A DNA stretch of 64,000 bases from Zygnema circumcarinatum SAG 698-1b (taxonomy: Eukaryota > Plantae > Zygnematophyceae), in contig CM074815.1 in NCBI GenBank assembly GCA_037447605.1, forward strand, positions 2,480,001-2,544,000, given 5' to 3'. Shown piece after piece: positions 1-64,000 of this stretch. Positions within the stretch are counted from its first letter, which is position 1. Each line of letters opens with the position of its first letter. Made by a program: the position numbers and the translations under genes. The notes under the pieces are model-generated. The model was not told the origin of the DNA. It saw nothing but the letters and a program-made list of their open reading frames with translations, and did not search any database.

Positions 1-339
1 CTAAGTTTCTCTGCAATTGCTGCAATCAGTGTTGAAGCGGACTGATGGTAAAAATCCCCTGAATTCCGTGGTGATTGTTGAGTCGGGCTCCTTTGGGTAT
101 TAGACGCACACAAATTCTGACTGCCGTTACTCCATGATCGAAACTGCTTATCTCCTACGATCCTGTCAGGCCCACCAGTTTGGGATCGAGCCTGCGATGA
201 TGGATACGAATGTGATGCGTTCGGAGAGTTACCGCCTTTCCAATGTCGAACTTTTGGGGGAAGGCCGGGACTGCGACAGGACAAGGGACTGCCCTGAGGT
301 GGAGATGTCGGGGAGCATGAGCTTTTCCGACTGAACCGG

Positions 340-2751
340 TCATGAGGGCTTCCTGAGAAAGCTTCCGCCAATTGGGGACTTGTCGGAGCGGACGGGGGAG
401 ACGTTGGAAAATGGGGTACTTGTATCGATGAAAGTTCGCTTTGAGGGTTTCCAAGAGGAGATCTTGCGAGTAAAGTCGAGGCATGGGGAGACGGCGGTTT
501 CATGCTGTGAAGAGAGATTTTTGAACGTGTTTGTATGTCGCCTTGATGCTGCTTGTGAAATTGTGGGTAAGAGTTCCATGTCCCATTGCCAAGTCGCTGG
601 CTGCAGTGTCGTTGAATCCACGAATGAGCTGCAAGTAAAGGAGAACATCATGGGGAAATGTATGTCTTAGCAAACAGAAAAGAACAGAGAAAAGGGAGCA
701 GAACCTACTTTTCCTAACGCTGTTTAAAACTCTGCCCGAAATGACAACAGCTTGCGAATACACCAGGTTGGGTGCTTCGTTTTAAGCGCACAAGTGTACC
801 TTGAACCTCCTCTGGTGTTATCCTTTTTGTCGGATCTTTGCATAGCATTCGGCAGACGAGGTCTTTCGCCTGTGATGAAATGGCGCGCCACGGTCCCTTC
901 TCGATATCAAAAACTCCGGTTTGAATCTTCATAAAGATATCCTTTGTTGTTTCACCAAAGAATGGGGGAACCCCACAAAGGAGTGTGTAGAAGATCACTC
1001 CCAAACTCCACATGTCCGCCTCGAGTCCATACGAACAGTTTAGAACCTCTGGTGCTATGTAGTACCTGCATCAGCACCCGAGGTTAAGGGTCAGGAACCG
1101 AAACGTGCCAACGAGTAAAGGGAAAATCATCCATCATAATCTGCCTCTTAGGGCTCGCTCTCGCGCCCATACCCGTTTCCTCCCTTTCCTCTCGAAACTT
1201 CCTCCTCTCCCTGCTTCTTAGTCCCTCTCCCTTCTTCCGCAGCGTCTCTCTGCCCACCTTCGCTCTATTCCCTTCCTCTTCCTCTTCGTTGGCCCTCCTC
1301 CCCCTTTCCCCCTCCCTTCTCCTCCTTCCCCACTCCTTCTTCCCTCCCTCCTCTCTCTACTCACCCTCCATCTCCTTCATTTCCCCCCAGACAACAAGGA
1401 AAGCTGGCACTCACTGTGTCCCCACTGGCTTGGTGAGCTTCACGCCTTCCGTAATGTAGACCGCCTGCCCGAAGTCGACCACCTTGACGTCGACATGTGA
1501 GCGCGTGGAAGTGAGCAGAATGTTCTCGGGCTTCAGGTCGCGGTGCATTATGCCCTTCTTGCCGCAGAGGCGCAGAAAGGACGCGAGGGAGAAGCAAATC
1601 TGCGCCGCGTCCTCCTCCGGAAAGCTCGTCCGCTGCTTGATCCGCTCGAAGAGGTCGCCGCCCTCGCAGAGCTCCATCATGATGTGCACGTTCTGCTCTC
1701 CAAGGAAAACCGAGAGAGTTGAACACCGGGGGACGGGGTTAAGATGTAATGTAGATTTTTTACAAGAGAGTTATTTCTTAGTCGCGATCATAGTTGCACT
1801 ATTCGCGTTTTTCTGCTTTCTATGCGTGGGATGGGTGACTTTCGACGAATGGATACTTCGCGTAAAGTTCGTACCTTTGCACCCTCCCTAATTTGGATTT
1901 TCCCCACTACTATCTCATAACCAAGTTCAACACTCACAATTCACTTTTAAATTTAGAGGACTTGAAAGGAGTTTGAAATTTAAAGATTTTCCACCTTCGG
2001 GTTAAAGAGCTAGAATTGCAATTACTTTAAGGTTTATGGTCTTGAGAACATGGTAAAATGGCCGGAGTAACCTGGCACCAATACTGAGACTTTGAGTCAT
2101 ATACTTTGACTACAAGGGTAGGGACAATGGCGTCTCATGGACCTAATGCGAACTGACAAAGTGCCCGCTTAACAATGATGATGATTGAGGCCATGCTCAC
2201 GAGACTTGCTTGCTTGCTACTCTATATTTAGAATAAATTTCAGAGGTCTGAACTGGCCCATGTCGCTGTCCCCGAGAAAGCCCCCCTGCCCCTCCCTCCC
2301 TCACCTGCTCGTCCTCCACCACCCGCCGCATGCCGACCACCGCCGGATGGCCCTTCAGCGCCTCCAACACGCGCACCTCCGCGCGCACATTCTCGAGATC
2401 AGAGGCTGACGTCATGCGGCTCTTCGGCATCGTTTTGCACGCGAGGCGCTCGCCCGCATGCGCGTCCACGCACGAGCGCACCACGCCGGTGCGGCCCTCG
2501 CCCAGCTGCGGCCCGAAGCTGTACTGCTGTGCTACCGACCCGTACGGAATGCCGAGAATGTGGCGAGTCGAGATCGGACATGGCTGCTGCCCCGCACTGC
2601 CCGCCGGCTTTCTGCCTGGCTGCGACTCCGTCGCCATATGCGCGCTGCGCTCGTGAAACTCCAGCGGTCTCGACGCCCCGTCCAGCGCTGCATATGGCAG
2701 AGCCGAGCGTGCCGTGTGCACCTCCTGCAGGTGGCGGCGGGTCTCGTCCAT
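340..2751 (-). CDS. Ser/Thr kinase, CDPK superfamily, PEPRK-like (no EF hands), paralogue 1
   Basis: Exons 2751-2305, 1692-1415 and 1065-800 join in frame at GT/AG sites. They give LGEGRTGVV, ERLACK, VHIMMELCEGGDLF, HRDLKPENILL, DFGQA, GTQYYIAPE, DMWSLGV and KRITPEEV. The last exon (665-340) is tentative. ERLACK and the absence of EF hands resemble plant PEPC-related kinases. Confidence 0.88.
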
Positions 2752-2960
2752 GGCTGCCCTCCTCCTCCTCCTCTTCCTCCTCCTCCTCCTCCGTCTCCTC
2801 CTTCCCGCGTCCGCCCCTTCATCCGGCGAGGGAGGGAGCGCTCGTGCGGCAGCCGGCAGCGCCCTCCGCCGCTTTTTGAATGCCCGCCCTGCCGTGGCCG
2901 CCGCGCCGCCGGCTGACGTGGTCCGCCCGCACGTGCGATAATTGCCTTCTGCGGGGGGGG

Positions 2961-3093
2961 GTACAAACTGTACGGACCAACTCACGTGACCGTGGATGGC
3001 TGCAGCCCGTCGAACAGTGACCGTACGACGTACCATGTACGGCTAGTGTACGAATTATGTACGAATATGCAATTGGATGTACGGCAAATGTAC
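2961..3093. promoter_or_regulatory. Cluster of 9 GTAC cores (SBP/SPL-type sites) upstream of kinase 1
   Basis: GTAC at 2961, 2970, 3023, 3030, 3037, 3048, 3059, 3079 and 3090, mostly as TGTACG or CGTAC. Confidence 0.5.
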
Positions 3094-4068
3094 GGCCATG
3101 ACGAAACGAAAGGACCAGGTGTTTAGGGCGGCAGGGTCCGTCCAGCGGCCGCCACGCGGCGGCCGACCAGCGCGCCCGGGCGGGCGGATTGGGGGGGGGG
3201 GCGGGGGCAATGGAGGCGGGTGAGCGGGACACGTGGCGGCCTCAGAGCTCGTTTAAGGACCGGCGGATCCAGCGCTGCGATGGCGGCCTGGTATTCACGA
3301 TCTGGCAGCCACGTGGCAGGCTCCAGATTTTAAGATCGTGCATGAAATCTCAATTTTGTTCTCACGTGGTTTGTCGTGTTTGGGTCGTTCAAGGGACTCG
3401 GATTCTGATTGGGCGTTACTTCTCGGAATATCTAATATTTATGATTGTCGGCTAATCGTGCGGCAGAATTCTGATCTTTCGTGATCTTTCCGTCAAAACG
3501 ACAAAGTGGCGTTATAGATGACACGTAAAGGACACGTGCTTCTATCGTGACGGGGAGGGATTCGTGGGAGATAAATTCCGTACGCTATGTCGTGTAGCGG
3601 GCATGAAATGACTTCTGGCCTGACAGCGTGGCACGACCCCATAATTTGGCGCCACGTGGGCCACTGGACCGTCGCTTCCGGCCGGTCAACGGCGAGTGCG
3701 ATTCGCGGCGAACGTTTCCATGTGCATAGTCTCAAGAACGCTGTGGAACCCATGTGAGCGGTGAGAGGACCGTATGTTGGTTGTCTGAACCGCGATCATG
3801 GAACTGTTCGAACTGCGGGGACAGTGCACCGCGGCAAGTATGAACAGCACGTAGCAATGTTGAAATGTTGTTGTGGGGGGCAACTTGAGTTGTTGAACAA
3901 TGTTCCGCCTCTAGGCATGGTCGCTTTCGAGCATTTCCGACATTGCATATCTTCCTTTACATACCATTGGCTGCAAAGCGCAGGACAAGTGAAATGATGT
4001 GTCATATGGCACTCGCGATATGGTCAAAAGCAAAAAGTTCAACGCTGACTCACCACACTGTACAAAAC

Positions 4069-4270
4069 AAGCATGAAGAAGACAAAGGGATGTGGCATTA
4101 ATCTCACGATGGCGATGCCATCAAATGTAATGGACAAAATCAGCATGGGGAACCACGAGGAATTGGTCGCAAAGGACCTAAGGTCAACGGAAAAAACTCG
4201 GAGCGGAACGCTACGACTACTCGCAGTCGCAACAACGCTTCAAGCCCTCCTTCGAAGCAGCCGCAAAGGT
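4069..4270 (+). repeat. Dispersed repeat, homologous to 54895-55095 in inverted orientation
   Basis: Both loci share GGATGTGGCATT.ATCTCAC.ATGGCGATGCCATCAAATGTA..TGGACAAAATCAGCATGGGGAACCACGAGGAA.TGGTC.CAAAGGACCTAAGG. Confidence 0.85.
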
Positions 4271-4395
4271 CGCCGATGTGAGGCACATCGCGCGGAGGGA
4301 GGGAGCGGCGGAAGGCCAATCGGCACGGTCACATGAAGACATGGGTACAGGAATCAAGGATCATGAGTTTCAACAAAACTCGCAGTATTCAGAAA

Positions 4396-6473
4396 TCACG
4401 CCTCCGTTCCAGTTAACGGGTATTCCGCTATCCGTTTCCAGGTGGTCATGAGCTTGTCCTCTCCGTCCGTGAGGTACAGCGCGAAGCTGGACACCACAAA
4501 CTCCATGTCCACAACGACGTCCGAGTGGTCGCTTTTCACGGTCTCCTTCACGCGCTCCTTCTCGACCTCGCTGAGGTCCCCATAGAGGAGGCTGAGGTGC
4601 GGCATGTACCCTGCGCCAATACCAGCAAGCAGGCAGGCAAGGGATTTTAGGGGTTTTAGGACTTCCATTTTAGGGCAAGGGACAGGGGCAGGGCCCCCCT
4701 TCCCGTGTTAGCTTCCCGTAGAACACAAGCCAATGTGAAATTCTGAGACTCTGAGCACGTTCCTATGTTGCATTTGGAGTCACGGGTCTTACATCCGCAG
4801 GCAAAGACTTATTTTTTTTTTTACGAGGGGAAAAAGAAAGAAACTTGAACGAAGGAGGTTACAGGGCGGGCAAGAAGGCGGTGTTATTTCGTATGGGAAG
4901 GAACGATTCCAGAATTCTTGCCGGCCGGAAAAATGCCTCACCAGATGTGTTTGCAGGCGGAACCCCAAATGCTGCAGCTGCGCTCTGATTGGCCGCCATA
5001 ACCTGCAAGTTTCTAATCGCATATGTGAGCAAACGTAAGAAAACAAAAAAGTTGGTTTCAGGACCTTTTTGATGATTTGGTAACCTTCCGCTGACGAGGC
5101 AACAATAGTCAGTGGTTTGCAAGCTTGAAACGGGAGCAAAAGAAGGAGGTCAAAGGCCTCGAGACCTGTTAGGTTTATTTGGTGCTTTTGGCTTTTCTTT
5201 GGTTTCTTGGTTACTGTGAAGACGAAGGCTGGTTTGAAAGGTTTGCCAGTTTGGGGTTAACACTTGCATGGCTAGAATCGCAGAACATCATGAGCTTATG
5301 CAGTGACTTCAGTTTCCGCAAAAGCGAACGGGTTTCAAGGAACTACGGGCTTCAGATTTCCGGTCGTTCAACCGACCGTGACTATTGACTCCCTTTTTTA
5401 CTTTTTTTTTCAGCAGTTTGTTAGTTTAGACGGGTCTCAGGGCCAGGGCTGCTTATGGAGCTAGTGGTTTGAAGACTTTGGGTCAAGTTCCAAGACCCGG
5501 TAAATGATACACTTCAGTTAGTGGCTCACAAAATGAAGCACATCGCGGGGCTTCCAAGCATTTGAAGTCGTCACAACTTTAGGGTTTTTTGGATTTGTTG
5601 GACGACCTCTTCTGACGGAATGACGCGCAAGAAGACGCATTGGAAGTACGATGCCCCGCTGGCGACCTCCAGAATGCGACACGTGTACGGCTGCAGAGAG
5701 GTGCAGAGGGCGGCAGTGCGGGCGGCGGCCTCCTCCTCGCTGAGCCCTGCACATCACTCCTGGGCGCCCACTGCATCACTGCTGCATCCGTAACATCACT
5801 TTGGTGCAGCTTTCAACAGCATCCTGCGACTAGAGCCAGACTTCTCCGCACATTCTCCTCACTCATTGTTCTTAGTTTTCTTATTCTCATTACTCCTTTT
5901 TCGTATTGTTATGAGTAAGGAATTTTTAGGACTTCAAAACCATAATATTTTAAGAAAGTTTTAGGTTAAAAAAATACTCGTCCCAGAGTGCAGTGGCACC
6001 GATCAGGGCATTTTCCATTTTTTTCAGTCAAGTTGTTGAGTTTTTGTCGCCGTTTGAGCCTTGGTTTCAGTTTCTTCATGAAGCAGCGAGTTTACATTAA
6101 ATCCCCTTCGATTCCATTCCTTCAGATTCGTCGTTTAAAGTAAAGCATTGTTCAGACCCAAGCAACGGGAATGCCTTGGCTTCCTCTCGACCATCGCTTT
6201 CCCTGAGACTGCCAATGGCCAGACCCCATGCACCCTCGTCCATGCCGTGGCAGCGCCCCCCTTAAACCCTAAGGAGACGAAACCCTAAAGCCGCGGCCCT
6301 GAGCCCTGAGCTGCGAGCGCATCACCTCGGCCGGCTCCCCCCAGCACGGTCACGTGCGGCTCGAAGGGCGGCGCCGCGTGGCGCGCACTGAGCTCCGCGA
6401 CCAGCGCCTGCAGCCGCGCGCGCACCGCGCTCCCGGGGGGGGGCACCGCCCACACCGAGTACTGCGCCGCCAT
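4396..6473 (-). CDS. Cyclic nucleotide phosphodiesterase (2H phosphoesterase, plant CPDase / Appr>p family)
   Basis: Exons 6473-6326, 5746-5607, 5002-4942 and 4610-4396. The product contains YSVWAVP, both 2H motifs (PHVT, PHLS), YFQCVFL and LTDGEDKLMTTW, matching Arabidopsis CPDase. Confidence 0.93.
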
Positions 6474-7982
6474 GGCTCGCTTGCTCGCCCTCCCTCCCTC
6501 ACTTCCTCCCTCCCGCTTCCCCCGCTGTAAGGGATGGGGGAGGGGGGATGGGCATCTATGTATGCGCCACCTCTCCCCCGTTCCATGTCCCTGTTGCAGT
6601 TATTGTTCGGGAACTGTCGCATGGAGCGCTGGCACATGGGCCGATTTTCAAAGGTGCTGCGATCGACCGTCGGTTGAACAAGGGATCAAGGGAGCGGCAG
6701 TGCTGGATCAACGGCAGCCGTATCGTCACAGGACCAATCACAGGACTGCACGGCGGGAATGGGAAAGTTGACCTCCAGGCCAACATGATCAATCCAACCA
6801 GACCCATGATTGGTTGTGACGTGACAACGGGAACACACGTGGCAGTTGTTGATTGAGCCAGGAGGCGACCCTCGCGCTTCTTATTGGCCCATTCCGGTGC
6901 CGCTGTGGGCCGCACCGGCTCCTGCCGCGGACTGGCGTACCGCCACGTGTCCAATAAATCTGTTGTCTGGGTCTACCTGCTCCAGTCGTAATCGGGTCCA
7001 ACTTTAAAATCAATGTCGGTGGATGTTGTCCTTTCTGGAACGCAATCGCCTCTCATTGGGCCAATCATCACTATCACGAGCCAGGGGATTTCTGTTGTCC
7101 TTTTCCCCCAATATCTTGGAAAACTTGATTACGTGGCGTGTTGTGATTGGCCAGTCAACGATGCCAAGAAGGCAGAAAGTTGACTTCAGGTCTCGGAAAT
7201 CTCAGAGGATCCGCATTTTGACACGTGGAGTCTTATGAATGGGCCGTGAAGGCGCTGTACTTTTTGCTTTTTTAAGGTGGTGCCACCACGAGCCAATGGG
7301 GGACGGTATTCACACGTGCAGAAAAAGCCACTATTGCCACGCGTGTATCTCTGATTCGCGGGAAGGTTTGAGGGCGACAACGGACACCAGCCGGAGGGAG
7401 GGAGAGCGACAGTGAGAGAGGGAGAGGAGAGAAGGAGAGTGTGAGAGTGAGAGAGGGAGAGTGGGAAAGAAAGGGAGAGGGCGAGGGTGAGAAATAGAGA
7501 GAGAGAGAGGGGGGGAGTGAGAGTGAGGGAGAGAGAGAGTGAAAGAGAGGGAGAGAGAGGGAGACAGAAAGAGGTAGAAGCGGGAGTAGTCAAGGAGGGG
7601 ATGCGGTGGGAGAGGCCCGGACAGGGAGAGAGCGAGAGGGGAGAGAGAGGAGGGGAGGCGGAGTGCAGGATTGCCAGCTCGCCCCTTTGAAAGGTGAAGG
7701 AGAATCCTAGGATTGAAAACTGGAGGGCAAAGGAACGAAACGAAATATTGAATTTGATATCTGCGGAATAAGTAGTCTTAACTGCTGCATTCCTCCATGA
7801 TCTGTTAGTGCGCAATTCAATCAGTGGAACAACTCCTCGTCCTTTATTCGGAGGGAAGTGAAGTGACTTCCTCGAGCTTCGAGAATTGACTGGGACTTCA
7901 AAAAATCGAAGGGAAAGAAGCAGTCAGAGGAATAGGAATTAAAGAGAAGCGGTTCTCAAATTTAACAAGCTGCAATTCGAAG

Positions 7983-10900
7983 ATGGAACCTGCGAGGCCC
8001 AGCATTTTCATGCGCTATTTCCAGCACATCTTATTGGTCGGAGGGATTCTGCTGTTAGCTGGCTCGGCTGACGGAGACCCTTTGAAAAAAAGGGTGGAAT
8101 GTGCGCCCTCATGGATGACAGAATTCGACTGCGTGCACATAGAAATGGAAAGGTGCCACTTCTCTCCCTCCCTTTTTCATGCTTGAATGTTGTTGGGGGG
8201 TTTCGTATCGTGAGTGAATAGACTGAGAAGGGAAGCGGAAGAGAGGAGGGCGAGAGGGGCGAAGGGAGTGAGAGATAGTGGGAGAAAGTAAGGGACACGG
8301 GGGAATGGAGAACGGTGAACACGGGAGGGGGGAAGGAGTGAAGCAGAGTGAGGGAGTGAATAGGAGAGGGACGGAGAGCGAATGGAGAGGGAAGGAGTTC
8401 GAATGTATCCCCTACCTAAGAAAATGAGCTTGTCATACGTCAGCATCTTCGGCTTTAAAACTGTTCGACCGTGTCTCTACGTGTTTACTCCATCTAAAGA
8501 TGCCCAGTATAGACTCTCTAAGCCTTTCCCTTTCTGCCCTTTTACATGTGCGTTTCCATGCTGTGCTGCTCTCAGTTTGGAAAAGTCGAGCCTCCATTGG
8601 AAGTGGACCGACCGAGGGATCAACTTCGCCGCGATTGACGGCCGCCTCCATGGATGGCTCGGAATCTCGTTCTGTTCCGACTCCGTTCCACGCAACTGCA
8701 ACAGCAGCGACGCCGTCATCTTCCAGTGGGCCGCGGGGGCCGCTTTGAAGTACAAAACGTACAGCCTCGTGAGGGCGCAGACCGAGGGAGCCATCTTGCA
8801 GGATTCGAAAAAGTGAGGGCGGGACACGGCTAATAGTGGTGCTTTCTCACGTCTGTTTGTTGTGCTAGTTCATATGAATTGGGGTTCAGTTTCATGGAGT
8901 TCGCTGACTCCCTTAGAATTTTAACTTTGCCTTCAAGCAAGCCCTAAGTCCCATGTTTTCTTTGCCCTCTCACTTTGCTTTGACAGCTTCATCGTAAACG
9001 CATCATCAGAGACCCTCGGCGGTATCACAAGCATCCGGTATGAATCGCAAGCTCTGTTAAGCCCCTCCCCATCTTTCATTTTTTGGGGTCATGACCATTG
9101 TTGAAGCTTGGTCCTTCGGCTCGTTTTTTCCAAGGAAGGGCCAAGGTCGGCTATCACTAAACCAGTCGCCATAGAATAGCTGTCTCTTTCTTTTTCAGAT
9201 TTCAGCGTTTCTTTGGCGACGGAGACGTTCCGATTTCGCCCACGAAGGCGATTCACTTGCAATGGGCGAAAGCAGATGACGAAATGCCAAACCAAAACTT
9301 GTTCAACAGAGAATGGTAAAATCTCTTCGACTCGCACTTTCGGAAGTTGATGTAATCAGTTAATGCAGCATTTGTTTACACGTTTTGAATAGCGATTGCC
9401 ATATTCTGTTTCTTAACTTTACTACGTTTTCTCTAACTGTCAGAGCCAACTCCAATCTAGTCGTCAAGTCTAGCTGCTTCCTTCACGCCTTTTAATCAAC
9501 TTCTAACTCAATCTCAATCGAGCAAAGAAAATGCAGGGACAAAGTTACAATCCCCGTTTCCCTCGAGAACAGTACAGCAACCTCATCTTATGTGGAAGCC
9601 TTCACAACCATCTTCCGACGAATCACAGAGATCGGAACCGCTGCAAGAGTTGACCATTTTCCCAAGAGGGGATTGGTGAAGGGGCCCAACCAATTCGAAT
9701 CCTCCCACCGCCACGCTCGCACTGACACTGATTCGAACCTGCAAGCTTCCTCCCACCCTCACCTAGCAGTCCCGGCACCTTCCCCTCAACCCTCTCTCCC
9801 TCCCTACTACCTCTCCTCTCCTCTAGATGAGTCGATATGGGTCGGCAGAAACCTGCATCGGACAATCCATGCCATCCTTATGTGGAGCGCATTCACCGTG
9901 TTTCTTCCTCTCGGAGCTCTTGTCGCCCGGCATTGCCAAGACTCAAATGCATGCGTGTCTACATGGTTCCACTACCATTGGGTCACTCAGGTACGCCCCT
10001 CGCACACACTCACAATCACCACCTTTCCGGCATGCTTAGAAGCTCACCTTTAACCTGTATAACCCAGCAACTAACCCTACGCATTGTTAGAGTAGAGAAA
10101 AACAAAATCATCTGCCTGACATTCATGTAATGTTGGTGCAGCTTGTCGGATCGGCGGTCACCTTCATCGGCGCGGTCATCGCATTTGTGAAGTTCCGTGC
10201 GCTTCTGACCGTGCACGGCCTCCTCGGCGTCGCCGTTCTCGCCCTCCTCGCGGTGCAGCTCGGCCTCGGCGCGCTGCGGCCCCCCGTGGGGGGGAAGAGC
10301 AGGGCAACGTGGTACGGCCTCAAGCCTTCAAAAGCTTACCTCCTACTCAATTCGTTTAAGCCCATCTCAGATTTCGGAACATTCCAGGGAGTTCTTTTGA
10401 TTCGTTTGAATCGACGTAGTCGAACAGGTCAATGTGGTCCCTCGCATGTCTCTCTATATTTCCCCTTCGCTCTCTCTCTCTCTCTCCCCATCTCTAGTAT
10501 TGTATATTCTCTGTCCATTTTTCCGCTATCTTGCGACCCCTCGTTTTGGCTCGTTCCGTCCTTGCCCACTCGCTCACACTCCGTCCTTCCTCCTCTCCGC
10601 CCGTTGCCCTCTCCGCCATTTCCCCGCTCCCCCCCCCTTCCTCCTCTCTCTTTCTCCTCTCTCTCTCTCTCTCTTTCTCTCCATCTGTCTCCCCATTCCT
10701 CCCCTATTCCCTCTTTCCCATCCCGTCTCGCTCTACTCTCTCTCTCCCCCTCTCCCTCCATCCCCTTCCTGCATCTTCGTCGTCCTTTATCCTCCCTCCC
10801 TCTCCCTCTCCCTCTCTGTCTCGCTCTCTCTCTCTCTCTCCGTACGTGCAGGTCGGTTACGCACAAAACGGTGGGAATGCTCGTTCTTGTCTCAGGCCTC

Positions 10901-11456
10901 GTGAACGTGCAGTTTGGCTTGTGGCTGTACACCCACAAGGCAGGCATTTACTTGGGGGTGAGCCCCGAAGTCCCCTCACTTGCCGGGGCGGGAAGGAGAC
11001 GCGAATGCTTTGTTTGACATGATGTTAAATACCATCTGCTATTTCAAACTCTTCCCTTCGCATGAATAATTCCCTTGTCAGCAACCCCCTCCCCCATCCC
11101 CTCCCCCTCTAACTTCGGCGGCGCTGTGTTGGATGCAGTGGCTGTATTGGGCTGTTCTCGGCCAGATCGGCATTTTGATCATCATTTACATCCTTTTGGA
11201 AGGCAATCGATGCCGGAACGCGGAGATCGACGAGCCCCCGGAGCTTCCCGTCACGGCCAGCAAACCGGGGATCGCTTCCAGCGGCGGATTCCGATCAAGG
11301 AGCCAAAAATTTACTCCCGGAAATCGCCTCCGACCGCTTCCGATCACTCGGGAAATTCCCGTCCTCGTCACCGTGAGCCGGTCCCTCCGCGGGCAGCAGT
11401 ACTTGCGCACTCTCAGCCCGAGCCCCACTGGGTTCACCAAAGTTGACCTAAAATGA
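7983..11456 (+). CDS. DOMON + cytochrome b561 (CYBDOM) membrane protein with signal peptide
   Basis: Exons 7983-8152, 8576-8812, 8987-9037, 9199-9315, ~9537-9990 (internal structure uncertain), 10142-10311, 10852-10957 and 11139-11456. DOMON strands: LHWK, GWLGISF, SDAVI, F.R, LQWA. Four b561 histidines: IHAILMW, YHWVTQ, VHGLLG, THKTVG. Confidence 0.85.
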
Positions 11457-12399
11457 GCCATTTTTGCAGCCCATACTCACTTATGGGGCCGGAGTATCCT
11501 CCTACTTCTTGTACACTGAGGGTGAGTTGGGTGAGCGCTTTGCAGCAAAGCTCTCTTAAAAAATGCCTATAGTTCCAGAATTCTCTTAGGGTAGAGGTAG
11601 GTATTTCAGGTTCTTTGAATGTGAAGAACCTTTTGCGTAGATGACGGAACGACACCGTCTTTAAGTTGCCTTCAAAGTGTTCAATAGTTCGAGCCTTGAA
11701 GGTGGGCCAGTCGAGCAGCGTAACCACACAGAGAGATTAAAAAGCGGCGCATCGCTTTGAAAAATGAAGTATGTCGTGCAGCATCCTGCTGATGTTGCGC
11801 GCTCTTAAAGTTGGGGGTATTGGAGGTAGTAAGAGAGCCACAGGGAGCCATGGATGCTCGCGCTGATGTTGTCATCAGATGGTGCTTCATGTTGTGTACA
11901 GTCCTCGCGATTTCTTAACTTACATGAATACTTGGCATGCATGCATGCATGCGTGTCTTCAGACGGCCTTGAGATTGTGTCGTTCGTAGTCAGAGGAGGA
12001 TCTGCGTGGCTGGCAACCATTGAATCAACCATCTTCTTCAATAGTTGCTCAGGTCTCGAATCAATCAATGGTTGGCAGCTAGGGATGGCAGGTTGTACGG
12101 ATTTTGATATTTTTCGTTTTTTTTTTCAAGGGTAGTGCTAAATTCACACCTTTTTTGTCTAGATACAAACCTTTCTTCGCCGGGCAGATTTTAAAATAGG
12201 CGAAAAAGGATTAAAAACAGAAAATGCTCTTTTCACACCTTTTTGGAATCGATGCACACCTATTTCCTTCGGGCAGATTTTATTTTAACAATCCGCTCGG
12301 AGCGGAAGATCCGTCCGCCGCGAGATCGTTCGCGGGTGTCCGTCCTTTACACGTGTGGTGAATCTTCGCCGTCAATTCTCACGCAGATCTCACCACGGC

Positions 12400-12700
12400 A
12401 GATCACCGTTCGATCTGCAGCCGGGCTCGGTCTCAGCGAATTGCACGCGCCCACGTGTAGGAAAGCGAAATACCGTGCATTAAGAACCTGTCACGTGTAC
12501 TTTTGTATGACGTGACAAAAATGGTGATTGGTCCAGGCTCTCAATGTAAATGTACGGTATTTCGCCTTTCCTCGAAGCTGAGACCGTATGACTTCTGTAA
12601 GACTTCTGTAAGAAGTAAGAACCTTTGAACCGGCTTGGGTGGGACACGTGGGCACGTGCCATTCGCTGAGACCGAGCCCGACTCCAGATCGAACGGTGGT
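12400..12700. repeat. Imperfect ~300 bp palindrome (foldback/MITE-like)
   Basis: CCGGGCTCGGTCTCAGCGAATTGCACGCGCCCACGTGT (12421-12458) pairs with 12644-12680. AGGAAAGCGAAATACCGT pairs with ACGGTATTTCGCCTTTCCT near 12554-12572. Confidence 0.7.
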
Positions 12701-12972
12701 ACGGATCAAGGTACGGCTAGTACGGATGGCACATGTAGCGAAAAGAGTCGCCAGGCTGGCCATTAAATGACAGTGATATGACGTAACGCGACGTGACATG
12801 ACGAACATATCATGAGATTTTTAACAAAGTCTCGCATGACGTCACGTGTTGTCACCACTAATTAGTTCACGTCACGTCCAAAAGACTGCATTTCAAAACG
12901 AGCCAACGCCAAATTTTTCAACCCTAATTTCGGAACGCGTTAAAAATAAAAATTTAAAACGCCCATCGCGCT

Positions 12973-13085
12973 TGGCAACCATTAGCATCCAATAGTTGGC
13001 AACCATTAGCATCGAATGGCTGGCAACCATTCATATCCAATGGTTAGCAATCATAAACATCCAATGGTTGGCAACCATTGGCAAT
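12973..13085 (+). repeat. ~24 bp tandem repeat with GCAACCATT/CCAATGGTT core
   Basis: About five units of TGGCAACCATTAGCATCCAATAGT-like sequence. The same core recurs at 61617-62068. Confidence 0.8.
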
Positions 13086-14198
13086 GTTTTGCTCGGGGCA
13101 CGCCTCACGAATCAATGTTTCGCAACCATTTCAACGGGTGATTCAACGGTTGACCCAACGGTCCGCCGTGTGCAGAGCTGCAAGCTTCATAGCAGGATGA
13201 CAACACATCAGAGACGAGTTGAAGCACTCCGTCGCACACACACACACACACACACAGAGAGAGAAAGAGAGAGAGGGGAGCGAAAAGAAAGGCGCAGTGG
13301 GCACTGGTACTTCAAAACCATCAGCGTCATTATTCTTTTTTTCGTTCAAAGAAGACGCTTTGTTTGTCCTAAATGTGGAGACTCCGTGCGCGCCCGAACG
13401 AGCGACTTCTAGGACTACAGCGAGCCGCGCCGCCTACCTTAACCGCTAGGAGGAAGACATGCTTCAATCTTCACACTGTCTGCAGGCAGGCTCGCGTCAT
13501 GCTCCGGCAGCTCCACTTCTACGTTCTGCCACGTCTCGTGACAATCTGCAATAAACTAACTACGCACTCCTGCCATCCGTCCTATGGTACAGATCTAAAA
13601 CATCGCGCGAAGGAGGCACCGCAGATTGCAGTCGGTCTACAATCTCACGTCTATCTGTGCGCGTGTCATTTACTATGTTATCACTATACCCTCTCGTTTG
13701 CACGAAGCCAATTTAAATTCTACATAGAGTTACAAGGGCTAGGCTAGTTCTAGGGCAGAAATGATCGACCTTCCTTTTTGGGAGGTCAGAATCACAATAA
13801 TGAGGGCCTCCGCCGACAGTGGTGCATGCTTATGCCCTGTCTTGGCGAATAAATTGTGCCCTTCATGTCGCGTTTGCACTAAGGGACGTTGGACGTCTGG
13901 GGGACGTTGTTTGCTGTTTTTTCAACCAAAGAATTATTCACACTGGCCGATAACAGTTCGCCATTGAAGAAGACGAACCAGCCGATACTAAGTGCTCTCC
14001 GCAAAAATAGCTGATCTGGAAAAGGAAAAAGAACAAACAGGAAAGATATGTACGTTAGGTACTGCTTAGGACATCACCGTCTTTCAGGTGAGGAATGATT
14101 GAAGCCAAAAAGAGGGAGAGAGAGAGAGAAAGAGAGAGAGAGCGAGAGAGAGAGAGAGGACTTACCGCAGTCAATTTAGCCGAATCTGGCGGCCAAAA

Positions 14199-15826
14199 CT
14201 ATGCCTTCCTGGTATGGTAGCCGTGATGTGCGGGAGATGGAAATCTCGACTCGTCCATCTGCATCCACCCTCCATGGCTCGTTTCGTTCAACTGCTCCGA
14301 CGACGACAGCCTGAACGTGCACCGGCTCACAGACCGGCCATACTTCGCGAATGACATCGAATCCGCCCTCGACTTCAACGCTTTGCGGGTCCAAGAGCGC
14401 GGAATGATGCGGAGGTTGCATGTGAAGGGCAGGCGAAACCTTCGGTTCCTTGAGGGCTTCTCAGGGCGTGGTTCTGGGTTCTGCGAGAGCTTGCTCCAAG
14501 AAGGGGACTTGGGCTTCCTGGTTGAGCTCCTTGTGCTGGGAGAAGGGGAAAAGTTTGGCGAGTTTGAGCTTTTTGGCGACGAGTGAAAGTGCAATTCGTA
14601 CGAGCGGAGGCGTGAATAGTTGGTGGGACCTCGTAACGTGTTGGCTTTGACTATGGGTTTGCTAATTTGCATAGGGGAGCCCGGGGCCGAGATGGGCGCC
14701 GTCTTGCAGGGAAAGAGGCGGCTGGCAGATGCATATATGGTGTTCGATTCTGTCGTGTTTAGCTCTTGAGGTTGATGAGTATTGTCGGGTCCACATTGTT
14801 GGAGGATCCATGGATGAGCTGCACAAGCACAAGCATTAAGTCCATGTTAGAACAAGGAGGCTGGACGTGAGTAGTGAAATCTCTCATGTCGACCATTGGG
14901 TGCATCTTGATTTGCACGAGAGAACGCCAAGAAATTATTTTCATACTTACATAGAGCCTCTGTCGTTGTTATTCTCTTCCGAGGATCAGTGCAAAGCATC
15001 CGGCGGACGAGACTCTTCGCTTTGCTTGAGACTTTCCTCCACGGGCCGTGCTCGAGATCAATCACGCCGGCTCTAACTTTACGGAACAGTTCCTTGTTCG
15101 TTTTTCCGTTGAACGGTGGCGAGCCGCTGAGAAGGATGTACAAGGACACACCCAGACTCCAAACGTCGGCCTCGGGACCGTAAGAACAGTCGAGGACTTC
15201 CGGGGCGACATAGTACCTGAAATAGCGCAACAAAAGGATCAATCTCTGCAACCAAAGGTCATCGCCATCTCAATTGGGGTATCTTCAAAGACAGCACCAA
15301 ACACCGATAATAACAGACAATAGGATTATCTACCGCATGAAAGTGTTAAGTAGGCGTCGCTACTCACTTGGACCCGACCGGCTTCGTCATCTTCTTTCCC
15401 GGTGTGAAAAATTCCGCCTGGCCGAAGTCAACCAGTTTGACCTCCGTGTTTGACTCCTTTGACATCATGAGCACGTTCTCCGGCTTCACATCGCGGTGCA
15501 TGATGCCCTTCGCGTGGCAGTATTTCAAAACGGAGAGGAGAGTTCTGCACACGTGTGCAGCATCGCTTTCGGGGAAGCGTTTCCTCTGCTTGATGCGGTC
15601 AAAGAGGTCGCCCCCTTCGCAAAGCTCCATGATGATGTGAACGCGCTGTAGAAACCGAAACCGAGCCAGAAAAAGAGTCCGACAGGGGTCAGTGAAAGAG
15701 CCAAAATCCCGTGAAAGGCCGAAGGGAGAGTGGAGGAAGAGGTAGAGAGGCTGAAAGAGGGAGAGGCAGGAAAGAAGGAAGGGTGGAAGGACAGGACTAG
15801 GAAACGGAAGCGAAGTGGGTGGGAGG

Positions 15827-15863
<37 letters not shown>

Positions 15864-16449
15864 TGACCTTATCGTCTTCATGCACGTCTCGCAGCGTGAC
15901 CACCGAGTCGTGTCCCCCAGCCGCTCGGAGCGCGCGCACCTCCGTCCGCACGCTGTGCAGGTGAGCGGAGGACGCCATGGCCGCCTTCTCGAGCGTCTTG
16001 CAGGCAAAGACCTCGCGCGTGCGCAGGTCTGTGCAGGCGCGCACGACGCCCGCCACGCCGTCCCCGACCCGCTCGCCGACCTCGTAAAGCTGCGCGAGGT
16101 CGCTGTACGGCACGCCCAGAATGTGCTGCGTGCGGCGGTACACGTGCGCGGCGCGCATGCCGTGCATCAGCAGCGCCGCCGTGCGCTCGGCGTCGCCCAG
16201 GAGGGGGGTCCCGGTGGCGTGCTTGCTCCCCGCGGGGGGGGACGAGGGCGCCATGGCGGGGAGCAGCGCGGAGGGGACGGGGGAGGGCCCGGAGGAGGAA
16301 GAGGAGGAGAAGGAGGACGTGGAGGAGGCAAGGGAGAGGGAGGAGGCCAACGAGGAGGAGACTATGGACGTTGAGGACGTCGTCCAAGACTCCGTCGCCA
16401 GCCAGGCCGCCTTCGTCCCCAGGGCTGTCCCGTCGTCTTCCGCGTCCAT
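14199..16449 (-). CDS. Ser/Thr kinase, CDPK superfamily, PEPRK-like (no EF hands), paralogue 2, with S/P/R-rich tail
   Basis: Exons 16449-15868, 15645-15368, 15216-14951 and 14818-14199. Motifs VGDGVAGVV, EVFACK, HRDVKPEN, DFGQA, GSKYYVAPE and SHPWI. The first two introns match paralogue 1 in position and phase; the third donor also matches. Confidence 0.92.
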
Positions 16450-19448
16450 TTCTGTGCGTCTGGAGGGTTGGAAAGTACGAGATGAAGCTTCTTTGGATGC
16501 CTGCGATGGAAGAGGAGCTTCTGCGGCCTTTAAAGAGAGAGAGAGAGAGAGAAAGAGGGGTAGGGAGGGAGGGAGGAGGTAGGGGGGGGGAGGTTGCAGG
16601 AGGAAGGGCGTCGGTTGCAACTGATTTCTGCCGGCGGCAGAAGGGTACGGCGGCAGCGCCTATGAACTTGGCGCGGCGCGTGACGTGACGTGCGGGTCTG
16701 ACGCACGGCGGACGTTGTTCGCTTGGCGGCCGTACAGCGCTGGCGCCATGTGGCGTACGGACATTCGTACGAGCATCTGTACAAAATGCCGCCCGGGGCT
16801 GCTGCTCGGCGGAGACCTGACGCTCCAGAGGTGACGAGGCGCCGACATATCCCTTTTAGGGCACTCGTGGCGGACGCCCATTGGCTGGTAGTGATGACGT
16901 GGCAGCATAACGTGGCCAGTGGAACGCTGTGCACGAGGGGGGAAAGAAGACACGGAAGGCGCGGAGGCGCATTAACTGCTGTTTGGACGTATCTGCGATC
17001 GGATTACTCCCCTTTAAGCCGCCCCATGAGGGTTACGTGGCGCAATCAAATGCTGCGCGCTGATTGGCGGACGTGAGAGCCGCGGATCCGCCCCATGTGA
17101 GCGGACTCTCGCGGTGGGCCAATCAGGGATAAGAAAAATTTTGCGCGAAGATTTCTTAATGAATGTGGCGCGACGGGCAGACCGCGGTCGGCGCGCGCGT
17201 CGCCCATTGGGCGCGAGGGCCCTGCGGGCCAGCTTGGCACCGGGAAAAAAAAAATCCGACGCGCGGAGGACGATGCCACTGGCGGGAAACCGCCGGGCGG
17301 GAGCGGAAAAAACGACAAAATGCTCCCGCGCCGCGCCAAAGGTAAGTCGGCGCGCCGTGTCGCGTTAGGCGTAGGTCTGATGCGAGCCTACCCTAGACGG
17401 CGCATCGGCCAGCGGTACGGCGGGCGGGCGAGCACCGACATTTCCGCTCGGAGGGCCTGGCCGGGGAGGGGGCCCAGCTGGAGGGCGCCACGTGGCGGCA
17501 GAGTAGCCGCTGGGCCGCGTGGCGGGCGCGCGCCGCAAGTGGCGACGGAGGCAATGATAGGGCCGGCCGTACGAACATGTTCGCGCCGACACCTGTCCGT
17601 ACCTTCGGGTCTGAAGCGGCCCCGCAACGTCCACATTTTCGAATGAGAATGTCAAAACGGATTGGGGCACGGTTCTATGGTCGGATTTCACCGTTAGGTG
17701 GAGAAATTCGCTGTTGCAAACTGCGGCGGGCAGTTTGCAAACCGCTTTTTGAAACGAGCCCGTCCGCACGTGCGAGCCGTTTGAAAGGCGGATGGAAGCC
17801 GGAGGGACGCCTGTTCCCGAAGCTAGCGCCAATTAGAGTGCGCCACGTCGCCTCCACGTGCCTGTGCTTGAAATATGAATCGTGGCGTGCTTGCAGTGGT
17901 TGGCGCAGTCCGCAAAATGTTTGGAACTGCCCGAGGCGCTGGCGCGGTTTGATGTGCCACGTGTCGACCTCCAGTTGGTAGTATTGATTGTTTACCCCCT
18001 TTTTCTATTCGGGTACGAAGACGAGACCAACGGTGTGCGTCTTCGATATCACGTCATCAAATTTCAACCACGTCAGCAAAAGTTGAAGAAGCTAATGGAA
18101 TTTGCACAGTGGGCCTCCTCGACGGCGGCAGTTTGCACATAGAAACGGAGGCGTTTCAGGCCACGTGGCCATAGTTACGCTCCTTTCTATGGCAATAACC
18201 GTCATTGCCACGTGGCATCCTGGAAGCCACCGGATCAGCGCCCAGGCTGCAGATTCAGAGCAGCGCGCCACATGTCGCAAATCGAGCGGAGCTGTTGACC
18301 GGGATTCCCATTGCGCGGACACGACAATAAAAGAAATCTCAGGGACAACACGTGGCGGTCATTTGTCCATCGGATCGACCACGCGCTCCCAGGCGCTATG
18401 CGACACGGATCCAGCCAATGATAACCGTTTGTCGACGCCCGATATTTGTTTGATATGTTTTGTCGTTTCATGTCCGCAAGCCGCCCGGTCTGCTCCGCTC
18501 GCGGCCGCTTCGCGGATCATTCGGCTCTAAACGACAAACCGCGATTTTGGCCGATTAGCCCGCCCGGACGATCACGACAAGGGCTGCCGCGCGATGCGGT
18601 AGCGCGCGCGCATCTGTCTTGTCGCTTCCGCCTTCATGAAGCGTTCGTACATTTTCTTGAACATTTTTTATTGATAAAAATTTACATTCGTGGTCCCATG
18701 CTGTTGGTCAAGTCGCGTCTCGCGATAGTCTGACATTGTTCCGTTGAGTCTCATGAGAGGGGGGCGCTTTTGTTGTCCACAAGAACCACGAATGCCAGCA
18801 TGAGGCATCCATGCTTGGCTCCGCGCCATGTACATGTGCATGTGATGATGCTAGGACCATCCGTTAAGGACATGGACAACATCACATTGTTCCGTACCAC
18901 TCATCCGCATGTTGTAGCCGCAGACCATGCACGCTCACAACTCTTCTTCGCACAATCTCGTGCACATACTTAAGTGATGCCTGTCTCTGAATGACAAGTA
19001 GAAAAGAAGACGTTTCATCCACAGCCAACGGCGCCTTTCAAACCACGAACGATGTCTGTCTGATGAACTATTTGTGCAACTGTACACATGTAACGGATCT
19101 TGGGAGACACAAGCTGTCCAGGCGGCAGACGAATGGAAACGGAGGCGAAGCCACAACAGTGACGAGTCATGTGTTATCTTCAAACCGCATTTTCGAGTTC
19201 GCATACGCTATCAGGGCGTGTCAAACTTAACAAAATCGAACGAAAAACGACCTCGTCAGTAAGACTGAATTCATTTTATACGGAGTGTTCTCGTGCAGGC
19301 GGATCTCGATGTGCCCAGAACACTCGTTTGGTTGTGCCTGTATCTAACCAACGGAAACGTCCATTTTAGTAACTCTGAGAATCGTTGTAAGTTTGCCGCG
19401 CCCCATTGGCCAGTGCTCGAACCGAGACGGACGGACGGCCCGACTGCA

Positions 19449-22400
19449 TCAGAACCTGTCCTTGCGGCGACGAATGTCGGCCATGACGTCGATAGGTGAC
19501 GTCAGTCCCGTCACTTTCTGCATGCACACGAAAGGGCGCAGCTGCTAGTGCTCAGGAGAGGGAAAGGGAGAGGGAGAGGGAGAACGGGGAGGAGGGAGGG
19601 AGAGGGAAAGGGAGAACGGGAAGGAGGGAGGGAGAGGGAGAGGGAGAGGGAGAACGGGGAGGATTGAGGGAGAGGGAGAGGGAGAGAGAGAGGGAGAACG
19701 GGGAGGAGGGAGGGAGAGGGAAAGGGAGAACGGGGGAGGGAGGGAGAGGGAGAGGGAGAGGGAGAACGGGGAGGATTGAGGGAGAGGGAGAGGGAGAGGG
19801 AGAGGGAGAACGGGGAGGAGGGAGGGAGAGGGAGAGGGAGAGAGAGGGAGAGCGGGGAGGAGGGAGGGAGAGGGAGAGGGAGAACGGGGAGGAGGGAGGG
19901 AGAGGGAGAGAGAGAGGGAGAGCGGGGAGCGGGGAGGAGGGAGGGAGAGGACGGGGGGGAGACGGGAGAGCAGTGAGAGGGAGGGAGACCAACACGATAA
20001 AGAGAGCCCAAGGGAGAACGAAAACGGGGGAGACAAAACGAGCAGGACAGCTTAGGGGAGGGGGGACGCAGGAGAAGAGAGAGAGTGAAGGGCGGGAGAG
20101 AGAGGAAAAGCAAGCCCCCTCGCTCACTTTCTCAAGGAAGAGAGCCAAAAAGTGGACAAAATGTTAATCATTTTCCCAAGAAGCTCGATTAGTAAAGGAC
20201 GGCAGCCAATCGGAACAATGCAATTCTCGTTATGAAGGAGTCCACCTGAAGGTTCACATGTTCCACCCGCATGAAGGGGTTCGTTTGGAGCTCCTCCGTT
20301 ATGGTCGACGGAACTGTGGGGAGGTGGCGACTCCGTTGCTGAAGAGCCCATTCCAGTTTTGCTCGCAACGCTGCATTGTCCGGTTCTATGGTGACGGCAA
20401 ACTGAAAGTTTTTTACAGTGTACTGCAGCACATGGAACAAAGCCCAAGGCATTGGAAAAAATGGTCTCACGACCCCAGTTGAGATTTCGAGCAAAAACTG
20501 TCAAAACTGGACTGACTGTAACGCGGCCCATTTGTCGACACAGATTCAAACTTCTGAAGTATACTCACAACGGCTGCTTCAGAAGGACCATCAAAATTCA
20601 GGAATAAATCGGAGGTCTAATCTCAGCTCAGTATTCCCTCTACGTAGGCTCACCTCATGGCCGCAAAAAACCTTTGTCTCGGGCGGAAGTTTTCCCAAAG
20701 TTCCGCACAAAGAATGATACATTTGTTCGGCAGTTCCTTCAAAAAACCGACCGCAGCCACCCACAAACTGGGAAAAAAAAAAAAGACAAACCCTGATAAA
20801 GAATTTTCTGGGAGAGGTCCTAGTTGGAATGTGCGTAGTGTGAGGAGACGCGAAGTGTAAGGGGGAGAGGTTGGAGGGGGAGGGGGGAGGGGAGGGGGAG
20901 GGGAGGGGGGAGGGGGAGGGGGAGGGGGAGGGGGAGGGGGAGGGGGAGGGGGAGGGGGAGGGGGAGGGGGAGGGGGAGGGGGAGGGGGAGGGGGAGGGGG
21001 AGTGGGGAGGGGGGAGGGGGAGTGGGGAGGGGGAGGAGGGGAGGGGGAGGGGGAGGGGGAGGGGGAGGGGGAGGGGGAGGGGGAGGGGGAGGGGGAGGGG
21101 GAGGGGGAGGGGGAGGGGGAGGGGGAGGCGGAGGGGAGGGGGAGGGGGGAGGGGGAGGGGGGAGGAGGGGAGGGGGAGGGGGAGGGGGAGGGGGAGGGGG
21201 AGGGGGAGGGGGAGGGGGAGGGGGAGGGGGAGGGGGAGGGGGAGGGGGAGGGGGAGGGGGAGGGGGAGGGGGAGGGGGAGGCGGAGGGGAGGGGGAGGGG
21301 GAGGGGGAGGGGGAGGGGGAGGGGGAGGGGGAGGGGGAGGGGGAGGGGGAGGGGGAGGGGGAGGGGGAGGGGGGAGGGGGAGGGGGAGGGGGAGGGGGAG
21401 GGGGAGGGGGAGGGGGAGGGGGAGGGGGAGGGGGAGGGGAAGGGGGGTTGTAGTAAGTGAGAGAAAGGTGACGAGAGGCGAGGAGTAGCGGGAGTAAAGG
21501 GCAAATAAAATCTAACCTAAAGATTAAGGGTGAGAGAGTCGGAGGGGTGAAACAGAAAAGGGAGAGAGAGAGAGAATGCGGGGAGGGAAGTGTTAAACTC
21601 TACCAATGTATCACCGGTAAAAACCGCCGGTGAGTCCCTCCCATCAGTGCACGTCGCAAAATAGCTGACGTGGCCCTTCGTGTGACTGCCACGTGGCACC
21701 AAGTTCCACGTCAGCGTGTTCATCATCATCGCGACCACGTCAAATTGTGGATTGTGCGCGTAGTCGTAATCATTCACCTCATGAAGGAGAGGAGAAAAAC
21801 TGTACGAACAGTGTGCATAGAGCGTAGAATCACAAAAACAAAAACAATGAAAATTCATCATATCGAGCGCATTAAAATGATAGGCAGGGTTTAGTCGCAC
21901 CACGGGGTGTGCAGCGCTTTGATGGTGACGGTTTCGCCGATCGATAAAATGTCGCCATCTTGAACGGCAAGAGTGCAACCCGTGACATTATCGAGGAAGC
22001 CTCCCACAATTTGAACTCCCGGAATGAGTGACTTTATGGTGTCGTTTCCACCCGCATGGTCCCTTCATAAACCGGAAAATAAAAAAATAAGGATGATTCA
22101 ATGAACAAGCTGAGTTTGATACTGAGAAGTTCAGCAGTAAAGAAACCTCTGCGCCTTTTGAGTTTGGTTATGTTGCAGTACCACTCTCTCGTCCTCACTC
22201 CCTACTCCTCCTTTCCTCCTCCCACCCCCCTTCTCCATTTCTCTCTCTTCTCCCTCCATTAAGTTACGAAGAGACCTGCCCAACACTTTAAAGCAGCTCT
22301 CAGAAGTCCTCAAAACTCTGAGAACAATAAAAAGCGGTAAGCGAGTAAACGAGTGATTGTACATATTCTTGAAACAACCAGGATAATGAAAAAGGACGCA

Positions 22401-23174
22401 GAGCTAAAATAATGGACAAAAAAAGGGGTTGGGGGGGGGAGAAGGGGGGGGAAATAGGAGAGAAGATGGGAAAAGCGAGATGTGCGGAGAGGAGAAGGCG
22501 CACCAGTGGTGGTGGGTGGTGAGAACTGTCGAAATTCTGACCCCCTCCTTCCGAGCAGCCTCCAAAACTTTTTCGGGCTCAACGGGGTCGACTGCAGCGG
22601 CCTCATTGGTGGGTTCATCGATCAAACTGCCCGCCCACATTAGAAATCAAGCAGGATTAATAAAATAATAATAAAAAAAAATTTAAGAAAAAGAAAGAGA
22701 CGGAAAGCAAAGAGGGGAGGCGATCAAGAAGGACGCATGCATGCATGGGTCAGGCATGGCGCACACATGGCTATGGCGGTTGATTTACCAAAATTATGAT
22801 GCAATGGACGACTTTTCCCATGGGGTTTCACAAACCACTTAGAAAGGCTTTTCCTTATCATCTACTGATTTTCCTGAAGTTTATTAAGGAAACGCATTAA
22901 TTATTAATATTGGGTCTATGCTTTATTTATTTTATCTACTTCGTCATTATTAGCTTTCCATGCATTGAATATGTAGCATCAGCACAGCGCTGCTTCATCA
23001 ACGAGAAACAAGCTCAATGAATTGCTACGCATCTTCGGACCTCTTTCCAACGTAAAAAAAGGAAAAAAGGGAGCATGTGTGCGTGTGTGTGTGTGAGAGA
23101 GAGAGAGAGGAGAGAGAGAGCGCGCACAGATAGGCGTAGTTGTCGGTGAGGACGGGCACGTGGAGCACCCTCAT
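19449..23174 (-). CDS. GLX2: Hydroxyacylglutathione hydrolase (glyoxalase II, cytosolic type)
   Basis: Exons 23174-23128, 22626-22504, 22062-21901, 21685-21604, 20767-20654, 20422-20246 and 19517-19449. Motifs [47 protein letters not shown] and TNPFMR. Confidence 0.96.
20861..21442 (+). repeat. ~580 bp (GGGGGA/GGGGAG)n array in a GLX2 intron
   Basis: Nearly pure G5A/G4AG hexamer run, read directly from the sequence. Confidence 0.95.
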
Positions 23175-24912
23175 GCTGCCACGTAGCGCAGTGCTCCCTT
23201 TCGCCACGTCGGCCTGCAGCCCTCACACCCTCGAGCAACCGTTCCATGCGCGCAGTCTGTCCACCGTTCCGTGCGATCCACGTAACGCAACTGGCCGCCA
23301 GGACCGCAGCATAGAGCGGCCCCGGCCCTCCCCAGGCGGTTGACCGTACCAATACGTACGACCTGTACGATTTTGTGTACGAAATATCCAGTCGATTCTG
23401 CGTTAGACCGTACATAAATGTACGAGCCATTGTCGTGTGAAGCTCCATGTGGGCAGCGTATCACCAAACGGCAGACCATGGAACGGCTTCGTCCCGTGTG
23501 GTAAAACGAGAACAGCGCTGTGAACAATGTTCCATACGCGTGTTGGTTCCGCGAGGTCCTCGGGAGGCGGCGACGTGTTGTTGAAGGCGCGTGCAAGTTC
23601 GCACACGCGCGGTTCCATGGAGCCATGTTCGGGGCCATGGCCGCCATGCGCTGACACTATGGGAGCTATTTCGCGGCATGGGAAGCCCAGCGGCGGCAAA
23701 TTGCATTCTAAACTAAGGCTGTTCATAAACGTTTAGTGTTTAGGAAACTAACAAAACTAAACTTGCATTATTTGTGAGTTATCAAAGCTAAATAATTAGA
23801 CGACAATATACTGTTGAAGTCATTCCATAAGTTAATGTGCAGCCTGTGAGGAGAGGAGGAAAGACTCAAGGAGAGGGAGAGCAAGGGCGTCGGAGAGAGG
23901 GAGGGAGAGAGAGAGCGAGAGCAAGGACGTGGGAGAGAGTGAGGGAGAGGGAGAGGAAGGGTGCAAGGGAGAGGGAGAGCAGGGGCGTGGTAGAAGGGGA
24001 GGAGGGAGGAGGATGCAAGGGTTAGGGAGGAAGTGGGAGAGCAAGGGCGCGGGAGAGAGGGAGGGCGAGGGGAGACAAGGGCATGGAAGAGAGAGAGAGG
24101 GGCCTGGAGGAGGGCGTGAGAGAGTGGGAGAGACTGGGAGAGCGAAAGCACCAAAAGCATGCAGGAGAGGTAGGGAATGGACAGTGAGCTCATAGCTACA
24201 CAAACAAAAGTTCAAAATTACAATCCCAGCTCCAAAAACAGAAAACATTTCCCAAAAAACAAAACGAAACGGAAAATTCCTTTTTTCAGTTCGATGGAAC
24301 TGCAGCCTAGAAAGTACAGGATTAGAATTTGCAGCTCTGTTTCTGACTCGTTTGAACTGGCCTTAAGGCCCGCTCTGAACCCTAAAAGCGATACTAAACC
24401 TTCCTATATCTCTGAACGAGCTGCCAGGTGGCGGCCAATTATTGGGCCGGTCTCCCAATTCCGGCCATGGCCTCCCTCCCGACTTATTCTGCTCTCTGTC
24501 AAATGCTGACAACAGGCTCAAACTAGAAACTGAAAACTGAAAACTGGAAACTGGAAAACTGAGCTGCAAACTTCCAAGCTAAAGCTGACGACAAATTGCC
24601 GACTTCTTACAAGGCTACCTTTTATATGCTGAAACGTTGCAAAAAAATTGACAAACTTTCATATATTGTCGACAGGCCACCCTCTGCTCGTGGGGCCCAC
24701 CAATTTTGCTCTCTTTCTAATTAAATACAGCGAGGAACAATTCGCTTCAAAAAAAAAGGAAGGGGGGGGGGGGGAGGGGCAACGGAGATTTGCATACATA
24801 ACTTTGAAGCATATTATTAGAGCTGAAAGCTCTACCCATGCTCATTTCCGAACTCCAAAAGCCAAAAATAAAAAAAGCCGGAAACTGGACCGTTTCTGTT
24901 CTCTTCAACAAT

Positions 24913-27009
24913 TCAGAATCCGCCGGAAACCGAATATCTTGACCGCTTATTGCTAGTTTCCTGCTCAAATTCGTTACCGAATTCACCTCCGTCCGGAGAC
25001 CTCTTCCCCTCTTGTCCTTTGCTGTATTCACCTGACGCAGGTGGTGGAGAATTCGAATTTCGCCTATCACTAAATGCCGAATTTCTGCCTCCCATTGAAA
25101 TATTCCCCCCCTGAAGTGGTCTCCCAATCGACAACAATAGCTGCTCTGCCTCCGAATCTTTCCCACTACTGCTTCTCGGTACGGAAAAATCCCCTTTTGG
25201 ACTTGCAACCGGCTTGGATAGAATCTGAGTTTCATAACTGCATTCAGGACCATCCCCTCCCTCCAATTGTCCTCCTCCCTTTGACCCCCAAAATGCCTGA
25301 CTTAAAGCCTCTGCTATAATCTCCTGGGAAGGAAACATAAAGTTTCCGTTGCCAGCACCTGACTTTGTCCCTTTCTGCGTTGACTTTGGGCCCAAAGCTG
25401 ATGCCAACTGAGCGATCGTTGTGAGGTCCAAGTTTTTGGGGGATACCGGTTTCGTTTGGCTTACTTGTGCAGAGTTGGAGAGAGTCGAAGTGGAAGTATT
25501 CCCACTCGTCGTCGTCATATTCATTGTCGGAAATTCGTTCGGCGACGGAAAATCTCCCGACGGAGAATACAACGCGTAGTCGAATGGCGACTTACTGCTA
25601 AAATTTGTCGAAGTCATCGCATTTGGGTCGAAGAATTGCGATAGAGGGGGCAGAGACTTATTAACATTCGAGAATGGGGATTTAAACAGTGGTGAAGATG
25701 GCGAAAACATCGTCGCAAGTGAGGACGGCGGAGTGGGGAGTGGCGACCAAAGTGCAGGCGAAGATAAGCAAGAAAAGGAGGGAGAAGAGAGGAAAGTCGA
25801 AGGAGAAGTGGGAGAATGCGTTGCAGGTCCTGAAGAAGAAACTGCAGATAAGTCAAGAGGGGGAGGTTTTGGCCCTTTCTTCATTAGTACAGGAGAGGGA
25901 GGAGTAGGCTTTCCTGACTGAGCCCCAAAGTCAACAGAACATCCCTCCGAATGACCCGCTGAAGAGGACCCCGAAAGGGAGGGAGAGGTTTTGTTAAAGG
26001 GAGGGGAAACTGCTGCTCCAACGGAACTGTTACTGCCCATCATAGACATGCGACCGGGTGACGACGAGAGGTGAGCCCTGGGCGGCAGCATCTCATGCAT
26101 ATGCGACCTCCCTTTAAGGACGGGTGTGATTGCGCCAGGTGGCAGGGGATCTGCGATCGGAGGGCTCAGAAGCGATTCTAGAAGCTCCTGATTTGCCTTC
26201 GCTTGTGAAGAGGAGAATGTCGCCATTACTGGAGAGGAGGAATTTGAGTTTGTATTGGTTTGCTGCTGCTGCTGCTGCTGATAAGGGGGGGGTTTTGCAC
26301 CCTCTGCAGTTTGTTGGAGAGCAGCTTCTGATTTTAGGGCTTCCAAAGCCCTAGCAGCAAGGGGGCCCACGTTGTTCGCCCACACTGTGGGAGAGAGCAC
26401 TGGAGGAGGAGGAGGAGGAGAGGGAGAGCTTCCTCCCAATGTTGATAACACATGACCCTGCACCTGCTGCGGTTGCTGCGTGCCAAAATTCTGCTGTCCT
26501 GTCTGAACATTCCCCTGCAGTGCCATCTGTATATGCTTCCAAAGGTCTCCAAGAGCTGCAATCCCATTCAGTGCTTCCGGAGTCAAGTTTGCAAGCATGG
26601 CAGGAGGGAGAGAAGCAACAGAAATACCCTGAGATTCTCCTGCTCCTCCTCCACTGCTCCGAGATGGAGGTTGCATTTGACTGATAGGCAGAGTCTCTGA
26701 CTTTACTGTTCGGGTGGAAGGGAGAGCATGTTTGCTTCCCACTGCCTCTCCCCCACTCACACTCTTTATGGGACTCCACATCTGGTCGTGAGAGGGGGGA
26801 GAGGGAGAGTCTCTCTCTGCAGAGGGGTCTTCCACGAGAAGGCAGAGATGGAAGCGGATGTGTCCGAGAAGTTTCCCACTTTTGCGGTGCACTGCCTGCA
26901 CCATGTCGACAGAGCCCTTCCGGAAAACAGCTGTCAAATTGACTTTACATGAGCCAATAAACTTGTCCGTTCCGTTATCCGTGCGGTCCCATATTTCGAC
27001 GTCGAGGTC
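24913..27009 (-). CDS. C2-domain protein with long Ser/Pro/Gln-rich disordered C-terminus (5' exons not found)
   Basis: A 2.1 kb open exon follows a CAG acceptor at 27010-27011. It begins DLDVEIWDRTDNGTDKFIGSCKVNLTAVF...GKLLGHIRFHL, the second half of a C2 domain. Confidence 0.75.
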   Translation of the reverse strand, partial: DLDVEIWDRTDNGTDKFIGSCKVNLTAVFRKGSVDMVQAVHRKSGKLLGHIRFHLCLLVEDPSAERDSPSPPSHDQMWSPIKSVSGGEAVGSKHALPSTRTVKSETLPISQMQPPSRSSGGGAGESQGISVASLPPAMLANLTPEALNGIAALGDLWKHIQMALQGNVQTGQQNFGTQQPQQVQGHVLSTLGGSSPSPPPPPPVLSPTVWANNVGPLAARALEALKSEAALQQTAEGAKPPPYQQQQQQQTNTNSNSSSPVMATFSSSQAKANQELLESLLSPPIADPLPPGAITPVLKGRSHMHEMLPPRAHLSSSPGRMSMMGSNSSVGAAVSPPFNKTSPSLSGSSSAGHSEGCSVDFGAQSGKPTPPSPVLMKKGPKPPPLDLSAVSSSGPATHSPTSPSTFLSSPSFSCLSSPALWSPLPTPPSSLATMFSPSSPLFKSPFSNVNKSLPPLSQFFDPNAMTSTNFSSKSPFDYALYSPSGDFPSPNEFPTMNMTTTSGNTSTSTLSNSAQVSQTKPVSPKNLDLTTIAQLASALGPKSTQKGTKSGAGNGNFMFPSQEIIAEALSQAFWGSKGGGQLEGGDGPECSYETQILSKPVASPKGDFSVPRSSSGKDSEAEQLLLSIGRPLQGGNISMGGRNSAFSDRRNSNSPPPASGEYSKGQEGKRSPDGGEFGNEFEQETSNKRSRYSVSGGF

Positions 27010-29913
27010 CTGCAGTTCCAGTTCCAGTTCCAAATTCAGATGGCGGATGCAGTTGCAGGATATACAGATTATTAAGTTTCAGTTTCAGGTGAAAGGAACA
27101 GACCGAAGGCATTTTTGAGGTTTTGGTCATGAAAGAGTGGAAAGACATTCACGGCGTGTTTGATGCAAAAAGGTGAAATTTTTACGAATTAAGAAACGCA
27201 GACTATGCAGATAGAGGCTTGTTAGGCCAAGTCGACATGAAAAAAACAGATGCGGAAAAATGCCTGAAAGGGCCATGCGAATCCGGATTCTTCTCTGAAG
27301 GGAGATCATAAATAAGACATACCCTATAAGACTTCAGAAAAGAGTCCTCTCTTTATCCGTGCAAGTAGGAGAGATGAGAAAGAGAGAGCACCAGATAGAG
27401 AGAAAGAGGGAGGATTTGAACAGGAACATGAAAAGTAACTGCAGAAAAATGCAGAAGCCATATTCACACCTCCTCCCTATGTCAACCTTTTCCTGCTCTA
27501 CATTTCTTTCTTCTCCCTCATTTCTACTACCCCTTTAACGCCCCCTACTCCCTCCTTTATCTGTTCTCCTATTTTCCCCTCTCCCCCTCTCGCTCCTACC
27601 CCTGAACCCAAGTTCTCTCCACCCTCTCCTACGCCGCCACCCTCCCCCCCCACCCTCCCCCCTTACTCCCCCAACCATCTCTCTTCCATCCTCTCCCTGT
27701 CCCCATCCATCACTCCATCCTCCCCCCTCCTTCCCCTCTTTCACCCTCTCCCCCATCCTCCCCCCACTCACTCCCCCTTTCCCCCTCCTTCCTCTCCCCA
27801 CCACCCACCGCCCCTCCTTCCCCTCTTCCACCCTCTCCCCCCCTCCCCCTCCTCCCCCTCTCACTCCCCCTTTCCCCNNNNNNNNNNGGGGGGGGGGGGA
27901 GAGGGGGCTGAGGTTGCGGGAGGCCGGGGGAGGAGGGCTAACCCTAATTGGTTGGGTGAGAAGGGGAATGTGGGGGGTCAGAGTTTTTGGGGTTCATTGG
28001 ATGCGGCGAAAGAGGGGCTTGCATGGGAGAGGGGGGGGGGCGGGGGGGAGTGGGAGGGGGGATGAGAGGGGGGAGAGGGAGAGGGAGAGAGGGGGGTGTG
28101 GAGAGCAGACTGAGCTCGGCAGGAGATTTGGGCAAAAGGCCGCGGAGAGCACCTGCTGGGAGCGCCTGCTTTGGGGGGGGCGTGCGACGCCACGATACGT
28201 CGCATTACGTCGCAGGACGTCGCAGAGGGTCGTACTGAGTCGCACGAAATCGCGTGACGTCTCATCAAGTCGTCGCTTATCGTGCGACTCCATTCGCACG
28301 GTGGACTTATATAACGTTTAAGAAATCGTACATAGCAACTGAACGTTTCGTTTACAAGTTTACTCTTGATTGACTGATTTTTAACTCATAAGTCTTTGCG
28401 TGCGAGGCGTGCGACGGAAGTCAGTCGCGCGGAAGAATAGCGACCGACTCCTCTACGGCAGATGATGCGCCACGTGGCACTAAGAAGCTCTAACAGCCGT
28501 CGATCTTCAGTCTGATTCCGTACAGAAGACAAACTGTACGAACTCCAGCGTTTCACGGGAATTCGCCGCTGGTCGCCGCCAGCTGGCGTGAGGCCATTGA
28601 CCAGCCGCGAAACCCTCCGGGAGAGGGGAACCAACGGGCAGGGGACACGTGGCATATGTCAGAATCGGGCAGATTTTTGTTTGAAAGAAAAGTTGTAAAC
28701 CGCATTTGACAAGAACAATTTGGCCTGTTGGAAAATTTCCAAACATTAAGATTTCCGTTAACGACGTGAGTTTTTTGCCAAAGGGCCCCAAAGTGAAAAT
28801 ATTCGTAGACGACAATTCTTTTCTGTCCGATTCTTTAGCTCTTTATGGCAGGACTCTGCGCCGCCATTTCGAATCTCGCCGTTTGTCAGAAACAAATAAG
28901 TAAATTTTTGTCGTTATCTAAAACAGCTCTAACTCATTGAAAGTGAAGTTAATTTTAAGTCAACGGATGTCAAATTTGTCACCGATGCTGCCAACAATCT
29001 GCATTCACACGTGCGTTCAAGCCTGCCCGCCGACACAAAATCCAAAATTCGCCTTTCAGATCATGTTTTCGAAAGAACACGTGGCAATAGCCGCAGGTAT
29101 TCGTACACTGCCCGTTGACGGATCTCCAAGTAATGACAAGAAACTGTCTGGCAGATTTATATACGACAAAAAGCACAGTGTACGCTTCCGTCAACGCACC
29201 TCTCGAGCCAGTGGCAAATTCACTACACGAACACGACTCACACTTGTTAAACGGAAAACGACAAGGTTATCTTATAAAAGGGGAATATATCCGACGAGAT
29301 CACGTGCTTTGGCAGGTAGCGACTGAAAGTCATTTTTAGAGCGGCCCTATTGAAATTCATAACTCAATCAGTTTTAAATGTTTGGGCAGAGCCTCTCCTC
29401 GCGGGCAGCGGCTCGCGGCGGAAATTTTCGTTCCACAAAATTCCAACGGAGTCCGACGGACCGTTTTTCGTGCTGCGTGACGTAGAATTTTCTCCAATTA
29501 AATGCCACCACCTGGATGAAATTGGAATACAGTACAAGAATGTCGACACGTTGCAGAAAATAGAGACTCAGTTTCCAGTTGGACAGAACGCCTCCATGAA
29601 GAATCCACGAAACTGGAACTGCAACAGTGGCGGTCGCACATGTGGCAGGTGCTTTGTAGATATAGTTCTACAACCAGTTCATGACCCCTCCCGTATCGAC
29701 AATATCCGAAACGAATGATATCGGGATATATCAAGCTTATATCGGAACGGTAATCGCTTCCAAAAAATACGAAGCCCCTTTCGACAAAGCGTCGATACAT
29801 TTGACCCAAAAAAAAAAAAAAAAAAGTCCTCCGGTCGTCTGATCCTCAATTATTTACAAAATTTTAAAGCTTTATTCACGATTTCGTCGACAAAGAATAA
29901 CTACCTACGTCAT

Positions 29914-32563
29914 CTATTCATGCATGAGCCGCAAAATTGTGTCGGCAAAAATTGAAGATACGTCGACGATTTTAAATTTAGAAGACGCCGCTAACACCGA
30001 CGGATGCTGCGTGAATAAAACACAACACAAAACAAAAAACAAAAAGACGTTAAGTTCAAATTCAAGTTACATTTTGCATCTTGCATTCAGAATAGATCGC
30101 CAGTTTCCGTTCAGTTCCAGCCCCCCCCAACACAGACATAGATTCAGTAATGGTCCTCACAGTGCTCATGGGGTGGCTGTTGGTCGCAATGATTGTGCTG
30201 ATGGGGCTCGCGACCAGCTGGTTGACCACATCCTCCGACGCAAGCGCCAAGTGGCTGCCCCAAAAAAAAAAAAAAATTTGAACATCAAAACCACCCCAAA
30301 TTTCTTTACAAAAACATGTCAATGGATCTTTAAAAATTGTGTTTCGGTATTTAGGGTTTCGTAGAGAAAAAACGTTTGAAGGGCAGGAGGGAACGTGACG
30401 GAGAGGAAGGTTCTGGAAGGAGGGAGGCAGAGAGGAACATGACCGAGGAAACAGTGTGGAGAGGGAAAATGAAAAGTGGCCGTTGGAAATTCGGAAAAAC
30501 AGGTTTCCATGGATGGGGTAGTAGTACGGACCTCAGAACTGCGCTCACACGTGTCGCCCCTCTCAAGAAGTACGCTTCGGCAGCCTTCATCAGCGTCCCT
30601 GCGATTCCGGACGCCACGTACGGACGGAAACGCGAAAATCAGTTTCAGTTTCAGTTTCAGTGGCAGTTCCTGGTCACTTTAAACACACGATTGACGGCTG
30701 CAATACAAAAAAGTTGGAGGGGGGGGGAGGGGGGGAACAGATGGATATCTGTACACATCATTTTAAATTTTTAGCTTTTAATTTTACCTCCGCTGCGCGT
30801 CATGTCGTCGTAAATAATAACATGTTTACCCGCGACCTCTCCGACGACCGTTTGGACCTGATCCACATCCCAACTGGCAACATCAACATCAACATCAAGA
30901 ATAAAATAAGCATAAATAGTTTGGAATGAGAGAGACATCAAAACATCAACAGGTTCGGATGCGTCTTTTTGGCAAAGCAGCGACCTTTGTGTCCTGAAAC
31001 TTCCGCGACTTCCGAACAAAAGCAACATCGACTCCAAAATGCCGAGCGAAAGTTTCCACCTGCCCGCCCTCCTCAGCCCAAAACTGTTGGAATACTTTTT
31101 TTGACGTTCTTCTGCTACGCAAGCAGGAAACAAAAGTGCACGTCTTGAACCAAATTGTAACAATTTTCCTTTGGCCTAAAGCTTGGTCAACTCCAATGAC
31201 TTAAACCTCACCCATAGAGGCCGTCCCAGGTCCGCTGATGCGAACATGAACGGTTCAGATAAGTCCAAAAACGAGACAATGGCTTCAATCAGTGCCTTCT
31301 CCGAATAAAGCTCCATTCGAACCTTTTGAGCATAAACACAAAAAGTTAGCACGCAGTCCACTGCCCAATCGAAGGTTTAACATAGAGACAAACACGCTTG
31401 AATGTTTGAGACTTTTCTGTTTCCCATCCAGAACTTCAAACAAAATGGCGTGAAGTTACTCTTGAGCACTTGATGCATGCTGAGCATCTTACCGATGGGC
31501 CCTCGAGATATTGGAGTAAGCTTTGAACATGGAGATCCATGAACACAAAAACGTTTCCAAGTTTACTTTCAGGAATGCAACTCATGATTCGCGCATTCAC
31601 TTTCGCCGTCACGACTTCTCCCGGAATCACTTGCCGTTCCATGGTGCTGTTTACAGGTCAGGTCAACGGTGAGGGTTAGGGCTAGAGTTAGGTTAGGGTT
31701 AGGGTTTCCGGACACAAATTTGGGTTGAAGCTCAACACGAGAGGTCGAGGTTTAAGGGATATGATTGTTGTCCGACATATTATTCCTGACTCCTTTTTGT
31801 GTTAACTAAATCGCTTACCTGTACCCCAAGAAAGGGATCACAAAAATTCTCCTTCTGCTTCCGTATGCAGCAAAAGCGCAGCCCAATCGGACGAGTTCCA
31901 AAAGTTCGTCATCCGTCGTCGTGCTGCACACGAATATGACGTCCCTCCCCACGAGCTCATAGCGCTCATCCATCCCCACGCGGTAATACTGCGATTCAAG
32001 ATGCAGAAAACAGAGCCGCATTCAACGAATCAAATCAGATAGAGCAACAAACAAACTGTGTGGATCGAGAAGACCACTCCCCACAATAGAGTGAGTAGAC
32101 GGCGGTGGTGGGTTGGAGAGGGAGAGGAGCGAGAGCGAATGCTGTATGAGTCGCTTGAGAACGACAGGATGGAAGTAAGGCCAGCCAGAGAGGATAGGGC
32201 CGGGGAGTGGGAGGGCAGGAGGGGGGGGCACAAGCGAGAAAGAAGAAGACAGTGGGGGAATAACGTGGGAGAGGGAGCGAGTGGAAAGGGAGGGGTGGGA
32301 GAGGGAGAGTCGGCGGGAAGGGAGAGAGAGAGAGAGATGTAGAGAGAGAGAGAGGGGGGCGCGAGAGAGGGAGAGAGAGAGCGAGAGAGAGAGAGGGAGC
32401 ACACCTTCTCCCCCCCCAGAAAGGTCTTCCTCTCCACCACGCCCGTCTCCACCTGCAGGCGCTTGGCGATGAGGTCCGCGAGGTAGCGGCTCGACTCGGC
32501 GGAGTACACGACCGCGGCCGCCTCGCCGCTGCGCCGCACCATGTCCACCGGCCCGCCGGACAT
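29914..32563 (-). CDS. PRS: Ribose-phosphate pyrophosphokinase (PRPP synthetase), atypical bacterial-like type
   Basis: Nine exons: 32563-32405, 31988-31819, 31646-31493, 31322-31212, 31059-30985, 30857-30788, 30598-30532, 30254-30161 and 30006-29914. Motifs IPFLGYSTMER, MDLH, SADLGR, IIYDDMTRSGGT (PRPP-binding) and IIATNSHP. Confidence 0.92.
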
Positions 32564-32932
32564 GGCCGCCCGCAGGGTGCAGGGTGCAGGGGCAGGGTTC
32601 AGGGCCCGCCGGGCCTCAAGGGGAAGGGGGGGGACGGCGGATGGGAATTAGGGCTTAAGAGAGCGGAGAGGGAGGGAGGGAGGGAGGGCTGGGGCCTTCT
32701 GAACTCTAGCCCCGCGCCGTGTGTGTATCGTCTTGACATATATCGCAATATGGACCTAGAGCGATATTTATTGAATATATCGAGATATTGTCGTCTTCGT
32801 TATATCGGCAGTTCGATATTTTGACGAAAAAATCGAGAAAACGGAGACCATTTTTCGTGCAAGAATTTGAACCATGCCTTGTACGGATTCGTTCATGTCC
32901 GTACGTTTGTACAAATTGACAAATTTGAGAGG

Positions 32933-33670
32933 GAAAATTCTATTCTCACACCTTTTTTGTCTACACACAAGACCTTTTTTCTCCGGGCAGGTTCTATTTT
33001 AGAAAAAAAGGGACTGGAAACGAAAAATGATTTTTTCACACCTTCTTTGTCTATACACAGATTTTATTGTAGAAAAAAAAGGTTTTGAAACCCTAAAAAC
33101 GCATTATAATTCCACAAGCATTGCCAAACACATCCGGCCAATCATCAGACATTGTGGCATTGATGGATGTTGTTTAACTTTGCGACCTCGTTGAGCTACT
33201 TCGTCTCTTTTACCCAATACGAGATCGGTAAAGAACATAGACACTGCTCGGTCATCGATTTTCAGTGAAAAAAAAAGGAGAAAGCACAAATTCTAGCATG
33301 TTTTCATTGTTTGAATGGTAAGTAAACGTTACATGCCTCCAAACTCTTCTCGTATTGGGTCAAAGAGACGAAGTGGCTCAAAGAGGTCGCACATTTAAAC
33401 AACATCCCTCAATGCCACAATGTCTGATGATTGTCCGGATGTGTTTGGCAATGCTTGTGGAATTATAATGCGTTTTTAGTCAACGTTTTTAGGGTTTCAA
33501 AACCTTTTTTTTCTTAAATAGAATCTGCCCTACAGAAAAAGGGCTGTGTATAGACAAAGAAGGTGTGAAAAAATCATTTTTCGTTTCCAGTCCTTTTTTT
33601 TCTAAAATAGAACCTGCCCGGAGAAAAAAGGTCTGTGTGTAGACAAAAAAGGTGTGAGAATAGAATTTTC
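32933..33670. mobile_element. Long inverted repeat (~290-320 bp arms, ~123 bp loop), foldback/MITE-like
   Basis: 32933-33224 is the near-exact reverse complement of 33348-33670. A related arm motif (TCACACCTTTTTTGTCTA...CCGGGCAG.TT) occurs at 12146-12240. Confidence 0.85.
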
Positions 33671-33773
33671 CATTTGAGAGACCTTCGCCGTTGTCCGTAC
33701 GACGCTTCGGAAATAGTTTCAACAGTTAACTGCAACATGGAGCTGTAACACGGATGCTGTCGAAATTTGAATC

Positions 33774-33872
33774 CTAAACCCTGAAACCCTTAAACCCTCA
33801 AACCCTCAAACCCTTAACCCTAACAAGCCTAAGCTTAACACCTCTACGGCTATCGGCTAACCTGAACCCTAA
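33774..33872 (+). repeat. Degenerate interstitial plant telomere-like (AAACCCT)n tract
   Basis: CCTAAACCCTGAAACCCTTAAACCCTCAAACCCTCAAACCCTTAACCCTAAC. Confidence 0.7.
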
Positions 33873-34086
33873 CCATAGAACCTCCGTTTCTGGATTTCCA
33901 ACGTAACAGGGACCGCATGGAAACGCCTCCACATCTCAGCCCTAACTGCGCACATGGAACTGCGAACTTCCATCGCACTTCCGAACCTCCTCTCCCCCTC
34001 CCCCCCTCCCCCCCTCCCCCCACTCGATAGAAACCAAAGCAAAAAAAAAAAAAAAAATCCAAAGAGTCGACATTATTATTATCTTG

Positions 34087-38265
<4,179 letters not shown>

Positions 38266-39043
38266 CCTGCAGCCGCCCTCCTCCTCGTGCATAAGCGCGC
38301 AAGAGGCTAAAAAATCAAAGGAGTAATACTAAAAATACAGTAAAACTAAACTTTACATTATATGTATATGTAAATTTCTGACCCTGGAAAGCACACGAAC
38401 AGTAAGCGTGTTTAAAGAGCTTTAAGAGATAAATTTGAAAGCAACAGCGCCGACGTTCTGCAAGCAGCGAAGGGATATTCGCTCAATATCTCAAACGCCT
38501 TCAAGCGCTGAAAGTATATAAACACAATACTTGAAAAAAACACCCAAAACCTGCAACTTAATGCAACCCAAATACTGCACACGATCTGTACATTCTTCCG
38601 TTTAGACATGCGAACATGTAAATAAGGTAATGTTCAGATTAATCAATGCAAAAAAAATGTTTAGAGGAAGTCATTCGCGTGGGAGCACACACCGTAATGA
38701 TTAGTCCGTACTTTTCTCGGCTTCATCGACCAAGTGCATGCGGCTGAGGAATGCAAACATGATGCGGGTTTGAAGGTTAAAGTTTAACAATGAATGCTGA
38801 TGAATGTGATGCAGGCGACCGAGTCAGAGTGGTCGATATGATGTGGGTTTCGTACAACTCCGTTTCCAACGGACGGGAAATCGCAAAATGCAAGGCTTTG
38901 ACTGCAAAAAAAGGAATGAAATTGGAGCTCCTCCACTCTGCGAGAGAGTCGCAGCACTCACCTTCCCTCCTGCCGCGGAGGGGGAGCTGGTTGGTTTTGG
39001 TAACGTTTGTTCTTATAATATTAAAACACTACATTGTGCATCT

Positions 39044-39115
39044 GCCGGGTTAGCTCAGTGGTAGAGCATCTGTCTTGTAAACAGAAGGTCCAGTGTTCAA
39101 TCCACTGATTCGGCA
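39044..39115 (+). tRNA. trnT-UGU: tRNA-Thr(UGU)
   Basis: Acceptor stem GCCGGGT/ATTCGGC, D-arm TAGCTCAGTGGTAGAGC, anticodon stem TCTGT/ACAGA with loop CT-TGT-AA, T-arm CAGTG-TTCAATC-CACTG. A TATA-like stretch lies at about -30 and a T5 terminator at ~39124. Confidence 0.96.
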
Positions 39116-40076
39116 ATCCCATGTTTTTCTTCGTACGGCACTGCCTAACATTTTAGCCGAACGTCGCTCGTCTCTTCGCTGTGGCGCGAGCTCAATTTCG
39201 TCGTTGTGAAGGCACGAAACAATGTGTTGATCTCACAACGCGGTGTGTTTACCGAAGCACGCGGAGGGTCCTATTGGCGCTACCGAGTAGAGCGACCTCG
39301 ACTTTCTCTCTGCCACTATTGCACAATGCACAAATGCTTTTCAAATTACTTCAAACAATCGGCGGTGTTTTGCACAATCATCCTTTCCATGCCACTTCAT
39401 GCAATGTTCGGACATTGCGAGTTGTTGCTTGCCTGGGCTCACAATACATATAATTGGCGTTTGGTGCGGAAGGAGTACATTGAAAGCCGTTCGTCCCTTT
39501 CTTTTGTTTTTAAACCACTAAGTCGGCCACAGTGAGGGAGTGGTCAAGAAATCTACAAGAACACTTTTCCAGCTCCCAACAGATCAACACGGCAACCAGA
39601 AACCAAAACCATAGGGTACACTGCAACATGTAATACCTTGAATTCAGAGGGACAGCGCCGCTGTCAACATGCATCGATCCGTACCTTAATTTGAGTCTAA
39701 AAGTTGCCCTATTTACGCCTTTGCCGTACATAGAAAGTCAAGAAAAAAACGTTCAGTTGAACCCTTCTTTTTACTGACAGTTCAACTCTACATAGAACTG
39801 TCTGCCCCAACTGGCATAGTAAGAAAAGCCCAACTGAAAAGACATAGAAAGGTAGGTTTTCCACTCCAGTTCAATCCCACGTTCTGCAAGCCGTTAACCC
39901 CTAAGCTTTAACGTCACGTCCCCTTTTCCATTCGTTTTCAGCTCCTTTTTTCTTCTCCTTCGCTTTCAACCGTGGATCGGTTGATCATAGAACCGTCATT
40001 CCGTCATCGTCTCCATGCTCAAGTAATACAAATGGTTTTGCCAGAAAATAAGAAAAAGTACAAAGGGAGTACGGAA

Positions 40077-43000
40077 TCAGTATCGTCTCCTCCCGTCCCC
40101 TTCTGTGATGATATCGTTGAACGTCCGCCCGCCCGGAATCATGGGCAGCACGTGCTCCTGCATAGGAATGGAGAAAGAGTCAGACATGTGAATTCAAATA
40201 CTGCCTTGAGAGAGGGAGAGAGAGTGTGAGCGAGCGAGAGAGAGAGAGAGAGGGAGAGAGAGGGAGAGAGAGGGAGAGAGGCAGGATATTGGCATTTCAC
40301 TACCTGATGGGGAACAATGACATCCAACAAGTAGGGGCCGGGGGTGTTCAACATTGTTTCGATGGCTGCCCGAAGGTCGGCTTTCCGGGTGACTCGGGCA
40401 GTTGAAACCTGTGTAGAAAACCTTTCATCTGCCGTCAAACATGCATGAATGGCAAGCGCAACGCAACAATACAAATCCAAAGAAGAAAAGGAAAGAAACA
40501 CTGGAAGAAGTTTTCAACTATTGAAGTCGAAGAGTGGGAAACAAGCATTCTCTTCGCTTCTCCCCATTGCTATTCCAGTTTTATTACTTCTTATTTTCCA
40601 GGGTTTTAGAGGTTTTTAGGGTGACAAGAAACTCAAAAACAGGTTTTTTTTCTTATTTCTCAGATTAAATTTCAGCTCTTTTGTTTTTTTCTCACAATAT
40701 GAAACTCTCACCTTGCAAGCCTCCGCAAATTTGCAGAAATCAGGGAAAATTTCGTCCTCATTTTCCGGATCACCCAAGAATGTATGCGCGCGATTGGCCT
40801 GAAAAACGGCCAAACATAACGCAAATTATAAAAAGGAATTTGGAATACCCAACAAAACCTGAAGGACCCCTAACCCATCCATAGACAAGCCGGACGCTAA
40901 ACGACAAAAACCTGCTCAGTGTGAACAGCCCACCTTGTAGAACCGGTCCTCCCACTGAACCACCATTCCAAGGTGTTGGTTGTTCAAAATCATGATCTTC
41001 ACAGGCAGCTTTTCCACGCGAATAGTCGCCAATTCCTGCACCAAAAAAAGGCATAGAGCCACATAGCACTAGTGTTAATCTCTTGGGATTAGGGTGAGAT
41101 GCACACTGAATGGAAACCTTCCTGGAATGGAACGTTCTCCCTTGGTCCGGGATATGATCAGATAATGTGTTTATTATAACAACAGAGGGAGGGATATCAA
41201 GAAATGCAAATGTTTGAGGAGATGCTCTAACAGATAACCCTCACATCTGCATCCCAATTTGTCATGATGCAACTGGGTTTGCAGCCACAAACCACAAACC
41301 TGCACATTCATGATAAAACTTCCATCGCCATCGATGTCAACGACCGGAATGGAGGGAAGAGTTGCGGCGGCTCCCAGAGCAGCCGGCAGCCCAAACCCCA
41401 TAGCCCCAAGGCCTGAAATACCCCAAAAAGAACCAAGAAAACGAGAGTGACATATAGATCAGAATCGCAAACGAAAGTTCGATTTCTCTTCCTCTTCGGG
41501 CATCGATATTAAAGACTTAAAGAACCTGACCATGTAATCTTTAATCCAGCTGAGGAAAAAGATTAAAAAGAGAAAGCAGAAGAGGGAGGAGGGATAACGA
41601 GGGCGGGAGTGTAGGAGCGAGAGGTGAAGAAAAGCAAGACGACAAGGGACGGACAGATATGCGATATGTCCTCATCGCCAAACCTCCCCTTCATACTTTC
41701 TAACCATACATCAACATACAGCCAACTTAAACCATGTGTTTATCTGCTACATAGCCCCCTTCTTTCCCTTTTTTTTTTTTTTTTTGGGTTCCCTTTTTTT
41801 TGTGCTGACCTCCGGAGGTGAGCCACCTTCTGGGCTCACGATATTTGTACCACTGCGCGGCCCACATCTGATGCTGCCCCACTCCGGTAGAAATAATTGC
41901 ATTTCCGTCCGTTATGTCATACAGAGTCTGGATGGCGTACTGGGGCATAATGGCCTCGTCAGTCTGCACATGGAACATAAGTGATGGTAGGAAAAGAGAT
42001 AGGAGTGATTAGATAGTGATCGCTAGTAGTAATTAGAGAGCGATCAGAGAGTGATAAGAGTGATTCGAGAGCCGTTACGAATGATTGGAGAGTGATTAGA
42101 AAGGAGCTTCCCAAGCTATGAGGACTGAAGGAAGGGATTGCCCCTCGCTCTTCCCCTCTAACGCCCTAACCACTTTCTCTGTCTTCCTTCCTCTCCTTCT
42201 CCCTCCTCGCTCCCCCCTCTACCCTCTCTTGCTCTCCCTCTCTCTGCCTGCTCCAACACTAGCCCCTACCTTTCTCCTTCTCTGCTTCCTCTACAGCTCT
42301 CCTGCTCGCTCTTTGTCCCCTTCCCTATCCTCTACCTTTCACCATCCATCTCCTTGCACCCCCGTCTACCTCCTACCTCTCTCTTCTCTCTGCTTCCCCA
42401 CTACAACTCTCCTGCTATGCCCTTTCCCCTCTACCCCTAACCTCTCTCCCTCTCTCTCCATCTCTGCTCCCTACCTCTCTCCCTCCTTGCGCACCTCTAC
42501 CCCCTACGTCTTTCCCTTTCTCCTCCTCTACTGCCTACCTCTCCCACTCTCGCCTTGACCCCCCCTAAAATCCCTACCTCTCCTTCTCTCTCCTTGCTCT
42601 CCTCCTCCCCCTCTAACCTCCACCATCTTCCCACTCTCCTGCCTCCTCTTGCTCTCCCCACTGCCCTCTCCCGTCTCCCTCTTTCCCTCTCTCCCTCTCT
42701 CAGAACCACAGGTGTAAGCATACCTGCGGGAACGTCATTGGCCATCTCTGCTTCTGTTCGTTCAACTCCTCCCTCCAACCGGAGAAGTCAAGTTCCACAC
42801 TTTGTCGTCGAAGCAGAGTGTTCAAAAGCCCCAAGGCGGGTTTCACATCCGCACATAGAGACACGTGGGGCTGCTTGTTTTTGCCAATTTCTGCAGGATC
42901 AATGTCAATGTGGACGATGCTTGCTCGACTCGCAAAAGCCTGCAGACGAATAAAGAAACAATCAAGAAAATCAATCACTCTGCAAAAAGTTGCCAAAACA

Positions 43001-43641
43001 CTTAATTCCAAAGACAATCTTTAGGAGTGGGAGATCTCACGGCTGATTTTGAAGGAAAAGACGAGAAATCGAATACTTTAAAACACATATCCAAAGAGCC
43101 CTATCCACCAGTTTCTCACCTCCAACTTTCCGGTCACACGATCGTCGAATCGAACACCAAACGCAAGCAGCAAATCACACGAATCGATGGCATAGTTTGC
43201 GTAAACGGTTCCATGCATTCCCAACATGTGAAGGGCGAGATCCTCCGTTTGGTCATACACTCCCAATCCCATCAAAGTGGATGCCACTGGAATTTTTGTT
43301 GATTCTACAAAAGCTCTCAACTCTTCCGCCGCTTGCAAACAGCCGCCCCCCAAATATACAACTGGCTTTTTTGCTCCTTGCAAAAGTCGAATAACTTGCT
43401 CAACTTGGTCTTTCTGAGGGGGAGGGGGCATTCTCTGGAGGTAGCCCTGAAGCTTCATCGGCTGCGCCCAATCAGGGACTGCCATCTGTTGCTGAATATC
43501 CTTCGGCACGTCGATAAGGACAGGTCCGGGTCTTCCGGAAGCAGCCAGGAAGAAAGCTTCACGAACTGCAATGAAGGAGGAAAAATAAGGTGTACTTTAG
43601 AGAAAAAGCGAGCATAACGTTGTTGTGTGTACGAGAGAGGT

Positions 43642-43680
<39 letters not shown>

Positions 43681-45257
43681 GTAGCCCACACCTATGCGCG
43701 GAATGTCGTCAATGTCCATGACGAGATAATTGTGTTTTGTAATCGACCGAGTGACCTCCACAATGGGAGTTTCCTGGAAGGCGTCCGTCCCGATCACTGT
43801 CCTGGGCACCTGTCCAGTTATGGCTACCAACGGAACGGAGTCAAGGAGCGCGTCAGCCAGCCCGGTGACCAGGTTCGTTGCACCTGGACCTGAAGTGGCA
43901 ATGCACACTCCCACCCTTCCAGAAGCTTTGGCATAGCCCTCGGCGGCAAAAATCTCTCCCTGCTCGTGGCGGCAGAGAATGTTGCGGATGGCTTTCGAGC
44001 GCGTAAGGGCCTGAACTAAAAAAAAACAAGAAATGGGGTAAGGTGAAGGTATATGGTGAAAATGAGTACTAAAAAGGTTACGAGGAAGGGAGTTAGGATG
44101 GAAGCAAGGAGCGATAGCTCAGCCAGTTAGCACCTCTGAACTGGCAGCAGTGATTGATAACAATGGCATTTTCCAGTTTCATGTTCAATTATAAATTAAG
44201 ACAATCAATTGGAAAAGGCAGAATTCACTATTTCTAAGCGTTCACGCATCACGCGGGACCGAGCACTCTCCCCATCAACCAAGGTCCGTTGATAGCTGTA
44301 AACTACACACCCTCACTCCTCTGACACTTCTCTAGCTCACATCCTCTCGCCTCTCCAGCGTCTTCTTTCTCACTCTCGTCCCTCTCCCTTTTCTCCCCTC
44401 CCCCTTCCATCTCTCCCTTCTCACCCCTTCTCCCCCATCCCGTCTCCTCCCCCATCCCCTCTCCTCCCCTCTCCTCTCCTCCCCATTCTCTCCCACCCCC
44501 CCCTCTCACTCTGCCCCCTCCCCTCTCCTCCCCCCTTCACTCCCCTCTCCCCACTCCTCTGCCCTCTCACCTCCCTTCCCCTCTGCACTTCCCACTCCCT
44601 CTCCCCACTCCTTTCCCCACTCCTCTGCCCCTCTCCATTCTCCAACCCAAAGCACACCAGACCGCAAACCAGCCACCGAACCCAAACAAATTCAAACCCA
44701 CAAACCAGCCCACGACGCAAACCACACAATTACCCGCACAGCCCGAAACCCCACCAGCCCGCCGCTCCCCCATAGCCCGACCCTCTCATTCCCGCAGTTC
44801 CCACCTGGTGAATTTCCATGGAGGCCCCCCCCGGGTACGCGAACACGGTCCTCACTCCCTCCCTCTCCAGCGCCTCCACGAGGATATCGCAGCCCTTGCG
44901 GGGCTCGTCCGCCCCAAACCGCGAAACGAACTCCCTGGGAGTCGGCGCCACCAGGGACTTCCCGCTGCTGACACGTGGCGTGGTCAGATCCTGCTGGGTG
45001 TCCAGCTCGGGTGACCGGAGGGCGACACCTGTCGTCGCGGAGCCGAAGGAGGAGGGGGTCTCCACGGAGGGCGGGAGCTCCGAGCGGGCGGCGATTGCCA
45101 CGTGGCGCTTGCTGCGGAGGGCATGGAGGGAAGGGGGAGCGGCTCTCTGCTTCAGTTCCGTTGAACTGCTTCCGACGGAGAAATTCGCGGAAGAAAGGTC
45201 TTCCGGGAGGGAGGAGGGGGCGAAGGGCTTCAGGAGGGCATGGCCCAACGCAGCCAT
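40077..45257 (-). CDS. ALS: Acetolactate synthase (AHAS) catalytic subunit with plastid transit peptide
   Basis: Ten exons: 45257-44805, 44010-43692, 43565-43120, 42939-42724, 41963-41810, 41412-41300, 41035-40934, 40798-40712, 40408-40304 and 40157-40077. Motifs [49 protein letters not shown] and [10 protein letters not shown]. Confidence 0.97.
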
Positions 45258-46174
45258 GGCTGCCAGCAGTTCTCCTTCCCAGAGAGAGCGAGAGAGAGGG
45301 AGGGAGAGTGAGGTAAGGAGAGTGAGGGTGGGAGGCGAACCCTAAAAACGTCGGGCCGCCTTTCTGTCTTGACACGTGCGGCACGTGCCTTCGCCTGCTG
45401 TGATTCGTTGAAGATAAATCCAAACATTTGTGTTTCTGGGTGCCACGTAGGAATTTGTTTGGTGACGTGGTGTAATTTTACTGGGCGAAGTAAATCAAGC
45501 TCAATTTCGGCCGTTCGAAACATGTGCAATTTCTGATCGGACGGTCATAATCAAAAGATTGAAACGCCATTTTTGGTTCCCACCCTGTATACGGAAAGGT
45601 TTTTTTTCTTTCGACCGCTGCCCGGTCTGAACCCTGCGAGACTCCGCCTTCCCATTCGTCCAAATCCGCGAAGGGCTGCCAGTTCACACAAAACGCCAAA
45701 ACGCGTTCGTCACGCGACTCTCTGGAGAGAAGAGCCGTCGACTGCACGTGCAAAGATGGATCCAACGGTCAGAAAGTGGACTCGACACGATACATTGCGA
45801 TATATCGACACTATGGGACGAAAGGAAGATATTTCGCATGCGTGATGAGATTCGAATCTTTCCGTTTCTTTGTGGCCAGTTTTGCAGTTACACGTACCGT
45901 TACGATGAACAAGCTGCACAGAATCGCGTGAAACTGGAACTCAACAATACGATAAAATATAGTCTACAAATAAATGTGTAGAGAAAAACGGAGCTCTATT
46001 TTGACCAAAAGTTTGCAACCATCTGACGTCTCAGTTCCAGTTTGTAGTTTTTTCGGTTTCTTTCGTCCGGTTTTCTACCCATGCCCTCCCATCTGCTCTC
46101 GTCTCCTCTCCGACGAGAGGGATGGGAGGATTGCAGGGCGCCATAGCTTGCAAGGTTTAGGGTTGAGGGCGGCC

Positions 46175-48802
46175 ATGGCGGGCGACCCCTGGGCGGAGGA
46201 CTTAGAGCTCGCGGGGCGGTGGTCACGTGACGTGGGGCCACATGTCGTGCTCGGAGTGGACGGGGGGGCCACCTCCACCGTCTGCGTGGCCATGGCGGCC
46301 GAGGGGGAGAGGGAGAGGGGGGGGGAGGCGGGGAGGGAGGGGGAGTGGGAGAGGGAGGGAGGCGGATATGGAGGGAGGCTCCTGGGGAGGGGGGAGGCTG
46401 GCTGCTCCAACCGGAACAGTGTGGGAGGTGGGCCTGAAACCGCAATTGCCTTGAACATTTGAGGGCCTGAATTAGTCTTGGTTCTCATTTTTGTAATTTG
46501 ATGCACTGACCCCGAAAAAAATCCTAAACCTTTTGCATCGTACCTTGTGCATTATGGCAGAATGAGATCCGAGCATTCTGGAGCTCTTTGCAAAATGATT
46601 TTCATAAGTCAGATGAAAATGCATGTTGGGATATTAGTGGCGTTAGTTTGATACTAAGGAAACTCAGTTTAAAATGTAAGGAAACGTTTACATTACTAGT
46701 TTCAGGGTTCCTCCCCACGCCTCTTCCCCCCCCTCCCCTTGGTTATCTCTGTCCCTGAAACCCCAAGCACCGGGCCAAAACCTCACAGGTCTAAACTTGA
46801 AATATTTAAGACACTTCAACTGCTTAATTTGCGCTACATTTGAGCAGAATCGAGCGCCCGGCTCGCGTTGGAGGAAGCCATGGCTGCCGCCCTCAAGGCG
46901 GGGAATCTTCCGCGAGCTGCGGTCCGTGCGGTGTGTCTCGGATTAGCAGGAGTGGATCGCCCGGGAGACGTGACACTTGTCACGGACTGGATGAGGTATC
47001 ATAGCACGAGAAACCAGCTCTTTCCTTTTGTTGTCTGAACTACTGAACTACTGAACTATTACACGTGAAGCCATTTTTAACCTTACAATGCAAATAAACA
47101 GACTAGCAAGCAACAGCAAACATTCGAGTGACGATGTTTAAAAATGAACGTTAAAAATATATGAAACAATGTTTAAAATGGCGCAGTAAGGGAAAGAATT
47201 GAGTGAATTGTGAACCTGTCTCAGTTGTAAACGGTTTCATCCACACCCTTCTTTCAGAGATGTGTTCGCGCACGGCCCAGAGTTACATGTGCACAACGAT
47301 GCAGTTGCGGCTCTAGCCAGCGGAACGCTCGGTTCCCTGTGCGGCGCAGTTCTCATTGCGGGCACAGGCTGCATTGCATATGGAATAAATTCTGAGGGCC
47401 GGGAGGCGAGGGCTTCAGGGGGAGGGCCAGTATTGGGGGACAGGGGAAGGTGAGCACAACCTGCTCCATTCGTATTGATCTCACATCATTAAACGCATTG
47501 TTTTTTTTTTACCAATTAAAAATTTAGCTTACACGTCTGAAATGCATGCGTGTATGTAGGTACATTCATGGGTTATTTGAATTTCTAGTTTATGATAGGC
47601 GGAGTGGAGATGGGCATGGCTGATATGTGTGCTTTAGGAGGGGAGGGTGAGAGTGGGTCAGCGGATATGCAATTGCAACAGAGGCATTGTCAGCGGTGAT
47701 GCGTTCCGATGATGGGAGAGGCCCTCCAACGGCGCTACATGATGCAGTTCTGCGGCAGTTGGGGCTCACATCAGCTCAAGAGCTTATTGGGTATGTTGCA
47801 CAGGTTATCATAACGTAAAAGGTCTTATACGGCATCAGAGTTTCTTGGCTGAACCACCATCTATACATTACAAATGAACTGTCAAAGCTGCACACATCTT
47901 TTGTTGGGAGAGAGATGTAAGCTGGACGACTTTTGGGGTGTTTGCAGATGGGCCTATAGAGATGCCCATTGGGCTCGAATAGCTGCCCTCACTCGGGCAG
48001 TCAAAACATGCGCTGCTGAAGGAGATGCCGAATCTCTTCGCATTCTGAATGAAGCTGCATGTGAACTCGCCCTCAGCGTGACAGCTGTCGCACGAACTCT
48101 ACAACTAGCAGGAGCAGGTAATCTGGTTTATTTACAACAGCTTTAGATCGCATATCGCATATGTAGAAACCAGGAAGTAATTGTAGCCGTACGATTGTGG
48201 AGGTTATGTTGTTCTGAAATTAGGGTTAGGACGCAGATGGTATGCAGACCTTTCCGCTTGTACTGGTGGGGGGAGTGTTGGAGCCATATGCCGGATTTGA
48301 CTTTACGGAGGGGCTCCTAGCAGAGCTGTCGAAGTTACTACCGCAGGCGCAGCCGCTTAAACCTAAGGTAACCTCTGCCCCACTCTCTCTCCCTCTCCCC
48401 TTCCCCCCTCCCTTCGTTCCCTCTTTCCACCCCCCCCACCCCCCTCCCTCACACTATCTCTCACTATCTCTCTCTCTCCTCCCTCTTCCCACCCCCCCAC
48501 CCCCCTCCCTCTCTCTATCTCTCACTATCTCTCTCTCTCTCCTCCTCCCTCTTCCCACCACCCCCAACCCCCCTCCCACTCTCTATCTCTCACTATCTCT
48601 CTCTCTCCCTCCTCCCTCTTCCCACCCCCCCTCCCCCTCCCTCTCTCTACCTCTCACTATCTCTCTCTCTCTCCTCTTCCCACCCTCTCTTTCTGCCCTA
48701 ATTTTGGCATGTCTCGACTCACGCATGCAGGTAGAGCCCGCTGTGGGCGCAGCCTTGCTGGCACGGGCAGCATATGAAAGGACCCATTTTGGGAAGAGAT
48801 GA
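46175..48802 (+). CDS. N-acetylglucosamine kinase (BadF/BadG/BcrA/BcrD ATPase family)
   Basis: Exons 46175-46427, 46848-46995, 47258-47449, 47662-47790, 47948-48117, 48237-48367 and 48731-48802. Motifs VLGVDGGATST, GCSNRNSVG, HNDAVAALASGT, IAGTGCIAYG, GDRGSGY, LVLVGGV and EPAVGAALLA, matching plant GlcNAc kinase. Confidence 0.93.
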
Positions 48803-49913
48803 ACGTGACGAATCGACCTTAAACCCTAAAAACCCTGAACACGGAACCCTTATCACTGAATCCCGAAAATTGAGTCTTTGGAAGTTTAGCCTCCCTCAGA
48901 CCGATATCGGAGGGTTCCGTTAACTCCACCGTCTTCCAGTTCTCACGCCGTCCCCAGAATCCGTAAAACTCAAAAACCGGGAAAATTTTAAACTAGGGAA
49001 CTTTTCTCTCTCACTTTGTCCCTCTCTCTCCCTCTCCCTCTCTCTCCCCCTCGTCCAATTTTCAACGAGGAACTGCTTTTGCACTTCTCGAATTCATTCT
49101 TTTGTTATTTCTATCATTATGATTGAAGGACCAAAACAGGAATATAGGCCTTCAAATTCATTGTGCTTCTTGAAAATAATAAAATGGCAGGTATCTTTTG
49201 TCTTTTTAATTGTAATCTTCCATTTATTTTTTTTACCTTTTGTTTATGCGTTGTTCTATGTTTGAAATGTGACGCAATCCTGTCAACCTCGCCATGTCTC
49301 CATGAGCAATGCAGTTATGCTCGCTGTTCGGTAGTGCTAAAATTGCAGAAGGTGACTTGACTTTATTGTGGTGAAGCATTTGAATAACAAGAATGTTTTC
49401 TTCATCGAGGTTCCCCATTGCTTTTACCGTAAAGTTAAAGTTCCAGGTACAGTACGGTGCGTTGTACGAATTGTACGGGTGTCCGGTCCTTGCGCTGGTC
49501 CATGCACGCGCATGCAAGTGACACCTCTCTCCTGCAACAGCAAGCAGCTACGGCAGATTATCTAAGACGAGAATCCACAAGATATCTAAGAATGAATTGG
49601 AAGCTTCTGCATGCATGCATAGAAGTTTGTGGGAATTCGTTGAACCGGACAGAGCATCGATTACTATAAGTAGGGACGCCGGTCATTTGGAGGCCAGGGA
49701 GCAAAGGAGAAGTAGAGAAGTAGGAAACAGAAGCAGGTTGACGAGAATTGTTTCAGTAAGGTAAGTAATAAATTGATTCAATACAATATGGCCTTCGTTT
49801 GAAATTATCTAGAGAGAGAGAGAGTCTCAGTGGAGTGAGTCTCCATGGTTTGAGCGCTTGTTCTAAGAGTCAGTCTTGCATGAATCTGCGTTGCAGCTTT
49901 CGAGTGTGTAACG

Positions 49914-50099
49914 ATGTCGGGCAATAAAGAGAGCGGCGGAAAAACGTTCATGACTCCCTCGGACGCTTCAAGGATTCAGTCCGCGGAAGCAAGGAGCCAT
50001 GGCGGCTCGGTGTCTTCAGACTCCTTTGCTGCCCGAGCGCAGTCTGCAGGCGCGACAAACGTGAATACCGGAAATGTCCCCCCTCCAAAGGGAAAGTAA
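49914..50099 (+). CDS. 61-aa hydrophilic SMP/LEA-like small protein
   Basis: MTPSDASRIQSAEARSHGGSVSSDSFAARAQSAG resembles the small M..DA.RIQS...FAARAQSA (SMP-domain) family as I recall it from fungi and bacteria. TATA at ~49663, a 5'UTR intron (GTAAGT 49761 to TGCAG 49896) and a probable 3'UTR intron from 50102. Confidence 0.75.
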   Translation: MSGNKESGGKTFMTPSDASRIQSAEARSHGGSVSSDSFAARAQSAGATNVNTGNVPPPKGK

Positions 50100-50640
50100 A
50101 AGTGAGTTTAATTTCTCGATATGTTTTACTCAAATTAACGTTTAGAATAGTTTGACTTGCTTCCAGATTTTCGTTGTTGAAGGATGATGTTGTCTCTTAC
50201 ATACTGTGTCGCTCCACCTGTTTTCTGATAGCGTATGGATGTAATTGATATAGATTTTCGACGCTTATCTCTTCTCTGCCTCATTTCTCAAATGTTTCAT
50301 TTGAAATTTACTGCTGATTAGACTTGTTTCATGCAGTGTGCCGCTGGCGATGTGCGGCCCTGGAGGAGAGGGATGCTGTTGCCGGTACCTGATCCGTACG
50401 ACTGACCATCAGCATGTACATGTACAGAAGTTTGATGACGACTCAGTTTTCGTTTAGTTCCGGAGACTGGAGCTGTGTGTAAATACAGACCTCGGGGAAA
50501 GTTGGAATCCTGTCGACAAGCAAACTAAGTGGTTGATTGAGATGAAGTGAAGTGATGGATGTTGATGTTGATGTTAGATGTTGATTTGTTGTAACAATGA
50601 TTGGTTGATGATTATTTTCATGCAGAGATGTTTCCTTTTT

Positions 50641-50890
50641 AAAGTAAACAAGAGAAGCTTCCTTTTAAAAGTGAACAAGAGAAGCTTCCTTTTTTAAAGT
50701 GAACAAAAGAAGCTTCCTTTTTTAAAGTAAAGAAGAGAAGCTTCCTTTTGTAAAGTAAACAAGAGAAGCTTCCTTTTTTAAGTAAACAAGAGAAGCTTCC
50801 TTTTTAAAAGTAAACAAGAGAAGCTTTCTTTCTTAAAAAACAAGAGAAGTTTCCTTAGTAATCAAGAGAAGCTTCCTTTTTGAAGTAAAC
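50641..50890 (+). repeat. ~27 bp tandem repeat x9 (AAAGTAAACAAGAGAAGCTTCCTTTT)
   Basis: Read directly. Most units carry the palindrome GAAGCTTC. Confidence 0.92.
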
Positions 50891-51610
50891 AATATTCAAT
50901 AGTTTCAACATAGAATTAGCAGCACAGCACCAGTTTCTGACAAAGCCAAGATCACAAGAAAATGTTTGAGCTCAACGACATCCAAAGAAAGGTCGCCCTT
51001 CTCTTAATATTCAAATGTGTCAACAAAGCCATAAGAGGTTCATGACCCCTATGTGCGAACGAGGAAACTTGAACAAAGGCTAAATAAAAACTGTAAAATC
51101 CACAAAATCTGCAAAATAGTATAACATAAAGCAACATATCTCCTGCACTACTTCTAGCTTTTGTTGATATATTTGCGCGAACAAAGTATCCTCAACAAAA
51201 GATAGAGCCGTGCCACGTGACAAAAAACGACGGTCGAGCGATGGTCCATCAGACTCCCCTCTCAAACAAGAGGCAACTCGGCAATAACGGGGGCTCCCGC
51301 TTCTCTGCATTAAGGCCTGCAAGTGCAAGAGTAAATATTAGTTAGTAAAGAATATTTTGATAGACATTAGACTGCGCCTCTCTATACTTCCTTCCTCCTC
51401 GTCTCTCCCTCCCGCTCTCTCGTCTCCCTCCCTCTCCCTCCCCCCTTTCTCATTCTCACTCTCACTTCCCCATCTATCCGCTCTCTCCCACGCTCTCTCT
51501 GTACCCACACCAACCGTGCGAGATTCTAAGCACACCATCGGCAAACAATCTAATACTTGCCCTCTGCATTTATAGAGTCCATCATTCAGGAGCAGTTCAA
51601 AGGCAGGCAC

Positions 51611-53543
51611 TCACTTCCAATATGGGCAGTTGATGCTTCTGAACCGATTGTTGTAGCACTTGTTCATGCAAGTCTCGTAGTTGTTCGGCCATGACTTGGG
51701 AGTCCTCTGCTTCACGGGCGTCTCACCCGTCTGCGTGGTCGCAGCATCCGAACACGCGACCTGACAATTGACGAAGTTCTTATAACACCTATTTGGCGGC
51801 GCCTCGGGCCACGGAAACGGGCACGGGCTCGAACAGCTCTTGCTACAACCTTTACAGGGAGGGAGACCGGCACGTTTTTTGCAGCAATCGGCGCACGTCG
51901 GACAGCGTCCGGCCGTGGCGGAAGAACAGATCCCGGGACAGCCCCCGCAGTTAAGGGCACAAAGCGATTGGAAGTTGATGCCGTACCAACAGTAGTATTC
52001 CTTCGGGGCTCTGTCACAGTCACAGGAGGCGGATGTCATGGTGACGTTGGGGCAGGGGACCTGAAGGAGCTGCCCGGGGACAAGGGTCACCTCCTGGACG
52101 ACCTTTCCAGGGAAGTTTACAGCGGCGATTTCGGAGGGAGAAGTGATGCAGCGGCGGGAGAGGCGGACGGGGATGGCGCTAAGGGTGTCTGATGGGAGGA
52201 CGACGTACGGAATGGTGGAGGATGGCCTGCCGACAGGCCTTAGGACGGCGGGAGGGAAGGTGGGAGGAGAGGAGGGAGGAGGTGAAAGGACGGCCGGCGT
52301 TGGGACGGGAGGAGGGAAGGGTGGAGGTGAGGAGGGAGGGGAAGAGGGAGGGGGTCCTAAGGGAGGAGACGTGGGAGGTACGGAAAGGGAAAGCGAAAGC
52401 CCATCCAGGAAAGCCTCGTCATATGGATCGTCAATGGGGTCAGCTGGCGTAGTGGTAAAGGTGGGAGAGGGCGCAGCAGGGGGGGGAACAGGGAAGGGCA
52501 GAGGGGTAGAGGGAAAAGTGGGAGGGGCAGCAAATGAGGGAGGAGAAGGTGCAGGAGGAGAGGGTGGGGGTGGGGAAGGGGAAGGGGGAGAAGGAGAGGG
52601 TGGGGGAGGGGAGCTTAGGGATTTCTTGCGCAGGCAAATAACCTGTCCGCTCTGCAGATATGGCGGTTGGCACTGCCAGAAGAACCACACAATAGTCAAT
52701 TGGTTAGGAGAGCATATGAGGTAGGCAGCTCCCTTCTTATATTTGTTAAATACAAGAAACATGATGATGATGATGATGATGATTTGTATGATCTTAATTA
52801 AGATCATACAAATCTGAAACCATATCTAAAATTCTTACAATAGGTGCCGACGAATGAGCATTTGAATTTCTGCCTTTTCGAGGATTCTGGCTGTGTAGAG
52901 GGTTCCATACCTGAAGCCCGGGATTGAGTGCGAAGAAGTCGAAGGGGCTGATTCCGTTGTCAAGCCAAATGCGAGGACACGTGTCATTCTGGTTGACGAT
53001 GTACGACTCCTCGCAGTCCGCCGTAACACGCTCAAGTTTGACCCTCCCGCCGGTGCTGAGAATCACACCTGAGATGCCCAGAAAGAGAAAATTATGATAA
53101 ACAAACACTTAAATATAAACCTTCACAGTGAAAAAATAAAGAAAGGGAGGGAGGAAGCATGCGAAGAGGTAGAAGAACAAAACGAGAATTAGAGGAGGGA
53201 ATGTCATTGAGGAGAGCGGCTGCCTTGAACTCACGGGGTGGGAGGACAGCAAAGCAATTGAGGTTGGGGTTGAGTGGTGCCAAATCTCCGGGGCTCATAT
53301 TGTACGCTGCTTCGATCGACTGCAGATATAATAAAGCACGCAAAGAAATAAATGTAAGTGTCCAAAACTGAGCTCGATCCCTCTCCCAGCCTCCCGCTCC
53401 CCCATCCTTCCACTCTCTCCATCTCGTCAGAGCAGGAGGGGAGTGGCCTTTCCCACCTCGCACGTGTCGCCAGGCTTGACGATGTGCGTCGTGTCACTGC
53501 TGCACGTGATGAACCCTTCCGAATTGAACCCCGTGAATCGGCC
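51611..53543 (-). CDS. LysM x3 + Ser/Pro-rich extensin-like linker + Cys-rich C-terminal domain (probably the 3' half of the papain gene at 54112)
   Basis: Exons 53543-53457, 53319-53235, 53068-52911 and 52672-51611 splice in frame. LysM1 HIVKPGDTCESIEAAYNMSPGDLAPLNPNLNC. LysM2 YIVNQNDTCPRIWLDNGISPFDFFALNPGLQC...LQSGQVICL. LysM3 YVVLPSDTLSAI...IAAVN...LVPGQLLQVPC. About 22 Cys in the last ~150 aa. Confidence 0.85.
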
Positions 53544-53584
53544 CTGCAGGATCGGGTACAGCAACCGATGTCAATTCCAATCTC

Positions 53585-53684
53585 NNNNNNNNNNNNNNNN
53601 NNNNNNNNNNNNNNNNNNNNNNNNNNNNNNNNNNNNNNNNNNNNNNNNNNNNNNNNNNNNNNNNNNNNNNNNNNNNNNNNNNNN
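53585..53684. other. Assembly gap (100 N, true size unknown)
   Basis: N run that interrupts the papain/LysM locus. Confidence 1.
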
Positions 53685-53860
53685 CTCAACGGACAGTGTT
53701 AAGCTCGCCCTTGTTCAAACTTTACAGAACGAGCCAGCATGCATGCACCGCGAACTTCTCTTATCTCTCTTCCATAGCATTCATTTCTCAGTCTTCCTTT
53801 GAACTATGCATGCATGTGTATGCATGCATGCAGGCCGCACGGCGGCGCGCGGCCACGTAC

Positions 53861-54112
53861 GTCCTTGGCGTCCATGACGCGCGTGATGACGCCCGTCGCC
53901 CGCCAGTCGACGGCGCCCTTCGCCGCGGTGATGTCGTACGCGTGGTACAGCGACGAGGCGGGCGCGTCCTGGAGCCGCCGCGCCGCCTCCGGGGACTGCA
54001 GGAACTCGCGGAAGCTCAAATAGTCCCTCTCCCCAACCCCGCCGCTTGCAGCCATCGCCCCGCAACCAAAACTGATGCTCAGTAGAAGAAAAGCGACCTT
54101 GAGAGTCGCCAT
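53861..54112 (-). CDS. Papain-like (C1A) cysteine protease, exon 1, copy 1 (remainder in the N gap)
   Basis: Signal peptide MATLKVAFLLLSISFGCGAMA, then AVDWRATGVITRVMDAKD and a GT donor. Near-identical to 62987-63152. Confidence 0.8.
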
Positions 54113-55459
54113 GGCTGAAAGAAAATCCGGCACCTCAAACGAATATGATAGATCACCCTCTTTCTCTCTTTCTCTCTCCCTCTCTCTCTCTTCCCCCTTC
54201 TCCCACCACTCCTCCCCGTCGAGTAGAGGCGGCGGCCGCTGCTTGCTTGCAGAGAGGCGGCTGGCGGGCTCTTATAAGCGCCGCCGGGGCGCTCGGCCGT
54301 GTCGGTGGGTCGGCGCGGGCGTGCGGGTAGCAGCTCTGTTTTGTCGTTTTGCTAATGAGAATAGTCATTTCCTTGGAAAAACGAATGGTCGCTGGAGGGT
54401 GCACTCGGGGGAGGGCGATTCGGGCGGGGGCGAACGAGAATTGTCGTTTGTACGAAAGGAGGCACGTCGCGCTCCGTGACTGGTTGTGCTGGTGGATTTC
54501 GCCGTGCCGTTCCTGCTTCTACTCAATAGGACAAAGTTGACTTCTGTCGGACTAATTTGTCGTTTTCCAGACAATTTGCTGGATCGTGAGTTCGTGACAA
54601 AGATTGAAGCTCTGGCGTCTCATTTGCGTGACGTGGCACCGTCTGAGAACTGCCGTACTGATTCATGTAATCAACGGCATGCCGCACGGCGCTTGGACTG
54701 TGCGCCAAGCGAGATCTGCTGCCAACTGCCTGCGTGCTGTGAACTGCACTAGCGATTCCTTGTGGCCGTTCACTGTTCATGGTTCCAACTGTGAACGCGA
54801 CGGAGAACGGCCTTCAGAGAAACGGTTGGGGTTCTGGGCTGTTTGGCGTACGGTTGGGATTGTACACATGTACGGACTTATTGTACGGAATAAACTTGCC
54901 TTCGCGGCTGCTTCGAGGGAGGGTTTGAAGCGTTGTGGAGCCTCGGCGTAGCTTTCCGCTCATACCTTTTTTCTTTTGTCCTTAGGTCCTTTGTGACCAT
55001 TTCCTCGTGGTTCCCCATGCTGATTTTGTCCATGTACATTTGATGGCATCGCCATAGTGAGATCAATGCCACATCCTTTATCTTCTTCATGCTCTTCGAA
55101 CATTTTGGCATTTTTGTGCTGATTTGTTCCATGTACATTTGATGACATCATCGCCATCGTGATATCAATGCCACATCCCCTCCCCCCCTTCGCTTGTTGT
55201 ACATGGACACGATGCTTTTCACGATTGGCGATTGCCTTTGCACGATGGCGTGCAAAGGCCACGGCCACGGCCTTCGCTGCTGCTTCTAGGGCTGCGTTGT
55301 TGTGCCTAGGCGTAGTTTTTCGCTCCTAGCTTCGTTTTATTGTGTTTCGGTCCTTTGTGACCAATCCTTCGTGGTTCCACATTTTGCCTTGGTCCATGTA
55401 CATTTGATGGCCTTGCCATTTCGAGTTCAATGAAAGTTTGTCCCCCTCATGCTGAAGGG

Positions 55460-55670
55460 CAACGGAAATACGCTGTCGATAAAAAGTAGCCAAGATCGTC
55501 GGAGGAGGGCTTTTGGGGCCGCGCATCTCGAAGGAGCGATGGGCGCACAGGCGAAGAAAGGTATCCAAACGGGTGTCGAGGCAACCAAAAATCTCAATAG
55601 CCATCGGAACAAACTCGTCGGCCGCGTCACGGTGGGCATGTGCGCGCTCCTTGCAGAGGGCCTTTGACGG
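55460..55670 (-). mobile_element. Remnant of a non-LTR retrotransposon restriction-like endonuclease C-terminus (CRE/R2-type)
   Basis: Translates to DEFVPMAIEIFGCLDTRLDTFLRLCA...TFYRQRISVALQ. This fits the F.P...E.FG...FL..LA...R.SVALQ end of RLE-type elements. It is embedded in repeated GCGIDLTMA modules (54895-55706). Confidence 0.55.
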
Positions 55671-55922
55671 CCTCGCCATCGTGAGATCAATGCCACACCT
55701 TTTCAAAATTTTCCTTGTGTTTTCACGATGATTTCATCCACACACGCATGCGCGTTATTCACGCACAAAAAAGTGATACCGAACGGACCAATTGCAGGTC
55801 CGCTTGGAGGAGGCTTCCGTAATATTCCTTCGGCAAACCGTATGCCGTGCGTTGACGTGGCGGTTGCTGATTGGCTGATTTCCACGCGCCGTCGAGCAAT
55901 TTGTTGACAAAAAACGAGAATT

Positions 55923-56159
55923 GTACGGTACATTTTTGTCGTGTACGGTACTGTACTGTACACAAATTATCAAGGCACTACCGTACATATTATTGTACTG
56001 TAGGCTCAAATTTCCAGCTCCTGTCCTCTACTAGGCCGTACAACAGTCAATCTTGCAACAACCAATGCGTTGCAGCCACGTAGGCCACGCGTTTGTCAAT
56101 TTGCAAGTTTGAATTGTTTTTTAGAGCCGTACGGTCTAATTATGTTTCTACGTCCGTAC
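55923..56159. promoter_or_regulatory. Cluster of 11 GTAC cores between the papain-LysM gene and the thioredoxin gene
   Basis: GTAC at 55923, 55928, 55943, 55948, 55953, 55958, 55983, 55995, 56038, 56129 and 56156. Confidence 0.45.
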
Positions 56160-56749
56160 GAAGGATAAGGCGCTGAGTCACCGCATCACATCTCTGACAC
56201 GATTTTGCAAAAATCGACGTCAACTTTGTCCGGCTCCACGTCGGACCACAAATTTTCCTTTCAAATTTGAAGACCGCTTATTTTCCCGCAATATGGGCAG
56301 AAAATAATTCACAGCCGTCAATCACAGATGAGGAAATCGCTCGGGCCACGTCTAGAAACTTTCAATGGACGTAGGAAAAGGTTTTTGAGGAGGGCGACAC
56401 TGGAATGTAAGAGAAATTCAGACCGTCCGATTTGGAAAAGTATCCCATTTCTGAACCCTAGTACTTCTCGATACGGCCGTACAGGTCCGTAGGATTGAAG
56501 GGACCGCACGTGCGACATGTTTGAGCGCTGATTGGCTGGCGGGTGCCACGTCATCTGAAGGATCTATCTGTATGGAGGACTCGCCGTAGGGTAGGTCTTG
56601 GGAGGGGGAGAGAGTGACTCGAGTGAGAGGGAGAGGGAGAGAGCGGGAGAGGGGAGGTCGGAGGGAGAGGGAGAAGGAGAGGGCAGGGAGAGGCGAGGGG
56701 AAGGTAGGAGGGCTCACGTGGCACAATGTCGACAGTCGATTGGCGGAGA

Positions 56750-58541
56750 ATGGCCGCGGCGAGCCTCTGTGTTGCCATGGCGGTCCTGGTACGGCTGCCG
56801 CTTATCCCTTCCTGCACTCTCGCCCGCAATACTCTCTCCCTTTTCTTTCTTTTTCCCTCTTTTACCTTCTCCCTCCCTCCCTCCCTCCCTACCTCCCTCC
56901 CTCATCTCTCCCTCGTCTCTCCCTCTCGAGCAGGCAACAACGCACACGGCGAGCGCCTCGTCCTCCCTTCCAAGCATAGAATGGCGCCGCCCGTCAGATC
57001 TCACAACGGATTTTTTCGCACGGAATACGAAGCCCGTTCTGCTGCTGGTGCACAAAACCTGGTGCGCTTCAAGGCCGCTCAAAATGGGTCGGAGCGTTTT
57101 TAGGGTTCGGGCTGAGGGTCGAGCCTTCTTGGTTTGAAGGTTTTGGACGCGTTCTTTATATGGTGCATGTACTTCAAGCTCGTGGGAGATGTAGGGTTGT
57201 GGGTCTTTCGGCTTTCGCAGTAATAGGGTTTGTACATTTGTGGATTTCTGGATTGTAGGGTTTCCTTTGTCACGGTTTTTATGGTGTTTAGGGTTATGAA
57301 GATTAGGGTTCCTTATGGGGTCTCTAGCGGGGGGGTTGTATGGCAGGTGTGGATCGTGTGCTCGGCTGTGGGATGAGCTGAGTAGAGGGCAGAAGGAGGG
57401 GGGGGAGGAGCTTTTGAAGCTTGCGAATGACTTTGTTATGGTAAGAGCTCCGAATCTCCCTCTCTCTCTCTCTCTTATTTCTCATTTTTGTTTCTCTCCC
57501 ACTCTCCTCTCCATTCTCTCGCCCACCTACCTACCTAACGGCCCCCGCACTCCCTTTTTTCCCATTCTCCCTTCTTTCTGTCTCGGGTTCGCTTCTCTCT
57601 TTCTCCCATTCCTCCTCTCATGCAAAGCAGGCGAGTGAGTTTCATGACGTACCTCTACGGTTAGAGTAGGGCGAAAGGTTAAGTAAACATTCGTCATCAT
57701 GACTGGCGTTGACTCAGTACGTAGTGACTGATGCAGGTCAACGCTGCAGATGCAGACGAACCAACGGATGTGAGTAGCATCTCCCCCCCTTCCATCCTTT
57801 CTCTCAGCTCTCTTCCTCTCCCTCTACTCACATAGAAGCAGGCCGGGAGAGGGAGGCGTGAATATGACAGTTTAGGAGAATGGCGTTTGCCTTATTCTCT
57901 TGGGAGAGTTTTCTGACGTGTGCAGGGTGCATATGCTCCCGATGGTGGCTACATTCCGCGAATCGTATTTCTGACTCCTAACGGAACGGTAGGATAGAAC
58001 CCCCCCCCCCCTCCCTTCTCTTTTTGATCGTTCGCAGTCTTTGTTGATGCCTGCTCTCTTCTGATTGTCTCTCTCTTTTCCTCGCCTCTCTCCCTCTCTC
58101 CCCCTCTCTCTGCATTCATCTTTCCCCCTTCCCTCTCTTCCTGACTCTCCCCCTCCCTCCCTGTCTCCCGTGTGTAAGCAGGTCCAACCGGGCATCAAGT
58201 GTTCGTTAAATCCCACTCCATCGTACCAATATTTTTATTCCACTATTGAGCAGGTTCGCTCCCTCTTCGCCCTTTGTTTAGAGCCCTTCCTTTCTTTCCT
58301 TATTTCAGTCATTTTTGAACATTGTCCCTGCCTTTTTGGCGAACGTTTTTATCCAACCTCCGGTCATTACCAAAGCCACATTCGCTTTATAGAATTGTAG
58401 GTTCAATCTTTGAACTAATTTGTATCCTTTTTTTAACTCAATTTGCAGGTAACAAAAAGCATGGAGATAGCACGGGCAACGTTAACGGAAGAGCATGGAA
58501 CGGGGAAAGGAGATGGAGGAGAGAAGATTCAAAGATTTTGA
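56750..58541 (+). CDS. Secretory thioredoxin-fold protein, TXNDC12/ERp18/AGR-like (WCGSC)
   Basis: Exons 56750-56788, 56934-57061, 57347-57440, 57737-57769, 57926-57988, 58182-58253 and 58449-58541. Signal peptide, IEW, KPVLLLVHKTWCGSC, FVMVN, DEP, PDGGYIPRIVFL and YQYFY, the TXNDC12/AGR signature order. Confidence 0.88.
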
Positions 58542-59508
58542 AACTGGCCCAATTTTGAAACTGGCCCAATTTTGAAAATGTCCCAATTTTGGAAAGTTGT
58601 CCCAATTTTTGTGTTCGGATTCAGGAGCGTAGAAAACATGTCGACTCAATGGGAGGGCCCGAAGAAGGGTGAGAAGAGCGGCAAGTGAGTGAACGAAAAG
58701 TTTCGTTTTTTGATAGGAAGTGGTTTTTATTTTTGACGGCAGGTTTTTTTTAATGGGGGCGGGGCAGTTTTGTAGTTGGCGCTTGCAAGTGTGAATATGC
58801 AGAGGAGAAGTTTTGTGTGTGTGTGTGTAAAAGAGAGAGTGAGAGAGACTGAGAGGAGAGAGCGAAAGAGATGGGGAGAGAAACAGATGTAGTAAAGGGG
58901 AGTTATGTAGAGAGAGAGAGAGTCGGCAAGAGAGGGTGAACGGGAGGGAACGCGAGAGAGACATGAAAAGAGTTGGAGATAGAGAGTGAGATACGGAGAG
59001 AGTGAGAAAGAGAGAGAGAGAGTGTGTGAGAAAGAGAGTGATCCAACGATCAAAGGTGATTGTTCGTTTTTGACTGTGTAGCGTACATACTAGAATGTGG
59101 AACTGGGGATAATTTAGTATTTACTTTTGATGACCGGAAAACTTTTGATGTAGTGTTTCGAAAAGAGAATATTCAGGTTTTTGTTCATCGATTTTGTTTT
59201 ATTTTGCCCGGTTCTATTTGTTTTGGTTTATCTTAAGGTGTTCTCTGGCAATTCTTTTTAAAAATGTTTCAAAAAGTTTAAAAGTTGTTTAACTGGTTTT
59301 GTAAAACTTAGTCGAACTAAAAACGCTTTTCTTGGCAGTGTCACACTTTCAAAATCGAAGGACATCGAATAAATTGACATTTGCCTGCATTGAATTAAAA
59401 ATAATTACAATTTTGGCCCTCCAAAGGCCAAAAGTGACAGCCGTCATAAAGTCTGCGCCGAGTTCGCCTCACGTCGCCGCCGACAGCCACACGTCAAGCC
59501 CGAGCCGC

Positions 59509-59764
59509 CACGTGGCAGTCGTTGAGTCGACGACAGCTGCCACGTAATCCTCCACGAGAGCCTCGGCGGACGCCACGTGGCCGAAGGACTCCTTTCATCT
59601 TGCGACCACGTGGCACACTCCGCATTCGCCACTGCAGCCACGTGTCCTTCCGAGCGCCCTCCCCTGTTGCTGCCACGTGTCAGATTTCAGGAAAATGCAC
59701 GTGGAGCTCTCTGATTGGCTCCTAGCGGGCGCTGTCGCAGCGGCCATCGGGTTGCTGACACGTG
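59509..59764. promoter_or_regulatory. Seven CACGTG G-box/ABRE motifs directly upstream of the carboxylesterase
   Basis: CACGTG at 59509, 59574, 59607, 59639, 59674, 59698 and 59759, mostly as GCCACGTGG/TC. Confidence 0.5.
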
Positions 59765-59778
59765 TCGTGCTGCGGCGA

Positions 59779-61309
59779 ATGGCGGGAAAGCTCGACGCGG
59801 CGGCAGCGGGTGAGGCCCGTCCCTGAACCCTAGAACTGAAGGGGGGGGAGGGGGGGAGGGGAAGGAAACACTCTCTCCCCATCTCTCTTTCCTCTCCCTC
59901 TCTTCCTCTTTCGCTCCCTTGAAATTTTTACCTTTGCCCTCTCTCACACCCTCTCCTTCGCTCCACTTCCTCCTCCCTCGCCTTCCACCCTCTCTGCCTC
60001 TCCCACTCTCCCCTTCCCCTTTCTCCTTCTCCCTTGCTTCCTCTCCCCCCCTCCTTTCCCTCTCCCTCTCCCTCCCTCTTTGCTCTCTCACTCTCCTTCT
60101 GTCCTTCTCCGCATTTCCTCTCCCCCGCCTCCTCCCTCTCACACTCTCTCCCTGTTTTTCCAATTCCCATCTCCCCTCTCCCTGCCCCGTTCCCTATTGT
60201 CACATCTCTCCCTCTGCTTTCAGGGGCCGCCTCATCAATAAACTCTACATATTAATAAAAAAAGCTCTACTTTTTCTCATTTTTCCTGCCGTTTCCGCCT
60301 AGATGCAGGTCAAATGATGCGTGTCCCGTTCCATGTTCGCCTCCATTCCTTTATTCTCAAATATGGTGCTTTATTTCTTCAACAGCGAGATGGTACAATT
60401 CTACGAACCGGGTTCCTCGGCGCCATGGCCAGAGACCCCCGTCCTTCCAACGAAAGCTTCACCAAATTTGAGACTGCGACGCGTGACGTTACGCTTCTAT
60501 GTGAAAATCGAAAGCTTGAAGTTCGAATATTCCTCCCAAAATTGGCTCTCTCTTTGAAACCCTCCGCCAAGCTCCCCATTGCTCTCTTCTTCCACGGCGG
60601 CGGCTTCTCCTTCGCTTCAATGAAGGACGGAGTTTACGATTCTATGTGTCGGAGAATTGCGTTCTATGTGGGAATGCTCGTGGTTTCCGTTGAGTATCGA
60701 CTCGCCCCAGAGAGCCCCTACCCTTCCGCATATGATGACGGGTATGAAGCTCTAAAATGGCTGAAAAATAAAGCGATAATTGAAGATAAATGGGTTTCTA
60801 AATATGCAGATATTTCTAACTGCTTTTTATTTGGAGACAGCGCCGGCGCAAATTTAGCTCACCATGTTTCCCTACGAGCTCGAGAGGTCGATTTTTCGCC
60901 TCTTCAAATCCGCGGTCGGTGCCTCATGTTTCCTTTTTTTGGGGGGACCGATAAGCTGCAATCAGAAATTGAGTTTTCCAATGGCTACATTGTTGGTGAA
61001 AAAATCTTAAATACGATGTGGAGGAATTTTTTGCCGAAAGGGGCAGATCAGAATCACATGGCGGCCAATCCCCTCGCGCCAGCTCATCCTTCTCTGAAAA
61101 ATCTGCAGCCCACATTGGTCCAGGTGGCAGGCTACGACTACCTCAAGGACAGAGGAATTTTGTATGCGAACGCGTTGAAGGAGGCGGGGGTTGATCTGGA
61201 GTTGATCCATTATCCACACATGATCCATTGTTTCCCACTTTTTGGGGTTAACTCGGACTCATTCTTCTCAGACTTGACCCAATTTGTGCGCCGCGTTTCG
61301 GTCAATTGA
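59779..61309 (+). CDS. Carboxylesterase of the HSL/CXE family, GID1-related
   Basis: Short exon 59779-59809 (MAGKLDAAAAG) is spliced in phase 1 to 60303 or 60309 and continues to 61309. Motifs FFHGGGF, VSVEYRLAPE, AYDDG, FLFGDSAGANLAHHV, PFFGG, GYDYLKD and MIHCF. Confidence 0.93.
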
Positions 61310-61616
61310 TGCTCCTTGTTGGATAAAATTTTCGTAATTTTGTGTTTTGGCAAGTCAGGATTTCAATCTCTTGGTCAGAAAAGCTTTTCGCATGTACATG
61401 ACAATCAGCAGTTTTTGCAATTTTGATTTTTTTTTATCGGTGGAAGATTAACTGGGAGAGAGGAAATCTTAGGGTTCTTGGAGTCGTTTGGAACGGTCCT
61501 GGCTTCATTATTTTCCACGAGTTTCCTTCGTTTCTTTGAAAAAAAAAATATCACTTTTTTATGGTCTGTCAGTATTTATGCTCCTGTCTTTCCTGAAATG
61601 AACAAGACAACCACTC

Positions 61617-62068
61617 CGAACCAATGGTTGCCAGGAATCGGATGCTGGCTACCTTTACCAATGGTTGGAACCATGGGTCGGCAACCTGTCAGCCATTGCC
61701 AATGATTGGAACCATTGAATTCAACGATTCCTAAATTGTTTTTCCAACCATTGGCATCCGACCACTGCCAATGGTTTCCCAACCCACCTAATAGGGGGAG
61801 TCAGACCTTAACCATTGCCTAATCAATTAAGCAAGCCTGTCGGGCGGATTAAGCATTGGCTAGGTATGCATTTTGGTACGGTTGGGCTCGGCGGAGCCGC
61901 GGATCCCGACCCGGAATTGGTACACGAAAGAAGTGACTTTTAGTTTAAGGAATTCGGGAATTTCGTAAGCGATGGTCAAGGTCTGACTCCCCCCTTAATG
62001 GTTGCGATCCTTGCCAACCAACGGTCGGCCGGCCAACCACTTGGTAACCAATGGTTGGGCTGATGGTT
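61617..62068. mobile_element. Foldback-like element: 24 bp inverted repeat flanked by CCAATGGTT sub-repeats
   Basis: AGGGGGAGTCAGACCTTAACCATT (61793-61816) is inverted at 61971-61996. CCAATGGTT/AACCATTGG units occur on both sides. Confidence 0.6.
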
Positions 62069-62828
62069 CCCCACCCAGCGGACCTGTGCCATTCCGTACC
62101 GCTACACAAACCGTGACGGACGGCGCGAATCGCCTTCCAAATCCGTGCGATCGAAAAATCTACAACCATACCGTATAGTAGATCTAAACCCCAGTCGCGA
62201 AGCGTAACTTCCCGGATACGCAATCCTGTTGGCCGCGTTATCATTGGTTAAAAAGATCCCAACGCGATCTGTCAGTCAAAGGGTGCATACGTGGCCAGAA
62301 TATAGTGCCCATTTGCGTTGATAAGATACTACGAGATCCTGCAAATTAGATTCGATGAGATTTCTTCAGATCCTAAATATCTTCGGTTACCAGATTGACG
62401 TCGACCTTGACAGAAGTCAACTCCGCTCGGTTGGCCTGAAGTCAAGATTCGTATGATCCAATGAAAAGGACACTGTACAGCACCAATAAGCGACTGCCAC
62501 GGCTACAAATCTTGTCGGAATGCGGACGTCATCACCTGCTCAGATAAAACCTCCCCCAAGAGGACCCTCTCACGACGCATCGCATTCTAGGGTCCCGTTT
62601 GACGGCGGGCCGCGTGTCGCCGCAAAACGACAAATTTGAGCAGCTCGCGCCGCCGGCCAACGGCGCCGCCGCCGCCGCCACGCGACGGCTTTTAAAAGGT
62701 GCGTCCGCGCACTCACAAGCAGCGGCCTCTCTTGTGAGGCGAAAGGCGAGGCGGAGAGGAAGGGAGAGAGAGTGAGAGAGAGAGAGAGAGAGGGACAGAA
62801 AGATAATACGGATTTCTTCTTCTAAGCC

Positions 62829-63878
62829 ATGGCTTCTGCAAAGTTTTGTGTTCTCGTTCTGAGCCTCAATCTTTTCAGAGCTGCAATTGTTGCAGCACGC
62901 GAGGGCTACCTAGGACCTTTGGACAAATCAACGGAGAGATGGCGGCTAAGTGGGCGGCGGCTCTCTGACGGCGGGGCTGGAGAGAAGGACTATTTGAGCT
63001 TCCGCGAGTTCCTGCAGTCCCCGGAGGCGGCGCGGCGGCTCCAGGATGCGCCCGCCTCGTCGCTGTACCACGCGTACGACATCACCGCGGCGAAGGGCGC
63101 CGTCGACTGGCGGGCGACGGGCGTCATCACGCGCGTCATGGACGCCAAGGACGTACGTGGCCGCGCGCCGCCGTGCGGACTGCATGCATGCATACACATG
63201 CATGCATAGTTCAAAGGAAGACTGAGAAATGAATGCTATGGAGGAAAGATGAGAGAAAGTTCACGGTGCGCGCATGCTGGTTCTTCCTGAAAAGTTTAAA
63301 CAGGCGTGAGCTTAACACTGTCCCTTTACGTGCGTGGTGCGCAGTGCAACAGCTGTTGGGCGCTGACGGTGGCTGACGTGATCGCGCTGCACTACGCCAA
63401 GGAACAGGGGTGGGGCAACCTCCCCCAGCAGCTGGGCAAGCAGTGGTACTTTTCCCCGCAAGGGTCCGCACAGCAGATCGCGGACTGCATGGGAGTGAAC
63501 ATCTGCGCGCAGGGCTACCCCGAGTGGGCCCTCTTCTACGCCACCGTCAATGGGGGGCTCACGATCGAGGACCGCTATCCGTACAATCCGGAACCAGGGG
63601 CAGAAAATCAGGAGTGCAAGAGAGACATCGCGGAAAAACCAACGCTCAAGGTAATCCGTCATCCGGATATCCACAAGCTAAGAGAGTGAGTCAGTTGTGA
63701 TGGATAAATTGACAACTTTACGAACCATTGGAAGGTTGAGGTCTAAGGGGAGTTCGCGATGGCATGCATGCAGGTGACGAGGTGGGAGCAAGTCCCCGCA
63801 TTCGACGAAGAAGCCCTCCGGAAGGCGGTGTCGATGAAGCCGGTCCTTGCATTCATTTCTGCATCCGGGGACTTTGAG
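62829..63878 (+). CDS. Papain-like (C1A) cysteine protease, copy 2, running off the window end
   Basis: Exons 62829-63152, 63345-63650 and 63774-63878. Signal peptide, VDWRATGVIT, CNSCWAL (catalytic Cys), SAQQIADC, GGLTIEDRYPY, WEQVP..DEEALRKAVSMKPV. Confidence 0.9.
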
Positions 63879-64000
63879 GTGCGCCCCAACACACACGCTC
63901 CTCTCTCATGACATAGTTTTCTATCCACCTTCATTGAAAGGGAAAAAATTGTATAGTCTTGGATGCTGTGGAAGGCGGCTGGCGTGTAGGTCAGTAAACT

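Follow-up and report, generated by a model that had tools for sequence, protein, structure and literature searches.

A probable papain–LysM gene interrupted by an assembly gap in the alga Zygnema circumcarinatum

Two groups of exons that face each other across an assembly gap in Zygnema circumcarinatum probably belong to one papain–LysM gene, a reading to which a probability of about 0.6 is assigned. The analysis covers a stretch of 64,000 nucleotides, referred to here as the window. A single minus-strand gene, split by the assembly gap, would encode a secreted modular protein. In order, this protein would comprise a signal peptide, a short pro-region, a papain-family (C1A) domain whose sequence beyond the first 17 residues falls entirely in the gap, two LysM repeats (LysM1 and LysM2), a Pro/Ser-rich spacer of about 130 amino acids, a third repeat (LysM3) and a Cys-rich tail of about 150 amino acids (Table 1). 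The link between the halves is drawn because they lie on the same strand, in the right order and with matching phase, because a gene lacking its 3´ part faces exons lacking their 5´ part, and because this architecture is documented in algae. We infer that splicing joins the two halves and that the hidden protease core is intact.

Table 1. Features of the papain–LysM locus (copy A) and of its inverted paralogue (copy B), in window positions
Feature	Position	Strand	Remarks
TATA-like box (ttataag), copy A	54271..54277	-	Putative; ~160 nt upstream of the ATG; aligns with the TTTTAAAAG box upstream of copy B
Exon 1, copy A, 84 codons	53861..54112	-	Signal-peptide-like N-terminus, pro-region, papain positions 5-21
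Intron 1, 5´ part, copy A	53685..53860	-	158/176 identical to intron 1 of copy B; cut by the gap ~21 nt before the equivalent of exon 2 of copy B
Assembly gap	53585..53684	.	100 N, a conventional join of no set size
Intron 3´ end	53544..53584	-	Pyrimidine-rich, cctgcag acceptor; holds the 'GI...YP' stretch of the original prediction; in-frame TGA at 53573-53571
Exon a, 29 codons	53457..53543	-	Phase 0 at both ends; spacer and first strand of LysM1 (THIVKPGDTCE)
Exon b	53235..53319	-	Middle of LysM1; LysM 12.9 bits, profile positions 11-31; ends in phase 1
Exon c	52911..53068	-	End of LysM1, spacer, first two thirds of LysM2; LysM 18.8 bits, profile positions 1-29
Exon d, 353 codons and TGA stop	51611..52672	-	End of LysM2, linker, LysM3, Cys-rich tail
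Pro/Ser-rich linker, 132 residues	52618-52223	-	57 Pro, 22 Ser, two SPPPP
LysM3	52207-52055	-	21.0 bits, E 3e-4, full profile 1-43 (Pfam PF01476)
Cys-rich tail, ~150 aa	52054-51614	-	Follows LysM3
Exon 1, copy B, 108 codons	62829..63152	+	ATG at 62829; own signal peptide; papain N-terminus as in copy A
Exon 2, copy B, 102 codons	63345..63650	+	Begins CNSCWAL (catalytic Cys25); Peptidase_C1 profile positions 23-104
Exon 3, copy B, 35 codons	63774..63878	+	Fits by eye the C1A pattern 'v.gy..vp...e.al..av...Pv.vai.a'

The protease exon and its inverted paralogue

The original prediction placed a signal peptide and the N-terminus of a papain in the exon to the right of the gap. Both assignments hold, and that of the papain N-terminus was borne out by a paralogue (copy B) located in the same window. 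In the gap-side copy (copy A), exon 1 starts with an ATG at 54112, opens with a signal-peptide-like sequence, continues to VDWRATGVITRVMDAKD and ends in phase 0 at a gtacgt donor. Its papain positions 5-21 read VDWR...VMDAKD, with Ala at position 19. Taken alone, this exon had no Pfam match and gave only chance matches in a PDB sequence search, and its short pro-region of 45 amino acids had no match to I29 in Pfam. Copy A is placed in Peptidase_C1 because the near-identical exon 1 of copy B precedes an exon that matches Peptidase_C1 from Cys22 onwards. On this sequence comparison, a gene of the papain family (C1A) is taken to begin with exon 1 of copy A.

Copy B was found by a six-frame motif scan, which located the same peptide near 63105 on the plus strand. 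Its exon 1 ends with the same donor as that of copy A and is followed by an intron of 192 nt, after which the catalytic motif CNSCW is encoded at 63345-63359. Exon 2 of copy B scores 36.6 bits (E 7e-9) against Peptidase_C1 (PF00112), for which the cut-off is 20.7 bits, and aligns to residues 22-91 of cathepsin K, starting from Cys22-Gly-Ser-Cys25-Trp. The ESM Atlas clusters nearest to this exon are all Peptidase_C1, while a metagenome scan with it gave no match. Furthermore, papain numbering runs without a gap across the splice of copy B (V5 D6 W7 R8 ... V16 M17 D18 A19 K20 D21 / C22), which validates both the splice site and the papain reading of exon 1. Exons 2 and 3 are in phase 0-0, and exon 3 alone had no match in Pfam. 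Copy B (62829-64000, plus strand) continues past the end of the window, beyond which its His159, its Asn175 and any LysM exons would fall.

The two copies are inverted paralogues separated by 8.9 kb, and a carboxylesterase gene lies in this interval. They can be aligned from the TATA-like box through a GA-rich 5´UTR and diverged signal peptides as far as the gap edge of copy A, where the alignment stops because copy A meets the gap; the acceptor of exon 2 in copy B lies about 21 nt further on. Copy B carries an insert of 24 amino acids relative to copy A, which gives it a longer pro-region. In the 3´ part of exon 1, 180 of the 184 nt are identical (98%), and the similarity detectable by BLAST extends over 358 nt. 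A tract of about 260 nt over the exon 1/intron 1 border is near-identical between the copies (53770-54030 in copy A, 62983-63243 in copy B), with flanks at 75-85%. This tract looks like the product of recent gene conversion, and it may be the reason for the nearby assembly break. Long GA-rich (GAGAGA) tracts are located at 54140-54215 and 62745-62805, in the presumed 5´UTRs of both protease copies; GAGAGA-like tracts are also found near other ORFs of the window.

The carboxylesterase gene between the copies (60314-61309, plus strand) is a single-exon ORF of 331 amino acids with an alpha/beta-hydrolase fold-3 (CXE/GID1-type). Its best database relative is an unnamed Logan transcript with 63% identity, and its named matches are land-plant carboxylesterases with 30-40% identity. 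Copies of a dispersed repeat, 76-86% identical, occur upstream of copy A (54898-55432) and at 4070-4272; they contain short repeated ORFs (…MAMPSNVHG…) and suggest a degraded mobile element. Further away, ORF pieces at 43078-45257 (minus strand) resemble by eye acetolactate synthase or another thiamine-diphosphate enzyme, and would represent a multi-exon neighbour gene.

LysM exons, linker and Cys-rich tail

The three LysM repeats predicted to the left of the gap were recovered in four exons (a to d) with GT-AG at all borders and with the Pfam scores given in Table 1. LysM3, contained within one exon, marginally passes the gathering score of the LysM family (21.0 against 20.9 bits for PF01476). 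Introns interrupt LysM1 and LysM2 and, because the Pfam scan was run exon by exon, the assignment of these two repeats rests on partial matches together with the pattern common to the repeats, (Y/H)-x-V-x3-D-T-C ... N-P-x-L-x-C, which is seen in the sequence. The intron between exons c and d contains a perfect 34-nt palindrome centred on TTAATTAA (52781-52814, minus strand), directly followed by an (ATC)8 microsatellite (52757-52780, minus strand). About 0.8 kb downstream of the stop codon in exon d, at 50624-50892, an AT-rich stretch contains tandem repeats of about 110 nt that are 80-86% identical.

The segment between LysM2 and LysM3 had been described as an extensin linker. Its Pro/Ser richness and the presence of SPPPP were recovered, but its identity as a true extensin was rejected, since it has two SPPPP motifs only and its Pro-rich tracts lack Tyr motifs. 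Judged by composition, it would be a Pro/Ser-rich spacer that is extensin-like at most and is probably O-glycosylated.

The Cys-rich tail is present as predicted: 23 Cys residues, with one CC pair, are found in the last 204 residues of the protein, and 21 of them lie in the module of about 150 residues that follows LysM3. This tail is the one truly unexplained part of the locus. An exhaustive HMMER search of 1.84 billion representative proteins with the tail gave 0 matches, and a word-index protein search, carried out with the whole of exon d and then with LysM3 plus the tail, returned no match, self included. The tail also yielded nothing in the ESM Atlas (best score, 0.76) and only chance matches in a PDB sequence search. 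In Pfam, nothing except LysM was matched by exon d at E<=1. A granulin identity was considered and rejected, given that there is no Granulin match in Pfam and one CC pair among the 23 Cys. The AlphaFold2 model of the tail, obtained from a single sequence, had a mean pLDDT of 41.6, too poor for a fold search.

The assembly gap and the link between the halves

Two runs of N interrupt the 64,000-nt window, one at 27878-27887 and the other between the two halves of the locus. Intron 1 of copy A is homologous to that of copy B up to the edge of the second run, so the protease exons of copy A are expected within it. By this homology, the gap should hide exon 2 with the catalytic Cys, exon 3 and the exons that carry the His and Asn residues. 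An intact copy A would need at least about 1.2 kb of hidden sequence, made up of exon 2 with its 306 nt, the 105 nt of exon 3, further exons coding for the final 80-90 residues (among them His159 and Asn175) and the introns. Since whole exons are missing by comparison with copy B, the 100 N are a placeholder and the true gap would be larger. That a contig should break at paralogous exons of near-identical sequence is a natural explanation for such a gap. The main practical value of the locus lies here, as it flags an assembly problem in which a gap brought about by a paralogue conceals most of a gene.

On the other side of the gap, about 40 nt separate it from exon a and are read as the end of an intron. 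The TGA found there lies in the LysM frame, so exon a is unable to extend towards the gap, and the sole alternative AG (53583-53582) would put this TGA inside the exon. The original prediction had read a papain C-terminal motif, 'GI-DHRLL-YP', in this stretch and used it to bridge the two halves. This bridge had to be abandoned: it needs an added base and crosses the in-frame TGA, EIGID and HRLLYP lie in different frames, no Cys precedes the GI, and a good acceptor is present at this place. It is possible that a base-calling error at the contig end could restore the motif.

As had also been predicted, exons a to d contain neither a start codon nor a signal peptide, and no hydrophobic stretch comes after the sole Met that they encode, which lies in exon b. 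Upstream exons are therefore needed, and exon 1 of copy A is the only such exon seen on that strand. The phases are compatible across the gap, with exon 1 ending and exon a starting in phase 0, so that one gene is possible. The predicted papain–LysM gene thus stands as regards phase and strand, but the link itself is only plausible, as no transcript, homologue or annotated model was found for it. No homologue linking the halves was returned by the word-index searches with exon d or by the exhaustive HMMER search with the tail. The best match of the neighbouring esterase is only 63% identical, and the genome's own proteins for this region are thus evidently absent from the collection.

Among the alternatives, the one that survives best is that of two adjacent genes on the same strand, which is possible although we consider it unlikely. 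A plain secreted C1A protease would end in the gap, and a separate gene for the three LysM repeats, the Pro-rich linker and the Cys-rich tail would start there with its own promoter and signal-peptide exon. As the 100 N set no length for the gap, it could have room for a stop codon, an intergenic region and also a second promoter; intergenic distances in the window are about 0.7-3 kb, and a gap of about 3 kb would suffice. Secreted LysM-only proteins are common, and the failure to find a sequence that joins the halves is also in keeping with two genes. However, two independent gene ends would then have to hide in one gap, the strand and the phases match those expected for a single gene, and fusions of C1A and LysM domains are documented in algae (PMC6362431, PMC2728734).

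The join may also arise from scaffolding alone. With a scaffolding error the two contig ends would not be neighbours, and with a copy A that is a truncated partial duplicate of copy B only its 5´ end would exist; the LysM exons would then belong to a gene with its 5´ part elsewhere, and we regard this as improbable. A gap of 100 N is the conventional join of no set size, the near-identical tract of about 260 nt is the sort of sequence at which assemblies break or go astray, and just 358 nt of similarity between the copies were detected by BLAST. Nevertheless, the meeting of a 3´-less and a 5´-less gene on one strand and in phase would be a coincidence, and copy A, with its own diverged but homologous promoter region, 5´UTR and signal peptide, is unlike a random fragment. 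Finally, there is a very slight chance that the gap is in truth short and that the protease core was lost by deletion, with exon 1 spliced directly and in frame to exon a to give a secreted LysM/Cys-rich protein with a papain vestige of 17 residues; the 40 nt left of the gap do lack similarity to the 650 nt after intron 1 of copy B, but the intron of copy A is homologous to that of copy B to the gap edge, about 21 nt short of exon 2, and a deletion beginning exactly in the unread stretch would be ad hoc.

Proposed function and comparison with known proteins

In the protein expected from a single papain–LysM gene, the LysM repeats would hold the molecule on GlcNAc-containing glycans (microbial chitin or peptidoglycan, or wall glycoproteins), the proline-rich rod would space the modules in the cell wall, and the C1A domain would cut nearby proteins. 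The function that we infer is that of a glycan-tethered wall protease. A pheromone-induced protease of Volvox reportedly carries 'chitin-binding' repeats of the LysM type. To our knowledge, algal papain–LysM proteases have never been tested biochemically.

The oxyanion-hole residue Gln19 is replaced by Ala in both copies, in a gap-free register (D18-A19-K20-D21 / C22), which makes full protease activity doubtful. The catalytic Cys25, His159 and Asn175 of copy A fall in the gap; in copy B, Cys25 is seen. The proposed role as a glycan-targeted protease in defence or wall remodelling appears weakened by the change from Gln19 to Ala, with His159 and Asn175 out of view. A more speculative reading, which we hold to be doubtful, is that the tail would be a new domain for binding or anchoring, specific to the lineage, and that, together with the change from Gln19 to Ala, the fused protein would have weakened catalysis and would serve as a glycan-tethered 'protease-like' wall protein, as a binder or a decoy, and not as a working enzyme. 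If true, this would represent a new variant of the algal papain–LysM design.

In land plants, the RD21-type papain-like cysteine proteases consist of a protease, a proline-rich linker and a granulin domain, with no LysM. They resemble the locus described here in the succession of a C1A protease, a proline-rich linker and a C-terminal Cys-rich module. In contrast, the Zygnema sequence has no Granulin match, a single CC pair and no match to the I29 prodomain, and LysM repeats are present. The secreted or GPI-anchored LysM proteins of plants (CEBiP/LYM/LYP) share with it the three LysM repeats, the border cysteines and the extracellular location, and they provide the model for the LysM half as a gene of its own. 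Such proteins have a signal peptide of their own and lack a protease, whereas at this locus no signal-peptide exon of the LysM half is visible, and a Pro-rich insert of 130 amino acids and a Cys-rich tail of 150 amino acids are found in addition.

The closest likeness is that to the algal proteins with Peptidase_C1 and LysM domains, which combine a secreted papain-family protease with several LysM repeats. The combination of Peptidase_C1 and LysM has been described as a Chlamydomonas architecture that disappeared along the lineage leading to angiosperms (Zhang et al. 2009, PMC2728734), and C1A+LysM proteins have been reported in algae and non-vascular Archaeplastida as "not retained in vascular plants" (Van Holle & Van Damme 2019, PMC6362431). 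The suggestion that this architecture is foreign to land plants agrees with both reports insofar as vascular plants are concerned. According to the passage of PMC2474614 that cites Amon et al. 1998, the Volvox C1A protease VcPap-11 is induced by the sex pheromone. C1A+LysM proteins of algae are already in print; the locus is probably one more member of this group, and by itself it adds little to the published record. Compared with these algal proteins, the link between protease and LysM repeats is here only probable, running as it does across the gap; LysM2 and LysM3 stand on either side of a long Pro/Ser spacer, no relatives of the Cys-rich tail are detectable and Gln19 is replaced by Ala. 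If the two halves are one gene, it would encode a compact algal papain–LysM protease without an LRR, lectin or EGF head, a form that would be convenient to express and to assay for glycan binding and proteolysis.
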